Position numbers and translations under genes: made by a program. Shown here piece by piece: positions 1-64,000 of a stretch of DNA of 64,000 bases; within the stretch, counting starts at the first letter, position 1; every line of letters starts with the position of its first letter. The DNA lies in the NCBI GenBank assembly GCA_047495785.1, contig JBLDXI010000001.1, positions 496,001 through 560,000 of the forward strand, read 5' to 3'. The stretch is from Lepidodermella squamata (taxonomy: Eukaryota > Animalia > Gastrotricha). Under the pieces are notes generated by a model. It saw nothing but the letters and a program-made list of their open reading frames with translations. It ran no database searches and was not told the origin of the DNA.

Positions 1-699
1 AAACAGCACGAAAAATCGGCAGCGGTGAGATAGGCAAAAGACGAGGTCATCATCATAATCACAAGAAGATTTCAGGGAGACAAAAGCGGCGAAAGAATGT
101 GCACTCATTGGAGGAGAATGTCTATTCAACTCATTCAGTTGAACTCGGCAGCAATGAAGTCACGTCGTCGACACTTCAAGCTGAGCCTAAACATTTTATA
201 TAGTAGACATCCCTCCGCAGTCTACCCTCCTAGTTTCATTTATAGATGATTTCTTGTCAAAAGAGCTTTTACAAAAAGCTCCCTGCTCGTGTTGAAAATA
301 CATTCCTTGGTATAATGAACTGCTACAAGTGCCGTGAAATTCTGGAATTTCCGATCTGAGAGAAAAGTCTTTAGCCCCGCTCGATGTAAATAATATAACA
401 CCCTTTCTGCTCTTGCTCCTTCGAAAAAGCCAAATTTTTAAAATGATAATTATAGCTAATTTTTTATATACAATTCTTCAATGGTACATGGCCTTTGATT
501 CGTCCTTGATGATGCGAGATCTTTTATCTTCGAAATTCTAAAATCTGTATTATGTTTTGAAACTTGTATGCATATTGCTTTGATAAATATTTAGATAACA
601 AGAGAAAAAATGTGCAAATCATATTAAAAAATAAAAATTGAAGCGCTGACTGCATTGGAAAACATTAGCCTTGGCATGAAGGGCAACTAGTACGGTTGT

Positions 700-1164
700 T
701 TAATCGTAAAAACCTCGGAGTTTCATTTCGTTAACTATTCGACAGGTAAAACAGAGGGGGCAACAACAGAGCTGGAAGCCCTCCTGGCACATCGGTTGTC
801 TGATGCCTGTTAGCGTCCTAATAGGAATTTATATTAACTTTTGCTAATATGGTTATTGTTGAAGTTTACCTGAATCGAACTGCAAGCGGCAGAAGACCGA
901 AAACCATAGGGTAGCAAAAGCTTTCTCCTAGTTGCGAGGAAATAACGCAGGTGGTGTACGGCCACAAACAGGAAGCAGAAAGACCTAAAGCGAGTTATAA
1001 CTTAGCTTCCTTCAGCGTATTAATCGAATAGCTTTCATACATGTTGAAATGGAATGACAGCAGTCACAGAGCCCAATAGCGTAGGACTGACGAATAGCTG
1101 GAACCTGGTGTGGGAATGGATGAACACTAGGGTTCGGCTGAGAAGTGATTGCTGGAGAACTCAT
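700..1164 (-). CDS. PLAC8/cornifelin-family cysteine-rich protein, copy 1 (3 exons)
   Basis: Hand splicing of two GT-AG introns gives MSSPAITSQP...YAIGLCDCCHSISTCLSASCLWPYTTCVISSQLGESFCYPMVFGLLPLAVRFRTLTGIRQPMCQEGFQLCCCPLCFTCRIVNEMKLRGFYD*. The GLCDC, LGE and CCPLC..C...NE motifs fit the PLAC8 domain. Absent from the ORF track. Confidence 0.88.
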
Positions 1165-1406
1165 TATTTTCAAAGTTTTACTTTATTTCTTTTTAGTGTA
1201 TAGCTTCAGTATAAATAATTCTAAAAAATGCAATTCAGCAGTAAAGAGATAGAGGAGAGACCACGTTACAGCAGAGAGAGATCACAGGAGTAGTTTCACC
1301 GGATAGAGATATTGAGGATGGCTCTACACAACCGTCACTTGACTGACTCTATAGGCATCAAGTTGTGAAGAAGCCGAAGCTATTAAAGCAATCGTCATGT
1401 TGAGAT

Positions 1407-1876
1407 TTATTCGTAGCCGCGAAGCTTCATTTCGTTAATAAGGCGGCACAAGAAGCATAGTGTGCAGCATTGATATTGGCAGCCCTCTTCGCACATGCCT
1501 TGCTGGATGCCCGTTAACGTTCTGTCAAATTAAACACTTGCCATTCAAGTTCTCATAATTTTTAAATTGATTGGGCTAACCTAAACCTGACGGAAAGGGG
1601 CAATGCTCCTCCCGGGCAGCAACCCGGGAAGCAGCAGTTCTCACCAAGTTTAGAAGAGGCCATACAAGCCGCACAAGGGAGGCAAAACATCACCAGGCAG
1701 CCTAAGGATGGAATTTTAGAAATTAACCCATGAAATTAAGCTGCCTTACAGGTTCCGCAGGAATGCGTGCAATCACACAAGCCGACAGAGTAAGTCTGGT
1801 TCCCTGATTGATGGGTGAACGGTTGAACGGTGTTCGCGAAGCCCGCTGCTGGCTGTCTAGTTACTACGTGCGTCAT
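1407..1876 (-). CDS. PLAC8/cornifelin-family cysteine-rich protein, copy 2 (3 exons)
   Basis: Spliced product MTHVVTRQP...YSVGLCDCTHSCGTCCLVMFCLPCAACMASSKLGENCCFPGCCPGGALPLSVRFRTLTGIQQGMCEEGCQYQCCTLCFLCRLINEMKLRGYE*. Intron positions and phases match copy 1. Confidence 0.9.
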
Positions 1877-2762
1877 AATTCGCGAAAGTTATGCTCAACG
1901 ATTATGCGCCTGTGAGAATTGAGAAAAAAATCAAGCTTGTTGGCTAGTTTGCTTTCGATAAAAGAAACCTCCGCAGGCTTGTCATGCCATAAGGCAAACA
2001 AGCTGAGCGCTAAAAAAGCGTTAATTAAATTTCATCCCTCTGGCTGCAGGCAGCAACAGTTTTAATTAAAACAGCCGAGTGTTTTACCCCACGAATTTCG
2101 ATGCATCTACTTTTCTGTTTGCACCGAACGCTCTCGGAAAAGGCAGGTGAAAGTAAACAAGAAGTCGAAAATTTTTATTGCGATGGGAAACCATGCCGAT
2201 ATGTTTTATACTTCACCACTCACTCATCAGCAATGCGCATATATTTCAAACGCCAAAATATGATGAGAATATTATGTTAGCCGCGGTTCCATCGATCGCT
2301 GATTTGTCGTGGCATCTCAAATCGGGCATTAATAAGAACTGTTGACGATATTCTTTAAAGTGTGCTATCATGGTGCCATCTTAATGTTAATCGACTGTTG
2401 TGCTGTATACGCGCCTCAGCCGCGTGTCTGAAGTTCAGTAAAGTGTACTCGGAGCTTTATCCTACCTGCAGCCAACAACATGGCCACAGAGCAGTTATAA
2501 CGGTGAAAATGAAGAATCAGATGATTGCGTACGAGCTTATTTCTGATTTCGAAATTAGCAATATAGAAAATTGGAAGTGAAATTTATTCCAAGCTACGTC
2601 CTACTGCCAACGGTGACAATCAAAAGAACAGCACTGTCAATTGGTTAAAGATTTGTGTTACAATTAGCAGTTAGCAGTTAGGATGAAGGCAAATCATTTT
2701 CCTAAAAATGTTCTTCGAACTTTATTGCTTGTCCTAATAGCTTCTGAATGAAAATTAACACA

Positions 2763-3420
2763 TAGGGTAAAGTGACCTAATGTGTCATAATTTCGCTTAC
2801 TTTTTTTCGCGGCCCGATATCTACTCACCTGATGGGTCCCGGTCCGATTTTTTTTGACAGGGACCTCACTTCAGGTCTTGGCTTCAATAATCCGTCGACA
2901 AAATTTGACCCGAATGCGTATTGTGTGCGTGGCAGCAGGTGGTGTTGCGCAAGAGACCGGTTTTTAAAAATGGGCAGGGGCTCCTATTGTGTCATAATTT
3001 CTCGACGAACGGTCCTAACTGTCATAATGGGGTCTAGAATTATTTTTTTTGCCTGCCTTTATAGGAGTAGGTAAATCAAGGTCGGCGGATTCGATTATCG
3101 TGGTCAGGAGGCCCGAATGTTGCTCGTATGGGCGGCTGCCTCAAGCCGAAAAAGTGCCAAATTTTGAGTTTTTCCAAAATTTCACTTTCGTTTTATCATC
3201 ATAAAATCGTCGTAGAGCCATCTAAAATAGATCTATACATTCAACCGTCGCTAAATAAACACCAATGAGTCGCAAAAACGAAAGTGAAATTTTGGAAAAA
3301 CTCAAAATTTGGCACTTTTTCGGCTTGAGGCAGCCGCCCATACGAGCAACATTCGGGCCTCCTGACCACGATAATCGAATCCGCCGACCTTGATTTACCT
3401 ACTCCTATAAAGGCAGGCAA
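2763..3420. mobile_element. Foldback/MITE-like non-autonomous DNA element, probably truncated on the right
   Basis: Perfect inverted repeat with arms 3049-3194 and 3275-3420 and an 80-bp spacer. The left extension starts TAGGGTAAAGTGACC and has three copies of a CCTA..TGTCATAAT motif (about 2776, 2982, 3013). Confidence 0.75.
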
Positions 3421-4179
3421 TGAAAAGACATGAAAAGATGCGGGTGTCAACATGTTTCAGCACTGTATGATTATCTCGAATGTCCCCAGTCTCTTATTAT
3501 TTGTCAATGAGCAAGTTTCCTCTCTGATTGCTACGATCACCAATGTTTGAATCCGCTATGCTGATGCTTCAGAGCACAAATCAGAGCACAACTTAGGAGC
3601 TTCTAGCCTAATAAGACTCGCCATATTCGGTCGAAATATGTCTTACTTTCAGCAACCTTGAATCTAACTCGTGATTTGTTCAGGCACCTTTGATGTTTCA
3701 GGCACCGGCTTACATGAGCAAAGCTTGTTCACTCCGCGCTCGCTTACCTAGTTAAAATACCAGTTGAAAATTCCAAGTAATTGGGAAAAAGTCAGAATAT
3801 ATCTTCAATAATCAAGTCATTTTTATTCAGCGCATTTGAATATAAAGTTCCACGTTAAAAGCGAATCGCAAGGTCAACTGAAATGCCTGAATGGCTCATG
3901 AATGTACAACGCTTGAGAAAAGAGCAAGAGATACTTCATGGACTTCGATGTTGCCAGGTTAGCAGCGACAAATTTACAGCGACGTATACGCATATAATTT
4001 AAGCTAATTAATTGAGTCATATTCAACTCGTAAAAAACGATTGCAGGTTAACATGTCAGAAAACCCCGCCTTGACAGGAAAGACACCAGTCTTGCCAAAG
4101 CACGAGGATATATCAAATATAATAAAATAACAAGACTCAACAAGAATGACACTAGCGAGTATGAACCGGAAGTGCGATT

Positions 4180-5018
4180 TCAGCTGTCCATCGCGTCGCC
4201 AAAGGCCGGCATTGCAGAAGCAGATTCGGCACTGCCCGGCCCTGGAAGAACTTTGATTCGAAGCGTAAGAGGCTCTATGAAAATTGAATTATTAGCAAAA
4301 AAAATCCTCCTTAAAATTATTCAAACTCACCACTGAGCAATCTGTTCTGAGAATCAGCAACGTGCCAAAAAACTGAGTATGCAACACCAGGTAAATGATG
4401 GACCATGACCTCGGTGAACACTGCCACGGTCTGATACGGACCGATCGGCTCGGGAATAGGCACTCGAGGTAGGCTGTCAGCCGCCGCCATTGCGATCAAC
4501 TGCAGACCACCGCCATACGGAACATCGCTATTATTCCGAATAAGCCATGTCGAGTTGATAATTTGACCCGGTACCGCTTCAACTTGCTGTTGCTTGTTCT
4601 CGCAAACAAGAGGAGATAGTCGTTGCTCGTCGAGTAAATTCACGGTGTCCCAGTCGAGCTCAGGGGTTAAAATCGGGGTAGGAGCATGCGATTTCGGCGA
4701 GTGCTGCGGCGCCGATGGGATGAGATTCAACGGCTGTTGTTGAACCGCGCTGCCGATGTACTGCTGCTGGGGCAAATTGGTATCGAAGTAGAGGCACAGA
4801 GCGACTTGAAGGTTCCACGATGAGCTGTCGAGGAAAAATTCGCAATGTTCGTCGGAAATCTCGGTGGAGGTCAGGGCCTTGAATTGCCGAATCAAATCGT
4901 CACGGGACGACGTACCCATCGCTCGAAAATTGTTGAGAAAAGACTCGTCGATTGCATCCGCGGTTGAAGCACCGCCTCTCGCAGCCGGCATCTCACTTTC
5001 ATCTTCAATCATTTCCAT
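4180..5018 (-). CDS. ILRUN: ILRUN/C6orf106-like protein (UBA-like domain plus NBR1/FW-like domain), 2 exons
   Basis: MGTSSRDDLIRQF...CEFFLDSSSWNLQVALCLYFD matches the C6orf106 N-terminus. VPGQIINSTWLIRN is the FW-domain start. Intron 4275-4330; last exon ends ...DAMDS*. Confidence 0.8.
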
Positions 5019-5162
5019 TTCATAATTCAATAAAAACTAAAGAATAATAATAAGAAAAGTTTTAGCGTAAATTAACTCTTTTTAATTTTTTCCTCAGGTT
5101 CACTCTCTTTTGTTGCCTCGTCATCATCACATAAGAAATAAACCACCAAAATGAGCCAGGGC

Positions 5163-5745
5163 TTAACGGTAGGACTTTTGGTAACGCGCGCGAGCACCAG
5201 AACCACCGAACTTCTTCGGTTCGCACCGGCGCGGGTCGGCGACCAGCAGCGACTTGTCGTAAGCGGCAAGGGTGTCCTTCATCTCCTTGCGAGCAGCCTC
5301 GTCAACGACTGAAAAATTGAATTAAAAATCTCGATATCAAGTAAATAATGATGATTCCACCTTAAAATTCTCAAATAATTCGAACCAATAAAATTTAAAT
5401 TTTGAATAAGAATTTATTGATGTACTTACATTTCTGATAGTAGGCAATAACGCTCTTGGCGATGGCCTGACGGATGGCGTAAACCTGGGCGATGGAACCA
5501 CCACCCTTGACGCGGATCTTGATGTCGACTCCGGCGAACCGGTCCTTGCCGAGCAAGAGCACGGGCTCGAGCAGCTTGTAGCGCAGCATTTCGGGCTCGA
5601 CCAGTTCGAGGGGGCGGCCGTTGACGCGGATAGCACCACGACCCTCGCGGCAAAGGGCAACAGCGGTGGCGGTCTTTTTGCGGCCGAAGACCTGGACGAA
5701 GTTCTTGGGCGCCTTTTTCTTAGTCTTATCGTCGGTGGCCGGCAT
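5163..5745 (-). CDS. RPS16: 40S ribosomal protein S16 (uS9), 2 coding exons
   Basis: [14 protein letters not shown]...[17 protein letters not shown], one intron (about 5309-5429), then [48 protein letters not shown]. Confidence 0.98.
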
Positions 5746-5859
5746 TATTGTTTTTACTTAAAAACAATCTAAAAAATGATCAAACAATAATTTAACAAAT
5801 ATTGATCCAAATTTATTTCTTAAATAAAACCAAACCAAAACGATGAGAGGTAGTAGTAA

Positions 5860-6113
5860 TGGAAGAAGATATAGATTATTCAAACTAGATAAAATAGCAA
5901 CAAAGTTAATGCTGAAAAACGCTTCAGTCATTATTATCATACAAAACAGAAGTAAATTTGAGCATGTTTTCGTTTCTACGGCAACCAAGAACACATTTTA
6001 TCACACTCGTAACGGTATTATCATTGTGGAATGCCTCTGTTTTTATACTATCATTGTTACAATACCATAGCTTAGCAAAAATAACAAAGAGCGAGAAAGA
6101 GTGCAAGAAAGAG
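5860..6113 (-). promoter_or_regulatory. Candidate TCT/5'TOP pyrimidine start sites for RPS16
   Basis: Two minus-strand pyrimidine tracts: CTCTTTCTTGCACTCTTTCTCGCTCTTTG (6085-6113) and TCTTCTTCC (about 5861-5869). The second is followed by a plausible 5'UTR intron at 5769-5835. The real start site cannot be decided from sequence. Confidence 0.4.
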
Positions 6114-6179
6114 CCCGCTGCGGATTTAAACGATCCCTTTGTCTCGTCCGCGGTTGAAGTCGTTAAAATACGCACATTT

Positions 6180-7823
6180 TCACAACTGTTCAATCCAGGC
6201 AGGGTTTGGCTGCTTTTTATTCGCAAACATAGGCGCATAAGGCTCGACGGGACGAGTCCATTGGTCACGAGGGGTCGTCCAAGCCTCGCCTAACGAGTCC
6301 CAGAATTGCGTTTCCGATGGAGAAAGATTATGGTTTAAAAATTCGATCGCACGACGGCTGAGTAAGGGCGCCACTACGGTAGCTGGAAGTGTCGAATTAG
6401 ATTGCTGTGGTGCTATCATAAAACTGTAGCGAGTCAGTAGACGAAGTTGACCGAATAAGCCATGCAAAACTTCATCAGCTGGAGGGTCATAAAGACGGCC
6501 GTCCAGACGAGACAGCAGAATAATAGCAAGTTTCAGTTTTCGAATAACATCGACAAATTCGCTTATGTTCGGCAAAATTTCCATCGTTTTCTTCATGTAA
6601 CCTTGAAAATTATGATGAAACTGGCTCGAATTTTTCGTGTTAGCCGTCCAAAAGCGCGTTTCATTCGGGTCCATATCAACTGCTTTCAGACGAGAGATGA
6701 ATTCTTCGACGTCATCAAAACAGTAATTCAGTAACAGCTATAATATTAATCATTAGATTTGATAAACAGATATTAAAGATAAACTAACGTATTCTTGTTT
6801 GACGTTTTGTGATGAGAGATCGCCCATGAATGGAGCTGCATTGTGACCAGGTGACCAACCTGACGGAAGCGTTCCAGAATTGAGAGCGTGATTGTTGAGA
6901 GTTCCCAAACCGGCAGATTTTGTCAAAGAACCATAGCGATAAGGCATCTGATTGTTCATGTTGTTATTATTATCTTCAAAGTCGTAACCCCCAGGTGGCA
7001 ATGGTTTGCGGGGCCAGTAGCCGCCATGCTCAGACGGTGAAACCGATGGAGATAGCGATTCCGCATCATCAAATATTTCTTGTTCTGTTGGTAGAGCAGG
7101 CTCGTCGAATAATACCTCTTCCTTCCTCCAGCCGGGAGCAGCCACGTTCACAGAATCTTGAAGTAAGGAACTCAGGGCCTTGCGAAAATTTTGAATCACC
7201 TCCTCGGCCTAGACGAAAATCACTTGAAGATAAAGAAGTAAGTAACTTATGCAAACATACTGAAAGGCGATGAACTTGGAAGATGAAGACATCAATCATG
7301 TTTTTAGGTGTTTTCGCGGCAAATAACAGCAGGTTTCTATATATTTCACCAGCGCCATGAGACATTACAGCTCTCACACTTCTAACTTCAGATAACGGAA
7401 CTGCTTCGATAAGCATCTGCGGGATGATACATGTTATAATAAATTACAATTGTTCATCTTTCTTCTTACCGCATTATCAGCATTAATAATGAAAACTGAC
7501 TCTCTGGTAAGCCTCAGGACACAATTGGTTGTTGATAACGGGCTGGTCCTTTCGGCTTCCCGAAATCGATATAAAGCTTGTTCAATCGCAGCCTCTCCTA
7601 AAATATTAAGGGGCGATTAAGGCCATCTATTATAACCAGAAGAAGACCAACCAGATAGTCTTGGAAACACATAGGTGTTCAAATGCTCGACTTGATATGT
7701 TATACCAGTCGTCGGAATGAATCCGCCCGCTAATTAAAATAAAATTGACTCATGCATGCATGGCAAATATTAGGAATTAATCAAACCATCGGCTCTGCCT
7801 CCATAAACAACAGCTCCGGGCAT
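6180..7823 (-). CDS. EPS8-like: EPS8-family protein (PTB domain plus central conserved region; no SH3 or C-terminal effector region), 6 exons
   Basis: Spliced exons give YQVEHLNTY (PTB start), YRNLLLFAAK...VFIFQV, LLNYCFDDVEEFISRL, PPADEVLHGLF and VVAPLLSRRAIEFL...FWDSLGEAWTTPRDQW..PYAPMF, all collinear with EPS8 motifs. Confidence 0.85.
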
Positions 7824-8746
7824 ATGTCAAATTAATAAAACCTAGATGATCAAAGCGAATTTTACATTCAAACAAATCCAAGCTATTTGCCACGCAAGTT
7901 TAAGGAATGCACTGCATTAACATTGTGTTGCTCAGGTTAACCAAGTTACATTATAAGGTATGCAGCTGAAGAAAAGGGGTGTACATATTTCATGCCTATA
8001 CCTATACATATAGGGCCTGCGTATAATCTGACGAAAGATGCAAGGCACCCAACAGGTCACTATTTTACACAATCAAGCGTCAAATTCACGAAAGGTTATC
8101 CTTTACCGTATTTTATTCAATACAAGAATCATTCCGCAACTCGAGTGAGCGTCAGGCTCACATGGTCAAGTCTTCGGTACGTGAAGGCTTAAAGCATCTG
8201 AACATTTCATCATTTTGCGACCAATAGAAAGATCCGAAAGATCGGGAAAGAAAAATTACGATTTTCATGAGTATATTTACGAAATTTCAAAGGTGTGAAC
8301 GCTTTGCGATCTTCCAAGGTGACTGAAAGTCCAAATGAAACAGAAACAGCAAGATCTCAGCCGGAGAAGTCCATAATTCACCACCAACACGGGGCCATTT
8401 CGCAGCGAAAGAATTCATAACTTCATTTATTTTTGAAACGAAATATTTAAATATCGTGTATTTTGTAATCTAAAATTAAGCTGAGTAATTTCACACAATC
8501 ACGATATTTAATATTTTAAAATCACGCGCGCAGGCACGTTGTCGGCGCGGCAAGTTGCGCATCGCATGGTGGGATGGGGTCGCTGCTTACTTAAGCCGCG
8601 CTTGCTGTAGCCGAGTCTGAATGTTGATCTTACCGCCTTGTAGTTTAATTGCCTTTATTCTAGCTTGCTGCAACAAATCCAGCGATTCTTTTTCAGGTAA
8701 GCGATACCTATTATTCCAATCTACTCTTGATTGCCAAGTTTTACTA

Positions 8747-8844
8747 ATGATGAAAAAAAGTTCAGAGATGACGGGCGGGGTTTGACGACGTTTTCGTTAA
8801 TCCCGCCTGCGTTGAAGACTATCTAACATCACCCACTTATCTGA
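8747..8844 (+). ncRNA. Intronic box C/D snoRNA (or scaRNA), copy 1
   Basis: Box C ATGATGA (8747), D'-like CAGA, an internal hairpin, C'-like TTGAAGA, guide CTATCTAACATCACCCACTT and box D CTGA (8841-8844), 70 nt upstream of the acceptor. Confidence 0.85.
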
Positions 8845-8999
8845 TATTTATTCGATAATATTTTATTGCTTCTGGTTTATTAATTTTCATTAAGAATTTT
8901 CTTGCGTTTTGCAGGAGCGTCTCGTCGGATGGAAACCGCCTGTAACACTTGGTAAGTTATTATTGCATTTCCTTATGCGTCTCGTGATGCCTGCTTTTT

Positions 9000-9095
9000 A
9001 TGATGAAAAAAATCTCAGAGGTTTAAGGAACAGATAGCAACGTTTTGATATCTGTTTCTTCGTTGATGACTATCTAACATCACCCACTTTTCTGA
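9000..9095 (+). ncRNA. Intronic box C/D snoRNA (or scaRNA), copy 2
   Basis: Box C ATGATGA (9000), CAGA, a hairpin, C' TTGATGA, the identical 20-nt guide and box D CTGA (9092-9095), 67 nt upstream of the acceptor. Confidence 0.88.
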
Positions 9096-9915
9096 TTTAC
9101 CTCAATTAGATAGTACTACCAATCTTTAGCGTCAGCTGGACTTAATGTTTCTCTCATTTCAGATGCGATTCTATTGCCGTTTCTCTTCGCTGATACTCAT
9201 TGATGACGTCAATTCAACCATGCTACGACGAAATTGATACTTTTTGTAATAAAATAAAATGTTTCATTTATGTGATTTATTGACTTGTGGAGTTCTGTTA
9301 CATTTGTTAAACAAAGCGCAGTGAACTATCGTATTCAGAGTAATCAATCAGTTAAATCTTATAGAGATAGTGTATAAGGGAGCATGAAGATTACAGACCG
9401 TTAAGTAGAATGATGCCGTTTACCCTCATATTATTCAAGTCACGCAAGTAGAAACGTGTCACAACCTTCAAAATCGCATCACGCGAGTTATTATAAAAAT
9501 TTTGGGTGTAGGACGTTTAACGAGCAACTTTCAATTAGAAAGTTAGAAAGTTTTCACGAACAAGAAGCTGATTCGACTGGAGAGAGAACGATTCAGGAAG
9601 AAGGAGGGATCATGCAAATTTAGCGAAGTTGCGAATTGCCTTCACACTCCATTCCGAGTAAAATAAGAAGCGGTGATATTCAGGCATTTACATCGGTCTG
9701 ATTTCATGCAAAGCCTTCGTGTCAGCTTGGGATTAAATTCAGCACTACTCCACGTTTCTATTTACAGTATTGGCGCAACTTAAATTGGATCAAATTTCAA
9801 CTTGCAAAATTTTATATTTTATATTTTGACAAAAAATTTGAGAAATTTTGAGCGAGTCAGATAATCACAGCGAACTAGGTATATTTTTGAAGATGCTAGT
9901 TAGCAAGGCCTGTTC

Positions 9916-12900
9916 TCAAGTTGACGACACATGTGTTGTAGATGAAAGTTTGCTGGCTGAATATTGCGTCAAAAGATCCCTATGATGTGATAGGAAAATA
10001 GGCCAATTAGCAAGTAGTTAATCAAACTGAAAACAATATTTTACCTAGCTGGAACGTAGCCGAACTTGGAAGATGTAGATGCCAGTGGCCACTGCCAACT
10101 ACTTTGAGATCTTAAAGGAGCTGAATAAGCTGAGCCGCGATATAGCTGGTACCAACGTGCTGCCAGGTATCTATCGACATCATAGTTGCCAGGTCGAGAG
10201 TTGAACGCACTGTAAGATGCTCGGTAATCCGGAGCAGCTTTGGAGTAAGAACTTTCTGACAGCATATTGCTTGCGGCTATTATATCAGCTGTCGAACCTT
10301 TCAAAAAGTTTCGCTGATCGTTCTGAATCGCTTTCAACCTTTCAGCACGAATGCGGGATCGAACTGAACGCAGCAAAATTACGTTAATAGTGATCGGAAA
10401 TCGGTAGTTAAATTCAGCTTACTTTCGTTCAAATCGATGTCACTGTCTTCGTCGTCGGATAGATTGGATTTGAACATGGAAGTCGGCTGATCTATTTTTG
10501 ACGCAGATCCTTTTCGTTTTTTGGATTGTCGAGACGAAGCAGTACTGGAAACATGGCCGTGATTTGCGCCGCTGTTTTCACCGACAGACTTGTTATTATG
10601 AGGGAACAGCAAATTCTGAAATTTGAAAAACGAAAACGTTAGAAATATTACAATCGAGCTACTTGAGGTTATTAACTACTCACCAAAAGCATCTGCCGGA
10701 CTTTTTTACCATTTCTACCCAAGCCAGTGCTATCGCCATCGTCTTCCGACCCTGAGGAGGCCGGCAGTAATTCCGAAAATTTCGGGAGTTTGTCTTTGGC
10801 TGCGATTGTAAAATATTAATTTTAGTTATTGTTGTGTACTTGTATTAAGGAGCCTACGCTTTCTAGCTTTCTTGGAAGCTGTCACAGTTGAAGTTTGATC
10901 AATGGTAGTAGCATCTTCCTCTTCTTCGTCAGAATCGGTCTCCTCTTCTTCTCCCTCGGAGCTTTCGGTTTCAACGTGCCGCGAAGATTTCTTGTTTGGC
11001 GTCTTCTTTTTGCTCTTCCTTCGTTTAGACGTTGAATCCTTGCTGGCGCTTTCCGTCGATTTCACTGATGCCGTATCGTCTTTGTTCCTGATAAACGTAA
11101 TTTTGATAAGAATATAGCTGAAGCATAATTTTAACTAACGGCTTTTTATTGTCTTTCGAGCTACGATGATTGATCATTTCATCAACGGTGATCGAGCGTT
11201 GAATCCCAGCTAATTCCGCCCTCTTCTTCTCCAATGAAGCTTTCTGAAAAGAATAAAAAAATTCAAATGCGAATTTTGGCGGCGGAAATGAAATTAAAGC
11301 ATTGCTTTGCCCACTATTCTTAAATTCTCAGTTTTTCTACGAAAGTTTCCCTAAATTCCTAATTTCCTTAGGATCCTTATTCCGGGACTTAGGGCATTTC
11401 AAATATCGCCTGCATTCAGAAAAGGCAGACGATATTGTTGAATTCTCGAAACGTCTCGCAGAAATATGGCTGTTCCAGTTCAGTAACTCCGTAATGCAGA
11501 TTCGTCGATCGTTTCCAGCAACTGCCCACTGAATCCCCACCGCTTTTCAAAGCCCAAACCGCTATAATTTCGCACAATTAATTTGTTTATTGCTTCATCG
11601 TCTTGTGCTGTCAAATAATGCAAACGCAGTTATGACGACGCGGAACCGAGTTCCAAAGAGACGCTTAGCCTGATGACCCAGAGCTTTATGGTCTTCCCAC
11701 TGTGGTGATGCCCAATGATAGGATAGGATAGGATAGGAACTCGTTTCTTAAATCTAAATTAGTTGATGACACAAACCTGGTTAGCAATTTTAGATTCTTC
11801 TTTAAGGATGTCCTCGGTAATTCGGCGGATTTCGTCCAGCTTTGATTTCAACTGTTGCTCTTTTTCGTTCAGTTTTCGGTCTAAATCATCCAAATCTCGT
11901 TGGCGCTTAGCAACTCGATCTTCTCGAGTCTTCAAACTGTCTTCTATTCCACCAATTCTCGCCAACGCTGTTGCTCGAGCCCGCTCGCCGTCAGTCTTGG
12001 CTTCCACCAGAAGTCGTTCTGTCTCGTCCGCTATCTTTCGGCGTGTTTCCTCTACCAACTCAGCAGCTTCTGACCGAGCCTTGCTGATTTCCAACTCGGC
12101 GAGCTGTTTAGCTGCTGCGATTTCACGCTCTTGATCTCGACGAATTTTCGACAGGTTATTCTCATGCTCTTCGTGCAATTCAGCTCTCCTCCTATCAAGG
12201 CTTATACCCATCTAAAAAAGGAAGCAGAATATGACTAAATAAGCCACCGAAGGAGCAGTCGATGTTAATACCTCAGATTCAAGAACTCGGACAGAAGACA
12301 CTCTTTGCTCGGCAGCCCTGACTTCTGCGCGCTTTGCTTCTTGCTCCCTGAAATTAGCCTCCTCTAACTCAGTTCGTAGCTTTGCCATTTCCTGAGAGTA
12401 ATCACAGAATACAGAGAGAAATCGCAGGATATAACAATAAAAATTACCGACTCATGCAGAGCTGCCATTTCTTTTCGAATGGTGGCGACACGCGTGGCGT
12501 ATTCGCTCTCAATCAGTGACTTTTCCTTCATTAGACGACGTTCGACTTCACCTTCCACATCAGCCCTTGCCGCTGCTAATCGCCTGGAAACTTCGTCCTC
12601 GCGATTTTCCAGCATTTTTTGCTCTGAGTCAACGGCTTTTGATGCCTGTGATCTCAACTGTTCGATTTTAAGGCGAGACTCCTCCTCGATTTCTTTTTTC
12701 GCCGCTTCTAGTTCTCTGGTTTGCTCGGTTTTCAGCTCAGCTTGCTTTTTAACTGATTCAGCCATTTCATCACGCAGCTTCTTTACCTTCTCAGCAGTCT
12801 CTGTTTTGAGCTGCTCTTCCTCCTTAGCATATTTCTCTTCCAGTTCTGTTTTCAGCTGCCGGATTTTTGAGTCATGCTCCTACATAGAATGAAAAAGTAG

Positions 12901-14390
12901 AATTAAATTATGGTGTGATAGGTTGTCATTACCTCGAGTAATTCAAGCTGTACATTGTGAAATTGAGCTTTCAGGCGAGCTTCGAGCTCAGCTGGCTCAC
13001 GCTGTCCTAAATGCTCGCTCAGATCGAAACTGGTAGCAGTCATCGATTGGCCCACACCCCGTGCCGATTCTGGCATCGCTGTCGGATTCCGAGGACGGCC
13101 CACAGCACCACTGTTAGTTGTCAGTAATTCGCCAAGGCCCTCTCCGTGAGAATACTGACTAGTGCCGGTTTCGTGATCCCCTGTCGAGCCAAGATTCGCA
13201 AGCTCTGGTTCGAAGCTCTCCTTTGACAGCATGAATGACAAATGTCGATCATCGCCTTCGTCGCCAAAATTAACGTCCTCTTCGTAGTCGTCTTCATAGT
13301 CGGCTTGCTCTTGGGGAACTTGAGCCGAAGCATGAGGGGATACTGGAGATCCAATCTATCAAAAGCGATGGCAATCAATTTTAATTCAAGTAAAATCCCA
13401 GTAGCTCAACGTACCTGCTCGTCAAGATCGAACATTAACCTTTCTTCTCGACCTCCGCTGCCGTAAGCGTCCTCGTCATTTGTCTTTTTAGACTTTAGAA
13501 AGCGCTTTCCATCCTCCTACATAATTCAACGGCTTCGTTAAACCTGGGATGAGTCAATAAAACCAGTACTACCTTGATCGGGCTTGGAGCGTTGACTTTT
13601 GCGTCGGGAGGTAGGGTGTTCGCCAAGTTGCCATGTCTACTCTGAGAAGCACCAGGAACGGGAAATGGCTGAGTCTGTTAAGAAAATCTGACACTAAGGA
13701 ATCAAAGTGCAATTCGAAAAAGACTTACGCGAGACTCTAAAGGGCTGACATGCCCAGATAAATTTCTCCCTTTAGATTTTGCTATTGGAATGAGTTATAA
13801 TATACTTTTGAGCGGATGATGTTAATAATAATATGAAGTCATACATTTCAATTTCTCACGCTCTTCTGCCACTTTCTTCGAATAAAATTCATCCAATGGA
13901 TGATCCCACTGGGACTCTCCGGTTACAAAATTGAAGCTGAATAAATTAAACAATAGGTTAACGTGAAATATTCGCTTCAAGCAAATTCAAACATACTAGT
14001 ACAACTCATCGCTATTAGTGTCACGACTGCAAATCGAAAAAACTTTGAACACCTTGTGGCAAACAGAAATTATTTAAAACGAACCAAGCTTTCCTGTAGA
14101 AAAAGTAACTGTCAGAAAGAACGCGAAAGACATTATTTGTAAATACCAAGGTTTAGGAATAGGAGCTCTCATCCCTTCCTCAGCAATCCATAAAAGCTCC
14201 TTCTCCTTGTCGAAATCGATGCCGATAACTTCACAGTACGTGCGAATAACTGATTGAAAAACACATTAATTATAAGTCGATTTCGTGTTGTTTTCTTTTC
14301 CATACCTTCATCGTTTATTTCAACGTTATCGACGTCACCCTCGTAAACAACTTGATCGGCAATTCGCTGCTCGCCTGTGAACTGGGCCAT
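9916..14390 (-). CDS. CEP164: Centrosomal protein CEP164-like (N-terminal WW domain, long coiled coil), multi-exon
   Basis: Spliced N-terminus EEVIRTYCEVIGIDFDKEKELLWIAEEGMRAPIPKPWKACRDTNSDELYYFNFVTGESQWDHPLDEFY is the CEP164 signature, followed by E/K/R-rich coiled-coil exons. The last exon (stop at 9916) is tentative; the alternative stop is at 10041. Confidence 0.85.
11717..11738 (+). repeat. (GATAG)4 microsatellite in an enlarged CEP164 intron
   Basis: gataggataggataggatagga read directly. Confidence 0.9.
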
Positions 14391-14843
14391 CCAAGTTATT
14401 CCATTTTAAGATACCTACAACAGGGTACAGCAAATAATTTTTAAAATGAGAGCTATGATCGATTATTATATGTCTGGTCCACTCGAATATGATAATCGAT
14501 CCATTCACGATCCACTCGCTTGCAGTATGGAAAGGAACAATAGGTATGTTGGGAATTTCGTCATTATCACAACCATATGAGCCCAGCCAGGTTTCGTCCA
14601 CGGACAAAGCTATGAAGACTACACTCTCAAAGAGGACAGGGCCTTGTGATTGCTGGCACTTTCAGACTGGTGCCGTTTCGTGAATAAGCAGCTGCCAATC
14701 GATCGGTGGCCAAAATTAGGAGAGCAGGAGAGAGGAGGATGCCAAGTCGCGAAGGACGCCGCCATACCAAACATGACATATGTAATTTAAATTAGTGTAA
14801 AAAATTTTGAAAACTATTTTTTATTTATTTACTGAATTTTTGT

Positions 14844-14856
14844 GTTACCAGGCAAT
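14844..14856. promoter_or_regulatory. Candidate RFX X-box between divergent CEP164 and ANKAR
   Basis: GTTACC-A-GGCAAT differs by one base from the GTNRCC(N0-3)RGYAAC consensus. It overlaps a possible plus-strand splice acceptor. Confidence 0.35.
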
Positions 14857-15721
14857 TGACGCCTCCCTGTAAAGCCTGCGTCCATCGTCCACATGTGTGC
14901 GAAGTCACCTGAGTGCCTGGGCGAGGGGCGATTGTGCCTCAAGGCCCAAGTAAATCTTACCCACATAGCGGGTTCTAAATCATCAAATTGACGCCCAAAC
15001 ATATCGTCGGATGACTGGTGACTGGGCTTATGATTCCATCCATCCTCGTGTTGTCTCGTGTAGCACCTGTCCAACTTCGAACTCATCGAATAGTTAGTTG
15101 AAACCAAAGACTGAGGTGAATCCGGAATTCCCCTGCTCCGGCAAAGTTAGCCTGAAGGCCCCGCAATCGGATAGCACTACGCAAGACCGTCTTTTCTGCT
15201 CGAATGCGACTCGAAGACATAATAGAGTCAGACTGAGCCTTTCATTCGAAGCTGACAAGCTCGACGTATAGTCGTAACGCCGCCTACCTTTGTCCACGAG
15301 TTTTCCCTGTGGAACAGATAGAACATAGCTCATAGCTCTATCTTGCACAAATATATCTTGCATAAATATTCGTATTCTGTTTTGCCATCTATGCACCTAA
15401 CGCTGAAGTATAGGTAGGTGTGTGTCTCAAACGTAATCACCAGCTTTGGTAGTAGGGTGTAACATATATTTATGCATGCGTTCGCCCAACTCATGGTTCG
15501 CATTCCTTTATCCTGGCTTCATCTTCTTGGAAAATATATCAGCGCTATTGGAAGCCAACGAGCTTCCTTACTGGATTTTGTCTGGTTTAATAAATCAACT
15601 CATCAGAAAAAGTTAGACGCGTCGTTTTCGCTTGCAATCGCTACTGCCACCTTGTTTTTCATATCTAGAACGTATTACTGTTGTTTGTATTCTAGCTTCA
15701 TGTAAAGCCCTGCGTGATCTA

Positions 15722-18700
15722 ATGGCGGCGAATGAAACATCCGTTCTACTGGAGGAGGATCCTTTCGCCAATATATTTGAGCGATATGAAAAGCATGAAC
15801 AGCAAGAGCTGGTCATTCATCAGCTGACAAACTGGAATACTCTGCTATCGCAAGAATGCAAGTAAGTCAATCAAGTAATTTAGTGAATATTATTTTACTT
15901 GAGAATGATTCGATATGAAGAGAAACCTACTTCGAAGGGTTAGGTTGAGCTTTAGATGGGACCTGAATTTATTTACAATATTACCGGCTTGAATTACCTG
16001 CCTCGTGATAATAACGTTACATTCCATTGAAACTAAGAAATACTAAGTGCATGATGAATCATAAAATTCTGATTAAATAAGGTTTCGCATCGTCGAAAGG
16101 TATGTTGTAAATAACGTTGACAGAAACAAGTGATGTATAATTACGCACCATTTAGTGCGCGACAAATGGAGAGGTTTGTCTTTGCTCACCACTTTGCAAC
16201 CTTATACCCCAGGATTCGAAATACCCTCCACGAGCTTCCTAATGTGCAAGCCTAATGATCCTAACAGCGCTAAAATCGATTAACTCTATAAATTGTTGTC
16301 ATACGCGATACATAAAATTTTTATTACAGATTTTCGACAGACCCCATGTTTGGCCTAGTAGAGTCGAAAGCCGATTGTTTTGTCAGTGGCTCAGAATGCA
16401 TTGTGTTGATGCCAGTGGATGAATCTTTTCCAGAACCGTAATAATTTTATTTTAAGTGATCATTGCCGAAACTGATTGATATTATTTCTTCAGGTATGAC
16501 ATGCGCGATTTTCATACAATTTTGAAGGACTTGACCTGCGGAATATTTGCCTTCAACCAACCTCCGGGCATTACATTGGAGCCCAATTATGATCTGACGA
16601 GTAATTGCTCGTTTCCTCCGGCTTACCTTGACACTCTTACTGGAAGAGTTTTGGTTGAGTTCGATTACTGGATCAAATCGCTGTGGCACGGTGTGCATAT
16701 GGATCGAGAGGCTAGGATGCGAGTTATGGACAAATGGCGCGAATTAGAGAATGAAGCGAAACCAGAAAACATTGACATCCTCGTAGAATCGGCCGGACAG
16801 GTAACTATATAGGCTTGTTTCATTATTGCGAATTCAAAATGTAATTCTCAAGGGTCTAACGGACCTTGCGAAAGATCCACTTTATGCGGAATATTATTCG
16901 AAACTACCCATTGAACATCCACTTGATGACGAAATGGCGCAAGATCGTCAATTATTCGAGTCTTTCTTAGAAAACATTAGCCTTCGAATGGTACTAATGG
17001 CCGGTTCTTTTGAGCATTGCGGAAACATTTTAATCTGCGAGGGTGTCGAAAACTTCATTGATATTATCATTCGCGCCATGGACGATGAAGTAACCGTGTT
17101 CCATAATTGAAGACCTGAATTGAACTTGACCTGAATTTTTTCAGCTCGAAACTCCCGAGTATCAGAAGCTGTTTGTCCGTCTGAGTTACCATCGGGATAT
17201 CATAATGCAGGTTTGTGACGTCGATTGTTAGTAAATTTGCCTCATTTAACGACTTCGCTTGTAGAGCCTTACCAAGAAAACTCACTGGGCTAGAATGCTA
17301 TCGTTATTGAAGCTGATTTCTATTCTCACCGTGGTAGTTCAAGCTGCCAGGAATCAGCGCGCCAGAATACCAGCCATGTCCGGACTGTTCTGTCACTTAC
17401 AAGGCGAAGCGACAAAAACAGAAAGAGAACTGCCCCCTGTCGTAATTCCGAAATCTTGTGTTGCTCGCACGTTTATGAGCGCAAAACAAGCCGCGAAGTC
17501 AGGCATCTGCGCTCATTTGCACGGCGCGATCGGTTTTCAGATCGACACCGGTGATGTTACTAAAACCGATCAAATACCGCAAGATTTCATCGATGAGTTG
17601 ACGCAGGAGGCTCACCGAATCACCGAGTTGTATACGGTCGAGAGCAAGCGGCCTACGCAACAGCGATACCCGGTACCTGTTGTTAAACTGAACGGGAAAC
17701 GTTACCACGTGCTGCATATTCGGTTTGAGGAGTATTTTCCACCGCCAAATACTAAACCAGCATGGCTTGCTCATCTCATCGACGAAATAAATCGGCGAGT
17801 TAAGGACAAGGATAATTTGCAGAAGAAGCTATTGGTTCCGGATGTCGTTATTCACGACACATTCAAGCGGGTTTTTGGTTACGCGAGAGCTATTAAATGC
17901 AAGGTTAATTTTCGAAATCTTGAATTTATTACGGAAAAATAAGGTTCGAATGGGAATAATTCAGGAAGAACTAGAAGGATCGTCAGGCGTATGTCGCGTG
18001 GTTTTGAGCCTCATTTTCAGTTTGTGTGGGTTGATCATTGCTTTCATTATTTTTTACTATTTCCGGCTTGCTATTGGCCCTGTTATTTGTTATGTTATTT
18101 ACTGCTTTCTGTCAATTCAACAGAACAACGATGTCGGATTTCTATCCGCCCTGCAACGTGGCTTGCTGGCTATCTTTTATACACTACTGAAAAAAGTTCA
18201 AACTGCTCGATTATCGGCTCAAAACGAAAACGGATACGCTCTTCTGCACCTGGCAGCCATCTACAACCGCGTAAGTAGTGTTGAATAGAAGTGGTTTAAA
18301 ACTGAAGCTTTCTTCTAATAGATAAACATGGCGGCTGCATTAATCAGTCTCGGAATGGATTTCAACGCTAAACGGGGCGCGTACTCTGCTGCAAATGGTA
18401 AAAAATATAACTAAGGAAAAGTACCAAGGGGGAAAAATTGAGAATTGAAGTTGATTAGCCCTGATGGATAATTTTGAATATTCCAGCCCAAGGAAATCCG
18501 TTATTCGTGGGTAATGTACCATTCTAAGTCGAAACATATTTTTCCAGCTGTTTGCATTGGCCGTTGTGATGCTAAATTGATGTAGTTTTTGACTTGACCT
18601 CGATTGATTTTTACGTCATTCCTCTTCGACGACTTGCATGATGAACTGCTGATGAATGCCCTTAGACCTGGGATGTTTTTCCTTATTATCACTGTTATGC

Positions 18701-21700
18701 TTTTCGCTCTTATCCTCGCGAACCTCTTCGACTGAACAGATGAAAGTGTCTTAGCTGCCATGAAAGGTGGTTTTCGCGTAATTTCGGCCGAAACTTAACA
18801 GATTTCTAGCTTAAAACTAGCAATTTGATTTGCTTGTCTGTAATAGTGTTTTCGTGAAATTATGTCCCTATATCATATCCTTTGCAGCTAATATTTTAAC
18901 GTTTTGTACGTCTAATTTTACGTTTCTTAGAGGAGAGTAGAAGCTTTTCAAGATTCTAATTTATTTTCATTATGAAAAAACAGGTCCGACTGCGTTGCAC
19001 CTCGCTGCCCGGGCTGGTTCAGTCGAAGTTGTGTCTTGTTTGTCCTGCTTAGGAGGAGAATACAGCAATTGTATCACTTCGACTGATCAATTCGGCTGGA
19101 CGGCCATACACCACGCTGCTTATTTCGACCATGTCCCAATTTTGTTGATGCTACTACGGCGACTGGAAAGTGCCGGGAAACCAGTGGTCGAGCTGGAAGC
19201 TTCGGATGAAATGAAACACGTAAAGGCTTTTCTAATGTGAATCTTGGAAATAAATTTATGGTTTTTTAGACTCCGTTGTTATTAACGGCAACTTCTGGCG
19301 CGCTGACCTGCATGCAAAAATTGATAGCCATGGGCGCTGTTCGAAGTAGATACGACAAGAAAGAGAATGGCATCGTTGAACTGGCGGTTTTGCATTTTCA
19401 CACCCGAATTCTCGAATGGCTGATTCAGCAGCAATTCACCGATGTCCCGGTTTTTGACAACATGTCAAAGATGCTGAAAGTCGCCGAAGCGAATCGCAAA
19501 GATCCCGAATATATAAATAGAGCTGCCGCTGCTGCTCGTTGCCTCGACATTTTAACTTCGAAGAACCCGCAATATTGGTCGCAATTGCTCGAATCTGGTA
19601 AAAAAAAATTGGTTGATGTATCAATAAAAATACAAAAATTTACCTCAGGTGCTGTCGCGGGTTTGGTGTCTTGGCTGATTTTGCCGCCTGATGTAGCTGA
19701 GGCGGCGGCTTCACGCCGTAAAAAGAACCGAGCTTCAGCCTCTTCACGATCTTCGTCGTCAGACGAATCGCCACAAAGGCCTTCGACCCATCTCGATGTG
19801 CCATCCCGGCCTGGGGCGTTATCTTCAGACCTTAATGTCCGCAGGGCAAAGGCTAGGGAGGCGAAATTGTCGTCCGCCTTAACTGGTCTCATCAGCGCTT
19901 CGGTCTCAGCTTTATGCAACATTGGAGCGGAGCCAAGGATCCGAACAGAATTAGCTAATCTGGGAGCGGGCCAGCGATTGAGTGAGCTTCTGCTTGTTCC
20001 TGATACCAACATACAAGCTCGAGCTGCAACGGTTCTCGGCGATGTCTGCTCAGATCCTGAACAACAGGTTCGAACTTGAAATATTTCTATATTCATTTTT
20101 GGGATAAATTCTCTCTGCCACCACATTTTGAATGATTTTCTGCCGTCAAACGCCAAATTTCTATAATTTCCAGCTAAATAAAGCTTGCCAGCCATCAGTT
20201 TGTGTTCTAATGATGAAATGTAATTCAGAATATTGATAAAGACGAAACATGCCTTCAGGTGAGTGTTATTAAACAGCGGCCTACCATGCTGTCTTGATGT
20301 AGTCATTCTATTCTTACTAACTATCAGAAGTGAACAACACTTTCGAACGCTTTAGTAGATCACATCGATAGTTGCAAATTTAGCCAAAACACTTGTCGAC
20401 TCAAATTTCCGTTCGGTTCATTTTTTATTTCACTTTCTAGATCAGAATAGCTCATTTTTCATCTTTCCCCACTTTACTAATTTTTTCCTTTCCTCTGAAT
20501 TTCCGCCGACAAAAGGGCCGTCGTCATGATGAAAGCTTGGCGGTTGGTAAAACAGTGTTTTTATGATACTTTTTCGCGTGAGGCGATGCCGATAGAATCA
20601 ATAGATGACGTTGAATGTTTTCAAGCTTTTCCGAAGTAGATTTAGATGGCGAGGAATTGCGTGCTATTTTTGCTTTTGTCTTTTTTAAATTTACTTACTA
20701 AATGTGCTTACACTCTCTATAATTTTTTCAGTGTCGTTTGGCGGATGTCGCGTTTCGAAATCTTGTTCCTTTGTTGTTTGAATCGAGCGAAGACGTGCTC
20801 GTCGCTGCTGTGAATGCCTTGAGATTTCTCGTCACTGGGAATCCCATCAACCAATCTCGAATCGCGACATTTAGCGTAGAAGCCGTTCAGGCAATCGTCG
20901 ATTTTCTTGCGGTCGGTGAGAGTAACTCGCTACGAGGAGCGGCCGCTGCTTGTATCGCCGCTCTGGCAGCCGGCCATGCCGATAACCAAACTTTGCTGTT
21001 GGACCTAAACGCCGCACCGCCTTTAGTCACATTACTTCGAGCGCGGAATGTCAGCGTGGCCGTTCGAGCGGCAGCTGCTGTGGCGGCTATGGCTGCAGAT
21101 AATCCACGATGCCAACAGCGGTTGTTCGAGCTAGACGCTGCGAAGCCACTTGTTCGAGTTTTGAAGGTATAGTTACATTCCTTTTAATTTTACATGGTGA
21201 AATTCAACTATGATGATCGTGAATAATCGTGAAGCTCCTTTCGCCGGTAAAAAATTCAATTTCACAGTAAACTTGGTTCAATACGATTGAGTTTCTGTAG
21301 ATCACCGCGATAATTTCCCATAAAATGATCTCAATTTTCGCATGTTGATATCACATTGATGGCTGATTTTGATTTATATGAAAGATGGTCTTTGTGCCGC
21401 TTGGCACAACAAGTGACGATGAAGCTGAGGATAAGCATGAGGATAAGAATAGAACTCATGAAATTACGGTGGGTCGACTTCGTAGTCGTTTGATTATTAT
21501 TACTACTGTTTGCGGTTGCTTTTAATATCTCTCGCAGATTCGCTTAAACATCCTTTTTAGTGAGCATCATAAATTATTTCTCTCTGCATTCTGGCTTGTC
21601 CAACATCACAGTTTATTTTAATGTCTTCAAACTGACACAATTCTCGCTTTTCAGCACATTTTTTGTTCCGCATCTGCTTATTCGGCTCTTTTAATGGAAT

Positions 21701-23271
21701 TATTGCTGCTTTTCAGGCTTGGTCACTTGAAGTCAAGGAGCAAACGATGACGGCACTTTGGGCGCTGGCTGGTCATACAGTCGCTCAGAGACGCCGGGTT
21801 GCCGAGTTGATTTCCCTGCAAACATTGGTCGAATTGCTGATAACCGAATCGGACCCTCTTCGCCGCCACAGTGCCTTCGCCGTCGCTGCGTTTTGTCGCG
21901 AAGACCGCGTTCGCCAGTTGGAGGTTTTCCGTTGCAACGCCGTCCAGCCAATTTTGCGGCTGGTTCGAGCATTCCACAAAGTCTCAGAGGAGACGCTAGT
22001 CTTGCTCATAGAGGCCTTAGGCGCCCTCTGCTATTTGCCAGCCTTTACAGCTAACGAAGTATCTCAACGGAAACTTTTCGAAGAAGGCGCCTTCAAAGAT
22101 TTATTACGTCTGCTGATCGCTAACATTCCACCTGCTAATACACAGCTAGTCCGTGTTACGATTTTGAAAACGCTATCGCTGATGACTCTATCTCAAGCCG
22201 AGTTGCGCGGCATTTTATTCAACGCGCTCGGTTTCAAATTGGAACCCTTGCTGAGCCTTGTGTCTAATCTTTCCGAAGATCCGGTGATTCGCCTGTGCGC
22301 CTGCCAAGCCCTAACAACGTTTTCTCTCCACAACTCGCCGCTACAGCTGAAAATTTCCGAACTAGGCGGCCTTCGCTACGAGGTGTTTGCGCCGTTTTTG
22401 AACGCTGCCGGCTGGAACGAACGTTGTCAAGCTGCATTCCAGATAGTCCTGCTTAGCCGCATTGTTTCAGATGCTGATCAAGTTGCGTTGACAGCGGCTG
22501 GCGTGCTAGTTTTAGTCCAGGCTCTTGGCATTGATGGCGATTGCAATTTACTCACGTCAGCTTGTAACCTAATTGCTACGTTGTGCCACGCTCGTTCGGG
22601 TGTAAGCGATGCCTTCATCTCTGCCGGAGTGCTACAGCCGTTGATTTTTCACCTAATGAACGATGGAGTCGAATCGCAAGAAAACAAGAATAAACCACCC
22701 ACGATGACTCAACAAGTCCTAGGCGTAATGAATGATGGGAATAGCAAGGCGGATAATGGTACATCTCTCATTGAAGAGGTTCAACAATCATCCGCCATCG
22801 CTCTATCGTAAGTCTATTTTGTGGATATTTCGAAAATTTAATTCCACGATAATTCATCCGAAGGTTTTTCACACGAAATCGCACTGCTAGGCGGCTTCTG
22901 TTATCTGAGTGTAGAAAGCATCCCGAGATCTACAACCGGCTTTCCAAGTTGGTAATTGCTGCTGGTTTCAAATTTGATGATGAGTTCGAAGCTGAATATG
23001 CTGCGATTGCTGCGCATCATCTGACAATAGGGCGGCCTGGAGCTACTAGCCGAGCGTAAGCCATGTTACCCATAAAACATTTTACATGTTGATGATGCCC
23101 TTTTTTAGTGAGAGCCTAATGTCTCGCTCTACAACCAACTTGTTCGGAGCAGATAAAGCGAATGAAGCGAACGCGAGGCCAAAGACCGCCGCAAGTTCAA
23201 AGCAAAGTGTCATCAGCAGCGTCAGCTCGACTACTGCTAGTAGAGCTAGCAAAAAAGCCACAAATTCCTAA
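15722..23271 (+). CDS. ANKAR: Ankyrin and armadillo repeat-containing protein, multi-exon
   Basis: The N-terminal block FAFNQPPGITLEPNYDLTSNCSFPPAYLDT..G.VLVEFDYWIKSLWHG is characteristic of ANKAR. It is followed by ankyrin repeats (GYALLHLAA, GPTALHLAA, GWTAIHHAA) and many ARM repeats. Confidence 0.9.
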
Positions 23272-24135
23272 CAATAAACATGATACCCTGACAAATATAT
23301 CCTTTGATAATCACTTGAGCATGCTATTTTCTTATTACTGATTATTAGTTTTGATACCAATTTGTTGTAGCTGAAGCAACCCGAGATTATTTTAATATTA
23401 TCTACCTTTTCGTATATTATTCTACCTTCGCGAATAATCGGTGTTTCTCCAATCTGTCAAATGCGTACGGTGTTTAGAGTAATACAAGGACTTCTACGTA
23501 TTATACCTTTTCCTATGATTTTTTAATCCTGTCGACGCTTCAATTTCTCGTGCGTTTCTATTTTAATTGTGCATCTATCTCTCACACCCATCGCAGTCAT
23601 TCCTTTCGATCCCAGCTATTTATACGCCTCGTTTAATGCTGGATATTTGGGAAAACTGTACCCAGTTCGGCCGCTGAAAACAATAAAACAATATTTTGTA
23701 CCTGATTCTTGTCCGTTCTCGTTTCAGCTCTTTTGGAGTTCCCTATAGCCTGTTTCTATCTGATTCCAAGATCAGCAAATAGCTCCGGTTTCGGTCTCTG
23801 ATGCATTTACAGAGCTAGCCATCTGCTATAATCTGTCTTAATGATGTTTTCACTAACAAGAAGAGGCGAAGTAGCAGAGATGGCTCGTTGGTGAACAACA
23901 GGTCCGATTTGCTAATTTACAACAGGCTTTTATACTGCGCGCAGAGATCCTGGTCCTATTCTCGTGATTTACATGCCATTTGTGAATGTTTTCCATGCTT
24001 CTATGGAAAAAAGTACAGTCCGCATACGGCAAATTGAAATAGAATACGGAAAATTGGATATTTTCGCTTTAATTTGACACTGAGTGAAACTGGAAATGTA
24101 TATTCTATTTCTGCTAAGTTCTGAATTGTCTGCTA

Positions 24136-24314
24136 CAGGGCCGGATCATCCATTAAGCAAGTAAGGCATTTGCCTTGGGATCCGATGAAATTTTGACCCC
24201 GCAGATGAAAAATCGCAGGGGGACCCTTATTATCATTGGCCCACACAGGCCGATCTTTAATTTGCCTTTGGGCCGGCCCCTTGGTCATTTTTCAGGTGTC
24301 ATAATCTGGCACTG
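24136..24314. mobile_element. hAT-type MITE, 179 bp
   Basis: Imperfect terminal inverted repeats CAGGGCCGGAT ... ATCTGGCACTG, flanked by near-identical 8-bp direct repeats GTCTGCTA / GTCTGCAA. An 8-bp target-site duplication and CAG ends are hAT hallmarks. Confidence 0.8.
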
Positions 24315-24977
24315 GTCTGCAAAGCGTGTCAGCTGACAGGATCAGCATGTTTACGGCCGTTCTTTACTGCTTTCTTTGCTTTAAACAGCGAGACGGTGGT
24401 TGAATCACACTGACCATATCTGGGTCGGATTACTATTCTTTTCCTTCATGTGAGGAAGCCGCCAGGGCGCCGGGAGCGACCGGCTTCATTTTCACTTGTA
24501 ACTGTCAGTTCAATTTCCTTATCAACCCTCTCAGTCTCTTATTGTTCACATTGTGGAGAGATAGATCTCATTCCTTCAATTTACTTCTGCCTCATGAAAT
24601 GCTAAGTTGCAACTGATCAGGTCTCAAAGACTATTCGACGGAGAAATGTTCCTGAAGTGTAATCGGAAAGAGAACGCTTGACAACAGCTCTTGCCGCACA
24701 ACTACTGTGGAAGTTAGTTTGGGTGACGGAAATAACTCGGAAACAAGGCCGGAAAATCATAATCTTTAACCCCAAACCCTGACCCCAAACCCCCGACTCT
24801 GCCTAGCCCAAAAAAGGAGAGCCAAAAAACCCGAAAAATGCTAGAAATAAACTGCGACGAAATTTATCAATAGATCGTTAAAATTTGATAATTTTGATTT
24901 GAACACGGTATTTTGTTATCAAAATTTTGGTTTAAATAATTTGAGTGTAAGACCTTGACTTTATAGCGTTCATAGCG

Positions 24978-25013
24978 GTTGCTAGGTTTTCGCTACGTTT
25001 TTGTCTTAGCGAC
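24978..25013. promoter_or_regulatory. Two RFX X-box-like sites upstream of GAS8
   Basis: GTTGCTAGG (24978) and TTGTCTTAGCGAC (25001-25013) lie just upstream of a candidate 5'UTR donor (AAG|GTAGG, about 25085). RFX is a known regulator of ciliary genes. Confidence 0.45.
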
Positions 25014-25482
25014 GATGTCGTTTCGCTGTGAATGCTGCACTTCCCACATGCTAATGCTAGGCATCAAAGCTAGTCAATCTTAAGGTAGGGTATCTTGATA
25101 TTGCCTTGCTGCTGATATTTGCAGTATCATGGCGGCATTGAATGCAAAGATCTTCGCTCATCTTTACTATTGTCACTGCAGTAATTGTGTTTCTTGAGCG
25201 GCGTAGCAATTCTACTTCTACAGTAAAGTTTGCGTAAACCAGAGTCTTCTAAACTGTAATATCTGTAAACTCGAAATTTCTTTGTTTCTCTGTCAGAGGT
25301 TCTTGCGAGTCTGGTATTCGTTAGACGTTAGACCAGGCTTACTTTAACCGAACTTGTTAATTGGGACTATCTTTGTCCGGTTAATGCAATTATCACTGTA
25401 TTCCCTTATGATTTAGGAAGGTATTATAGCAAAAACTTGTGGTTGCTTTCCGAGCCTCTGAACTTATCATTAGCGCTCAATA

Positions 25483-27101
25483 ATGGTGAGTTATTATATG
25501 TCGACTGTCCACTGAAACTAATAATTATATGTCTTTTCAGCCTCCGAAAAAGAAGGGTGGAAAGAAAAAGAAGTCGGCGAAGAAGGAGGCAGTGACTACC
25601 ACTATTGATGGCGTTGCTGTCGCTGACATGACAAAAGAAGAGGTTAGTGCTTAATCTATGGAAAAATCGTGTGTTAATACGATATATGCAATTAATTACA
25701 GCTTGAGAAACACCTAGAGCTTCTGCGGGATGAGCTCGAGCGAGAGCGCGAAGAACGAAATTACTTTCAGTTGGAGCGAGACAAGGTGAATACTTTCTGG
25801 GAAATAACAAAGCGTCAGCTAGAGGAGAAAAAAGCAGAGCTTCGCAACAAGGATCGCGAGATGGAAGATGCGGAAGAGAAACATTCAATCGAAATCAAAG
25901 TTTACAAACAAAAAGTAAAGCATTTGCTATACGAACACGAAAACCAATTAGCCGAGCTGAAAGCTGACAATGTCACTTCGATACGCCTGGCTAACGATGA
26001 ACACCGATCCGGCGAAGGCGTTCTAAGAAAAGAGCAGCGTGATTTGAAAATTTTGGCCAAAGAGCGGGAACTGGCCTTTCAAGATCAAATCAAGGAACTG
26101 AAGAAGGTTCGTGCAATTAGGCGAGCTCGTGAATTATATCGTAATTTATTTATCATTTTTAGGGTCACGAAGAAGAGTGTACCCGTCTCCGAAGTGAATT
26201 TGAGCGCGAAGCTCGTGAGATCGAAGCTAAATATGAGCGCAGGATGCGGACACTCAGAGATGAAATGGAACTGCGCCGCAAGACCGAGCTTCATGAAATA
26301 GAAGAGCGTAAGAATGGACAAATCCAGCAGCTCATGCGCAATCACGAAAAAGCATTCTCGGACATTAAAAACTATTACAACGATATTACTCTCAATAATT
26401 TGGCACTCATCAACACGCTCAAAGAGCAAGTCGAAGAGATGAAGCGAAAAGAAGAGCGCATGGAACGCCAAATGGTCGATGTGCAAAATGAAAACAAGAA
26501 ACTCGCCGAACCTCTGCAAAAAGCCAAAGAAGAACTTTCCGAACTACATCGGCAAATGGCCAATTATGAGAAGGACAAACAAGCCTTGTCAAATACTAAA
26601 GCTCGACTCAAGGAGCTCACAGAACAATACCGAAATCTTTCTTGGGAGAATGAAGTCTTACTCCAACGGTTTCAGAAGCTGCAGAAGGAACGTGATGATT
26701 TATATCAAAGATTCGTGCGTGCTGTTCACGAAGTTCAAGAGAAATCAGGCCTGAAGAATCTTTTGCTCGAAAAGAAACTTTCTGCTGTTACCGATGCCCT
26801 CGAGAAGAAGGAAGCGCAGCTAAACGAAGTCTTGGCCGCTAGCAACCTCGATCCAACTGCGTTAACCATCGTTACACGTAAATTGGAGGATGTGCTGGAT
26901 TCTAAAAATGCCGCGATTAAAGATCTGCAATACGAGCTTGCGCGCCTTTGCAAGGCATATAACGACCTACTCGCGGCATTCCAGTCGCGGTTGTCACAAT
27001 TGGGTGTGTCGGCTGACGACCTCGGCTTTCGACCTCTGCAAACAGCCGTTGCACCACCTCTCGGCAAAGCTCCAGCCGGTCTTGTATCGGCACCAACCTA
27101 A
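25483..27101 (+). CDS. GAS8: Dynein regulatory complex subunit 4 (growth arrest-specific 8), 4 coding exons
   Basis: ATG, intron, then PPKKKGGKK...; [26 protein letters not shown]; [16 protein letters not shown]; [29 protein letters not shown]; C-terminal [13 protein letters not shown]. Confidence 0.97.
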
Positions 27102-27705
27102 GCCTACTAATTTTTGCCTAATGGGTCATCTTTTTCCATTTGTGACTGGGAATGACTCAACTAATTTCCATTATATATTATACATATTGTGTTTCAAAGA
27201 TCGCAAATCTCATCAAGTACCAAATTCCTTACTTACTACAGAAATATTGCATCTGAAAGGAAACTCAATATTTAAAATGAATTTATTTGCTATGATTCTT
27301 TTGCTTGTGCAGCTCCGTGTTCAGCCGTTTCGCCATTTCAATAAAACGAGAGAATCGACAACAGTGCGTTTTATTATCTAGAAGTTGCAACATCACAGGG
27401 AATTGAAGCATTGCTTGATAAGTCGGAGAGCCACAGCAAAATATGAAAATTAGTAAAACTTGAAAATAATGTAAATGTATCAATCACAAAAAATACAATG
27501 CAAATCGTTGGCACTGAAATCACAGATATCAAACGTAGGGCTCATCAACTGGCAGTGTAAGTAAAAATAACAGGAGAGGTAACTCAACTCGCTGAAATCG
27601 AAGTGTAGAAAGAACAGCTATTATTAAAAACATTTATGGGGTTTGAATGATGATCATGGTATCGAAAGCTATCAGCTCTAGGCTTGTGTCCTGCAGTTTC
27701 TTAAT

Positions 27706-29464
27706 TCAATCGGCCTGAATGGAACGCTGCAAGTCATTCATTTTTCTCCGCAGCAAGTTCAGCTCCCGATCGCGATTGGAAGTCTAAAAAATATATTAGT
27801 AATTGAAATATATTGGTCCTAATAATGTCACCTCTTTTTGCAACTCCTGCATGTGATTAATAAGAACGGTTTTCTCGTTTCGAAGTTGGCTCGCCTCAGT
27901 GTTCGTCATTGTCTGCGAAATCTCCAGCTCTTTCAAGCGATTTTTCATAGCTTGTGCGTTAATTTCAGCTCGGCTGGCTCGATCTTCTGCGGCCCGCAAC
28001 TGCGCGTTCAACTGGTCAGCATGCTGCTTTTCCGTAAGCAATGCAGAAAGAGTCATATCAGCTTCGCTTTGAAGCCGCTGTCGATCAACAACAGCAGCAG
28101 TCAATAAGGCTTTGTCAGCGAAAGATGACGTGGTGGACAGCAATTTCGAATCAGTCTTCAATTAAAACTCAATGAGACTAACGCTAAAACGTCTGTCAGA
28201 TGCTTACCCGAGGAGAAAGGATAGTTGATCTTAGGTTGTAAGCATCTTCAACAGCCAAAGCCGTGGCAGTGTAGCCTAAACGCTTTTCATGATCGAGCCT
28301 TGATTCGGCCTCGCGAAGCCGTTGTCGCAAATTGAAAATTTCCGTGTTCAATAGCTCGACTGATTTGTCTTTCGAAACGACAGTTGCGTCGTACAGTTGA
28401 GCGTCAAGCGAACGAATTTGAGCGTCCTTCTGAGAAATTTCTACTAATTTTCGTTCGAGCTCCACCTGAGACTGTCGCAAACGCTCAGTCGTAGTGTCAT
28501 GCTGTAGATTTTATTATTCGCACAATTTCATCCTTCAATTATTGCAAGCTTGCAATGCGAAATTGATTTACCTGTTTCACGGCCAAATTCAGCCTCGCCT
28601 CAAGGTCAAGATTCTTCTGATTAGCAGTGTCCAGCTCAACACGAGTAGCAACCAGTTGTCGATCTTTCGAGTCAACTTCCAGCTGAAGAAGGCTATTTTT
28701 GCTTTGAAGTTCAACAACCTGGTCCATTAAAGATCGTTTGTCGGCCTCCAATCGACCTTAAATCAGGTTCAAATCAATCATATTCATAATTTAGCCGCGC
28801 TATCTTTAATACCTTGAGTCTCGGACAGTGTAGCCATCGCCACACCCTTTTCAGAGCGCAGCATATCGTTACTAGCATCACGCCGAGCTATTTCCAGGCG
28901 AAGGCTGTCCCTCTCCGCAGTTAGAGCTCTTAATTGCTCCAACATTTTAGCGGCCTCGGCCGCCATCACGGGTTGCAAATCTGAAGCGCGTTTTACCTGC
29001 TCGCGCCTGAAATGCCGATTAGAAATTTATGGATAATGAATCATCAACAAGAGTGATTCAGAAGCTTACAGATATTTTGTCTCCGTTTCTAAATAAAATA
29101 TTTGTCTCTGCAGGTTTTTGATGTATTCGTTCTCCAAAACACCGGAGCTTCTGTTCAGAATATATTTTCGATTGGTTAAAGTTTCATTTCTATTTCAAAA
29201 TGCTCAAACTTAGAGAGGGCAGGAATGACTGTGCTGGCAAGATCTTGCCCACTGCCTGATAGCTTTCTGCTCAGCGTAGGGCTTTCTGATTATCAGCAAG
29301 TTGAACAAATCGATGATAAATATTCTGATTATGAAAACTTACTTGCCATGGTCAGCGATTTAGCCAAGCTGCCACCGAAAGCACTAGAACCTGTTCAATC
29401 ACAAATATCATTATCGGCTTACTCAACCAAGTTACTTTCGATTACCTCTGAGCGTTCCAGCCAT
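27706..29464 (-). CDS. Uncharacterised coiled-coil protein, about 8 exons
   Basis: Exons splice in frame from MAGTLRGSSAFGGS through LENEYIKNLQRQIFYLETETKYL and heptad-rich exons to ...NDLQRSIQAD*. Family not identified. Confidence 0.75.
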
Positions 29465-32077
29465 TAATAATCAACGGCACTTGAATGTTCGAACAAAAAC
29501 CTACTCAATAAGCAAAAATGAAAATCGATGAGCAAACCGCGATAACGAAATGAAATCGAGAACATCGTTTATTGAAATCTTTTAGACCAGTCAAACGAGG
29601 TATTTAGATGTATTTGAATTCGTGTAGAGAATTAGCCCACCAATCCGGAGGTTTAAAAAGTATTGTGCTTTTAGAGGTGCTTTCAGAAGTTGCTCTGAGG
29701 GTCTTTGTGTTTCTGAATATTTAGGTAAAGAATGTAAATCATTGTATATCTGCCAGCAGGGCGCGATGCGCGATGCGGAGAGTTGACGTCTTGAGCTCGA
29801 GTCTGAATTTTGACATTATCAGAACAACAGATATGGTTTCGTGTTCAGCCGAAGATCTGACGATCAAATTACAAAATGAGAGCAAGGGCTTTTGAGTTGA
29901 GACTGGAGTAAAATCGTGAATTGGTCACTTCCCGTCCACGGCTAGCCCACTCAACTCGGCTCGGATACTTCTAATCAAGCCATTAAGAACTCTTTTCTTG
30001 TTGGCGGTCTCACCATCACGTACTTAATTCAAGAGAGCCCTACACTTTGCAAAATGATAACTATTTTCTGAAGCATAGAAAAGATGGCTAGACTAGCTAT
30101 TATGTCTGCATATCGAGGTTGCCCTTGGTACTCCAGATCTTGTCGCCGCGGTCGAAGTAGGGCTGGATCTGTTCATGTTCACAAAGGCACATTCACAAGG
30201 CACAAGGCCAGCATATAAGTAGCGTCTGTGGTTACAATATAATTTGTTACTGTAATTACAGTAAAATAATTTCATATCTATCGACAAGTTATACATTTTT
30301 ATCGGTCATGAACAGGCACAGCTGAATTACCCGCTAAACTTTTTGTGTCGAAAACCGAGGTGAACTCTGGACTCTAGCTGGCAGCTCTGACTACTTTGCC
30401 AACGGCCGTCTGAAGGTCTCTCGAAACACAAACGAAACAAAGTACGCGCTGGATTTACTGTGGCACACAGACAGAGCGATTAGACTTGCAATGCAACACG
30501 TTATTTAATTCACATGCTTTAGACTTTAGATCACATGCCTGTGCATTGAATAGCTTCTAAAGATTTGCCAGCCATGTTCCCCCTTTTCCTTCTTCCATCT
30601 GCCTCCATGAACATGAAGATGAACATTTCTCATTATTTAAGCCCCAGACTTTAAAAACTTGTGTGATTTGAGGTAATAATAGTAAGATAGGTATTTTGTT
30701 TATCAATAACAAAATCAATACATCAATACATAACATTGATGTTCAATCAGTTGTATCTCACTGGTTTGGATTATTTGTCATAGCTATAAATATATTTAGA
30801 ATGCTTTTCAATTTGACGAGAATGTATCTCTGATGTTGTGAGAATGTAATCTAACGTTGATCACGCATATCGAGTACCTAATATTATATTTATATGCGCA
30901 TACTTCCTCCGCGATATGCTAAAATTGGATACGGCCCTGTAACCCTGGACAAGTTTCAGAAGCTAGATCACTAAACTTCAATAAGTGCGATGTTGCAACT
31001 GGTTAGCGGTGTCTGGTGGTGTGCCCAATCTGCCTTCGGGGACATCAGGGAGTAGTTGTATGCTGTGAGACGTGGGTGTTGAAAAATATTACGATCTTCT
31101 CGCCATACAGATTGGTTCCTAACTGGCAGGTCTAAGGTGACGTAGTACCAAAGATATCGTCCCTTATTGGACTGAGAACATGTCGAAGAATACAATAAAT
31201 AGTACGTGAAGGTCTTAAATTTTCTGAAGTCGCGTGATATGTTATGGAAATTGCTAATACCTGCACGAAAATTGTCATGCCCCTTCATATAAAGCGAGAG
31301 CATATAGATTGCGAGGCTGAATTGAGCTCCTTGTATATTCGGCGATTTTATATATACTTTGATTAGGAACAATAATGCGTAGAATTGTATAAGTTTCTTT
31401 TACACGCAAGTTTTTCGGATGCGAACTGTTGGCTAGCCCTAGGATGTAAAGAAATTGATGTCTATAACTGTTGAGAAGCAATTTTTTGCGATAAATTCTC
31501 GTTTCCTGACGATGCTGAACATTCTTTCGTACGGCCCCATATTTTTTTATCGCCCTTCCGTTGCTTAGCCAAGCTGATTTGATAGTTGTGCATACACGAA
31601 GATGCTCGGGTTCTGCTTCGCTGTTTAATTATCTGCCCGAACCTCGAACGGATTTGAACGGTACCTCTGTCTGCTATAAAGATTTTATATTAGCACACCG
31701 TTACTCCCACGTAGCTTATATGTCATATGTCCGAGCAGTTGGAGTTTTGCGCCGGCGATGCTGCAGAACCGGCTGTGAACTCGGTCCAGTTTCTACAGGA
31801 CGCCCGAAGACGCCGCGAAGATGTCAAATTCTAGTAAAGGTAGCACGCATGACTTGAGGGCGCTTTCCAAGTAAGACTATCAGTTGCGTGAGGGCTGTTG
31901 TTGCCTGCCCGATATTTTTGATGATGCATGTTTGAATTTTTGAAACATGCGTAAAGTAACTTGCGCACACGAGTAATTATGATTTTTTGGTGCTCGAATT
32001 GAAATCATGAACGAAATATTCGCAACAAAAAGCATAGCTATTGAATTTTCAAGATAGAGTGACAATCAAATGATCCG

Positions 32078-32932
32078 CACGGTGGACGCTTGTTGAATTT
32101 TTTCGCGCATGCAAAATGAGGCTGTTTATCTATCTCCTGCAAAACGGACCAAAATGACGCCTTTTTCACGAGCTCCAAAAATAACTCCAAGGAAAGGGGT
32201 ACGCCTATAAGGGAATTAAGCCTTTAGGGTATGAGCATTGTATTTAGCCAAAATAATGGCCAAACCGTGAGGGTCACAATCGATCATCATATATCAATCG
32301 ATTGCTGCAATCGAGGGCTATCGATTGGTGCCAAATCGAATTTCGCGCGGAACTTCTGGAAATATGATGTTTGCCTTCAAAGTTGAAAAAATGCAAAAAT
32401 GCGAGTTTTTGGCCAAAACTTGATCCTGAATGTGCCGCGTGGACTTCGATTTGGCACCAATCGATAGCACTTGATTGCAGCAATCGATTGATATATGATG
32501 ATCGATTGTGACCCTCACAGTTTGGCCGCTATGACAGTTTAAAATATCGCTTATCCCGTATAGGCTTAAGCCTATGCCGTATAAGCTTAGATACTCTAAA
32601 GGCGTACAACAAATATATATTCATGAGATTTCATGAAACTAGGAAATCCTTAGTCGAGTGCCGGAAATTGCAGAAAAATTTGAGCACCTGGTATAAAGTT
32701 ACAACAAATCAAAAATAATTTTTCCGAAATTTCTCTGGCATAACTTTCAACTTTGAGGGCTTCGGAATATTAATTAGCACCTTATGAATATTCATATTTT
32801 TAAAACTATTAAAACCTCTTGGTCTGTCCCAGTTACACTTTTTATTTTTAGCTGAGTGGAAGCTTGGAGCTAAAAATAGTTCGGGCGCGTGTAAGATATT
32901 TTTAGTTTCAACTCAACAAATTCCTGACCGTG
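32078..32932. mobile_element. Degenerate TIR element with CACGGT...ACCGTG ends (CMC-like), interrupted by a nested MITE
   Basis: Left end CACGGTGGACGCTTGTTGAATT versus reverse-complemented right end CACGGTCAGGAATTTGTTGAGTT. A second subterminal inverted match (CACG.GC.C...CTCCAAG) is present. CG flanks both ends. Confidence 0.5.
32202..32604. mobile_element. TA-flanked MITE with a long internal inverted repeat
   Basis: TA|CGCCT...AGGCG|TA termini. Internal arms 32258-32340 and 32445-32527 (about 83 bp) are near-perfect reverse complements. Confidence 0.75.
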
Positions 32933-34977
32933 CGTAACTTTTGATTTTCACTGTAGTTCATCTTCACTGGTCGTGTCGTCATCGTCACCAGGTTCATGTT
33001 CATCAGAATTCGGCCGGTCTGTTTGAAAAGTATCCTCAAACAGGTCTAGGTTAAGGGAAAGTTCAATTCAATTGATTTTGGTTTCTTGAAGGTTTCAGCG
33101 GGATTTGTAACGTGATTCTTCATATCTGCAGACTTACGATTCATTTTGGCTGTATGACCGAGCTAGCCGATTGACCTTATGATTCCACCCTTTGGCGAAG
33201 GTGGAAATAGCCTCGGTGGCTTCCAGTCATGTAACCTCGGCCTTCGAACCATTGATTCTCGAATTAGTCCTGAACTTCTCAAATTTAATTCTCAAAGCGA
33301 TCAACATTCGACGATTGACCTTTAATCAGTTGGAAGGTTGCCGGAACTGGTAGGTGCGAGAGGCAAGGCCATGAGACGTTTTGCCAGAGTTCTAAACGAC
33401 GAACCAAAAATTGAGTAGCTTCCACTGTAGTCTCTTCTGTATTCATCTGATGAACGCCTGTTTGAAATGAAATAGGCAGAAATATCGATTTCTTGATATT
33501 TGGAATCAAGCCAGTCTCGGAATCAGCAGTTTCCAGATGTAGCCCAGCCAGGAGGCATCCGATTCATTTCTGATTTGATCGCCCTGAAAACTGCTTCGTA
33601 AACTTATTCGTAACTGCTTACCCGACATATTACATAGCAGGCGGCAAGAGTCAATCCGCTTTTGAGAATGTGAATTGTGAAACATTGGAAAAAAAATATC
33701 TGGCACTATCGAAAAATTCCGGTCCATGAACTACCTTTCGTTTGTCGCGAGTAAACAAAACATTTAATCGATAGCAAATGAACAGAATGAGCCAATAACA
33801 CCGAAACGGTGATTACCGACAAAACCGCAAAATATAGTGTCAACTTAGCGCGGGCGCGTTCGCAACGCACACCTCTGCGCGAATTTATGAAAAATGTGAT
33901 TGAAAATGTGCGCAAGTTACTTCAAGGTACTTTGCGCATTTTCCATTTACCGCAAGTTTCTATTGATTGGCCGGAGTCAAAAACCGGTTCAGGAGTTGAG
34001 TCGCAGTTTCGATTTTCGACTGTTTCGGTATCATTTGTATTTTCTTCCTTCTACCGCATTCAAGTCGCGAGTAGGTAAATTTCGTGTCGATGGGCTTATT
34101 GGGATCAACTGATACACAATGCGCAAGTGCATAGTATGATGCGTGCTCTTCTTCAATATCAACATTTTGCAGCCGGACGCTTCCCAAGTTGAAGTCATCA
34201 ACAAAATGCACATCCCTGGCGGGATGCAGCTGGGTTCGCGAATTCTTCTTGCTACAGCGCGACTTGTTCCGCCGTAGAAGACCAACCACTGTGATGGTAC
34301 GAGCACGCCGATAAACATGAAAATACCTACCGGTGACCGCACCAAGGCACAGGGGTTCGCCTTTTGAAGGATTTCTAGGAGAATCTGCCGATCGATTAGG
34401 TCGAAAGCTAACATCCGTTATCTTTCGTAGGATATTCGATCTTGCCGTTGCTTGTACCGATAAATGTAGGCGAATCGGTATCAAAATAAGCCCAGAGAAA
34501 AAATTGAACAGATTTAATGACGGATTCAAGGTTAGGGATTGCGCTTTTGCATGACTTTGCGGCCTTCCTGAGAGAACTCCGGGAACAAATAGCCAACAAA
34601 TAGCATAACGTCAGTAAAGACAGCTATTTGTCAATCTCTTGAAGCCGTAAGATTTTCACGAATTATCTTGACCGCATCAGGATATTCGTTGGAAGCCCCG
34701 GCAACTTCTTTGTGTTGATTTGCCCACATCGTGATGGGCGCATCGAGGAGTTTGAGCCGTGCGAACCTGGTGGTTTTGTTGTATGGGCAAGTTTGCACTT
34801 GAACTCGAAGGCAGCAGCCGTTGCATCGATTTCCAACCTTCGAACTGCGATAAGGTAGTTCGGATTAGAGAAGATAGCAAAATCTATTATAGAATCAAAA
34901 TTGTTGCATAATGTTCAACAACTTTTTTCGAAATTTAATTTGTTTCTATTATTGTTTTCTAGAGATTTGTTAAACTG

Positions 34978-37900
34978 ATGGCATTTACTATAAATGCCGA
35001 AACTACATTTTCTAATGTTATGTTGCGGACTCTGGACGAGTTCCGACAATCTGGGGTTTGTGTCGACACCAAGCTCATCGCCCAGCTAGATCCTGAAGAC
35101 AAAGATAGAAAGTAAAATTTGATTTTCCATTCTTTCCATCATTGAATTTATTTGTCTGACCATAGCTTTGTCTGGTGCCACAAATGCGTTTTGGCTGCTG
35201 CTTCACCGTTCTTCCGTGCACTCTTCTCAAATGATATGCGAGAGCGAGCTGAGTCTACAGCTACTCTTCATGGCATTAGCTACAAAACTTTACTCCTTCT
35301 CGTAGATTATATTTATACCGGAAAAGTATGTTCATGGGTTATAATTGACAAACCGTTTTATATATAACTTGAATTTGAAATTAGACTATCGCATCTTCTG
35401 ATACCGAATGCATTGCTCTGTTGAACGCTGCTGGCTTTTTAGCAATGGACGACTTGATAAGTTCCTGTGCCCAAGTACTAGGCAAGGCAATTTCCATTAA
35501 CAACTGCCTGCAAATCGAACAAGCTGCTGAAGCTAGCAATTGCCACTGGCTTCTACTGGCCGCCCGCCAATTTGCGCTCGCCAATTTTGAGGTTATCTTA
35601 CTATTAAATGGCTGTTAAGGCTTGGTGTTAATTTGTATTTTTTGTACAAGGCTGTCTGTAACACTTCTTCATTTCTGGATCTCGAATACAATCGCCTAAT
35701 TTGGTACATTCAAAACTACGCTGAAGGGTGAGCGAAAACCGGATTTTTCAGGATTGTATATCGAATTATCAATTTTTCGGGAAAATTAGTAGAATAAAAG
35801 CCAAGTCCGCGTGATTAAAGCGGCTCACATTCAAGCATAAGTTTCGAGGTGTTCTTTCATACATATTTATGTATGAAATTTCAACCTTCCATGCATATGT
35901 TTTTCCGTGAAATCGTGTTTTTAGCAAAACTTGAACTGGAAAACTGGAATAGGAATTGGGGTTGAGAATTAGAGTTAGGATTAGGGCTTGGTTAGGGTTC
36001 AGGATTAAGGTTAGGGTTAGGGTGAGATAGAGTTTCGGGTTTTCGCAAAGTTCGATTTTTGGGTCATTGTACTTCCTCAATAACCATTTTCATGTGGAAA
36101 AAATTGATCACGTTATCGGAACCCAGTTTTTTATATAAACCAAAAACCAGTCATCGGGATTTATTTAATGGTTCCAGCTCGAATTTAATGACAAAATATG
36201 TATAAAAGATTGCCCCATATTTCGCTTGATTACGGCTGGAGAATCTTCAATGACTCGTTTTTAAGTCCGATAAGTGACCCTTTCGCCCTCAGGACACCTC
36301 CAACGTTTAAATTCGTCGTTATCAGAGGCGTTATCCACTTGAAAAGCTTATTTTTGCAACCGAATAATCGCCAGGTTTTTAACCCTTTCCCAAATATATG
36401 GATAAGTGATATGAAGCTGGATAATTTCCGAAATAACGTATTTTTCGCCCTGCGCATTATTCATCTAATTGTCTCAGCAGTAGAGTCGACCTGTTTGTTT
36501 AGATGACCATGAGAGCAAACATTAAGTGCATGAAACTTGCGCTACGCTGCTCTTCCCAATTGTCTTTTGTGTCATTTGCGTCATCAGGCCTTAGGAGTGG
36601 GACGTTAGGGATGACCCGATTTTAAACTTTGAAATGCAGCAGCTAACGGCGGCTTAATAATTCGATGAAAAAATGGGCGAATATCTGGAGAATTCTCGGC
36701 AAAGACAATAACACGGTGGAGGGAATGTTGATGAAAAGAGACATAATGAGGGTGGCATTTGGCTCCTTTAGTTGGTTCAAAATTGCTACTTGAAGGCGAA
36801 AATGAGCTTGAAGATGGTGTGCTATTACAAAATTATACTTGCTATATCTGAGTGTGATTTTCTTCTATTTACAGAGTTATGGGTGTTGGAAGTGATCACG
36901 TCCTCGACGGTTGTGATGCTGTCTACCGCGCTCTAGGAAAATGGACAACTCATCAAGAATCAGCCATACTTGCCAGAGCTTCACCTAGCACGGGTAGTTC
37001 CAGCCCGGAAACCGAGTCCAAAGAACAGTGCCAAACTTGCCCGGCGTCGGCTGAAACTTGCGAGTGTTCATCCGACTCGAATTCGAACCTGACCACAGTC
37101 CAAGCTCTTTTCGCTCAGCTCTTGTCATTCACGATAATCGACGCTAGTCCGAATAATAATCAAAATAACAACTCCGGTTCATTAAACACTAATCATCATT
37201 TAAAATACGTGAGATCTACCCAGCCGCAAATCGGCGTGCTAATTGTAGCATGCGGTCGATCGCCTCGCGTTTGGGCATTCAGCCAAAAGCGCAATAGCTG
37301 GCTAGCGCTACCGTCTCTTCCGTATAGCATCAGAAAAGCTGGTCTGTGCGCATTGGCCGGGTCGTTGTACGTCGTCGGCGGCCAGGTCAACAGCGTGCCG
37401 ACCAACGCAGTCTGGCGACTTGATGTTCTACCCGCGAGTTGGAACCTGGTCCGGCAACCGGCTGACACCCGCCCGGTTGCCAGGTGGACCCCGGTCAAAC
37501 CCATGCCGACCCCACGAGCCGGCCATGCCGTCGCCGCTATCGGAGACCGCTTTATCACAGTTGTTGGTGGTTACGACTCTAACAAAACGCTGGTAGACAC
37601 AATTCTTTGCTACGACCGGGTTAAAGACGTGTGGATTGAGACTGGTCGCAGTGCTTCAGTTCCGAGAATCGGCGCGAGGCTTGCCGTAATCGCTAATTAC
37701 AGCAATGAAAGGTCGCGTCATTCGTCGTCCTCGTCGTGCGCGAGTGAAAACCGATCTGCCGGGCCGCAACTGCCCGGCAGCTGGACTCTGCTCGAAGTCG
37801 GCGGACTTCAGGCTGGTGGGCGGGTGCCAGTTATTGATTGCTACTCGGTCTCCTACTTACCAACCAGCCCTCAGCTGCCGAATCTCGGCCCGGAACAGCC

Positions 37901-38423
37901 CACCTTGATGCCTGAGACCATTTCAATATCATTCAGTGGCGAGCAGTTGCTGCTGCCTCAGGCGGTCCGTTTCGCCGAACCGGTAGTTCTGAGCTCGGAA
38001 GAAAGCCCGTCGTCGCGATACGGCGAGAATTCCTCTAAATTGGTCGTAGTCTGTTCGGATTTCGGCAGCCCTACGTCAACTTCAGCTTCAGGTGCTGCAT
38101 CAGACACCGGCCAGTGCTTCGTCTTGTCGTTTGATCTGAATCGACGTCTTTGCCGGGTTGTTTCCCCGACGTTGCCATCTGGCAGCCGGGTTCGCCCGGC
38201 AGTGGCTCGAAGTTCGGATGGCACCGGGATCTTCGTAGTTGGCGGCCGGGCGTTCTCTACCGGGTCAACGTCCCTGCTCGGCGACGATAACGGCAACAGT
38301 TTCAGACCAGTTTCTACCGTTGAACTGTTGGATGAAGAATCTCGCGAGTGGAAGAAACTCAGCGATATACCCGAAGCTCGATCTGGCCACTGCTCTGCTC
38401 TGCTGTTATTCGTCAATTACTGA
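34978..38423 (+). CDS. BTB-BACK-Kelch (KLHL-like) protein, divergent, 5 exons
   Basis: BTB motifs CHKCVLAAASPFFRALFSNDMRE and LLVDYIYTGK; BACK start ISINNCL...ARQFALANFEAV; Kelch GG repeats LYVVGG, ITVVGG, IFVVGG; PMPTPRAGHAVA. Confidence 0.9.
35956..36040 (+). repeat. Degenerate interstitial telomere-like (TTAGGG) array in a Kelch-gene intron
   Basis: Four exact TTAGGG units among variants (TTAGAG, TTAGGA, TTAAGG, TTGGGG) with roughly 6-bp periodicity. Confidence 0.75.
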
Positions 38424-38722
38424 AAATCAATTTCCAAAAACTATTTTGTTAATGTTGCACTTCAAAAAATAATCATTTGTTTCGGTGAATTCAAATTCTT
38501 GATCTCAGCCAATACAGAAAGATGCTGAGCTGGCGCTGTATAACTGAATCTTCCATTTTCCCGCTTCGCCGCACTTATTGTTAAGTCTTTTACGCTGTGC
38601 ACTTTAAAATTCAAACCTGAAAATAAAATATGCTGAATGTATCTTTTCCGTCCAAATTATTATTTTCCCGACATGATGATTCGCAGAAGCTTTGTAAACA
38701 CTTAGCATGAATCTTCCCATAT

Positions 38723-38750
38723 TTCATTCATTCATTCATTCATTCATTCA
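38723..38750 (+). repeat. (TTCA)7 microsatellite
   Basis: Read directly. Confidence 0.95.
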
Positions 38751-41700
38751 TCGCAAGAAAGAAACTTTTGTTACCTACTTGCTCATAATTGCTAGCAGAT
38801 TTAGTGCCAAAGATGCCGTTCTTGTCGTACTAACTATCAGCTCGAAGATGCTTCTAAACAGGCAAATGATACTAATCATATGACTACTGTGATTTGTAGC
38901 AGTTTTGGTTTTCGAAAACTTTTATTGATTCTCGTTATAGCTGAATTCTTTCGGAGCAAGAAGTTCGAGAAATTGATGACCACATGCGCAATTAGGATGA
39001 CTCGGATGGGCTGCTATTCCAGGAAGATGAAATCAGACTAATGAATACCAAAACATTAAAATCCAGTAGAGGAGAAATTTTTTGATTAATCACAGCATGA
39101 TCTCACATGGTCATTAATTTCTCGAACCAACATGATCTAAACAGCAAAGATCTCCAAGTTGAAATCAGATTCTTATATAACTATATGCGGCTCGCTTTGT
39201 AATCCAGTTTCACAAGACATAACCATTGTTTCATACAAAAATGAAGTAGTTGAGGACATCTTGATAAATTGATATTCACGGGTCGTAGGAAACTCATTAA
39301 TGACATTGAAGATGTTGAATCAGCCTTGGATCATGTAGTTCTGCATCGATCGACGGTAATTATCGATCAAATAACCTCATTAATCAGGCGAGAGAGCGAC
39401 TTTTCACCACAGCCTTGTCAGCAATGTGGTTCCAGGTAGGTCATATACTACCCATCATTTTCATTCATTAGTCATTAGTTAATTATTCGGGTGGTTGTCC
39501 CATAAAAAAAGCACCGCAAGTTACAATGAAAAATGTATTGACGTCACTATGAAAATATGACGTATGCAGGTACCTAACATAACCTGACATAGCAAGTAAA
39601 TAAAATATGATCCTTAGTTGAATTTATTTAGCTAAAACCGAGGTTTTATGATTTATGGTCATAATGTGTATTACACTACGTAGTGTTGGTTAAACTGACG
39701 TACATTCAGGTGTTTCACCACTATGTTTAATTTGATGAAATTTCAAAAGGTGCCCGGTGCCGTTTTGTAATGTGTTAATCCTATCTATATATTGTGAAGA
39801 AAGCTAAAAATAATATTCCGCGCTTGCATATGCGTACTTCCGCGATGTGCATAGCGTTGAAGCATGCGCCGCGTTTTGACCCAGAAAAAACAGTCGGGTT
39901 TTTTTCATCGCGATCTCAGTATCTAGGTCATGGACTATAAAAAATAATCTTTTGTGAGCCGTTGCGTATATGTACTTATGCATAATATCGATTTTTTAAG
40001 GTATTTTGTACTAGCTCTCGTGCCACATCCTCTCTTGCGAGCATAATTGGCTATTATTGCTCTCAGCTTGTTCTATTTTTTCGTCACATCCTACTTACCA
40101 GCTAGGTCGCTTTTTTGTCCAATGTCTAACAATTGGAAAGTGTCGGGTTCTGTCTGTTACTAACATGCATGCTTTTAGCTGAATCATCTAACCGGACAAA
40201 TGGGATTAAATTGTCGCATTTCGTGCTTTGTCCAAAATATTGCGGTCGCTTTGATAATAATAATAATAATATGTGATCCTTCATGGCTAGTGTACCGTAT
40301 GAGTGGGCGTCTCACATTTCATCATCCAGCTGAGTCGGTGTGTAAAGTTTGTCCTAAGACTAGTTCATTCCTAGGCGTCGCTTCACTATCGATCCGTGAC
40401 GCCTAGAAGCAGCACCTGACATACACAGATCAAGTACGCATCTGAAATCCATTCCCCTACTTATTGTGCCAGGTATGCATCTTGAATCGAGTTTCACAGT
40501 CATCTTAGCGCCAGCTAAATAATATGCCAGTCGCTGTTTCTCGTTTCTCAAATAAATAGTAGTAAGTATGCATCATAAATGTCCACTGTGGATAGTGCCG
40601 GACTATCATCCTTTTCTCGCCAGATTTTTTAACCCCATTTTCCGCCTACAATCTGGCCAAGCCTGTTGTCTTTTTTCGCTCTCGTTCCTATTTTTGCGTT
40701 TTTGGCAAGAGGAAATAGCTAGTTCTATTAATAGCTCATACATATGAATAGTCCTCTGGAGTGCGGCATCGTGAACCCGTTTTTCGTCCCGGTTGTCCCA
40801 CTTTCGTTTTGCAGTATTATTTTTATTGGGTAAGATCTGCGCCGTTATTATTATTAGTATTTTCGCAAAATATATTATTTTCCGTTATATCGCCCCGGAG
40901 AATATTTATTTCGCACGTACTTTCTATATTATTATTAGCGGCGGTTGTCATGCTTTCGCATCGGTCCAAGTATAATATTGAAATAACACATGCTCGCTCT
41001 GGCTTATATCTACATATGAATTCACCAGTGCCGTTCTTTGCGCGCAGTATATTCATATATATCGCATTATTTTATATATGCGAGCGTAGCTTTTATTTTG
41101 GACCGCTCGCACACGTTGTCTCAAAACCAGGTCAGCTCCAGAATCCCTCGCATGTCTACAAACTAGTTCAAGGGCCATTACGTACTCCTCTACACACGTA
41201 GCAGTGATTACATTAATATTAGTGAAAGAGCGCGATAACGCTTGCCAGCTGCTTTTTTCACTTTTCGCGCTCACAAACACACACGTTGTAGTAATAATGC
41301 TATATCACACAAATTCTAGTTCCAAACAAATTGTGTAGGTAAAGCCAACTCGTGGCATTCCAAACCTACGTTAGTATTATTTAAAATTGTTGTCTCATTT
41401 ATTCACGGCCGTTCACTTTCACGACAAACACTACTGTGTACTGGACGCTTATGCAATTTTACATTCATTTAAATATAATAGACATGCGAATGCGCATGGC
41501 CAAGTAATTATTTTTCATAACACCAATGTCCGCTTCTAGTTTATTTCAGAGTATTGCTTTCGAAAATAGTTATATTTTTTCTTGTTTTCGAATGCGATCT
41601 ATAAATAATAACACGCTGATTACTATTTATCGAACTTTGTGTACTAGCGCACAGAGAGCGCAGCATTTTATCGACTTTTTTGTCTCCTGGCAAACGAGCG

Positions 41701-42581
41701 TATTTAGTTCATTCGAAATTCACGTAAAATAGCACCCGCGCACATTCGTAGCTTGTACGTACAACTTATCGCGCCAATCCTTTTCAAACAACACTGTCCT
41801 ACTTTATTGTCTTCAACGCGCAGTAAGCGCTCAAGAATAATTTTCTGAACTCGCGTCCGGTTTCTACATCCAAGTAAAATAATAAGCCGACCTAATTATT
41901 ACATTTCCACTGTTAACCATACGTATTGTTCTAATAATAGATCGTCCTTTGACCTTAAGATCTTGTCTCACTTTTATGACCGCTCTCTTGTTGTAATAGG
42001 CCTGGTTATGTCGATGACGCGACAGCAGAGTTGCATTTTCTTGCATTTTCACGCATAAGCTAAATGTACTCGCTTCTTCGCGTTTAGTTAATTTCGTTTT
42101 AATGTCTCTAAAATCCTCACTAGAAATGACTTTAACGTCTTGAGTTATTCTGGGAATATCGATATTTTTCATGTTCGCGTGAATCTCCAGCTTGTCTGAT
42201 TTATTGTCTGGATAGTTGCTTTATTTATTGTCTACTCAGGGGTGTGCTAGTAGGTCAGGCATTTGATACTTTCGAGAATGCGTTTTCATGCACCTGTTTA
42301 GCCCGCTATTAAACTCATCAGGCTATGATGCATTTAACGCGGAAAAAGTGTCACGGCATGTGAATGCCGTCATTTGGCGTCATTTTTTGATCTACTCTGT
42401 CTTTCCGAACACTCCTCGCAAAATAACTCAAGGACACAATGCAGTGTCTGCGCAGCATGTTTTTTCATTAGGCGAAACTAGGTCATTCGCTGTTTACAGC
42501 ATTACTTGCGTTTCATTAATTCATTTTCGTATCGGATTTTTTTATAGCTTGAAATTGTGTTGATACTGAGAGTTTTATATC

Positions 42582-43382
42582 ATGAATCCACCACTTGCTA
42601 CTACTCAAGGGCAGAAGCGTACGTTGGCCGACCAGTTGTCCTTGTTAGACGACGACGAGCCACCGATGACCACAGCTGTCACAACATCCCCGCCTCAGCC
42701 GATGACGACAAGTTCTAACCCCTGGCGCTTGAAAAGCGAGTCATCAACAGTGCTGGCCCAACGCCGACCTGTCTCTGTCGCTGACTTCATGTGCACGTGT
42801 TTAGTCAACGCGCTGCGAGACGGTGGCATTATTGTCTCATACCACGCCGTTGACGAGTCGCCCTCTGTAGGCGACTCGGGCGCGCCGCAGTGTCAGCTGG
42901 CTCCACCGCCAATGCCGAACGGCAAAACACCGCCGCGCCGCATAACACCGCCGAATTTACCGACGGTCAGGCCGCCTAACCTCCAGGCGTCCCCGACTTG
43001 CACCGCCATGACCAGCATTCTGCAACAGCTCAACGCGAAAGCCGCGGCCTCAACATACATCGCTTCATCGAAACGGGCGAAAATGTCGGCGGACCACATG
43101 CCCTCCTGCGATAAACCTGGGGTAAATTAGTTGATGACCTAATTTTCGGGGCCAAAAGTGTGCGAGTTTTGTTTGTCCTACTTATTTAGTTGAGTCGCAT
43201 TTGCTGTTTTGCAAAGCAGCGTTTCTATTTTAAGTGCGAGCGGCGCTATTTTTTCCATCGGGAATCTTTCACAATTGCGTGTACCAAAAGTTGTACTACT
43301 TATAGACGATTTTATTGTCTTTTTATTGCTTAGTCAAACACACGTGACGTTACGAAAAAATTCTTTTCAGTGCGGTATTTAA
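42582..43382 (+). CDS. Uncharacterised Pro/Thr/Ser-rich protein
   Basis: GC-rich 182-codon ORF in AT-rich surroundings. There is a probable donor at GGG|GTAAAT and a tiny last exon (CGI*) after TTTTCAG at 43370. Unspliced, it would stop at 43130. Confidence 0.55.
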
Positions 43383-43449
43383 CGCCGCACGTTTACAAGT
43401 TTTTGCACTAATAAATGTTGCCACTAGGTATAGGGTAAAAAAATATCGC

Positions 43450-44581
43450 TCAAACAACTATGAGCAAAATGGAGTAGATGAGTAAAAAGCCAGTGGCGAC
43501 AACAGGGTTCATACGCTCGGCGTTATTAGGCTTATTTTCGCGCTGCTTTGTGTCGTCGCGGATGAATCGGCACTCATGCTGGGTGACCAAAGACGTCCCC
43601 GATGTGTTGTTGCTGCTTGCCTTCGACGTGTTAATTGTCGGCTCGAGGACACCGGGCAACATTTCTAGGTCGAGCGTGTGCGAAATGGTCTGGTTAACAA
43701 TGTCCTTCTCGGCCTCGAAGCGCCATGTGCGTGCTAAATTATGCATGAAAGGCGAGCAGCTTTCGCTGGAAAGAAACCCGTAGCCTGTGCAGGCCAGCGT
43801 CAGGCCCATCGACTCGGTCATGTTGAAGCTGTAACGGCGTCGCGGGTCAGGTTGCGCCTCGAGGCAGTTTTTCGCGATTGTCTCGGTTGCGACCTGGCGG
43901 AACCACGGCGGCAGTTGACTGCGCGAGTAATCAGTGTTGCCTTTTCCCGTGCACGCGTCCATAGCCAAGAAGTTGCCCAGCATACGCGCACCTCGGTTGC
44001 AGAATCGCACCTAAAAAAATACAGGTTCATGTCCTAATTTTTTCCGTATTTTTGGGTTAAGATCTATAATAACTATCGATGCGATATTTTTAATTTTTGC
44101 GCGGGGGAGTCAATATTTGCTATGAAATCTAAATAATTAATTTTACCTGCCAATACGCGGCTAGGGACTCGTTGTTGGTGCACAGGTCGTCACTTGCGAT
44201 GATGTAAAGAACTTTCAGCGCGGTGACATTGGTGGCCCAGTAGCCACCGGCGCGGCGCAGGGTTGGCCAATTCCAGCAACTCGGGTAGTTGACTTTGAAA
44301 CACTCAGAGACGGTTTTGAAAGACGCCGGCGACTCGCATGCGTTCTGCTGGAAGTCCTCGATAGCACCGGGCATGTTGTCGACGACGCTTGTCAGTTGAT
44401 TTTTATGCCAATCCAGGGCTGAGCGAACGTAGGTGAGTTCGGCGACGCACGCCGAATCAGCGCCTAGAAGGTATTTCTCGACATTGTATACATCCTCGCC
44501 GTCGCACTGTGCGGCTAGTGAAATCCGGGTGACGATGAGCTGGATGGCGAAAACTCCAGCTAGGCAAAAACGCAGAGCCAT
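43450..44581 (-). CDS. Secreted cysteine-rich protein, probably GPI-anchored, 2 exons
   Basis: Signal peptide MALRFCLAGVFAIQLIVTRISLA, spaced cysteines, several N-glycosylation sequons, an S/T linker and a hydrophobic C-terminus (VVATGFLLIYSILLIVV) with no cytosolic tail. One phase-0 intron joins the two ORFs. Confidence 0.8.
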
Positions 44582-44966
44582 GATTTTTGGCGAAATGCGT
44601 GTGCTAGTTGGTTGGTTGTGTGTTGTCTACCTTTATTTATGATATAAATAAAAGAGCCGCAAAGGGTGGGTAGGCAGCGCTGTGCAAATAACGTTTTGTT
44701 ACGCTAACGCTGTTTTCTGGTCTATAATTGTGATTCACGGGCGCGGCTAATAAAGCGAGTCGTGCTGTTGACAAAGCACGCCGCTTGATGGCCGGGTAGT
44801 TCCGCGTGTTTACCGCGCCGGGCGAAGTATCTGCACGCCCGCTCCAAAAAAGCTTCGTATAACAGCGAGCAGTTTTGTGTCTTTCTGTCCTCAACGATTA
44901 ATAATAATAAGAATAACAAGTATTTTGCGATGCAAGCGTTCAACTTGTGTTTTTGCCCTCGTGCAG

Positions 44967-46673
44967 ATGGAAACTGCTCAGCGGTCGTACTCGCTCGCCG
45001 ACCGCCTACTCCACGTCCTCGAACAGCACCAACACGCGCGCTCGATGACAGGCACCGCGTCTATTGTCGGCGGCGGCTCGAACAGCAACGGCAATACTGC
45101 GAGTTCGCCGGTTGCTTCTTCTTCGTCGTCGTCCGACGCGTCGCTTTCACCCACCGATCTAGCCTCTTTCAAATTGCCTGTCGAGCTCGACGAAGAGCTG
45201 CGACCTGACCCGACTGCCGCCTTCCTCGGCCCTGCCGATCACTCGACTATCACGCCGCTTCACTGGGCGAGTAATCTAGGTCATGACGACTGCGTTCGAT
45301 ACCTGCTCATGGCTGGATGGAATGTAAGCGAGACTTTTTAATCTTTTAAAAAAATCCAGCTTAAAAATTCGGATTTTTTTCTGGTTCAATTTTTTTAATC
45401 TTTATTTAGTGTCATTCACGCGCGTTAAATTCACGACATGAAATTTGATAAGTCGGTGCTGAAAAAAGCCTAGAGCTAGCAGAAAAATAAGATTTATAAA
45501 TAGCCGTGTGGTACAGAGACGCAACTGTCGGAACTTTGTTTTTGTCCGATTTGTTGGCATTGTCTGAATGAGGAGACATGGAAGGCATCAGTGAAATATG
45601 ATCGCGATTTTTTTAAACCTTTGTCCGGAGTCTGATCTGCCTAATTAAGTGTAATCAGTTGAAAAAGTGAAAGGTTAAGACGAAAAATTGGCTGAAGATT
45701 ATAATTTATGGCATGCAAAATACAATTTTATTGCTTTTTCAGGTCAATTTGAAAGACATGTGCGGCTACACGCCACTTCACTACGCCGTCCGATCCGGAT
45801 CTGTCTCAGGTATATTATAGAAATTACGATTTTCAGACATCATCACTAATTTCACCTAATTATTTCGTATACAGCTGTTCGCCTTCTACTTCGCGCTGGT
45901 GCCCGACCAGACGCTAGGAATGACCTCGCTATGACTCCTCTACACGGCGCTATTCTTGATGGAGCCCTCGACGCAGCTAAGGTATGTCTCCAGAAGTAGG
46001 ATGCCCTAGTTTTGCCGAGCTATCAGCTTTGCATCGTGCCAAAATTGTCTTGCCGCTCAATTGTCACGTATAATACGTGCACATCGTATTTTTTTGTCTT
46101 TTTTATTGATTTTCCGCGCGCGAAGTACACGCGTATGGGCAAATTGTCCCGGCTTTAAAAAATCGATATATCCTGGAATATTTTATGATTGCGTATTATC
46201 TGTACGTTGTACATTTTTAGCTTCTGCTTTTGTCCGGTGGCCATGTCGACTGTCGCGATATTAATGGACAGACGGCGTTGATGTTCGCAGCGCAGTCTGG
46301 CCGGTCGTCGGCCGAGGCTGTCGAGTTGCTGCTCGACTTCAACGCCGATGCGAATTTGACGGATATGAACGGCGAGACGGCGCTGTCTTGTTGCTACCGG
46401 CTGCACCGCGCCAGGCCGCATTCCGCCGCTATCAAGGCGAAACTGGCCGTGCTCCTGCGCGCGAGTCGGCCCGAAAGCGTCCGCCCGTTGAGGTGGTACG
46501 CGACGCAGGAAATCGACCCGGAATTCGCGGCAGTTTCGCAGACTGTGACGCGGCTCGAGAGGCTTGCTGCGTTGCGAGTTCGGCAGCAAATGGGTCAGGG
46601 TTACTTACCGGAGCGCCTGGAAAAGTGCGAAATTCCAACCGTCATCAAAGACCTGCTCCTTTTGAAACGATGA
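44967..46673 (+). CDS. Ankyrin repeat and SOCS box (ASB-type) protein, 4 exons
   Basis: Ankyrin repeats ITPLHWAS, GYTPLHYAV, MTPLHGAI, GQTALMFAA and GETAL. The C-terminal VTRLERLAALRVRQQM...EIPTVIKDLLL is SOCS-box-like. Confidence 0.88.
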
Positions 46674-49112
46674 TGAAAAAAAATATGATTTATTTTTGTT
46701 TCCAACTTGGGCGCCTATCTCATCCTGGTTTTCTCGCGTCATTTTCATTGTACAAAACATTCTTGTCCCGCATTTATCATGGAAATAATTTTCGTTGTTG
46801 TTGTTCCGCACTTGTGTAATAAATGTAGAAGCGCTACCTCGCGATGGGACTATATTTTTCTGCGCCATGTATAACAACAACTTTTATCTGATGATATTTT
46901 ACGAATAGCAGAACATGGGATCGCCTTCTTGTGCTTTTAAGATGATGTTATATGATATGGATGATCGTAATTTTTATTACGCTTGTTTAATCATTTACAT
47001 GATGAAAAATATGCCTGCCTGCCTGTCCACCGGTTGTATAAGGGACGTGTTAGTATGCAAGGGCGAATCCTATAAAATGTAAGTAGCCGCCCTTTGCGCG
47101 TGTCACACTCTTCGTGGAATATTTATATATTATTAATAATAATAATTTGGCCATAGATACCATGCTGTATAAAGAGATGGATGCGGCTTTATTTACTTGT
47201 GTACACGGTGAAAACTGGCCTAGGGGCGTTTGAAAGAGAGAATAAAAATTGTTTTAATCATTATATTCTCATCTGTTTGTTTTGGCTCGCATATTATGCG
47301 TTAAAAAAAGAAGCTGAATTACTACTGAACGCATTATCTATGGACAGCTGCTGGTTTTCAGTGCAGCTCATACTCCATTGAAATTTCAAGGGCGATTTTT
47401 GACAAAAAATCATAGACATACGGAGATATACTAGCAGTCCGGGCAATCATCCCGCCATGACAATTTGTCCGGTTGTTGGGCGAAACGCGAACGAAGTCAG
47501 GATAATGTGATTTAAAAGCAAAATTGTCCGGTAGCTTTCATTTTATTTTGCCCATTTTATTATTGCACAACCTAATTTTTGTTAAGTTAATTAACGCCGG
47601 AATGAGAATTTTTGTGTCTTTGCCTCAAAACCTAGGGTACAAATGATCAAGAATCCTGCAGTTGCTCGCTTACGAACGTTGAACCGGTAAAATGGTCTGA
47701 ACGAATAACTATAACTAAGTCAAATTTGCTAATGTCCAAAATTAGCTGCCTTTAACGTCATGGCTTTCATTTCTTTGCTCTAGTTTACGTGCCAGTAAAA
47801 GGGCGACCTCATTTTTAGCTCAGTTCATGGACAGGGACAATTTTTTAAAACGGAAAACGTTGATAAGACTGTCGCGAATGGAGGCCGTATCTCAGAGATA
47901 GCGATGTGTATGAAACCATGTGACATATTTTATTGGCGCGGGATTAGCTCTATACTCGATTCGAGACACTTTCGGCGCACATGAATAGCCAATGCACTAC
48001 GCTGATAAAAAAATATTACCCACGCAGCGCATTCACTATGCATACATCTCTCCACTGTACCAACATACTGAAATAACTCGGCTGCGCTATTCGCGTATAA
48101 AGCCAGACCACACGTGGCAGTTAATAACGATTTTTACCTTGTCATTTATATTTCGTCCAGTTTATTCATGCGGCTTCTCATTTTCACACAGACGTATTCA
48201 GCAGACGTATTCACGAATCAATTAGTCCTAATTTCTACACTAGAATCAACGACGTATTTATAAGACGAGACTTGCCCTTGCATTTAGCTGGACACATTAT
48301 GAAAAAACAGAAAGGATAAAAAATTATAAAACAAGTCGAAACAATTTGGAAGTTGGAAATTCGAGTCGGATCGTAACAATAATTACTGATTTCAAGACAA
48401 ATGAATTGCCGAAGCAAATAGCAATAATTCGGCGCTATTATATTTGATTCGCTATTAGTAAACACCGCTCGTAATAAGCCGCATAATTTTGCATTACCTC
48501 GTACAATCATCACCGTGGCATCTATGGCATGTGAGCGCATTTTGGAGTACCAGCAAAGCGTAGCCTGTATGCTGCTTCACGAATCATCAGCGGAGGTAAA
48601 AGGTAAAAGCACATCAGTTTGATATACCAAGCCATGGGTGCGTAAACGCTCAGCTGCCGCATTCGAGATTCTTCTCGCAAAAGATGCCTGCCGTAATGCC
48701 TTCTCTCTTGTACCTCGAGTATGCTTGTATTCTTACTTTTTCAGCTATATGATTTATCGCACTGAACGCATAGCGAAAGGCAGAAAGGAGGTTATTATTC
48801 ACCGCCGGTTATATAACCCCACGATGCCCCGTGCCTTTTCCGCATGTGCATGCGCTCACCTTCGATCGCCTATCACGATCAGGCGGATGAGCAAGTCTAA
48901 TACACGGCCACAGTTCAGCGATCTGTATCACGCTGAGCTGCCGATACATATTACCCATACACCAACACAGGCGGAGCAGTATTATTTTCTAGAATCCACA
49001 TTTTATTACATGCAGTGTTGAGGAATTTTATTGCTTAACCTTATTTCTTACTTGATTTTTCCCTAATTTTGAATATATCCTTTAGTAAATTTCCGTTTTA
49101 TCTTAAATTGAA

Positions 49113-49703
49113 ATGCCATTCAAGCCAGCTGAACAAAAGAAGTGTCCGAAATGCGGCAAATCCGTTTACGCTGCTGAGGAGATTATCGCTGCCGGCGGGT
49201 CGTTCCACAAGACCTGCTTCGCGTGTTACATGTGTAAAAAATTCCTCGACTCTCACACGGTGGCCGAGCATGAAGGCGAGGTCTACTGCCGCTCGTGCCA
49301 CGGCAAGAAATTCGGCCCTAAGGGCTACGGTTTCGGCGGCGGTGCCGGCGCCTTGAACATGGACACCGGTTCGCATTTGGGCAACAAAGAGGGCGCTGCC
49401 ATGTCCAATGTCCCGAAAATGGCGACTGCAGGCTCAACGTCGAGCGGCTCGGGAGAAAAATGCCCGCGCTGTGGTTCAACCGTCTACGCTGCTGAGCGCC
49501 AAGTTGCCGCTGGTACTGGCTGGCACAAGTCCTGCTTCAGATGCAAGCAGTGTGGTAAGAGCCTGGAGCCTACGACTGTCAACGACAGCGAGGGCGAAAT
49601 CTACTGCCAAAGTGAGTCATTATAGAAAAAATGTTGCCTCTTTAATCCGGTTTTGCTTTTAGATTGCTATCACAAGCTCCTTGGCCCCAAGGGATACGAG
49701 TGA
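49113..49703 (+). CDS. CSRP-like: Cysteine- and glycine-rich protein / muscle LIM protein (two LIM domains), 2 exons
   Basis: CPKCGKSVYAAEE...FHKTCF...CHGKKFGPKGYGFGGGAGAL and a second LIM domain (CPRCGSTVYAAE) completed after an intron by NCYHKLLGPKGYE*. Confidence 0.96.
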
Positions 49704-49955
49704 ATACTACCTAATTCAAACTGCTGACTTCAGACCGATGCCATGCATGACAAACTTGTACTCTGAATGGTGCTTAATACAGTTTTAAGAATAATTCTTT
49801 TAAAAATCGATGAAACTGCCGTGAAATCGAATCTCTCCGCTTTGAATTCGCAGCTTTCGTCATTTTCAGGCCACATAAGTATAAAACTGCTGCGATCTTG
49901 GAATAAATTAGATCTAAGGTCAATATTATCCAAGTTTTAAATCCAACATTGGGCT

Positions 49956-51982
49956 TTAGAGGCCTTGATCATCGCTATCACTGTGGTCATGCTCTTCGGT
50001 CTGGAGCAAGACGCAATATATCAGCCAGTATACGAAAACAAACAAGAGAAAACTGCCGGGGAAAAGACGGCGGCTGATGGCTTCGACTACCTCGCATCTC
50101 TGCATTCCATTAAGCTCGCCAAACTTTTGATTCTCGCCGATGCGTGGTACGAAAAATCGGTAAAATGCATAGGCTCGCTTTCTCGACTATAAAAACAAGG
50201 AAATTAGGATGATTTTGTGCCATATAGCAAATTTAATTACCCGAAACAGTTTGGCATGCTCAACCATCGTATCCAGACGAGTTTCAACAGCCGAAGTCGA
50301 CATTTGTGTGAATCTTCTCTTCCGGAAACCGCCGTATGGATCAGGGCCCTTGTAATAAAGGACGAGTTCAAGTCCTCTTCAATGGTAATTTGTGATTAGA
50401 CTTACTTCTTTCAAGTCGAAAAAAGTGATGTTTTCCTGATCTTCGCCTGCTGTTATTTCGCTACCCAGCCGTATCGCAGCTAAGCCCGTTGACGTAGTCG
50501 ATTGGATTACATGAGTAAATAGCGTGCGGCATGACTTTTGTCGAATCAACACGTTGACGATAGCGTATTCTATGAGCGATAGAAAGACGAAAAGGGTGCA
50601 TGCAAGTACCCACACGTCTACGGCTTTGATGTAGGAAACACGAGGGATAACATCTCGAAGGCCAAACGAAGCCTGCGCCATTAGCAGGGTCGTGAAAACG
50701 GCGATTGTCACTCGGCCAGGTACGGCAAGTGGGTCGATCCAGAACGCTGTGAATGCCGTGAGAACGGTTAGAGTTGACGGCAGGTAGATCTGAAGCAAGT
50801 AGAACCCGATGTCGCGGACGATGTGAAAAGTAACTATCAGCATTGAGAAGTTGCCGAGGGGAGACATTCGCTCGGCCATGTCGAACTTGACAATGTTAAG
50901 GGTGAACTGGGGGATGACAAGGTCGCGCATTTCCAAAGGCCGATCTGACCATCGCAAGTTGATTACAGTTGCCGGATACGCATCTTAAATAATAAAAACT
51001 GAAAATTATTTTCGAGATTCCGGGTTCAATTGAATTACAGCTCTCAAGAACGAATCGGCATTGCTGATTGTCGAACTATAGATTAACAAGAATAAATTCT
51101 GTCCTATTTTTAGTATGTTTAGGAATGCAATTACTGGAAAGATATGAAGTTCCATTTGGCAGGTCAAAGTTAAGTAGAGACGGCTGCTGTATAGGATATC
51201 TCCGTTACTGGTAAGGTGAATCAGCCGATTCGGCGTGGGGACTTGGTGGAATACGGCACTCTTCTCGTTCGATATTTTCAAGTCAGGAACCCACAGTTTG
51301 TCGTAGATACTTGCCTCCAAGGTCAGCAAATGGTCGCCGTCAACATCGCTCGCGTTGTAGGCCAACCGCGGATCACGCCACATCAGGCGTAGGAAAATTC
51401 CCAACTCATAATCCTTAGAAATTTCGAAGAATATTATTCCATTACTTCAATGAAAGGATTCTCCTTACAAATGAAACTTCGCTTATCGAATCGAGGCTGG
51501 AAATAAAGAATACATATTTTTTGTTTTTCATTATTTCGAAAAACTCACCTGTTGACGAAAAGAGACGCTTCAACTAGTACGCCGCCTTTATTTGATGGCA
51601 ATAATCTTTTGTCGTAGCCTGAGAACATCTTGTCGAAGAACTTCGCCCTAAAATTCGAAAATAATTCAACTTTGGCGAAAAGATTTGCTATAACTTACAT
51701 TCGAACTTGTCGATTTGTTTCACCGGCTCCAATCAGCGGCTTTTGTTTCTGTTTTTGTTCATCTTTCTTGTTTTTGTTTTTATTGAGCATTTTTCGGTAT
51801 TTAGCTAGCTCAATCTTCGATAGGGTTAACAGCGGGGCACTGTTGCTTGTTTTATTTAAAGTAACGTTGTTCACCGCTTCCTGTTGGTCTTCATCGAGAA
51901 AACTCTGCGGCTGGCACTCACAAAAACTTATCAGAAAAATCAAGACGTACACCGATAGCATAGTTTGTAGTAAATCTGCCAT
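49956..51982 (-). CDS. Cys-loop ligand-gated anion channel subunit (GABA/glycine/GluCl-type), multi-exon
   Basis: Signal peptide; WRDPRL; LWVPDL; Cys loop CQMELHIFPFDNQQC; M1 FYLLQIYLPS; M2 VPGRV; VSYIKAVDVW; M3 FVFLSLIEYA; M4 SRRLFPGSFLLVFVYW. Confidence 0.95.
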
Positions 51983-53017
51983 CTACAAAAAAAATATGTG
52001 GAACTGGGTCGGAAATCTCCGTAAATACAAAAGAAACTTCAAGCGCAAATGGATAAAACTAAAAATAAACGGGTAAGTTATATTGATTTCGTTGGCTAAT
52101 ATTTAAATTCCGCGACTTTAATGCGCGGATCCATATGGGTCCGTAAATGTCCGGCTTCAAGTAAATTCAAACACCATTGCATAGTAAAATGTGAATTGTA
52201 AACAGCAATTTTTCCTTAATATTGTGCATGCCAGTGTAACTCGAGCGCACTTGATCGCGCCTATCAATTTGCATTCATCAACACTTCATCATATCGATGA
52301 GACATATCGGTGACTCTCCAGTTATACTTAATTCGCGCTGGCATATTCAATAGCTTGACTTTCATTTGTGTCAGTGCGGGCGGCTTTCTCATCCTATACG
52401 GTTTTCTTTCTCCTCCGGGAGATAGCAATTCGTCATATGGAAAAAAACACAAAGTTGACCGTTCTCATTATATAAGCTTGAGAAAATGCTGCCTTTGATC
52501 TTTGATCAAAGAACTGTGTAGAAATTTTAACTGGAATTCACGTCAGCTTGCGGGTTGCACTTCTAACTTCTCGTTAGTGTTGATAAATCGGCGCAATTTT
52601 TCCCAAAAATTATCAGGAGTACTTTAACGCGAAGAGTAACTTTGGACAAACAAGCTGTTGCTTAAAAAACTCCAAATTTAAACCAAAGGTTGGCAAGGTG
52701 AATCCTGATTATCCTGCAAATTCTGAGAATTTTTATATTTGTACCTGAATTGCGGCAAATATAGGGCAAAGCTGGTAAAAGATGGAGAATATGATGCAAC
52801 AACCCCCCTATATGCGTTTCAAAGCTTTTTACTTGCAAGCCAAAAGTGTCCAAGGTTACCATATCAACATTTTAAACCGTGTATAAGGTATACAAATGTC
52901 ATAAATTTATGGTTCATACTCAACCTTGCATTCTTTCTTTAAGGCTGGAAATTTAAAATAATAGATGAAACTACAACCAACGTCTCATGCTGAGATATCC
53001 TGACCCGGGAGCTGACA

Positions 53018-53043
53018 CCTGATGCCTGATGCCTGATGCCTGA
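53018..53043 (+). repeat. (CCTGATG)n 7-mer tandem repeat just upstream of SPH1
   Basis: cctgatgcctgatgcctgatgcctga read directly. Confidence 0.85.
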
Positions 53044-53124
53044 CCGTTTAGAGAACGCGTGCTCTTGTTCGCCTTTTAAAGCTAAATTACAATTCATTTT
53101 TCTTCATTTTTATTTGGCTCAACA

Positions 53125-54579
53125 ATGAAATCTCTAACTGTGTATACCATTTTACTTCTCTCGCTGGCAGCTTTCGTCTGCGCCGATGCTGACTACCCGG
53201 ATAATACTGAATCGGAAAAGTCGGTCAAGCTGATAAACTTCGATGCTAAGAAGAGCCCTAATTACGTCGAGAGCAGCGACGGCGGCAAAGCCTATAAAGC
53301 AATCAACAAATTCAACAAAATCGGCTCATGCGGCAAGCGTGGAACTTTGACGAAAGGCAGGGCAGCTCTGGAGGCCCAGGCCGAGGCTGAGAAGTGGGGC
53401 GACGCCGAAGTTGAGGTGGCTGATCGCGCGCGATCTGCTAATACTCGCACGAAGCCGAACAAGAAAAACCCCGAAGATACCAAGCTGTACTTTGATGATG
53501 AACTCGGCACCGAACATACCTTCAACTCAGACAGCCCATTGGTGCTGTATTTCGATGACAAGGACGGCCGCGAAGGTGTCGCCATTCGCAAGAAGGGAAA
53601 GACTTCAAACCACGAGGAAGACCGCAATGAGTTCGAAGAAGACAACGTTAGCGATCGCAGCCGATCGAGTGTCGCGAATCAGCCCATCTCAAATCTGATT
53701 CGTTCAGTCGCCGGCCGCGCTTCAGGTGAGCTTAAACCTGAAAATTCTGTAATTCCCAATTTCTCATTTTGTATTCACAGCTCCTGTCGAGTTTCCGTGG
53801 CAAGTTTCCATCCGCTACAACGGCAATCACATTTGCGGCGGCGCCATCATCAACAGCGAGTATGTCCTTGCTAGCGCTCAGTGCTTCCACGTTGAGAAGT
53901 TGGAGAATATCACAATTTACGCCGGCGTGACGGGGCTCACCAGTGGCAAGGAAGTCGGCCCTATCAATATCGATACGGTGCTCGTTCACAGCGATTACGG
54001 TAATACTCATGACTGTTAATTCTTTTCAGTTGAACTAAGTTAAATCTTCAGACCCATTCAACTACGACATCAGCCTGGTGAAGCTGGCTGGGAAGTTTAC
54101 TTTTTCTGACCGCGTCAATTCTATTTGTCTGCCGACCACCAAGAATATCGACGCTGATGCTCGTTGTTTCGTTTCCGGCTTCGGAAATGGCGATGATGGC
54201 GATAATGGGCTGAAGGCGGCTCGAGTCAAGGTCATTGCTGACAACAAGCTGTGCCCTGGTTACGAGTCCGAGCTGACTAGCAACATGATCTGCGCCGGCG
54301 CGATGGAACTGGTCGCCAACGCTGATAAAAGCACTTGCAAGGGTGAGAGATTACTATTATTTTTTCGCCCAATTCGAATTTTAAATCGGCTCTTTTTCAG
54401 GTGACGTCAGCGCTCCGCTGGTTTGCGAAACTGCGGCCAACTCAGGCATCTACCAACTGCAGGGCCTGAGCTCGTTCGGAACTCACGATTGCGGTGGCGG
54501 CAACAAGCGCCAAGCGGCGGTCTACACTCGCATCAATGCTCTGCTTCCTTGGATCAACGCAGCTTTGGCGCAAAACTAA
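53125..54579 (+). CDS. Secreted trypsin-fold serine protease homolog SPH1 (non-catalytic), 4 exons
   Basis: Signal peptide and charged pro-region, then FPWQVSI..HICGGAII..VLASAQC (His to Gln), YDISLVKL (Asp kept), ICLP, MICAG, CKGDVSAPLVC (Ser to Val) and VYTRI..WI. Confidence 0.92.
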
Positions 54580-55422
54580 GACTTCTGATTGAAACTAAAC
54601 GCTATCAGTTTTATCACATTTTCTAAATAATTGAACAGCCATGATGATTCTATTGCATGTTTTCGAAAAGATTTCACGCGACATGCGTACAGAATAAACG
54701 TGTTACATTGAAGAGTCATCTTGGAGTAATGCTGCGTTTCGATAAGTTATATCCAGTTCATATACCTTCAGATTGATTCACGTTCGGAATTTTACATCGA
54801 TTCGGAAAAGGACCAAATCCATGATTTCAAATCGATGAAAATGATATTGCTCGCATCATTAAATTAAGGGAAAGAAACATAATTTAAAACCTGAAATCCA
54901 CGCAAAATCATAGCGACGGTTGTCGAAGGGGTCTTTGTCGGCACCTGTGGGGCTCCTTGACTTGAACAGCATGCATGCATATTATTCCCGGCCGATGATA
55001 GCCAAGTTTGAAAGTAAGTTTGTAAGTTTGAAATTTAAATGTGGCTTCAACAATCAAGTAAAAATTACTATCAAAACGATGGTATTTGCAAACTGGCCAG
55101 ACATCATTTTTCAAACGATTATTTTTCGAAATGTATTTTGCACCATCCTTTTCAGCGTTTCCTAAAACCGTAACGCTCCCCTCATTGCAATCATGAAATT
55201 ATGAATACTCGTGCCATAACCAGTTGAAAATACCTATAATCGCTGCTGATGGCACTTTAAATTCAAAGTTAAATGTTTACTTGCCGTTGTTGCAACAGGT
55301 GATGATGTATGACGCCTGTGAAGTAATTTGGCGGCAAGCAGCGTAACCAGTGTATCCATATGATCTACAATTGTTTTTGGTTCATTCTAATTTCAGAGGA
55401 ATTTTTTATAGTACGTTCGAAA

Positions 55423-56940
55423 ATGAGGTGGCTGTTGCTGTTGGCTCTAACTGCGTCTTTGAGTAAGTAAATTTCAATAAAAAATACCAATAATCTAACA
55501 ACAAATTTATTAGGGACTGCGAAATCGGAAGATAGCGAAGATATTATCATCGCTGATGGAAATGACGTATTCACTGATGAAAGGACGCAAGGTAACGCTC
55601 GAATGGGCTATTCTAACCAACGAGCCTTGTATTATGCTGACTTCTAGAGGATCGGTTAATTGATTCGGAGACTTTTTCTCTGGGTGAAGGTGAAGTTGAA
55701 GAGGAGGACGAACAGCGCGGAGATTTTGAAACCCAAGACTCCAATATCTGTGGCCGCCGTGAATCAGAATCAACCATCGAGACGGACGGCGAAGACGAGG
55801 GCGAAGACGGCAGATCCAATCAAAGAGTTGGAGCTAACAATGGAGAAGAAGATGATGGCAGTGACACGCGTGATTTAATTGACGGCAAGAAGACGAGAAA
55901 AGCCCAGGGCAAGCTGGTGAGTCACAATGGCGGCGATGATACTGACCAAAAACCAGTGAACATCCCCATTGGCCAAAGCTCGACAACTTCGATCGATAAA
56001 TGGCCTTGGCACGCAGCCTTGTTCTTGAGAAATAGCGGTAAGCACGTCTGTAACGGATTGCTAATAAGTAACCGGTGAGCTTTTTACCTGAAGAGTGATC
56101 AGTTGAAATTAACCAAGTTTCCTTCACCAGGTGGGTTCTTACGGCGGCTAGCTGCTTTAAGAAGATCAAGTAATAAAACACATTTTTTATCTGAATTTTT
56201 AACTTTTGTTTGATTAGAAAAGCGAAATCTATCGAAGTCTACTTGGGAAAAACCCATCGCAATCGCAAAGAACGAGGTGAAGAAAAGCGATTCGTCAGCA
56301 ATATCCTGGTTTTCGGCAAATCAGGTGAGTGAGCGAAAAGAAATTTGGAAATTTTGCTCAAAGTGGCTGATTTCCTGTTTTCTTAGTTGGGGCAGGTCAT
56401 AGCGTTGCGTTGGTCAAGCTTTCGAAAGCGGTCAAATTTTCGAGTAGAATTCGCCCAGTTTGCTTACCAGAACTTGAACAAGGAATTCCGCTTGGAGCTT
56501 CTTGCTACTCGACGGACTACGGCAGCAAAGGAACGCTGCGCTTCGCCAAGTTGCCGCTGTTCAGCCAACGCCAATGCCACGCCCTGTCTAGCTACATGAA
56601 AACGAGCTTTACGGAAAAAATGGTGACATTTAAAGCTATTATAGCGACATTTTCGCATTTCTCCTTTCAATTTTTCAGTACTGCGCCGATTTTCTAAGCG
56701 CGTCTACCAACAAAATCTGCCCAGGTACGTGCCTTCCACGTGAGAATGAATTATTTCAATTTTTATGAATAAGGTGTTCCTGGTTCCCCCTTTGTTTGTG
56801 AATTCGACAACGATGATTCAGTAGTTTTCACTGCTTTCGGCCTGTTCGCGTCAAGTTGGAATTGCTACTCGCCAGGAATCTACGCCTATTTGCCGCCACT
56901 CAGGCAATGGATCGACCGCCATGTTTTCAAGAAACTGTAG
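55423..56940 (+). CDS. Secreted trypsin-fold serine protease homolog SPH2 (non-catalytic), about 8 exons
   Basis: Signal peptide and acidic pro-region, then WPWHAAL..HVCNGLLI..WVLTAASC (His to Ser), HSVALVKL (Asp to Ser), VCLP, CPGVPGSPFVC (Ser to Pro) and PGIY...WI. Confidence 0.88.
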
Positions 56941-57609
56941 GAAAACATACACAGCGCTTTCGCTCATGACTGTTAATTTTGTTGTCAAATTGAAATAAAA
57001 CCAAGATTGAACATGATTCCGAAACGCTTTTTTGCTTGAAGCTCCGTTTTTCTATGCGAATTAAGTATCAAGTATGATTGTTGCGGATTGCAACATGAAT
57101 GAAGCCGTGTCAATTTTCAGATTTTTAGTAGACTTATCATAGGACCCACTCTCATCAAAATGATCTCCCACCGCCACAATCGCGGGTTATTGAGTTTTTA
57201 TTGAAGGAAGAAAATGCAGCCCCCTTTCGAACCACGTGAACCTCGTAACCTCTTGATTCCTTGAATTGATAAAATGGCTAGTAAAAAACTTGAAGCGAAA
57301 TTTCTTGGACACTCTTTATTCGACAAAATGTCGCCAAGCTATAGAAAAATGAAAATAAAAAATGGGTATTAACCGCGTGTCTTCGAAATATATCTTTTTT
57401 CTCTTCGACATCTACCTTAATTTAATTGAAACATCCAAATTAAAAGAAACTATATTAACTCGCCGCATTTATTTAACGATGGAAATTAGCAATCAATTTA
57501 ACGCTTCAACAAAAGGATCTGGTTAAAAAGAACAATGTTCAGCGCAGCATCTAGCTGCAACTCCTGGACCAAATAGAGCCGCTATCATGAGGAAATACGT
57601 TCTCAAGTA

Positions 57610-59431
57610 TCAATCATCAGCGACATCCTTTCTCAGTGTGTTCCAATAGCTGATAACCTTCTTGATCCAGCGCGTGAACTTGCTCACACGAATGTAAACA
57701 CCTGGCGTTTTGGTGTGCTGGCAATCGACGCCTACGTCGGAAAGAGTTCATTAACTTGAAACCTTGAGGATATTTTCACATACCGAACCACAGCAGACCT
57801 TGAAGTACATATCTATTACTGCCTACTTGGTGCTCAGCGACAAGTAAGCTGCCATCATCTCCCTGACACAAGTGGTCCGTACCACTAGTCAGCGCGCCGG
57901 CGCAGATCACATTCGATGAGAGAAACTTCGCGAGGTCTGGATGCTCCGATTTGCAAGTGCCGATATTAGGTATGACAGGAACCATCGATTCTTTGAGTGC
58001 CAAAGGTTCACTTGTATCTGAATAAAAATAGCAAAGTCGATATAACTAGCGCCTATGATCATACAAACCTTTGGTGAATTCATAAGCCGTAGCTTTGGAA
58101 CGAGTCTTGATCGGCAACTTCGCGTCTTGCTGTGGCAGGCAAATGGTAGAGATGTGGCTTGAAAACTTGACGGGTTTATCGAGCCGAATTAAGGCAATAT
58201 TATCTGAATCGAATGGCTGCTTATCTGAAAGACATTTTGCTAACAATTATTGGTGCAAAAAATTCAAAGTTCAACCATTATGTGGATGGCGGCGCATTTT
58301 AAGGATCTTTTGTACGACCGGGCGGCTCTCAGAATTTTCAGCCCAGCCCAACTTAACTCGAAAGATTTGGAACCGGCTAAACTAGACATAGAAGAAAAAG
58401 CTTCGAGAAAAAGGAAAAATCGAGCAAACCTTGACATTTTAAAGCAATTCGCCGTCGTGATAACATGTCTAGAAAATCATAGGTCAAACTCAGCGTTCGA
58501 AAATTTTTGAAAAACCTTTCGTCTAGCAAAGCCCCACTGCAAATATGCTGGTTGTACATTTGAATGCTAACGTGCCATGGCCACCTATTGTAGTAAATAA
58601 ATTAGGGTTGAACAAGAAAACCGCCAACAAAATCTGACTTTTCAATGCTGGTTGGGAAGCCCTCGGTGATTTTTGTCACGGAATCGAACCATGTTTTAGG
58701 TGTCGTATCCGCATTGAAATTTTTGTTCCAACGCACGCCACATTTTTCCTTAGGGCGAATATGCGTCTCTTCGGGCTCTTCAGTAGTAGTCGTTTTCCTA
58801 GGACGACGAGTTGATTTAGTTCTAGGCGGTGTTGTAGTCGTTTCTGAATCATCTCCAGGTTCTTCAGGATCCTCGCCGGTTCCAACAGGCTCCGGACCAA
58901 GATGGCTGATTTCCTCCGGATTGGCGCCATTCCACGGGTCCGGTCGCAAGCCGGTACCGCCAGGATTTATCCCAGGGTTAGGTCCAACAACCTGGCCGCC
59001 TTGACCACCGTCATTCGGATAGATAATTGGAGCTGTTATGACGAACTCATCCGGGCCGAGAGGGACAACACCGGAAGGATAAGGAAAATAAAACCGTGTC
59101 GACGAGTTGTCGTCTTCTTCGTCGTTATTGATGTCGCCTTCGTATTCTACCTCCTCGCCGAGATCTTCCGCCTCGCCAGGGGTCCCTTGCTCGCCTCTAA
59201 CTGTGTCTTCTTCATTCATGTCGACCAAGCCTTCGTCCTGATCCACGTCGTTTTGCTCTTCGTTGTCGTTATCATCGACAGTAGATTCAGTTGTGGTTAT
59301 CGAGGCATAACCTGTGTCGCGAATTCAATCAATGCAGGTAAAATGATGGTAAATGATGGCCAAAACTTACTGAAATTTGCGGCCAGATTCACCAGTAAAC
59401 AGCAAACAACTAGAAGATGTTTTATTTTCAT
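57610..59431 (-). CDS. Secreted trypsin-fold serine protease homolog SPH3 (non-catalytic), about 8 exons
   Basis: Signal peptide and a long D/E-, G/P- and T-rich pro-region, then WPWHVSI..HICSGALL..VITTANC (His to Asn), DNIALIRL (Asp to Asn), ICLP, ICAG, CQGDDGSLLV (Ser to Asp) and PGVYIRVSKFTRWI. Confidence 0.9.
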
Positions 59432-60229
59432 TGCTATTTGATTGAGAATGCGGAAATTATGTATGAATACGTTCAAGTAATTTAGCATTCATCCACGTGT
59501 CCAGTAATGACCACATGGTGTAAGAAAATTGCTAAGGCTCACCTGGTGCAAGTTTCATTTTTGACTGCTCGAAGGCGTAATCAGCGATCAGCGTGACAGA
59601 CTCATCTTCGCAGGTTAAGGTTTAGATTGTTTAGGTTACTCAGATTAGGTTCGATATTTCAGGAACCATTTCAGCGGTGTCAAGGGTGTATGACATGGTT
59701 GATGTGGATTGGTAAACTAGAGTAGGAAAGAAATAGCTCCTGGCAGATAAAGGTAATCAAATGTCACCTATGAAAAAAATTGAAATAGAGATGAGTGGGT
59801 CAAACGCCCTCTCGTGAAGCCTCGTCTGGAGATTACATCGCCAGAAATCCTTGAAAACTGCCGACACGTAAAACGCCACAAAGTTAAAACTGTTGGACAA
59901 TCGGTTGTTTTTGGAAAAAAACTCGGTTCGACCGCTTCGGAATGCATTATTATAGAACCTTCTCCTGAGTGATTACCCAAACAGTTTGGGTGTTTTCGTT
60001 GCTCTCAACCTTGTCATCTAATTTGATAAGTTTCGCGTGAAAATTAGGCCATGGAGTGGCAGTAGTTGAAGTGAAAACACTGTGTATAACTTCTGATATT
60101 TTATTTTGGTTCAGAAATATTTTTCCGATATCGGTGCGCCTAATAGGGCGGTCTTTCATCACAAAAAGAGAGCTTTAATTGCGGAGGCAGATTAATAACA
60201 AAAAAGGCGAATGGTCAGCAGTGATGAGC

Positions 60230-60852
60230 CTACGCCGCCATTTCCATCTCCTCCTCCGGTACTGTCTCCATTTCACGCACGTGTTCGAGCGGCTTCTCGA
60301 TGACGAGGGCCGGGCGCTTGCGACGCACACCCTCTGGCGCCTCCACCAGGCGAATGTTCTTTTCGATTTCGCGCAGGTCCTCGCGAGCCCTTAGCTCAAC
60401 GCCACGCTTCAGGCGCTGGATGATATGATGGCTCTGGCGTTTCTGTTTGATCTCTTCGATGCGCTTCATTGCCTCAACTAAAATCACACACAAAATTAAG
60501 ATTTAATGAGTTATTTTTACAGTGAAAATTACCAGTCTTAGAGAAGAGCTCGCGGCTATATTTAACAGGAACATTTCTCCGCTTTTCAAACTCAAAAGCT
60601 GGGTCGACAGTAAGTTCCTTTCCGCGTGCCTTACGGAACGCCTTCGTCCACCTCGCTTTCCTAGGATTGCGAGCCTTTTTGAAGGCTTTATGGCATTTCG
60701 ACCGACAGAACCGAAATTCCTAGAAAGAAAATCTCATAAATTTAATTTAAAGAGGATTTTTCATTTGTTACCTTGCAGTCGTTTCTAACGAAAACAACGC
60801 CGCGGCCGGGGTATATAGTCGAGGAGCAGAAGTAACACTTTTCTAAGCGCAT
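60230..60852 (-). CDS. RSL24D1: Ribosome biogenesis protein RLP24, 3 exons
   Basis: [27 protein letters not shown]|[49 protein letters not shown]...[14 protein letters not shown]. Confidence 0.96.
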
Positions 60853-60998
60853 CTAAGAACAAAATAAAAGAGGAATTTCAATATCGCCAACAAGAAAGAC
60901 ACTTGTTTATTTTAGCTTCTCGGAAAATGTATAAAAGAAAAAGATATCATCATTTGTTGTTTGTCTCTATAGCGACCAGCGTTTAGAAAGGTAGTTGA

Positions 60999-62533
60999 CT
61001 ATATACCACTAATTGGGTAAATGCCAAGGTTTGGCCGGGCCTCTTCTCGCTTCACTACAGGCTTCTTCCACCGCCGTGCCTTCCGCTCTTTCTCCTTATT
61101 CTCGTGATCTAGTTCAGCCTTCTTCAAAGCTTCCTCGCCCATTGTTTGCCTGACGCCGATCTCATCTTTACGCTCGAAGTACGACAACGTTTCCATTCGG
61201 TCGCGGAGAGTTGCCAATTTATTGCGAGTTGCGGCAATCGTTTCAGTCCTGCCAAGTTCGAAAATCTGGTCTTTCGTCAATTTTCGACGAATCTCAGGCC
61301 ATTCTTTCGTCAGTTGAACTTCGCGCAACGCGACGTCACGTTTACACTCTTCTTCGGCCGCCTTATGAATCTGAGCACCTAGTAGACCAGCAACTAGGTT
61401 TGATTCTTTAGATAAACGACCGGATAACGACTCGCGCAGTGATTTGAATTCATCTTGTAACTTCTTCTGGTCATCTTTCGTGATTTTCCTCTCGATCAGC
61501 GTTTTATCGATGTGTTGATCCATTGTTGGCTTCCAACGAGCTAACGCGTCTTCCCGCGTTTCGGCTACACCGAGCAACTGCTCGAATTTATCAAGGGCAT
61601 CAGCGCTCAATGGATCTTTCGAGTTCTTCAACAAAGCCAGCGATTCGTTGTACTGTTCAAATAATGCCGATCCCAGCAGCGAGCAATTCGTATTTCCCGC
61701 TAATTTGCCTAGAACCAGCAAAGTTTTCCCGACCCGGTGATGCTCGGCTTCGAGGTCGAAATGCAAATCGTTGTGAGGGTTGATGAGGAAATTTACTCGA
61801 ACGATCTGCTCGTCTTCACTTTCTTCGCCCGGCACTGACAGCTTGACCTCGAATTTGTCTAGCTGAAGACCTCGTTGCCAACTCGCCAACAAACTCAGGC
61901 AGTTAGCTAGTTTCGATACACTCTGTTCTTCTTGAAGCATCCATTCAGATGCGAAAAATGCAGCATCTGCAAGGAGTTAAAAGAATTATCAATTTTTAAA
62001 GCATTTCAAGATTTTAACTTGCCTTCCTTCTGTTCGTGGCCGATCAGCGTATCAAGAAGTGTAGCATAAGAAATGTGATCGGGAAAAACTCCAAATTCCT
62101 TTTTATTACCAACCAACTTTCGCAGCCGAGCGAAATATTTACGTTCGGCGTACGCTCGAGTGATGATGGCAGGTGTGCTATCGAGCCAACGTGACGATCT
62201 AGGACCACGACGGAAAGTTGGAAGAACACTTTTCTCGAACAGCTCCAACTCGTTTTCGTCGTATAGCCCGCCTCCAATGCCGAGCGCAAGTGTATCTATG
62301 TCGATTTCGTAGAATTTTCCGCCCTTCGCCGCATGATCTTTGGCAGCGATCAGGAACTCGGAAGAGGTCCCGGGGCGGACTTTACATTCAGCCAGTTGCG
62401 ACTGTAAATATGAGTCCCATTGGCGATTGCATAGATAGGCTTCAGGTAAAAAACTGCGATGAGTGGGTGGCGAGTGTTTCACGGCTGCAACGGTGCTTTG
62501 CAATCTCCTCACCAACAATTGAGGCCGAAACAT
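60999..62533 (-). CDS. MRPS27: Mitochondrial ribosomal protein S27 (mS27, PPR-like), 2 exons joined by a GC-AG intron
   Basis: Mitochondrial-type presequence; FLPEAYLC..W; FRRGP; FGVFPDHISYATLLDTLI; VRVNFLINPHNDLHFDL...VGKTL, all matching recalled invertebrate mS27 motifs. Confidence 0.85.
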
Positions 62534-62595
62534 GTTCTCTCAATCCTTTTAATACACTAACTTATAAAGCAAAACATCAAATTTATTGAGATAAT

Positions 62596-64000
62596 TCAGG
62601 ACTTGAGAATAATAGCAGAAATGCTTTCTACATTAGCTCGAATGTAGCTAGTGGCGAAGTTACTAGGTTCAGAAAGAGCCGAGACTGAAACAGTGGTCAG
62701 TTGACTTTGAAGCGTGCGAATTGCCATCGCAATACTCGATGCGATTTCGCTATTATCTGATGCTTCACTGCCTTCAGTGGAGGGCACTTGCTTCGCGGTT
62801 TGGAATACAAGATGTAACACGTACTCCAAAAGATCAGGACGGAACAAGCAGGTTGAAAAATGCTGCAACAATACCTGGAGCCTAGAAGGAATCAGAGCCT
62901 CGCCGGGCGATTCCACTTTCATAGGAACATTATCAAACATCCATTTTACTATTTCGGCGCACAGCTGAGCATTCACTGGCCAATTTTGAGCCTGACAAAG
63001 TACCAGTAGAGTACAAGGAACAATCAATAAACTAGAGTCTTTCAACGGCCACCTTAATTCGAGACTTTTTCTGACTAGATAAGCCGTCATCTCGGAAAAC
63101 ATTGCTGACGAGACCGGCACAAAGAGGAAACAGGTCGTGTTTGCGTATTCATTCAAATCGAGATCATCCTCTCCAGTTTCCGAACCAGTCAAATCTGCTT
63201 CGAGAACCGATCGAGTTGCTTCAGTTATCCTCCCACTTGCAGCAATACACATTATGCGTTGTGCAACGTGTGACTTCAGTGTTGTTTTTGTGGGCTCTGC
63301 GAACCGCTTTGCTGCTTCTTCAAAGCTACCTTTGTATATGAGGGTCTCGACGCGAAACTGGTCCATGAATCTTAACGGGTCCTCATCGTCGAAATATGTG
63401 GAAATTTCACCGAAAATTTCGAATATGCGTCTAGGTAACCGAATGCATGAAGATGATGGTGAAATTGATAGCAAGTAGTTCCATATGTTGAATGCAGAAG
63501 CTAGACTTTCGCTCACGGCAGAATCATCTGCTCCAGCCCAGATAATTTCAATCTTGCTTTTGCCATCCATTTGGACACTTTCATTTAGTAAATGCAATGA
63601 AGGAATCAAAACTGGGCGCTGATTTTCACTGTCAGAGCTGCTCATCAGAGACCGAAGGTAAGCTGTCAAGTTTCTCAGCAGGCCAAGTACAGTCATAGTA
63701 GCCAAAACTTCGCCCGTCATATCAGATTCTTCGCTACTCAAATTCACAAAACGATCTTGTAAATTAAGAAGGTAGCCCGTCAAGTCGTCCAGGGATGATG
63801 GAATTTTAGGATCTACACCGCCATCTTCCGAAAATACAGCTGGCACTGAGAAACCCAGCAGAGAAAACAAAACACAGTTGACGAGAGCTAAACAAGGCTG
63901 CCATTGGCGGTCAATGGAAATCAGGGACGTAGTTGAGAAGTTGAATGCCGTTGAGAGCACGTGGCCAATATAAATGTGAAGACATCGTAATGCCAACTTG
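62596..64000 (-). CDS. INTS10: Probable Integrator complex subunit 10, divergent (3' part; begins beyond the window)
   Basis: Long helical ORF with collinear motifs resembling the INTS10 C-terminus: TLIYKGSFEEA, LLVLCQAQNWP and FSTCLFRPDLLEYVLHL. Similarity is weak and recalled from memory. Confidence 0.55.
   Translation of the reverse strand, partial: KLALRCLHIYIGHVLSTAFNFSTTSLISIDRQWQPCLALVNCVLFSLLGFSVPAVFSEDGGVDPKIPSSLDDLTGYLLNLQDRFVNLSSEESDMTGEVLATMTVLGLLRNLTAYLRSLMSSSDSENQRPVLIPSLHLLNESVQMDGKSKIEIIWAGADDSAVSESLASAFNIWNYLLSISPSSSCIRLPRRIFEIFGEISTYFDDEDPLRFMDQFRVETLIYKGSFEEAAKRFAEPTKTTLKSHVAQRIMCIAASGRITEATRSVLEADLTGSETGEDDLDLNEYANTTCFLFVPVSSAMFSEMTAYLVRKSLELRWPLKDSSLLIVPCTLLVLCQAQNWPVNAQLCAEIVKWMFDNVPMKVESPGEALIPSRLQVLLQHFSTCLFRPDLLEYVLHLVFQTAKQVPSTEGSEASDNSEIASSIAMAIRTLQSQLTTVSVSALSEPSNFATSYIRANVESISAIILKS

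Follow-up and report, generated by a model that had tools for sequence, protein, structure and literature searches.

The encoding of snoRNAs in the introns of non-coding host genes is a classical arrangement. In the mammalian UHG and GAS5 genes, and in Drosophila Uhg, a short spliced transcript without a long exon ORF carries one snoRNA per intron; the snoRNAs are conserved, the exons are left to drift, and the C/D snoRNAs lie ~70 nt upstream of the 3' splice site, a spacing known to favour the assembly of intronic C/D snoRNPs. Among the methylation guides, yeast snR55 and snR40, together with the fly guides for Um1357 and Gm1359, bind the 18S rRNA at GGUGGUGGUGCAUGG; these guides methylate the equivalents of what are here numbered U1275 and G1277. 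An internal hairpin is also found in some C/D RNAs. In yeast snR70, a stem topped by a conserved loop separates D' from C' (van Nues et al., 2011; PMC3116282), and the vertebrate and fly C/D scaRNAs, such as mgU2-47 and U90, are intron-encoded C/D RNAs with an internal apical hairpin (PMC4041459).

Here, we describe a locus of the gastrotrich Lepidodermella squamata, lying in a window of 64,000 nucleotides (assembly GCA_047495785.1, contig JBLDXI010000001.1, positions 496,001 to 560,000 of the forward strand; coordinates below are those of the window). Two box C/D snoRNA-like units, at 8747-8844 and 9000-9095 on the plus strand, are present, one per intron of a small spliced host. The locus shares with UHG, GAS5 and Drosophila Uhg all of the properties listed above, but the host has only two introns, which hold two copies of a single snoRNA, and the organism is a little-studied invertebrate. 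The pair and its host are a real, undescribed example of this well-known arrangement, with a guide probably aimed at 18S rRNA. The paper collection that was searched contained no snoRNA study for gastrotrichs; the finding adds an undescribed box C/D snoRNA pair and host gene to the Gastrotricha, and leaves the understanding of snoRNAs or host genes in general unchanged.

Structure and splicing of the host gene

Only two public runs cover the locus, and both were read as contigs: X1, listed as 'RNA?', which is RNA-derived because its contigs skip the 52-68-nt CT..AC introns of the neighbouring minus-strand genes, and X2, which is DNA. The host is organized as follows:

8630-8696, plus strand: host exon 1 (5' end approximate; the joint after 8696 is GT..AG)
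8697-8914, plus strand: intron 1, 218 nt, housing copy 1 (the GT..AG joint that skips these 218 nt is seen in an X1 contig of depth 66)
8915-8951, plus strand: host exon 2, 37 nt (joints on either side in X1 contigs; two X2 differences, at 8939 and 8949)
8952-9162, plus strand: intron 2, 211 nt, housing copy 2 (X1 joint 8951/9163)
9163-9270, plus strand: host exon 3 (3' end approximate; AATAAA at 9248-9253 and 9253-9258)

Both splice joints, 8696/8915 and 8951/9163, are seen exactly in the RNA-derived contigs of X1, and they coincide with the junctions that had been predicted in an earlier note, drawn up from the sequence before any search was made. The joint of intron 2 is given as 8948 to 9162 with an intervening 'GT', which is equivalent to 8951/9163 after allowing for the T8949G variant seen in X2. 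At the 5' end, contig depth in X1 begins in the 8608-8741 bin and is zero upstream; moreover, in one X1 contig there are 23 loose letters just before 8630 that resemble the reverse complement of a template-switch cDNA adapter, and which mark a cDNA end, not necessarily the cap site. The adapter-like loose end, taken together with the zero depth upstream, places the transcript start near 8630. When inspected for a 5'-terminal oligopyrimidine, the surrounding sequence, CTTACCGCCTT, is pyrimidine-rich and interrupted, and the start position is approximate.

The host gene sits between two minus-strand neighbours, at 7000-7800 and 10045-10860, the very short introns of which (CT..AC on the plus strand) are all removed in the X1 contigs. 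By comparison with these introns of 52-68 nt, those of the host, at 218 and 211 nt, are approximately fourfold longer than is usual for this neighbourhood.

An ATG is absent from exon 1, and the sole ATG of exon 2 runs into a stop created where exons 2 and 3 are joined. With the exons read singly, the longest ORF is one of 24 codons in exon 3. As far as the single exons show, the host is non-coding, as the earlier note had maintained. Other X1 contigs span both introns unspliced (the run is presumably of the poly(A) type); as contigs do not reveal where an RNA begins or ends, the mature snoRNAs are predictions.

The two box C/D units

Each intron contains one unit built on the same plan, with a C box, D' box, hairpin, C' box, guide and D box in that order:

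8747-8844, plus strand: snoRNA copy 1, from C box to D box; boxes and guide read from the sequence (fold -33.6 kcal/mol, z -4.05)
8747-8753, plus strand: copy 1 C box, ATGATGA, followed by six A and three variable bases
8763-8766, plus strand: copy 1 D' box, CAGA
8813-8818, plus strand: copy 1 C' box, TGAAGA
8819-8838, plus strand: copy 1 D guide, 20 nt, followed by two bases before the D box
8841-8844, plus strand: copy 1 D box, CTGA
9000-9095, plus strand: snoRNA copy 2, from C box to D box; same plan as copy 1, read from sequence and folding
9000-9006, plus strand: copy 2 C box, ATGATGA
9016-9019, plus strand: copy 2 D' box, CAGA
9064-9069, plus strand: copy 2 C' box, TGATGA
9070-9089, plus strand: copy 2 D guide, 20 nt, identical to that of copy 1
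9092-9095, plus strand: copy 2 D box, CTGA

Thus, both copies have a C box of the form RUGAUGA near the 5' end and a D box (CUGA) near the 3' end. The internal boxes are also present, although D' deviates from the consensus at its second position in both copies; next to them lie the hairpin, the GUU bulge and the G-C pair that both copies have kept. In a genome search, the 20-nt guide was found in only two places in the 121-Mb assembly with up to two mismatches allowed. The D-box ends of copies 1 and 2 lie, respectively, 70 and 67 nt ahead of the intron ends at 8914 and 9162, exactly the distances that had been anticipated, and every element that the earlier note ascribed to the two introns could be located in the sequence. 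A convincing terminal stem joining C and D was seen in neither copy, there being two to three scattered pairs beside the boxes; this weakens the assignment to the C/D class without excluding it, because very short terminal stems are common among intronic snoRNAs.

Conservation of the snoRNAs relative to the rest of the gene

Of the 2268 positions at which the X2 contig aligns with the window, 49 are different (2.2% divergence). Over the gene itself (8630-9270), there are 11 substitutions and one 3-nt insertion, which are confined to the exons and the intron flanks (seven substitutions and the insertion in the exons alone): the 194 nt of the two snoRNAs are free of differences, whereas the other 447 nt carry the full complement. 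Approximately 4.8 changes would have been expected in the snoRNAs and none was observed (Poisson P ~0.008). Conserved cargo with free exons is the pattern typical of non-coding snoRNA host genes, and the lack of change in both copies while the exons vary accords with the prior description of the units as paralogous C/D guide RNAs.

Comparison of the two copies with one another by MAFFT gives identities of 19/21 from the C box to D', 31/33 from C' to D and 7/7 at the apex of the hairpin; the corresponding value for the hairpin arms is 10/29, and the flanks align no better than AT-rich sequence would. Divergence of the flanks to the AT-rich background level shows that the duplication is old, and that the boxes, guide and apex have been held by selection. 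For the apex, an in-register common 7-mer arises in 1.4% of interval shuffles.

The D'-C' hairpin

The interval between D' and C' is occupied by a long hairpin with a separate closing pair at its base:

8767 and 8810, plus strand: copy 1 closing pair, G8767-C8810, adjoining the GUU bulge at 8811-8813 and the GA of C'
8772-8809, plus strand: copy 1 hairpin stem, 16 bp, GC-rich (ACGTTTT at 8788-8794; loop CGUUU at 8789-8793)
9020 and 9061, plus strand: copy 2 closing pair, G9020-C9061, adjoining the GUU bulge at 9062-9064
9025-9060, plus strand: copy 2 hairpin stem, 12+3 bp, AU-rich (apex ACGUUUU at 9040-9046)

The fold of each hairpin surpasses that of its shuffled counterparts: none of 200 shuffles was as good for copy 1 (z -4.8) and two of 200 for copy 2 (z -3.3). 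In a sequence-only MAFFT alignment, the pairs of copy 1 land on pairing positions of copy 2, with 93% of cells paired, as against 39-57% and 0-2 double changes in slid alignment controls. In five pairs, both bases differ (two C-G to A-U, two G-C to A-U and one G-C to C-G), and in four pairs one base differs, via G:U; a sixth double change appears when one alignment gap is shifted by two columns. Neither the loop CGUUU nor the A-U pair that closes it differs between the copies. For these two paralogs, from which the covariation evidence comes, the alignment indicates that the arms are the product of compensatory divergence of one ancestral hairpin. The earlier note was right to see a structure that is kept through compensatory change; however, the arms are not 'unrelated', as it supposed, since their pairs stay in register. 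The hairpin therefore provides a clean, small case of compensatory evolution, in which an internal C'/D' stem goes from GC-rich to AU-rich with its register kept.

The base that follows D' (G8767 or G9020) can pair with the C lying three bases before the UGA of C' (C8810 or C9061, respectively), and this G-C closing pair leaves the GUU bulge and four unpaired bases before the long stem. On the basis of the box C/D rules, the D'-C' hairpin is most readily interpreted as stem I of a kink-turn formed by the internal C' and D' boxes, which would make it a known kind of feature and not a new class. Such a geometry would explain the conservation of CAGAG and CGTTGA, and a role as stem I would explain why the pairing of the hairpin has been kept and its sequence has not. 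Internal D'-C' helices were reportedly treated by Kiss-Laszlo et al. in 1998. The C'/D' motif has also been described as a K-loop lacking stem I (PMC5389607).

As in yeast snR70, a D'-C' stem with a conserved loop is here set inside an otherwise ordinary methylation guide; the snR70 loop, however, acts as an accessory guide through its complementarity to rRNA adjacent to the target, whereas the present loop lacks a convincing complement near 18S 1267 (best computed duplex -4.0 kcal/mol; a 5-bp AAAAC match found by eye is expected by chance). An accessory-guide role near the target was also assessed for the loop and for the A-rich C-D' spacer; the strongest duplexes ranged from -2.7 to -8.4 kcal/mol, and none was common to both copies. 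It is conceivable, if rather doubtful, that the invariant apical loop ACGUUUU is a module in its own right, providing an accessory contact to pre-18S rRNA or a contact to a lineage-specific protein; the pair would then install a gastrotrich-specific Gm, or hold the strand open, beside the Um/Gm pair that lies, universally conserved, at the base of the 18S head domain. Were this to be the case, both a new rRNA modification site and a new snoRNA family would be at hand.

The whole genome was also searched with a pattern of C box, ACGTTTT and C' box, giving 11 places versus three for the control. The apex was rejected as a general motif of C/D RNAs in this genome, the other nine places being without a convincing C/D snoRNA (only one of them, L077, was examined in detail). 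At the latter site, C19:2296831-2296900 (+), ATGATGA, an A-run, CTGA, CGACGTTTTCATTAAT and TGAAGA occur, and CGACGTTTTCATTAAT is identical to the apex region of copy 1 at 15 of 16 positions; the site lacks a D box, does not fold into a hairpin (z +1.2) and offers no good rRNA target, and is either a decayed relative or a chance match.

Predicted target in 18S rRNA

Guide duplexes were computed against the genome's own rDNA (pre-rRNA) and its U1, U2, U4, U5 and U6 genes. The best of them involves the following element:

8827-8837, plus strand: copy 1 guide core, pairing with 18S 1266-1276

The helix comprises 11 contiguous bp, including two G:U, and at -21.7 kcal/mol, versus -17.4 kcal/mol for the next pre-rRNA site, it is the best anywhere in the pre-rRNA and the five snRNAs; beyond it, the pairing extends less tightly to 1284 (17/19 positions). 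C8836 (C9087 in copy 2), at the fifth position from box D, faces G1267 in a Watson-Crick C-G pair, and the helix begins at position 4 with a G:U beside the predicted methylated base. The duplex energy is matched by 6/100 shuffled guides, and 40/1000 reach an 11-bp rule-compliant helix. Support is consequently moderate, in that ~4-6% of shuffled guides do as well, and we incline slightly towards the view that the guide directs 2'-O-methylation at 18S G1267. There is no second guide, because the C-to-D' spacer is A-rich and only 9 nt long.

The 18S stretch that is predicted to be bound is the same as that bound by snR55, snR40 and the fly Um1357/Gm1359 guides, but the present guide puts G1267, which is 8-10 nt further 5', at the fifth position. 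We take G1267 to be 10 nt upstream of the widely conserved Gm of the region (yeast 1271, fly 1359). Among the methylation sites mapped in model organisms, no equivalent of G1267 was found in the fly Nm sites and conserved counterparts tabulated in PMC11014333; the modification, if real, may be lineage-specific.

The rDNA unit is compact, with an 18S of 1817 nt and ITS1, 5.8S and ITS2 together spanning ~770 nt. One rDNA copy has G, and not C, at 18S 1265, the base before the predicted target (C69:75965-75984).

Working model and alternative explanations

Most probably, the locus is a short spliced host, without a long ORF in its exons, the two introns of which each release one ~100-nt box C/D snoRNA copy. 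The exons at ~8630-8696, 8915-8951 and 9163 to ~9270 are spliced together and, according to this model, each intron would free its RNA for assembly into a canonical Snu13/Nop56/Nop58/fibrillarin particle. One protein-binding kink-turn would be formed by the terminal C and D boxes, and D' (CAGA) and C' (UGAWGA) a second, for which the long D'-C' hairpin, closed by the conserved G-C pair beside the GUU bulge, would supply stem I. The guide upstream of box D, the only one that is long enough, would pair with 18S 1266-1276 and on to 1284, and this pairing would then direct the 2'-O-methylation of G1267.

It may be that the RNAs are real C/D snoRNAs of an orphan or chaperone kind, with the guide acting on an mRNA, a tRNA or another ncRNA, or steering the folding of 18S 1266-1284 without methylating G1267. 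All 20 nt of the guide are identical in paralogs that are otherwise saturated, which is more than an 11-bp helix needs, although the 17/19 pairing on 18S can itself explain conservation over this length. The moderate statistics of the rRNA target and the fact that the predicted G1267 is not a known conserved Nm site also speak for such a role, as does the overlap of the guide with the binding region of the conserved Um/Gm guides; competition between the yeast snR40 and snR55 guides has been discussed (PMC3116282). However, a genome-wide search with a wobble-aware 20-mer pattern, in which G:U was allowed, gave no target better than 18S, and its counts were no higher than those of a reversed-pattern control. 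We therefore consider an orphan or chaperone function unlikely, and retain the 18S guide as the preferred interpretation. A different explanation, namely, that the RNAs are unstable and represent decayed snoRNA pseudogenes or splicing-regulatory elements of an lncRNA, would be in keeping with the weak terminal stems, with contigs that give no direct sign of mature ends, and with the existence of a boxless fragment of copy 1 elsewhere in the genome (see below). It is very improbable, given that the old paralogs, in spite of their diverged flanks, retain all four boxes, the guide and a hairpin with compensatory changes, that neither copy is polymorphic while the exons vary, and that the units are placed at a distance from the 3' splice site known to promote snoRNP assembly.

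The earlier note had further raised the prospect of box C/D scaRNAs, in which the D'-C' hairpin and its loop would serve as a Cajal-body or WDR79-binding element, and the guide would address an snRNA. The C/D scaRNAs do carry localization signals in apical hairpins (PMC4041459), and the apex is conserved here (P ~0.014); like mgU2-47 and U90, the present RNAs are intron-encoded and have an internal apical hairpin. Nevertheless, the duplexes with U1 (-14.2 kcal/mol), U4 (-11.0), U2 (-10.0), U5 (-9.8) and U6 (-5.2) are all bulged or interrupted, and compare poorly with the -21.7 kcal/mol for 18S, such that no spliceosomal target of the guide was found among these five snRNAs of the genome. The described Cajal-body signals are the consensus cgaGUUAnUg in the fly and a G.U/U.G wobble stem in vertebrates (PMC4041459), and both are absent from both copies: the apex, A-CGUU(U)-U, does not fit the former, and the stems are mostly Watson-Crick. 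Moreover, at ~100 nt, the RNAs are far shorter than the 330-nt U90 scaRNA. In the light of these observations, we have dropped the scaRNA proposal, which we hold to be the least credible of the explanations set out here, in favour of guides that are predicted to act on 18S rRNA.

Relationship to known families and further copies

At the gathering score, the Rfam covariance models returned nothing for the whole window, in line with the proposal that this is an unannotated guide-RNA family. A permissive scan produced only sub-threshold C/D matches of 16-19 bits (snoCD11, snR61, snR56 and snR40), the last of which is a weak match of copy 2. The best weak match of copy 1 is to RF00538 snoCD11 (18.8 bits, E 1.5), membership of which is ruled out by a gathering score of 60. 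Copy 1 has the same C' box, following CUAU and guide core, CAUCACCCA, as this model; it differs in having 47 nt where the model has nine, and in having two extra nt before box D, which would move the methylated base by two.

A search of a metagenome collection with a pattern of C box, guide core and D box gave 53 matches, which were judged to be due to chance: they lie mostly in GC-rich, bacterial-looking DNA, and several have an apparent common coding motif. Only one of them, L048, has snoRNA-like boxes, yet it too is set in GC-rich DNA that looks coding, and Rfam gives no meaningful match for it. Thus, no homolog was found in this collection with the pattern used.

Within the genome, no further copies of copy 2 were found, and copy 1 is represented elsewhere by one boxless 63-nt fragment at C36:1145365-1145427 (-). 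The fragment is 95% identical to the hairpin, C' box and first part of the guide of copy 1, and has no C, D' or D box. Its single stem change converts a G:U pair to G-C, and it still folds (z -4.0). It is also present in X2 as a separate contig, and may be a stray copy or a repair patch of the snoRNA.

Spliceosomal snRNA genes

The spliceosomal snRNA genes of this genome are highly multi-copy and partly arranged in tandem arrays (C25:47161-107259 and C15:3264183-3290274, and also on C12 and C29). There are at least 47 matches for U2, many of them on C15, at least 31 for U6 and at least 42 for U1, and U5 recurs approximately every 2374 bp on C25.
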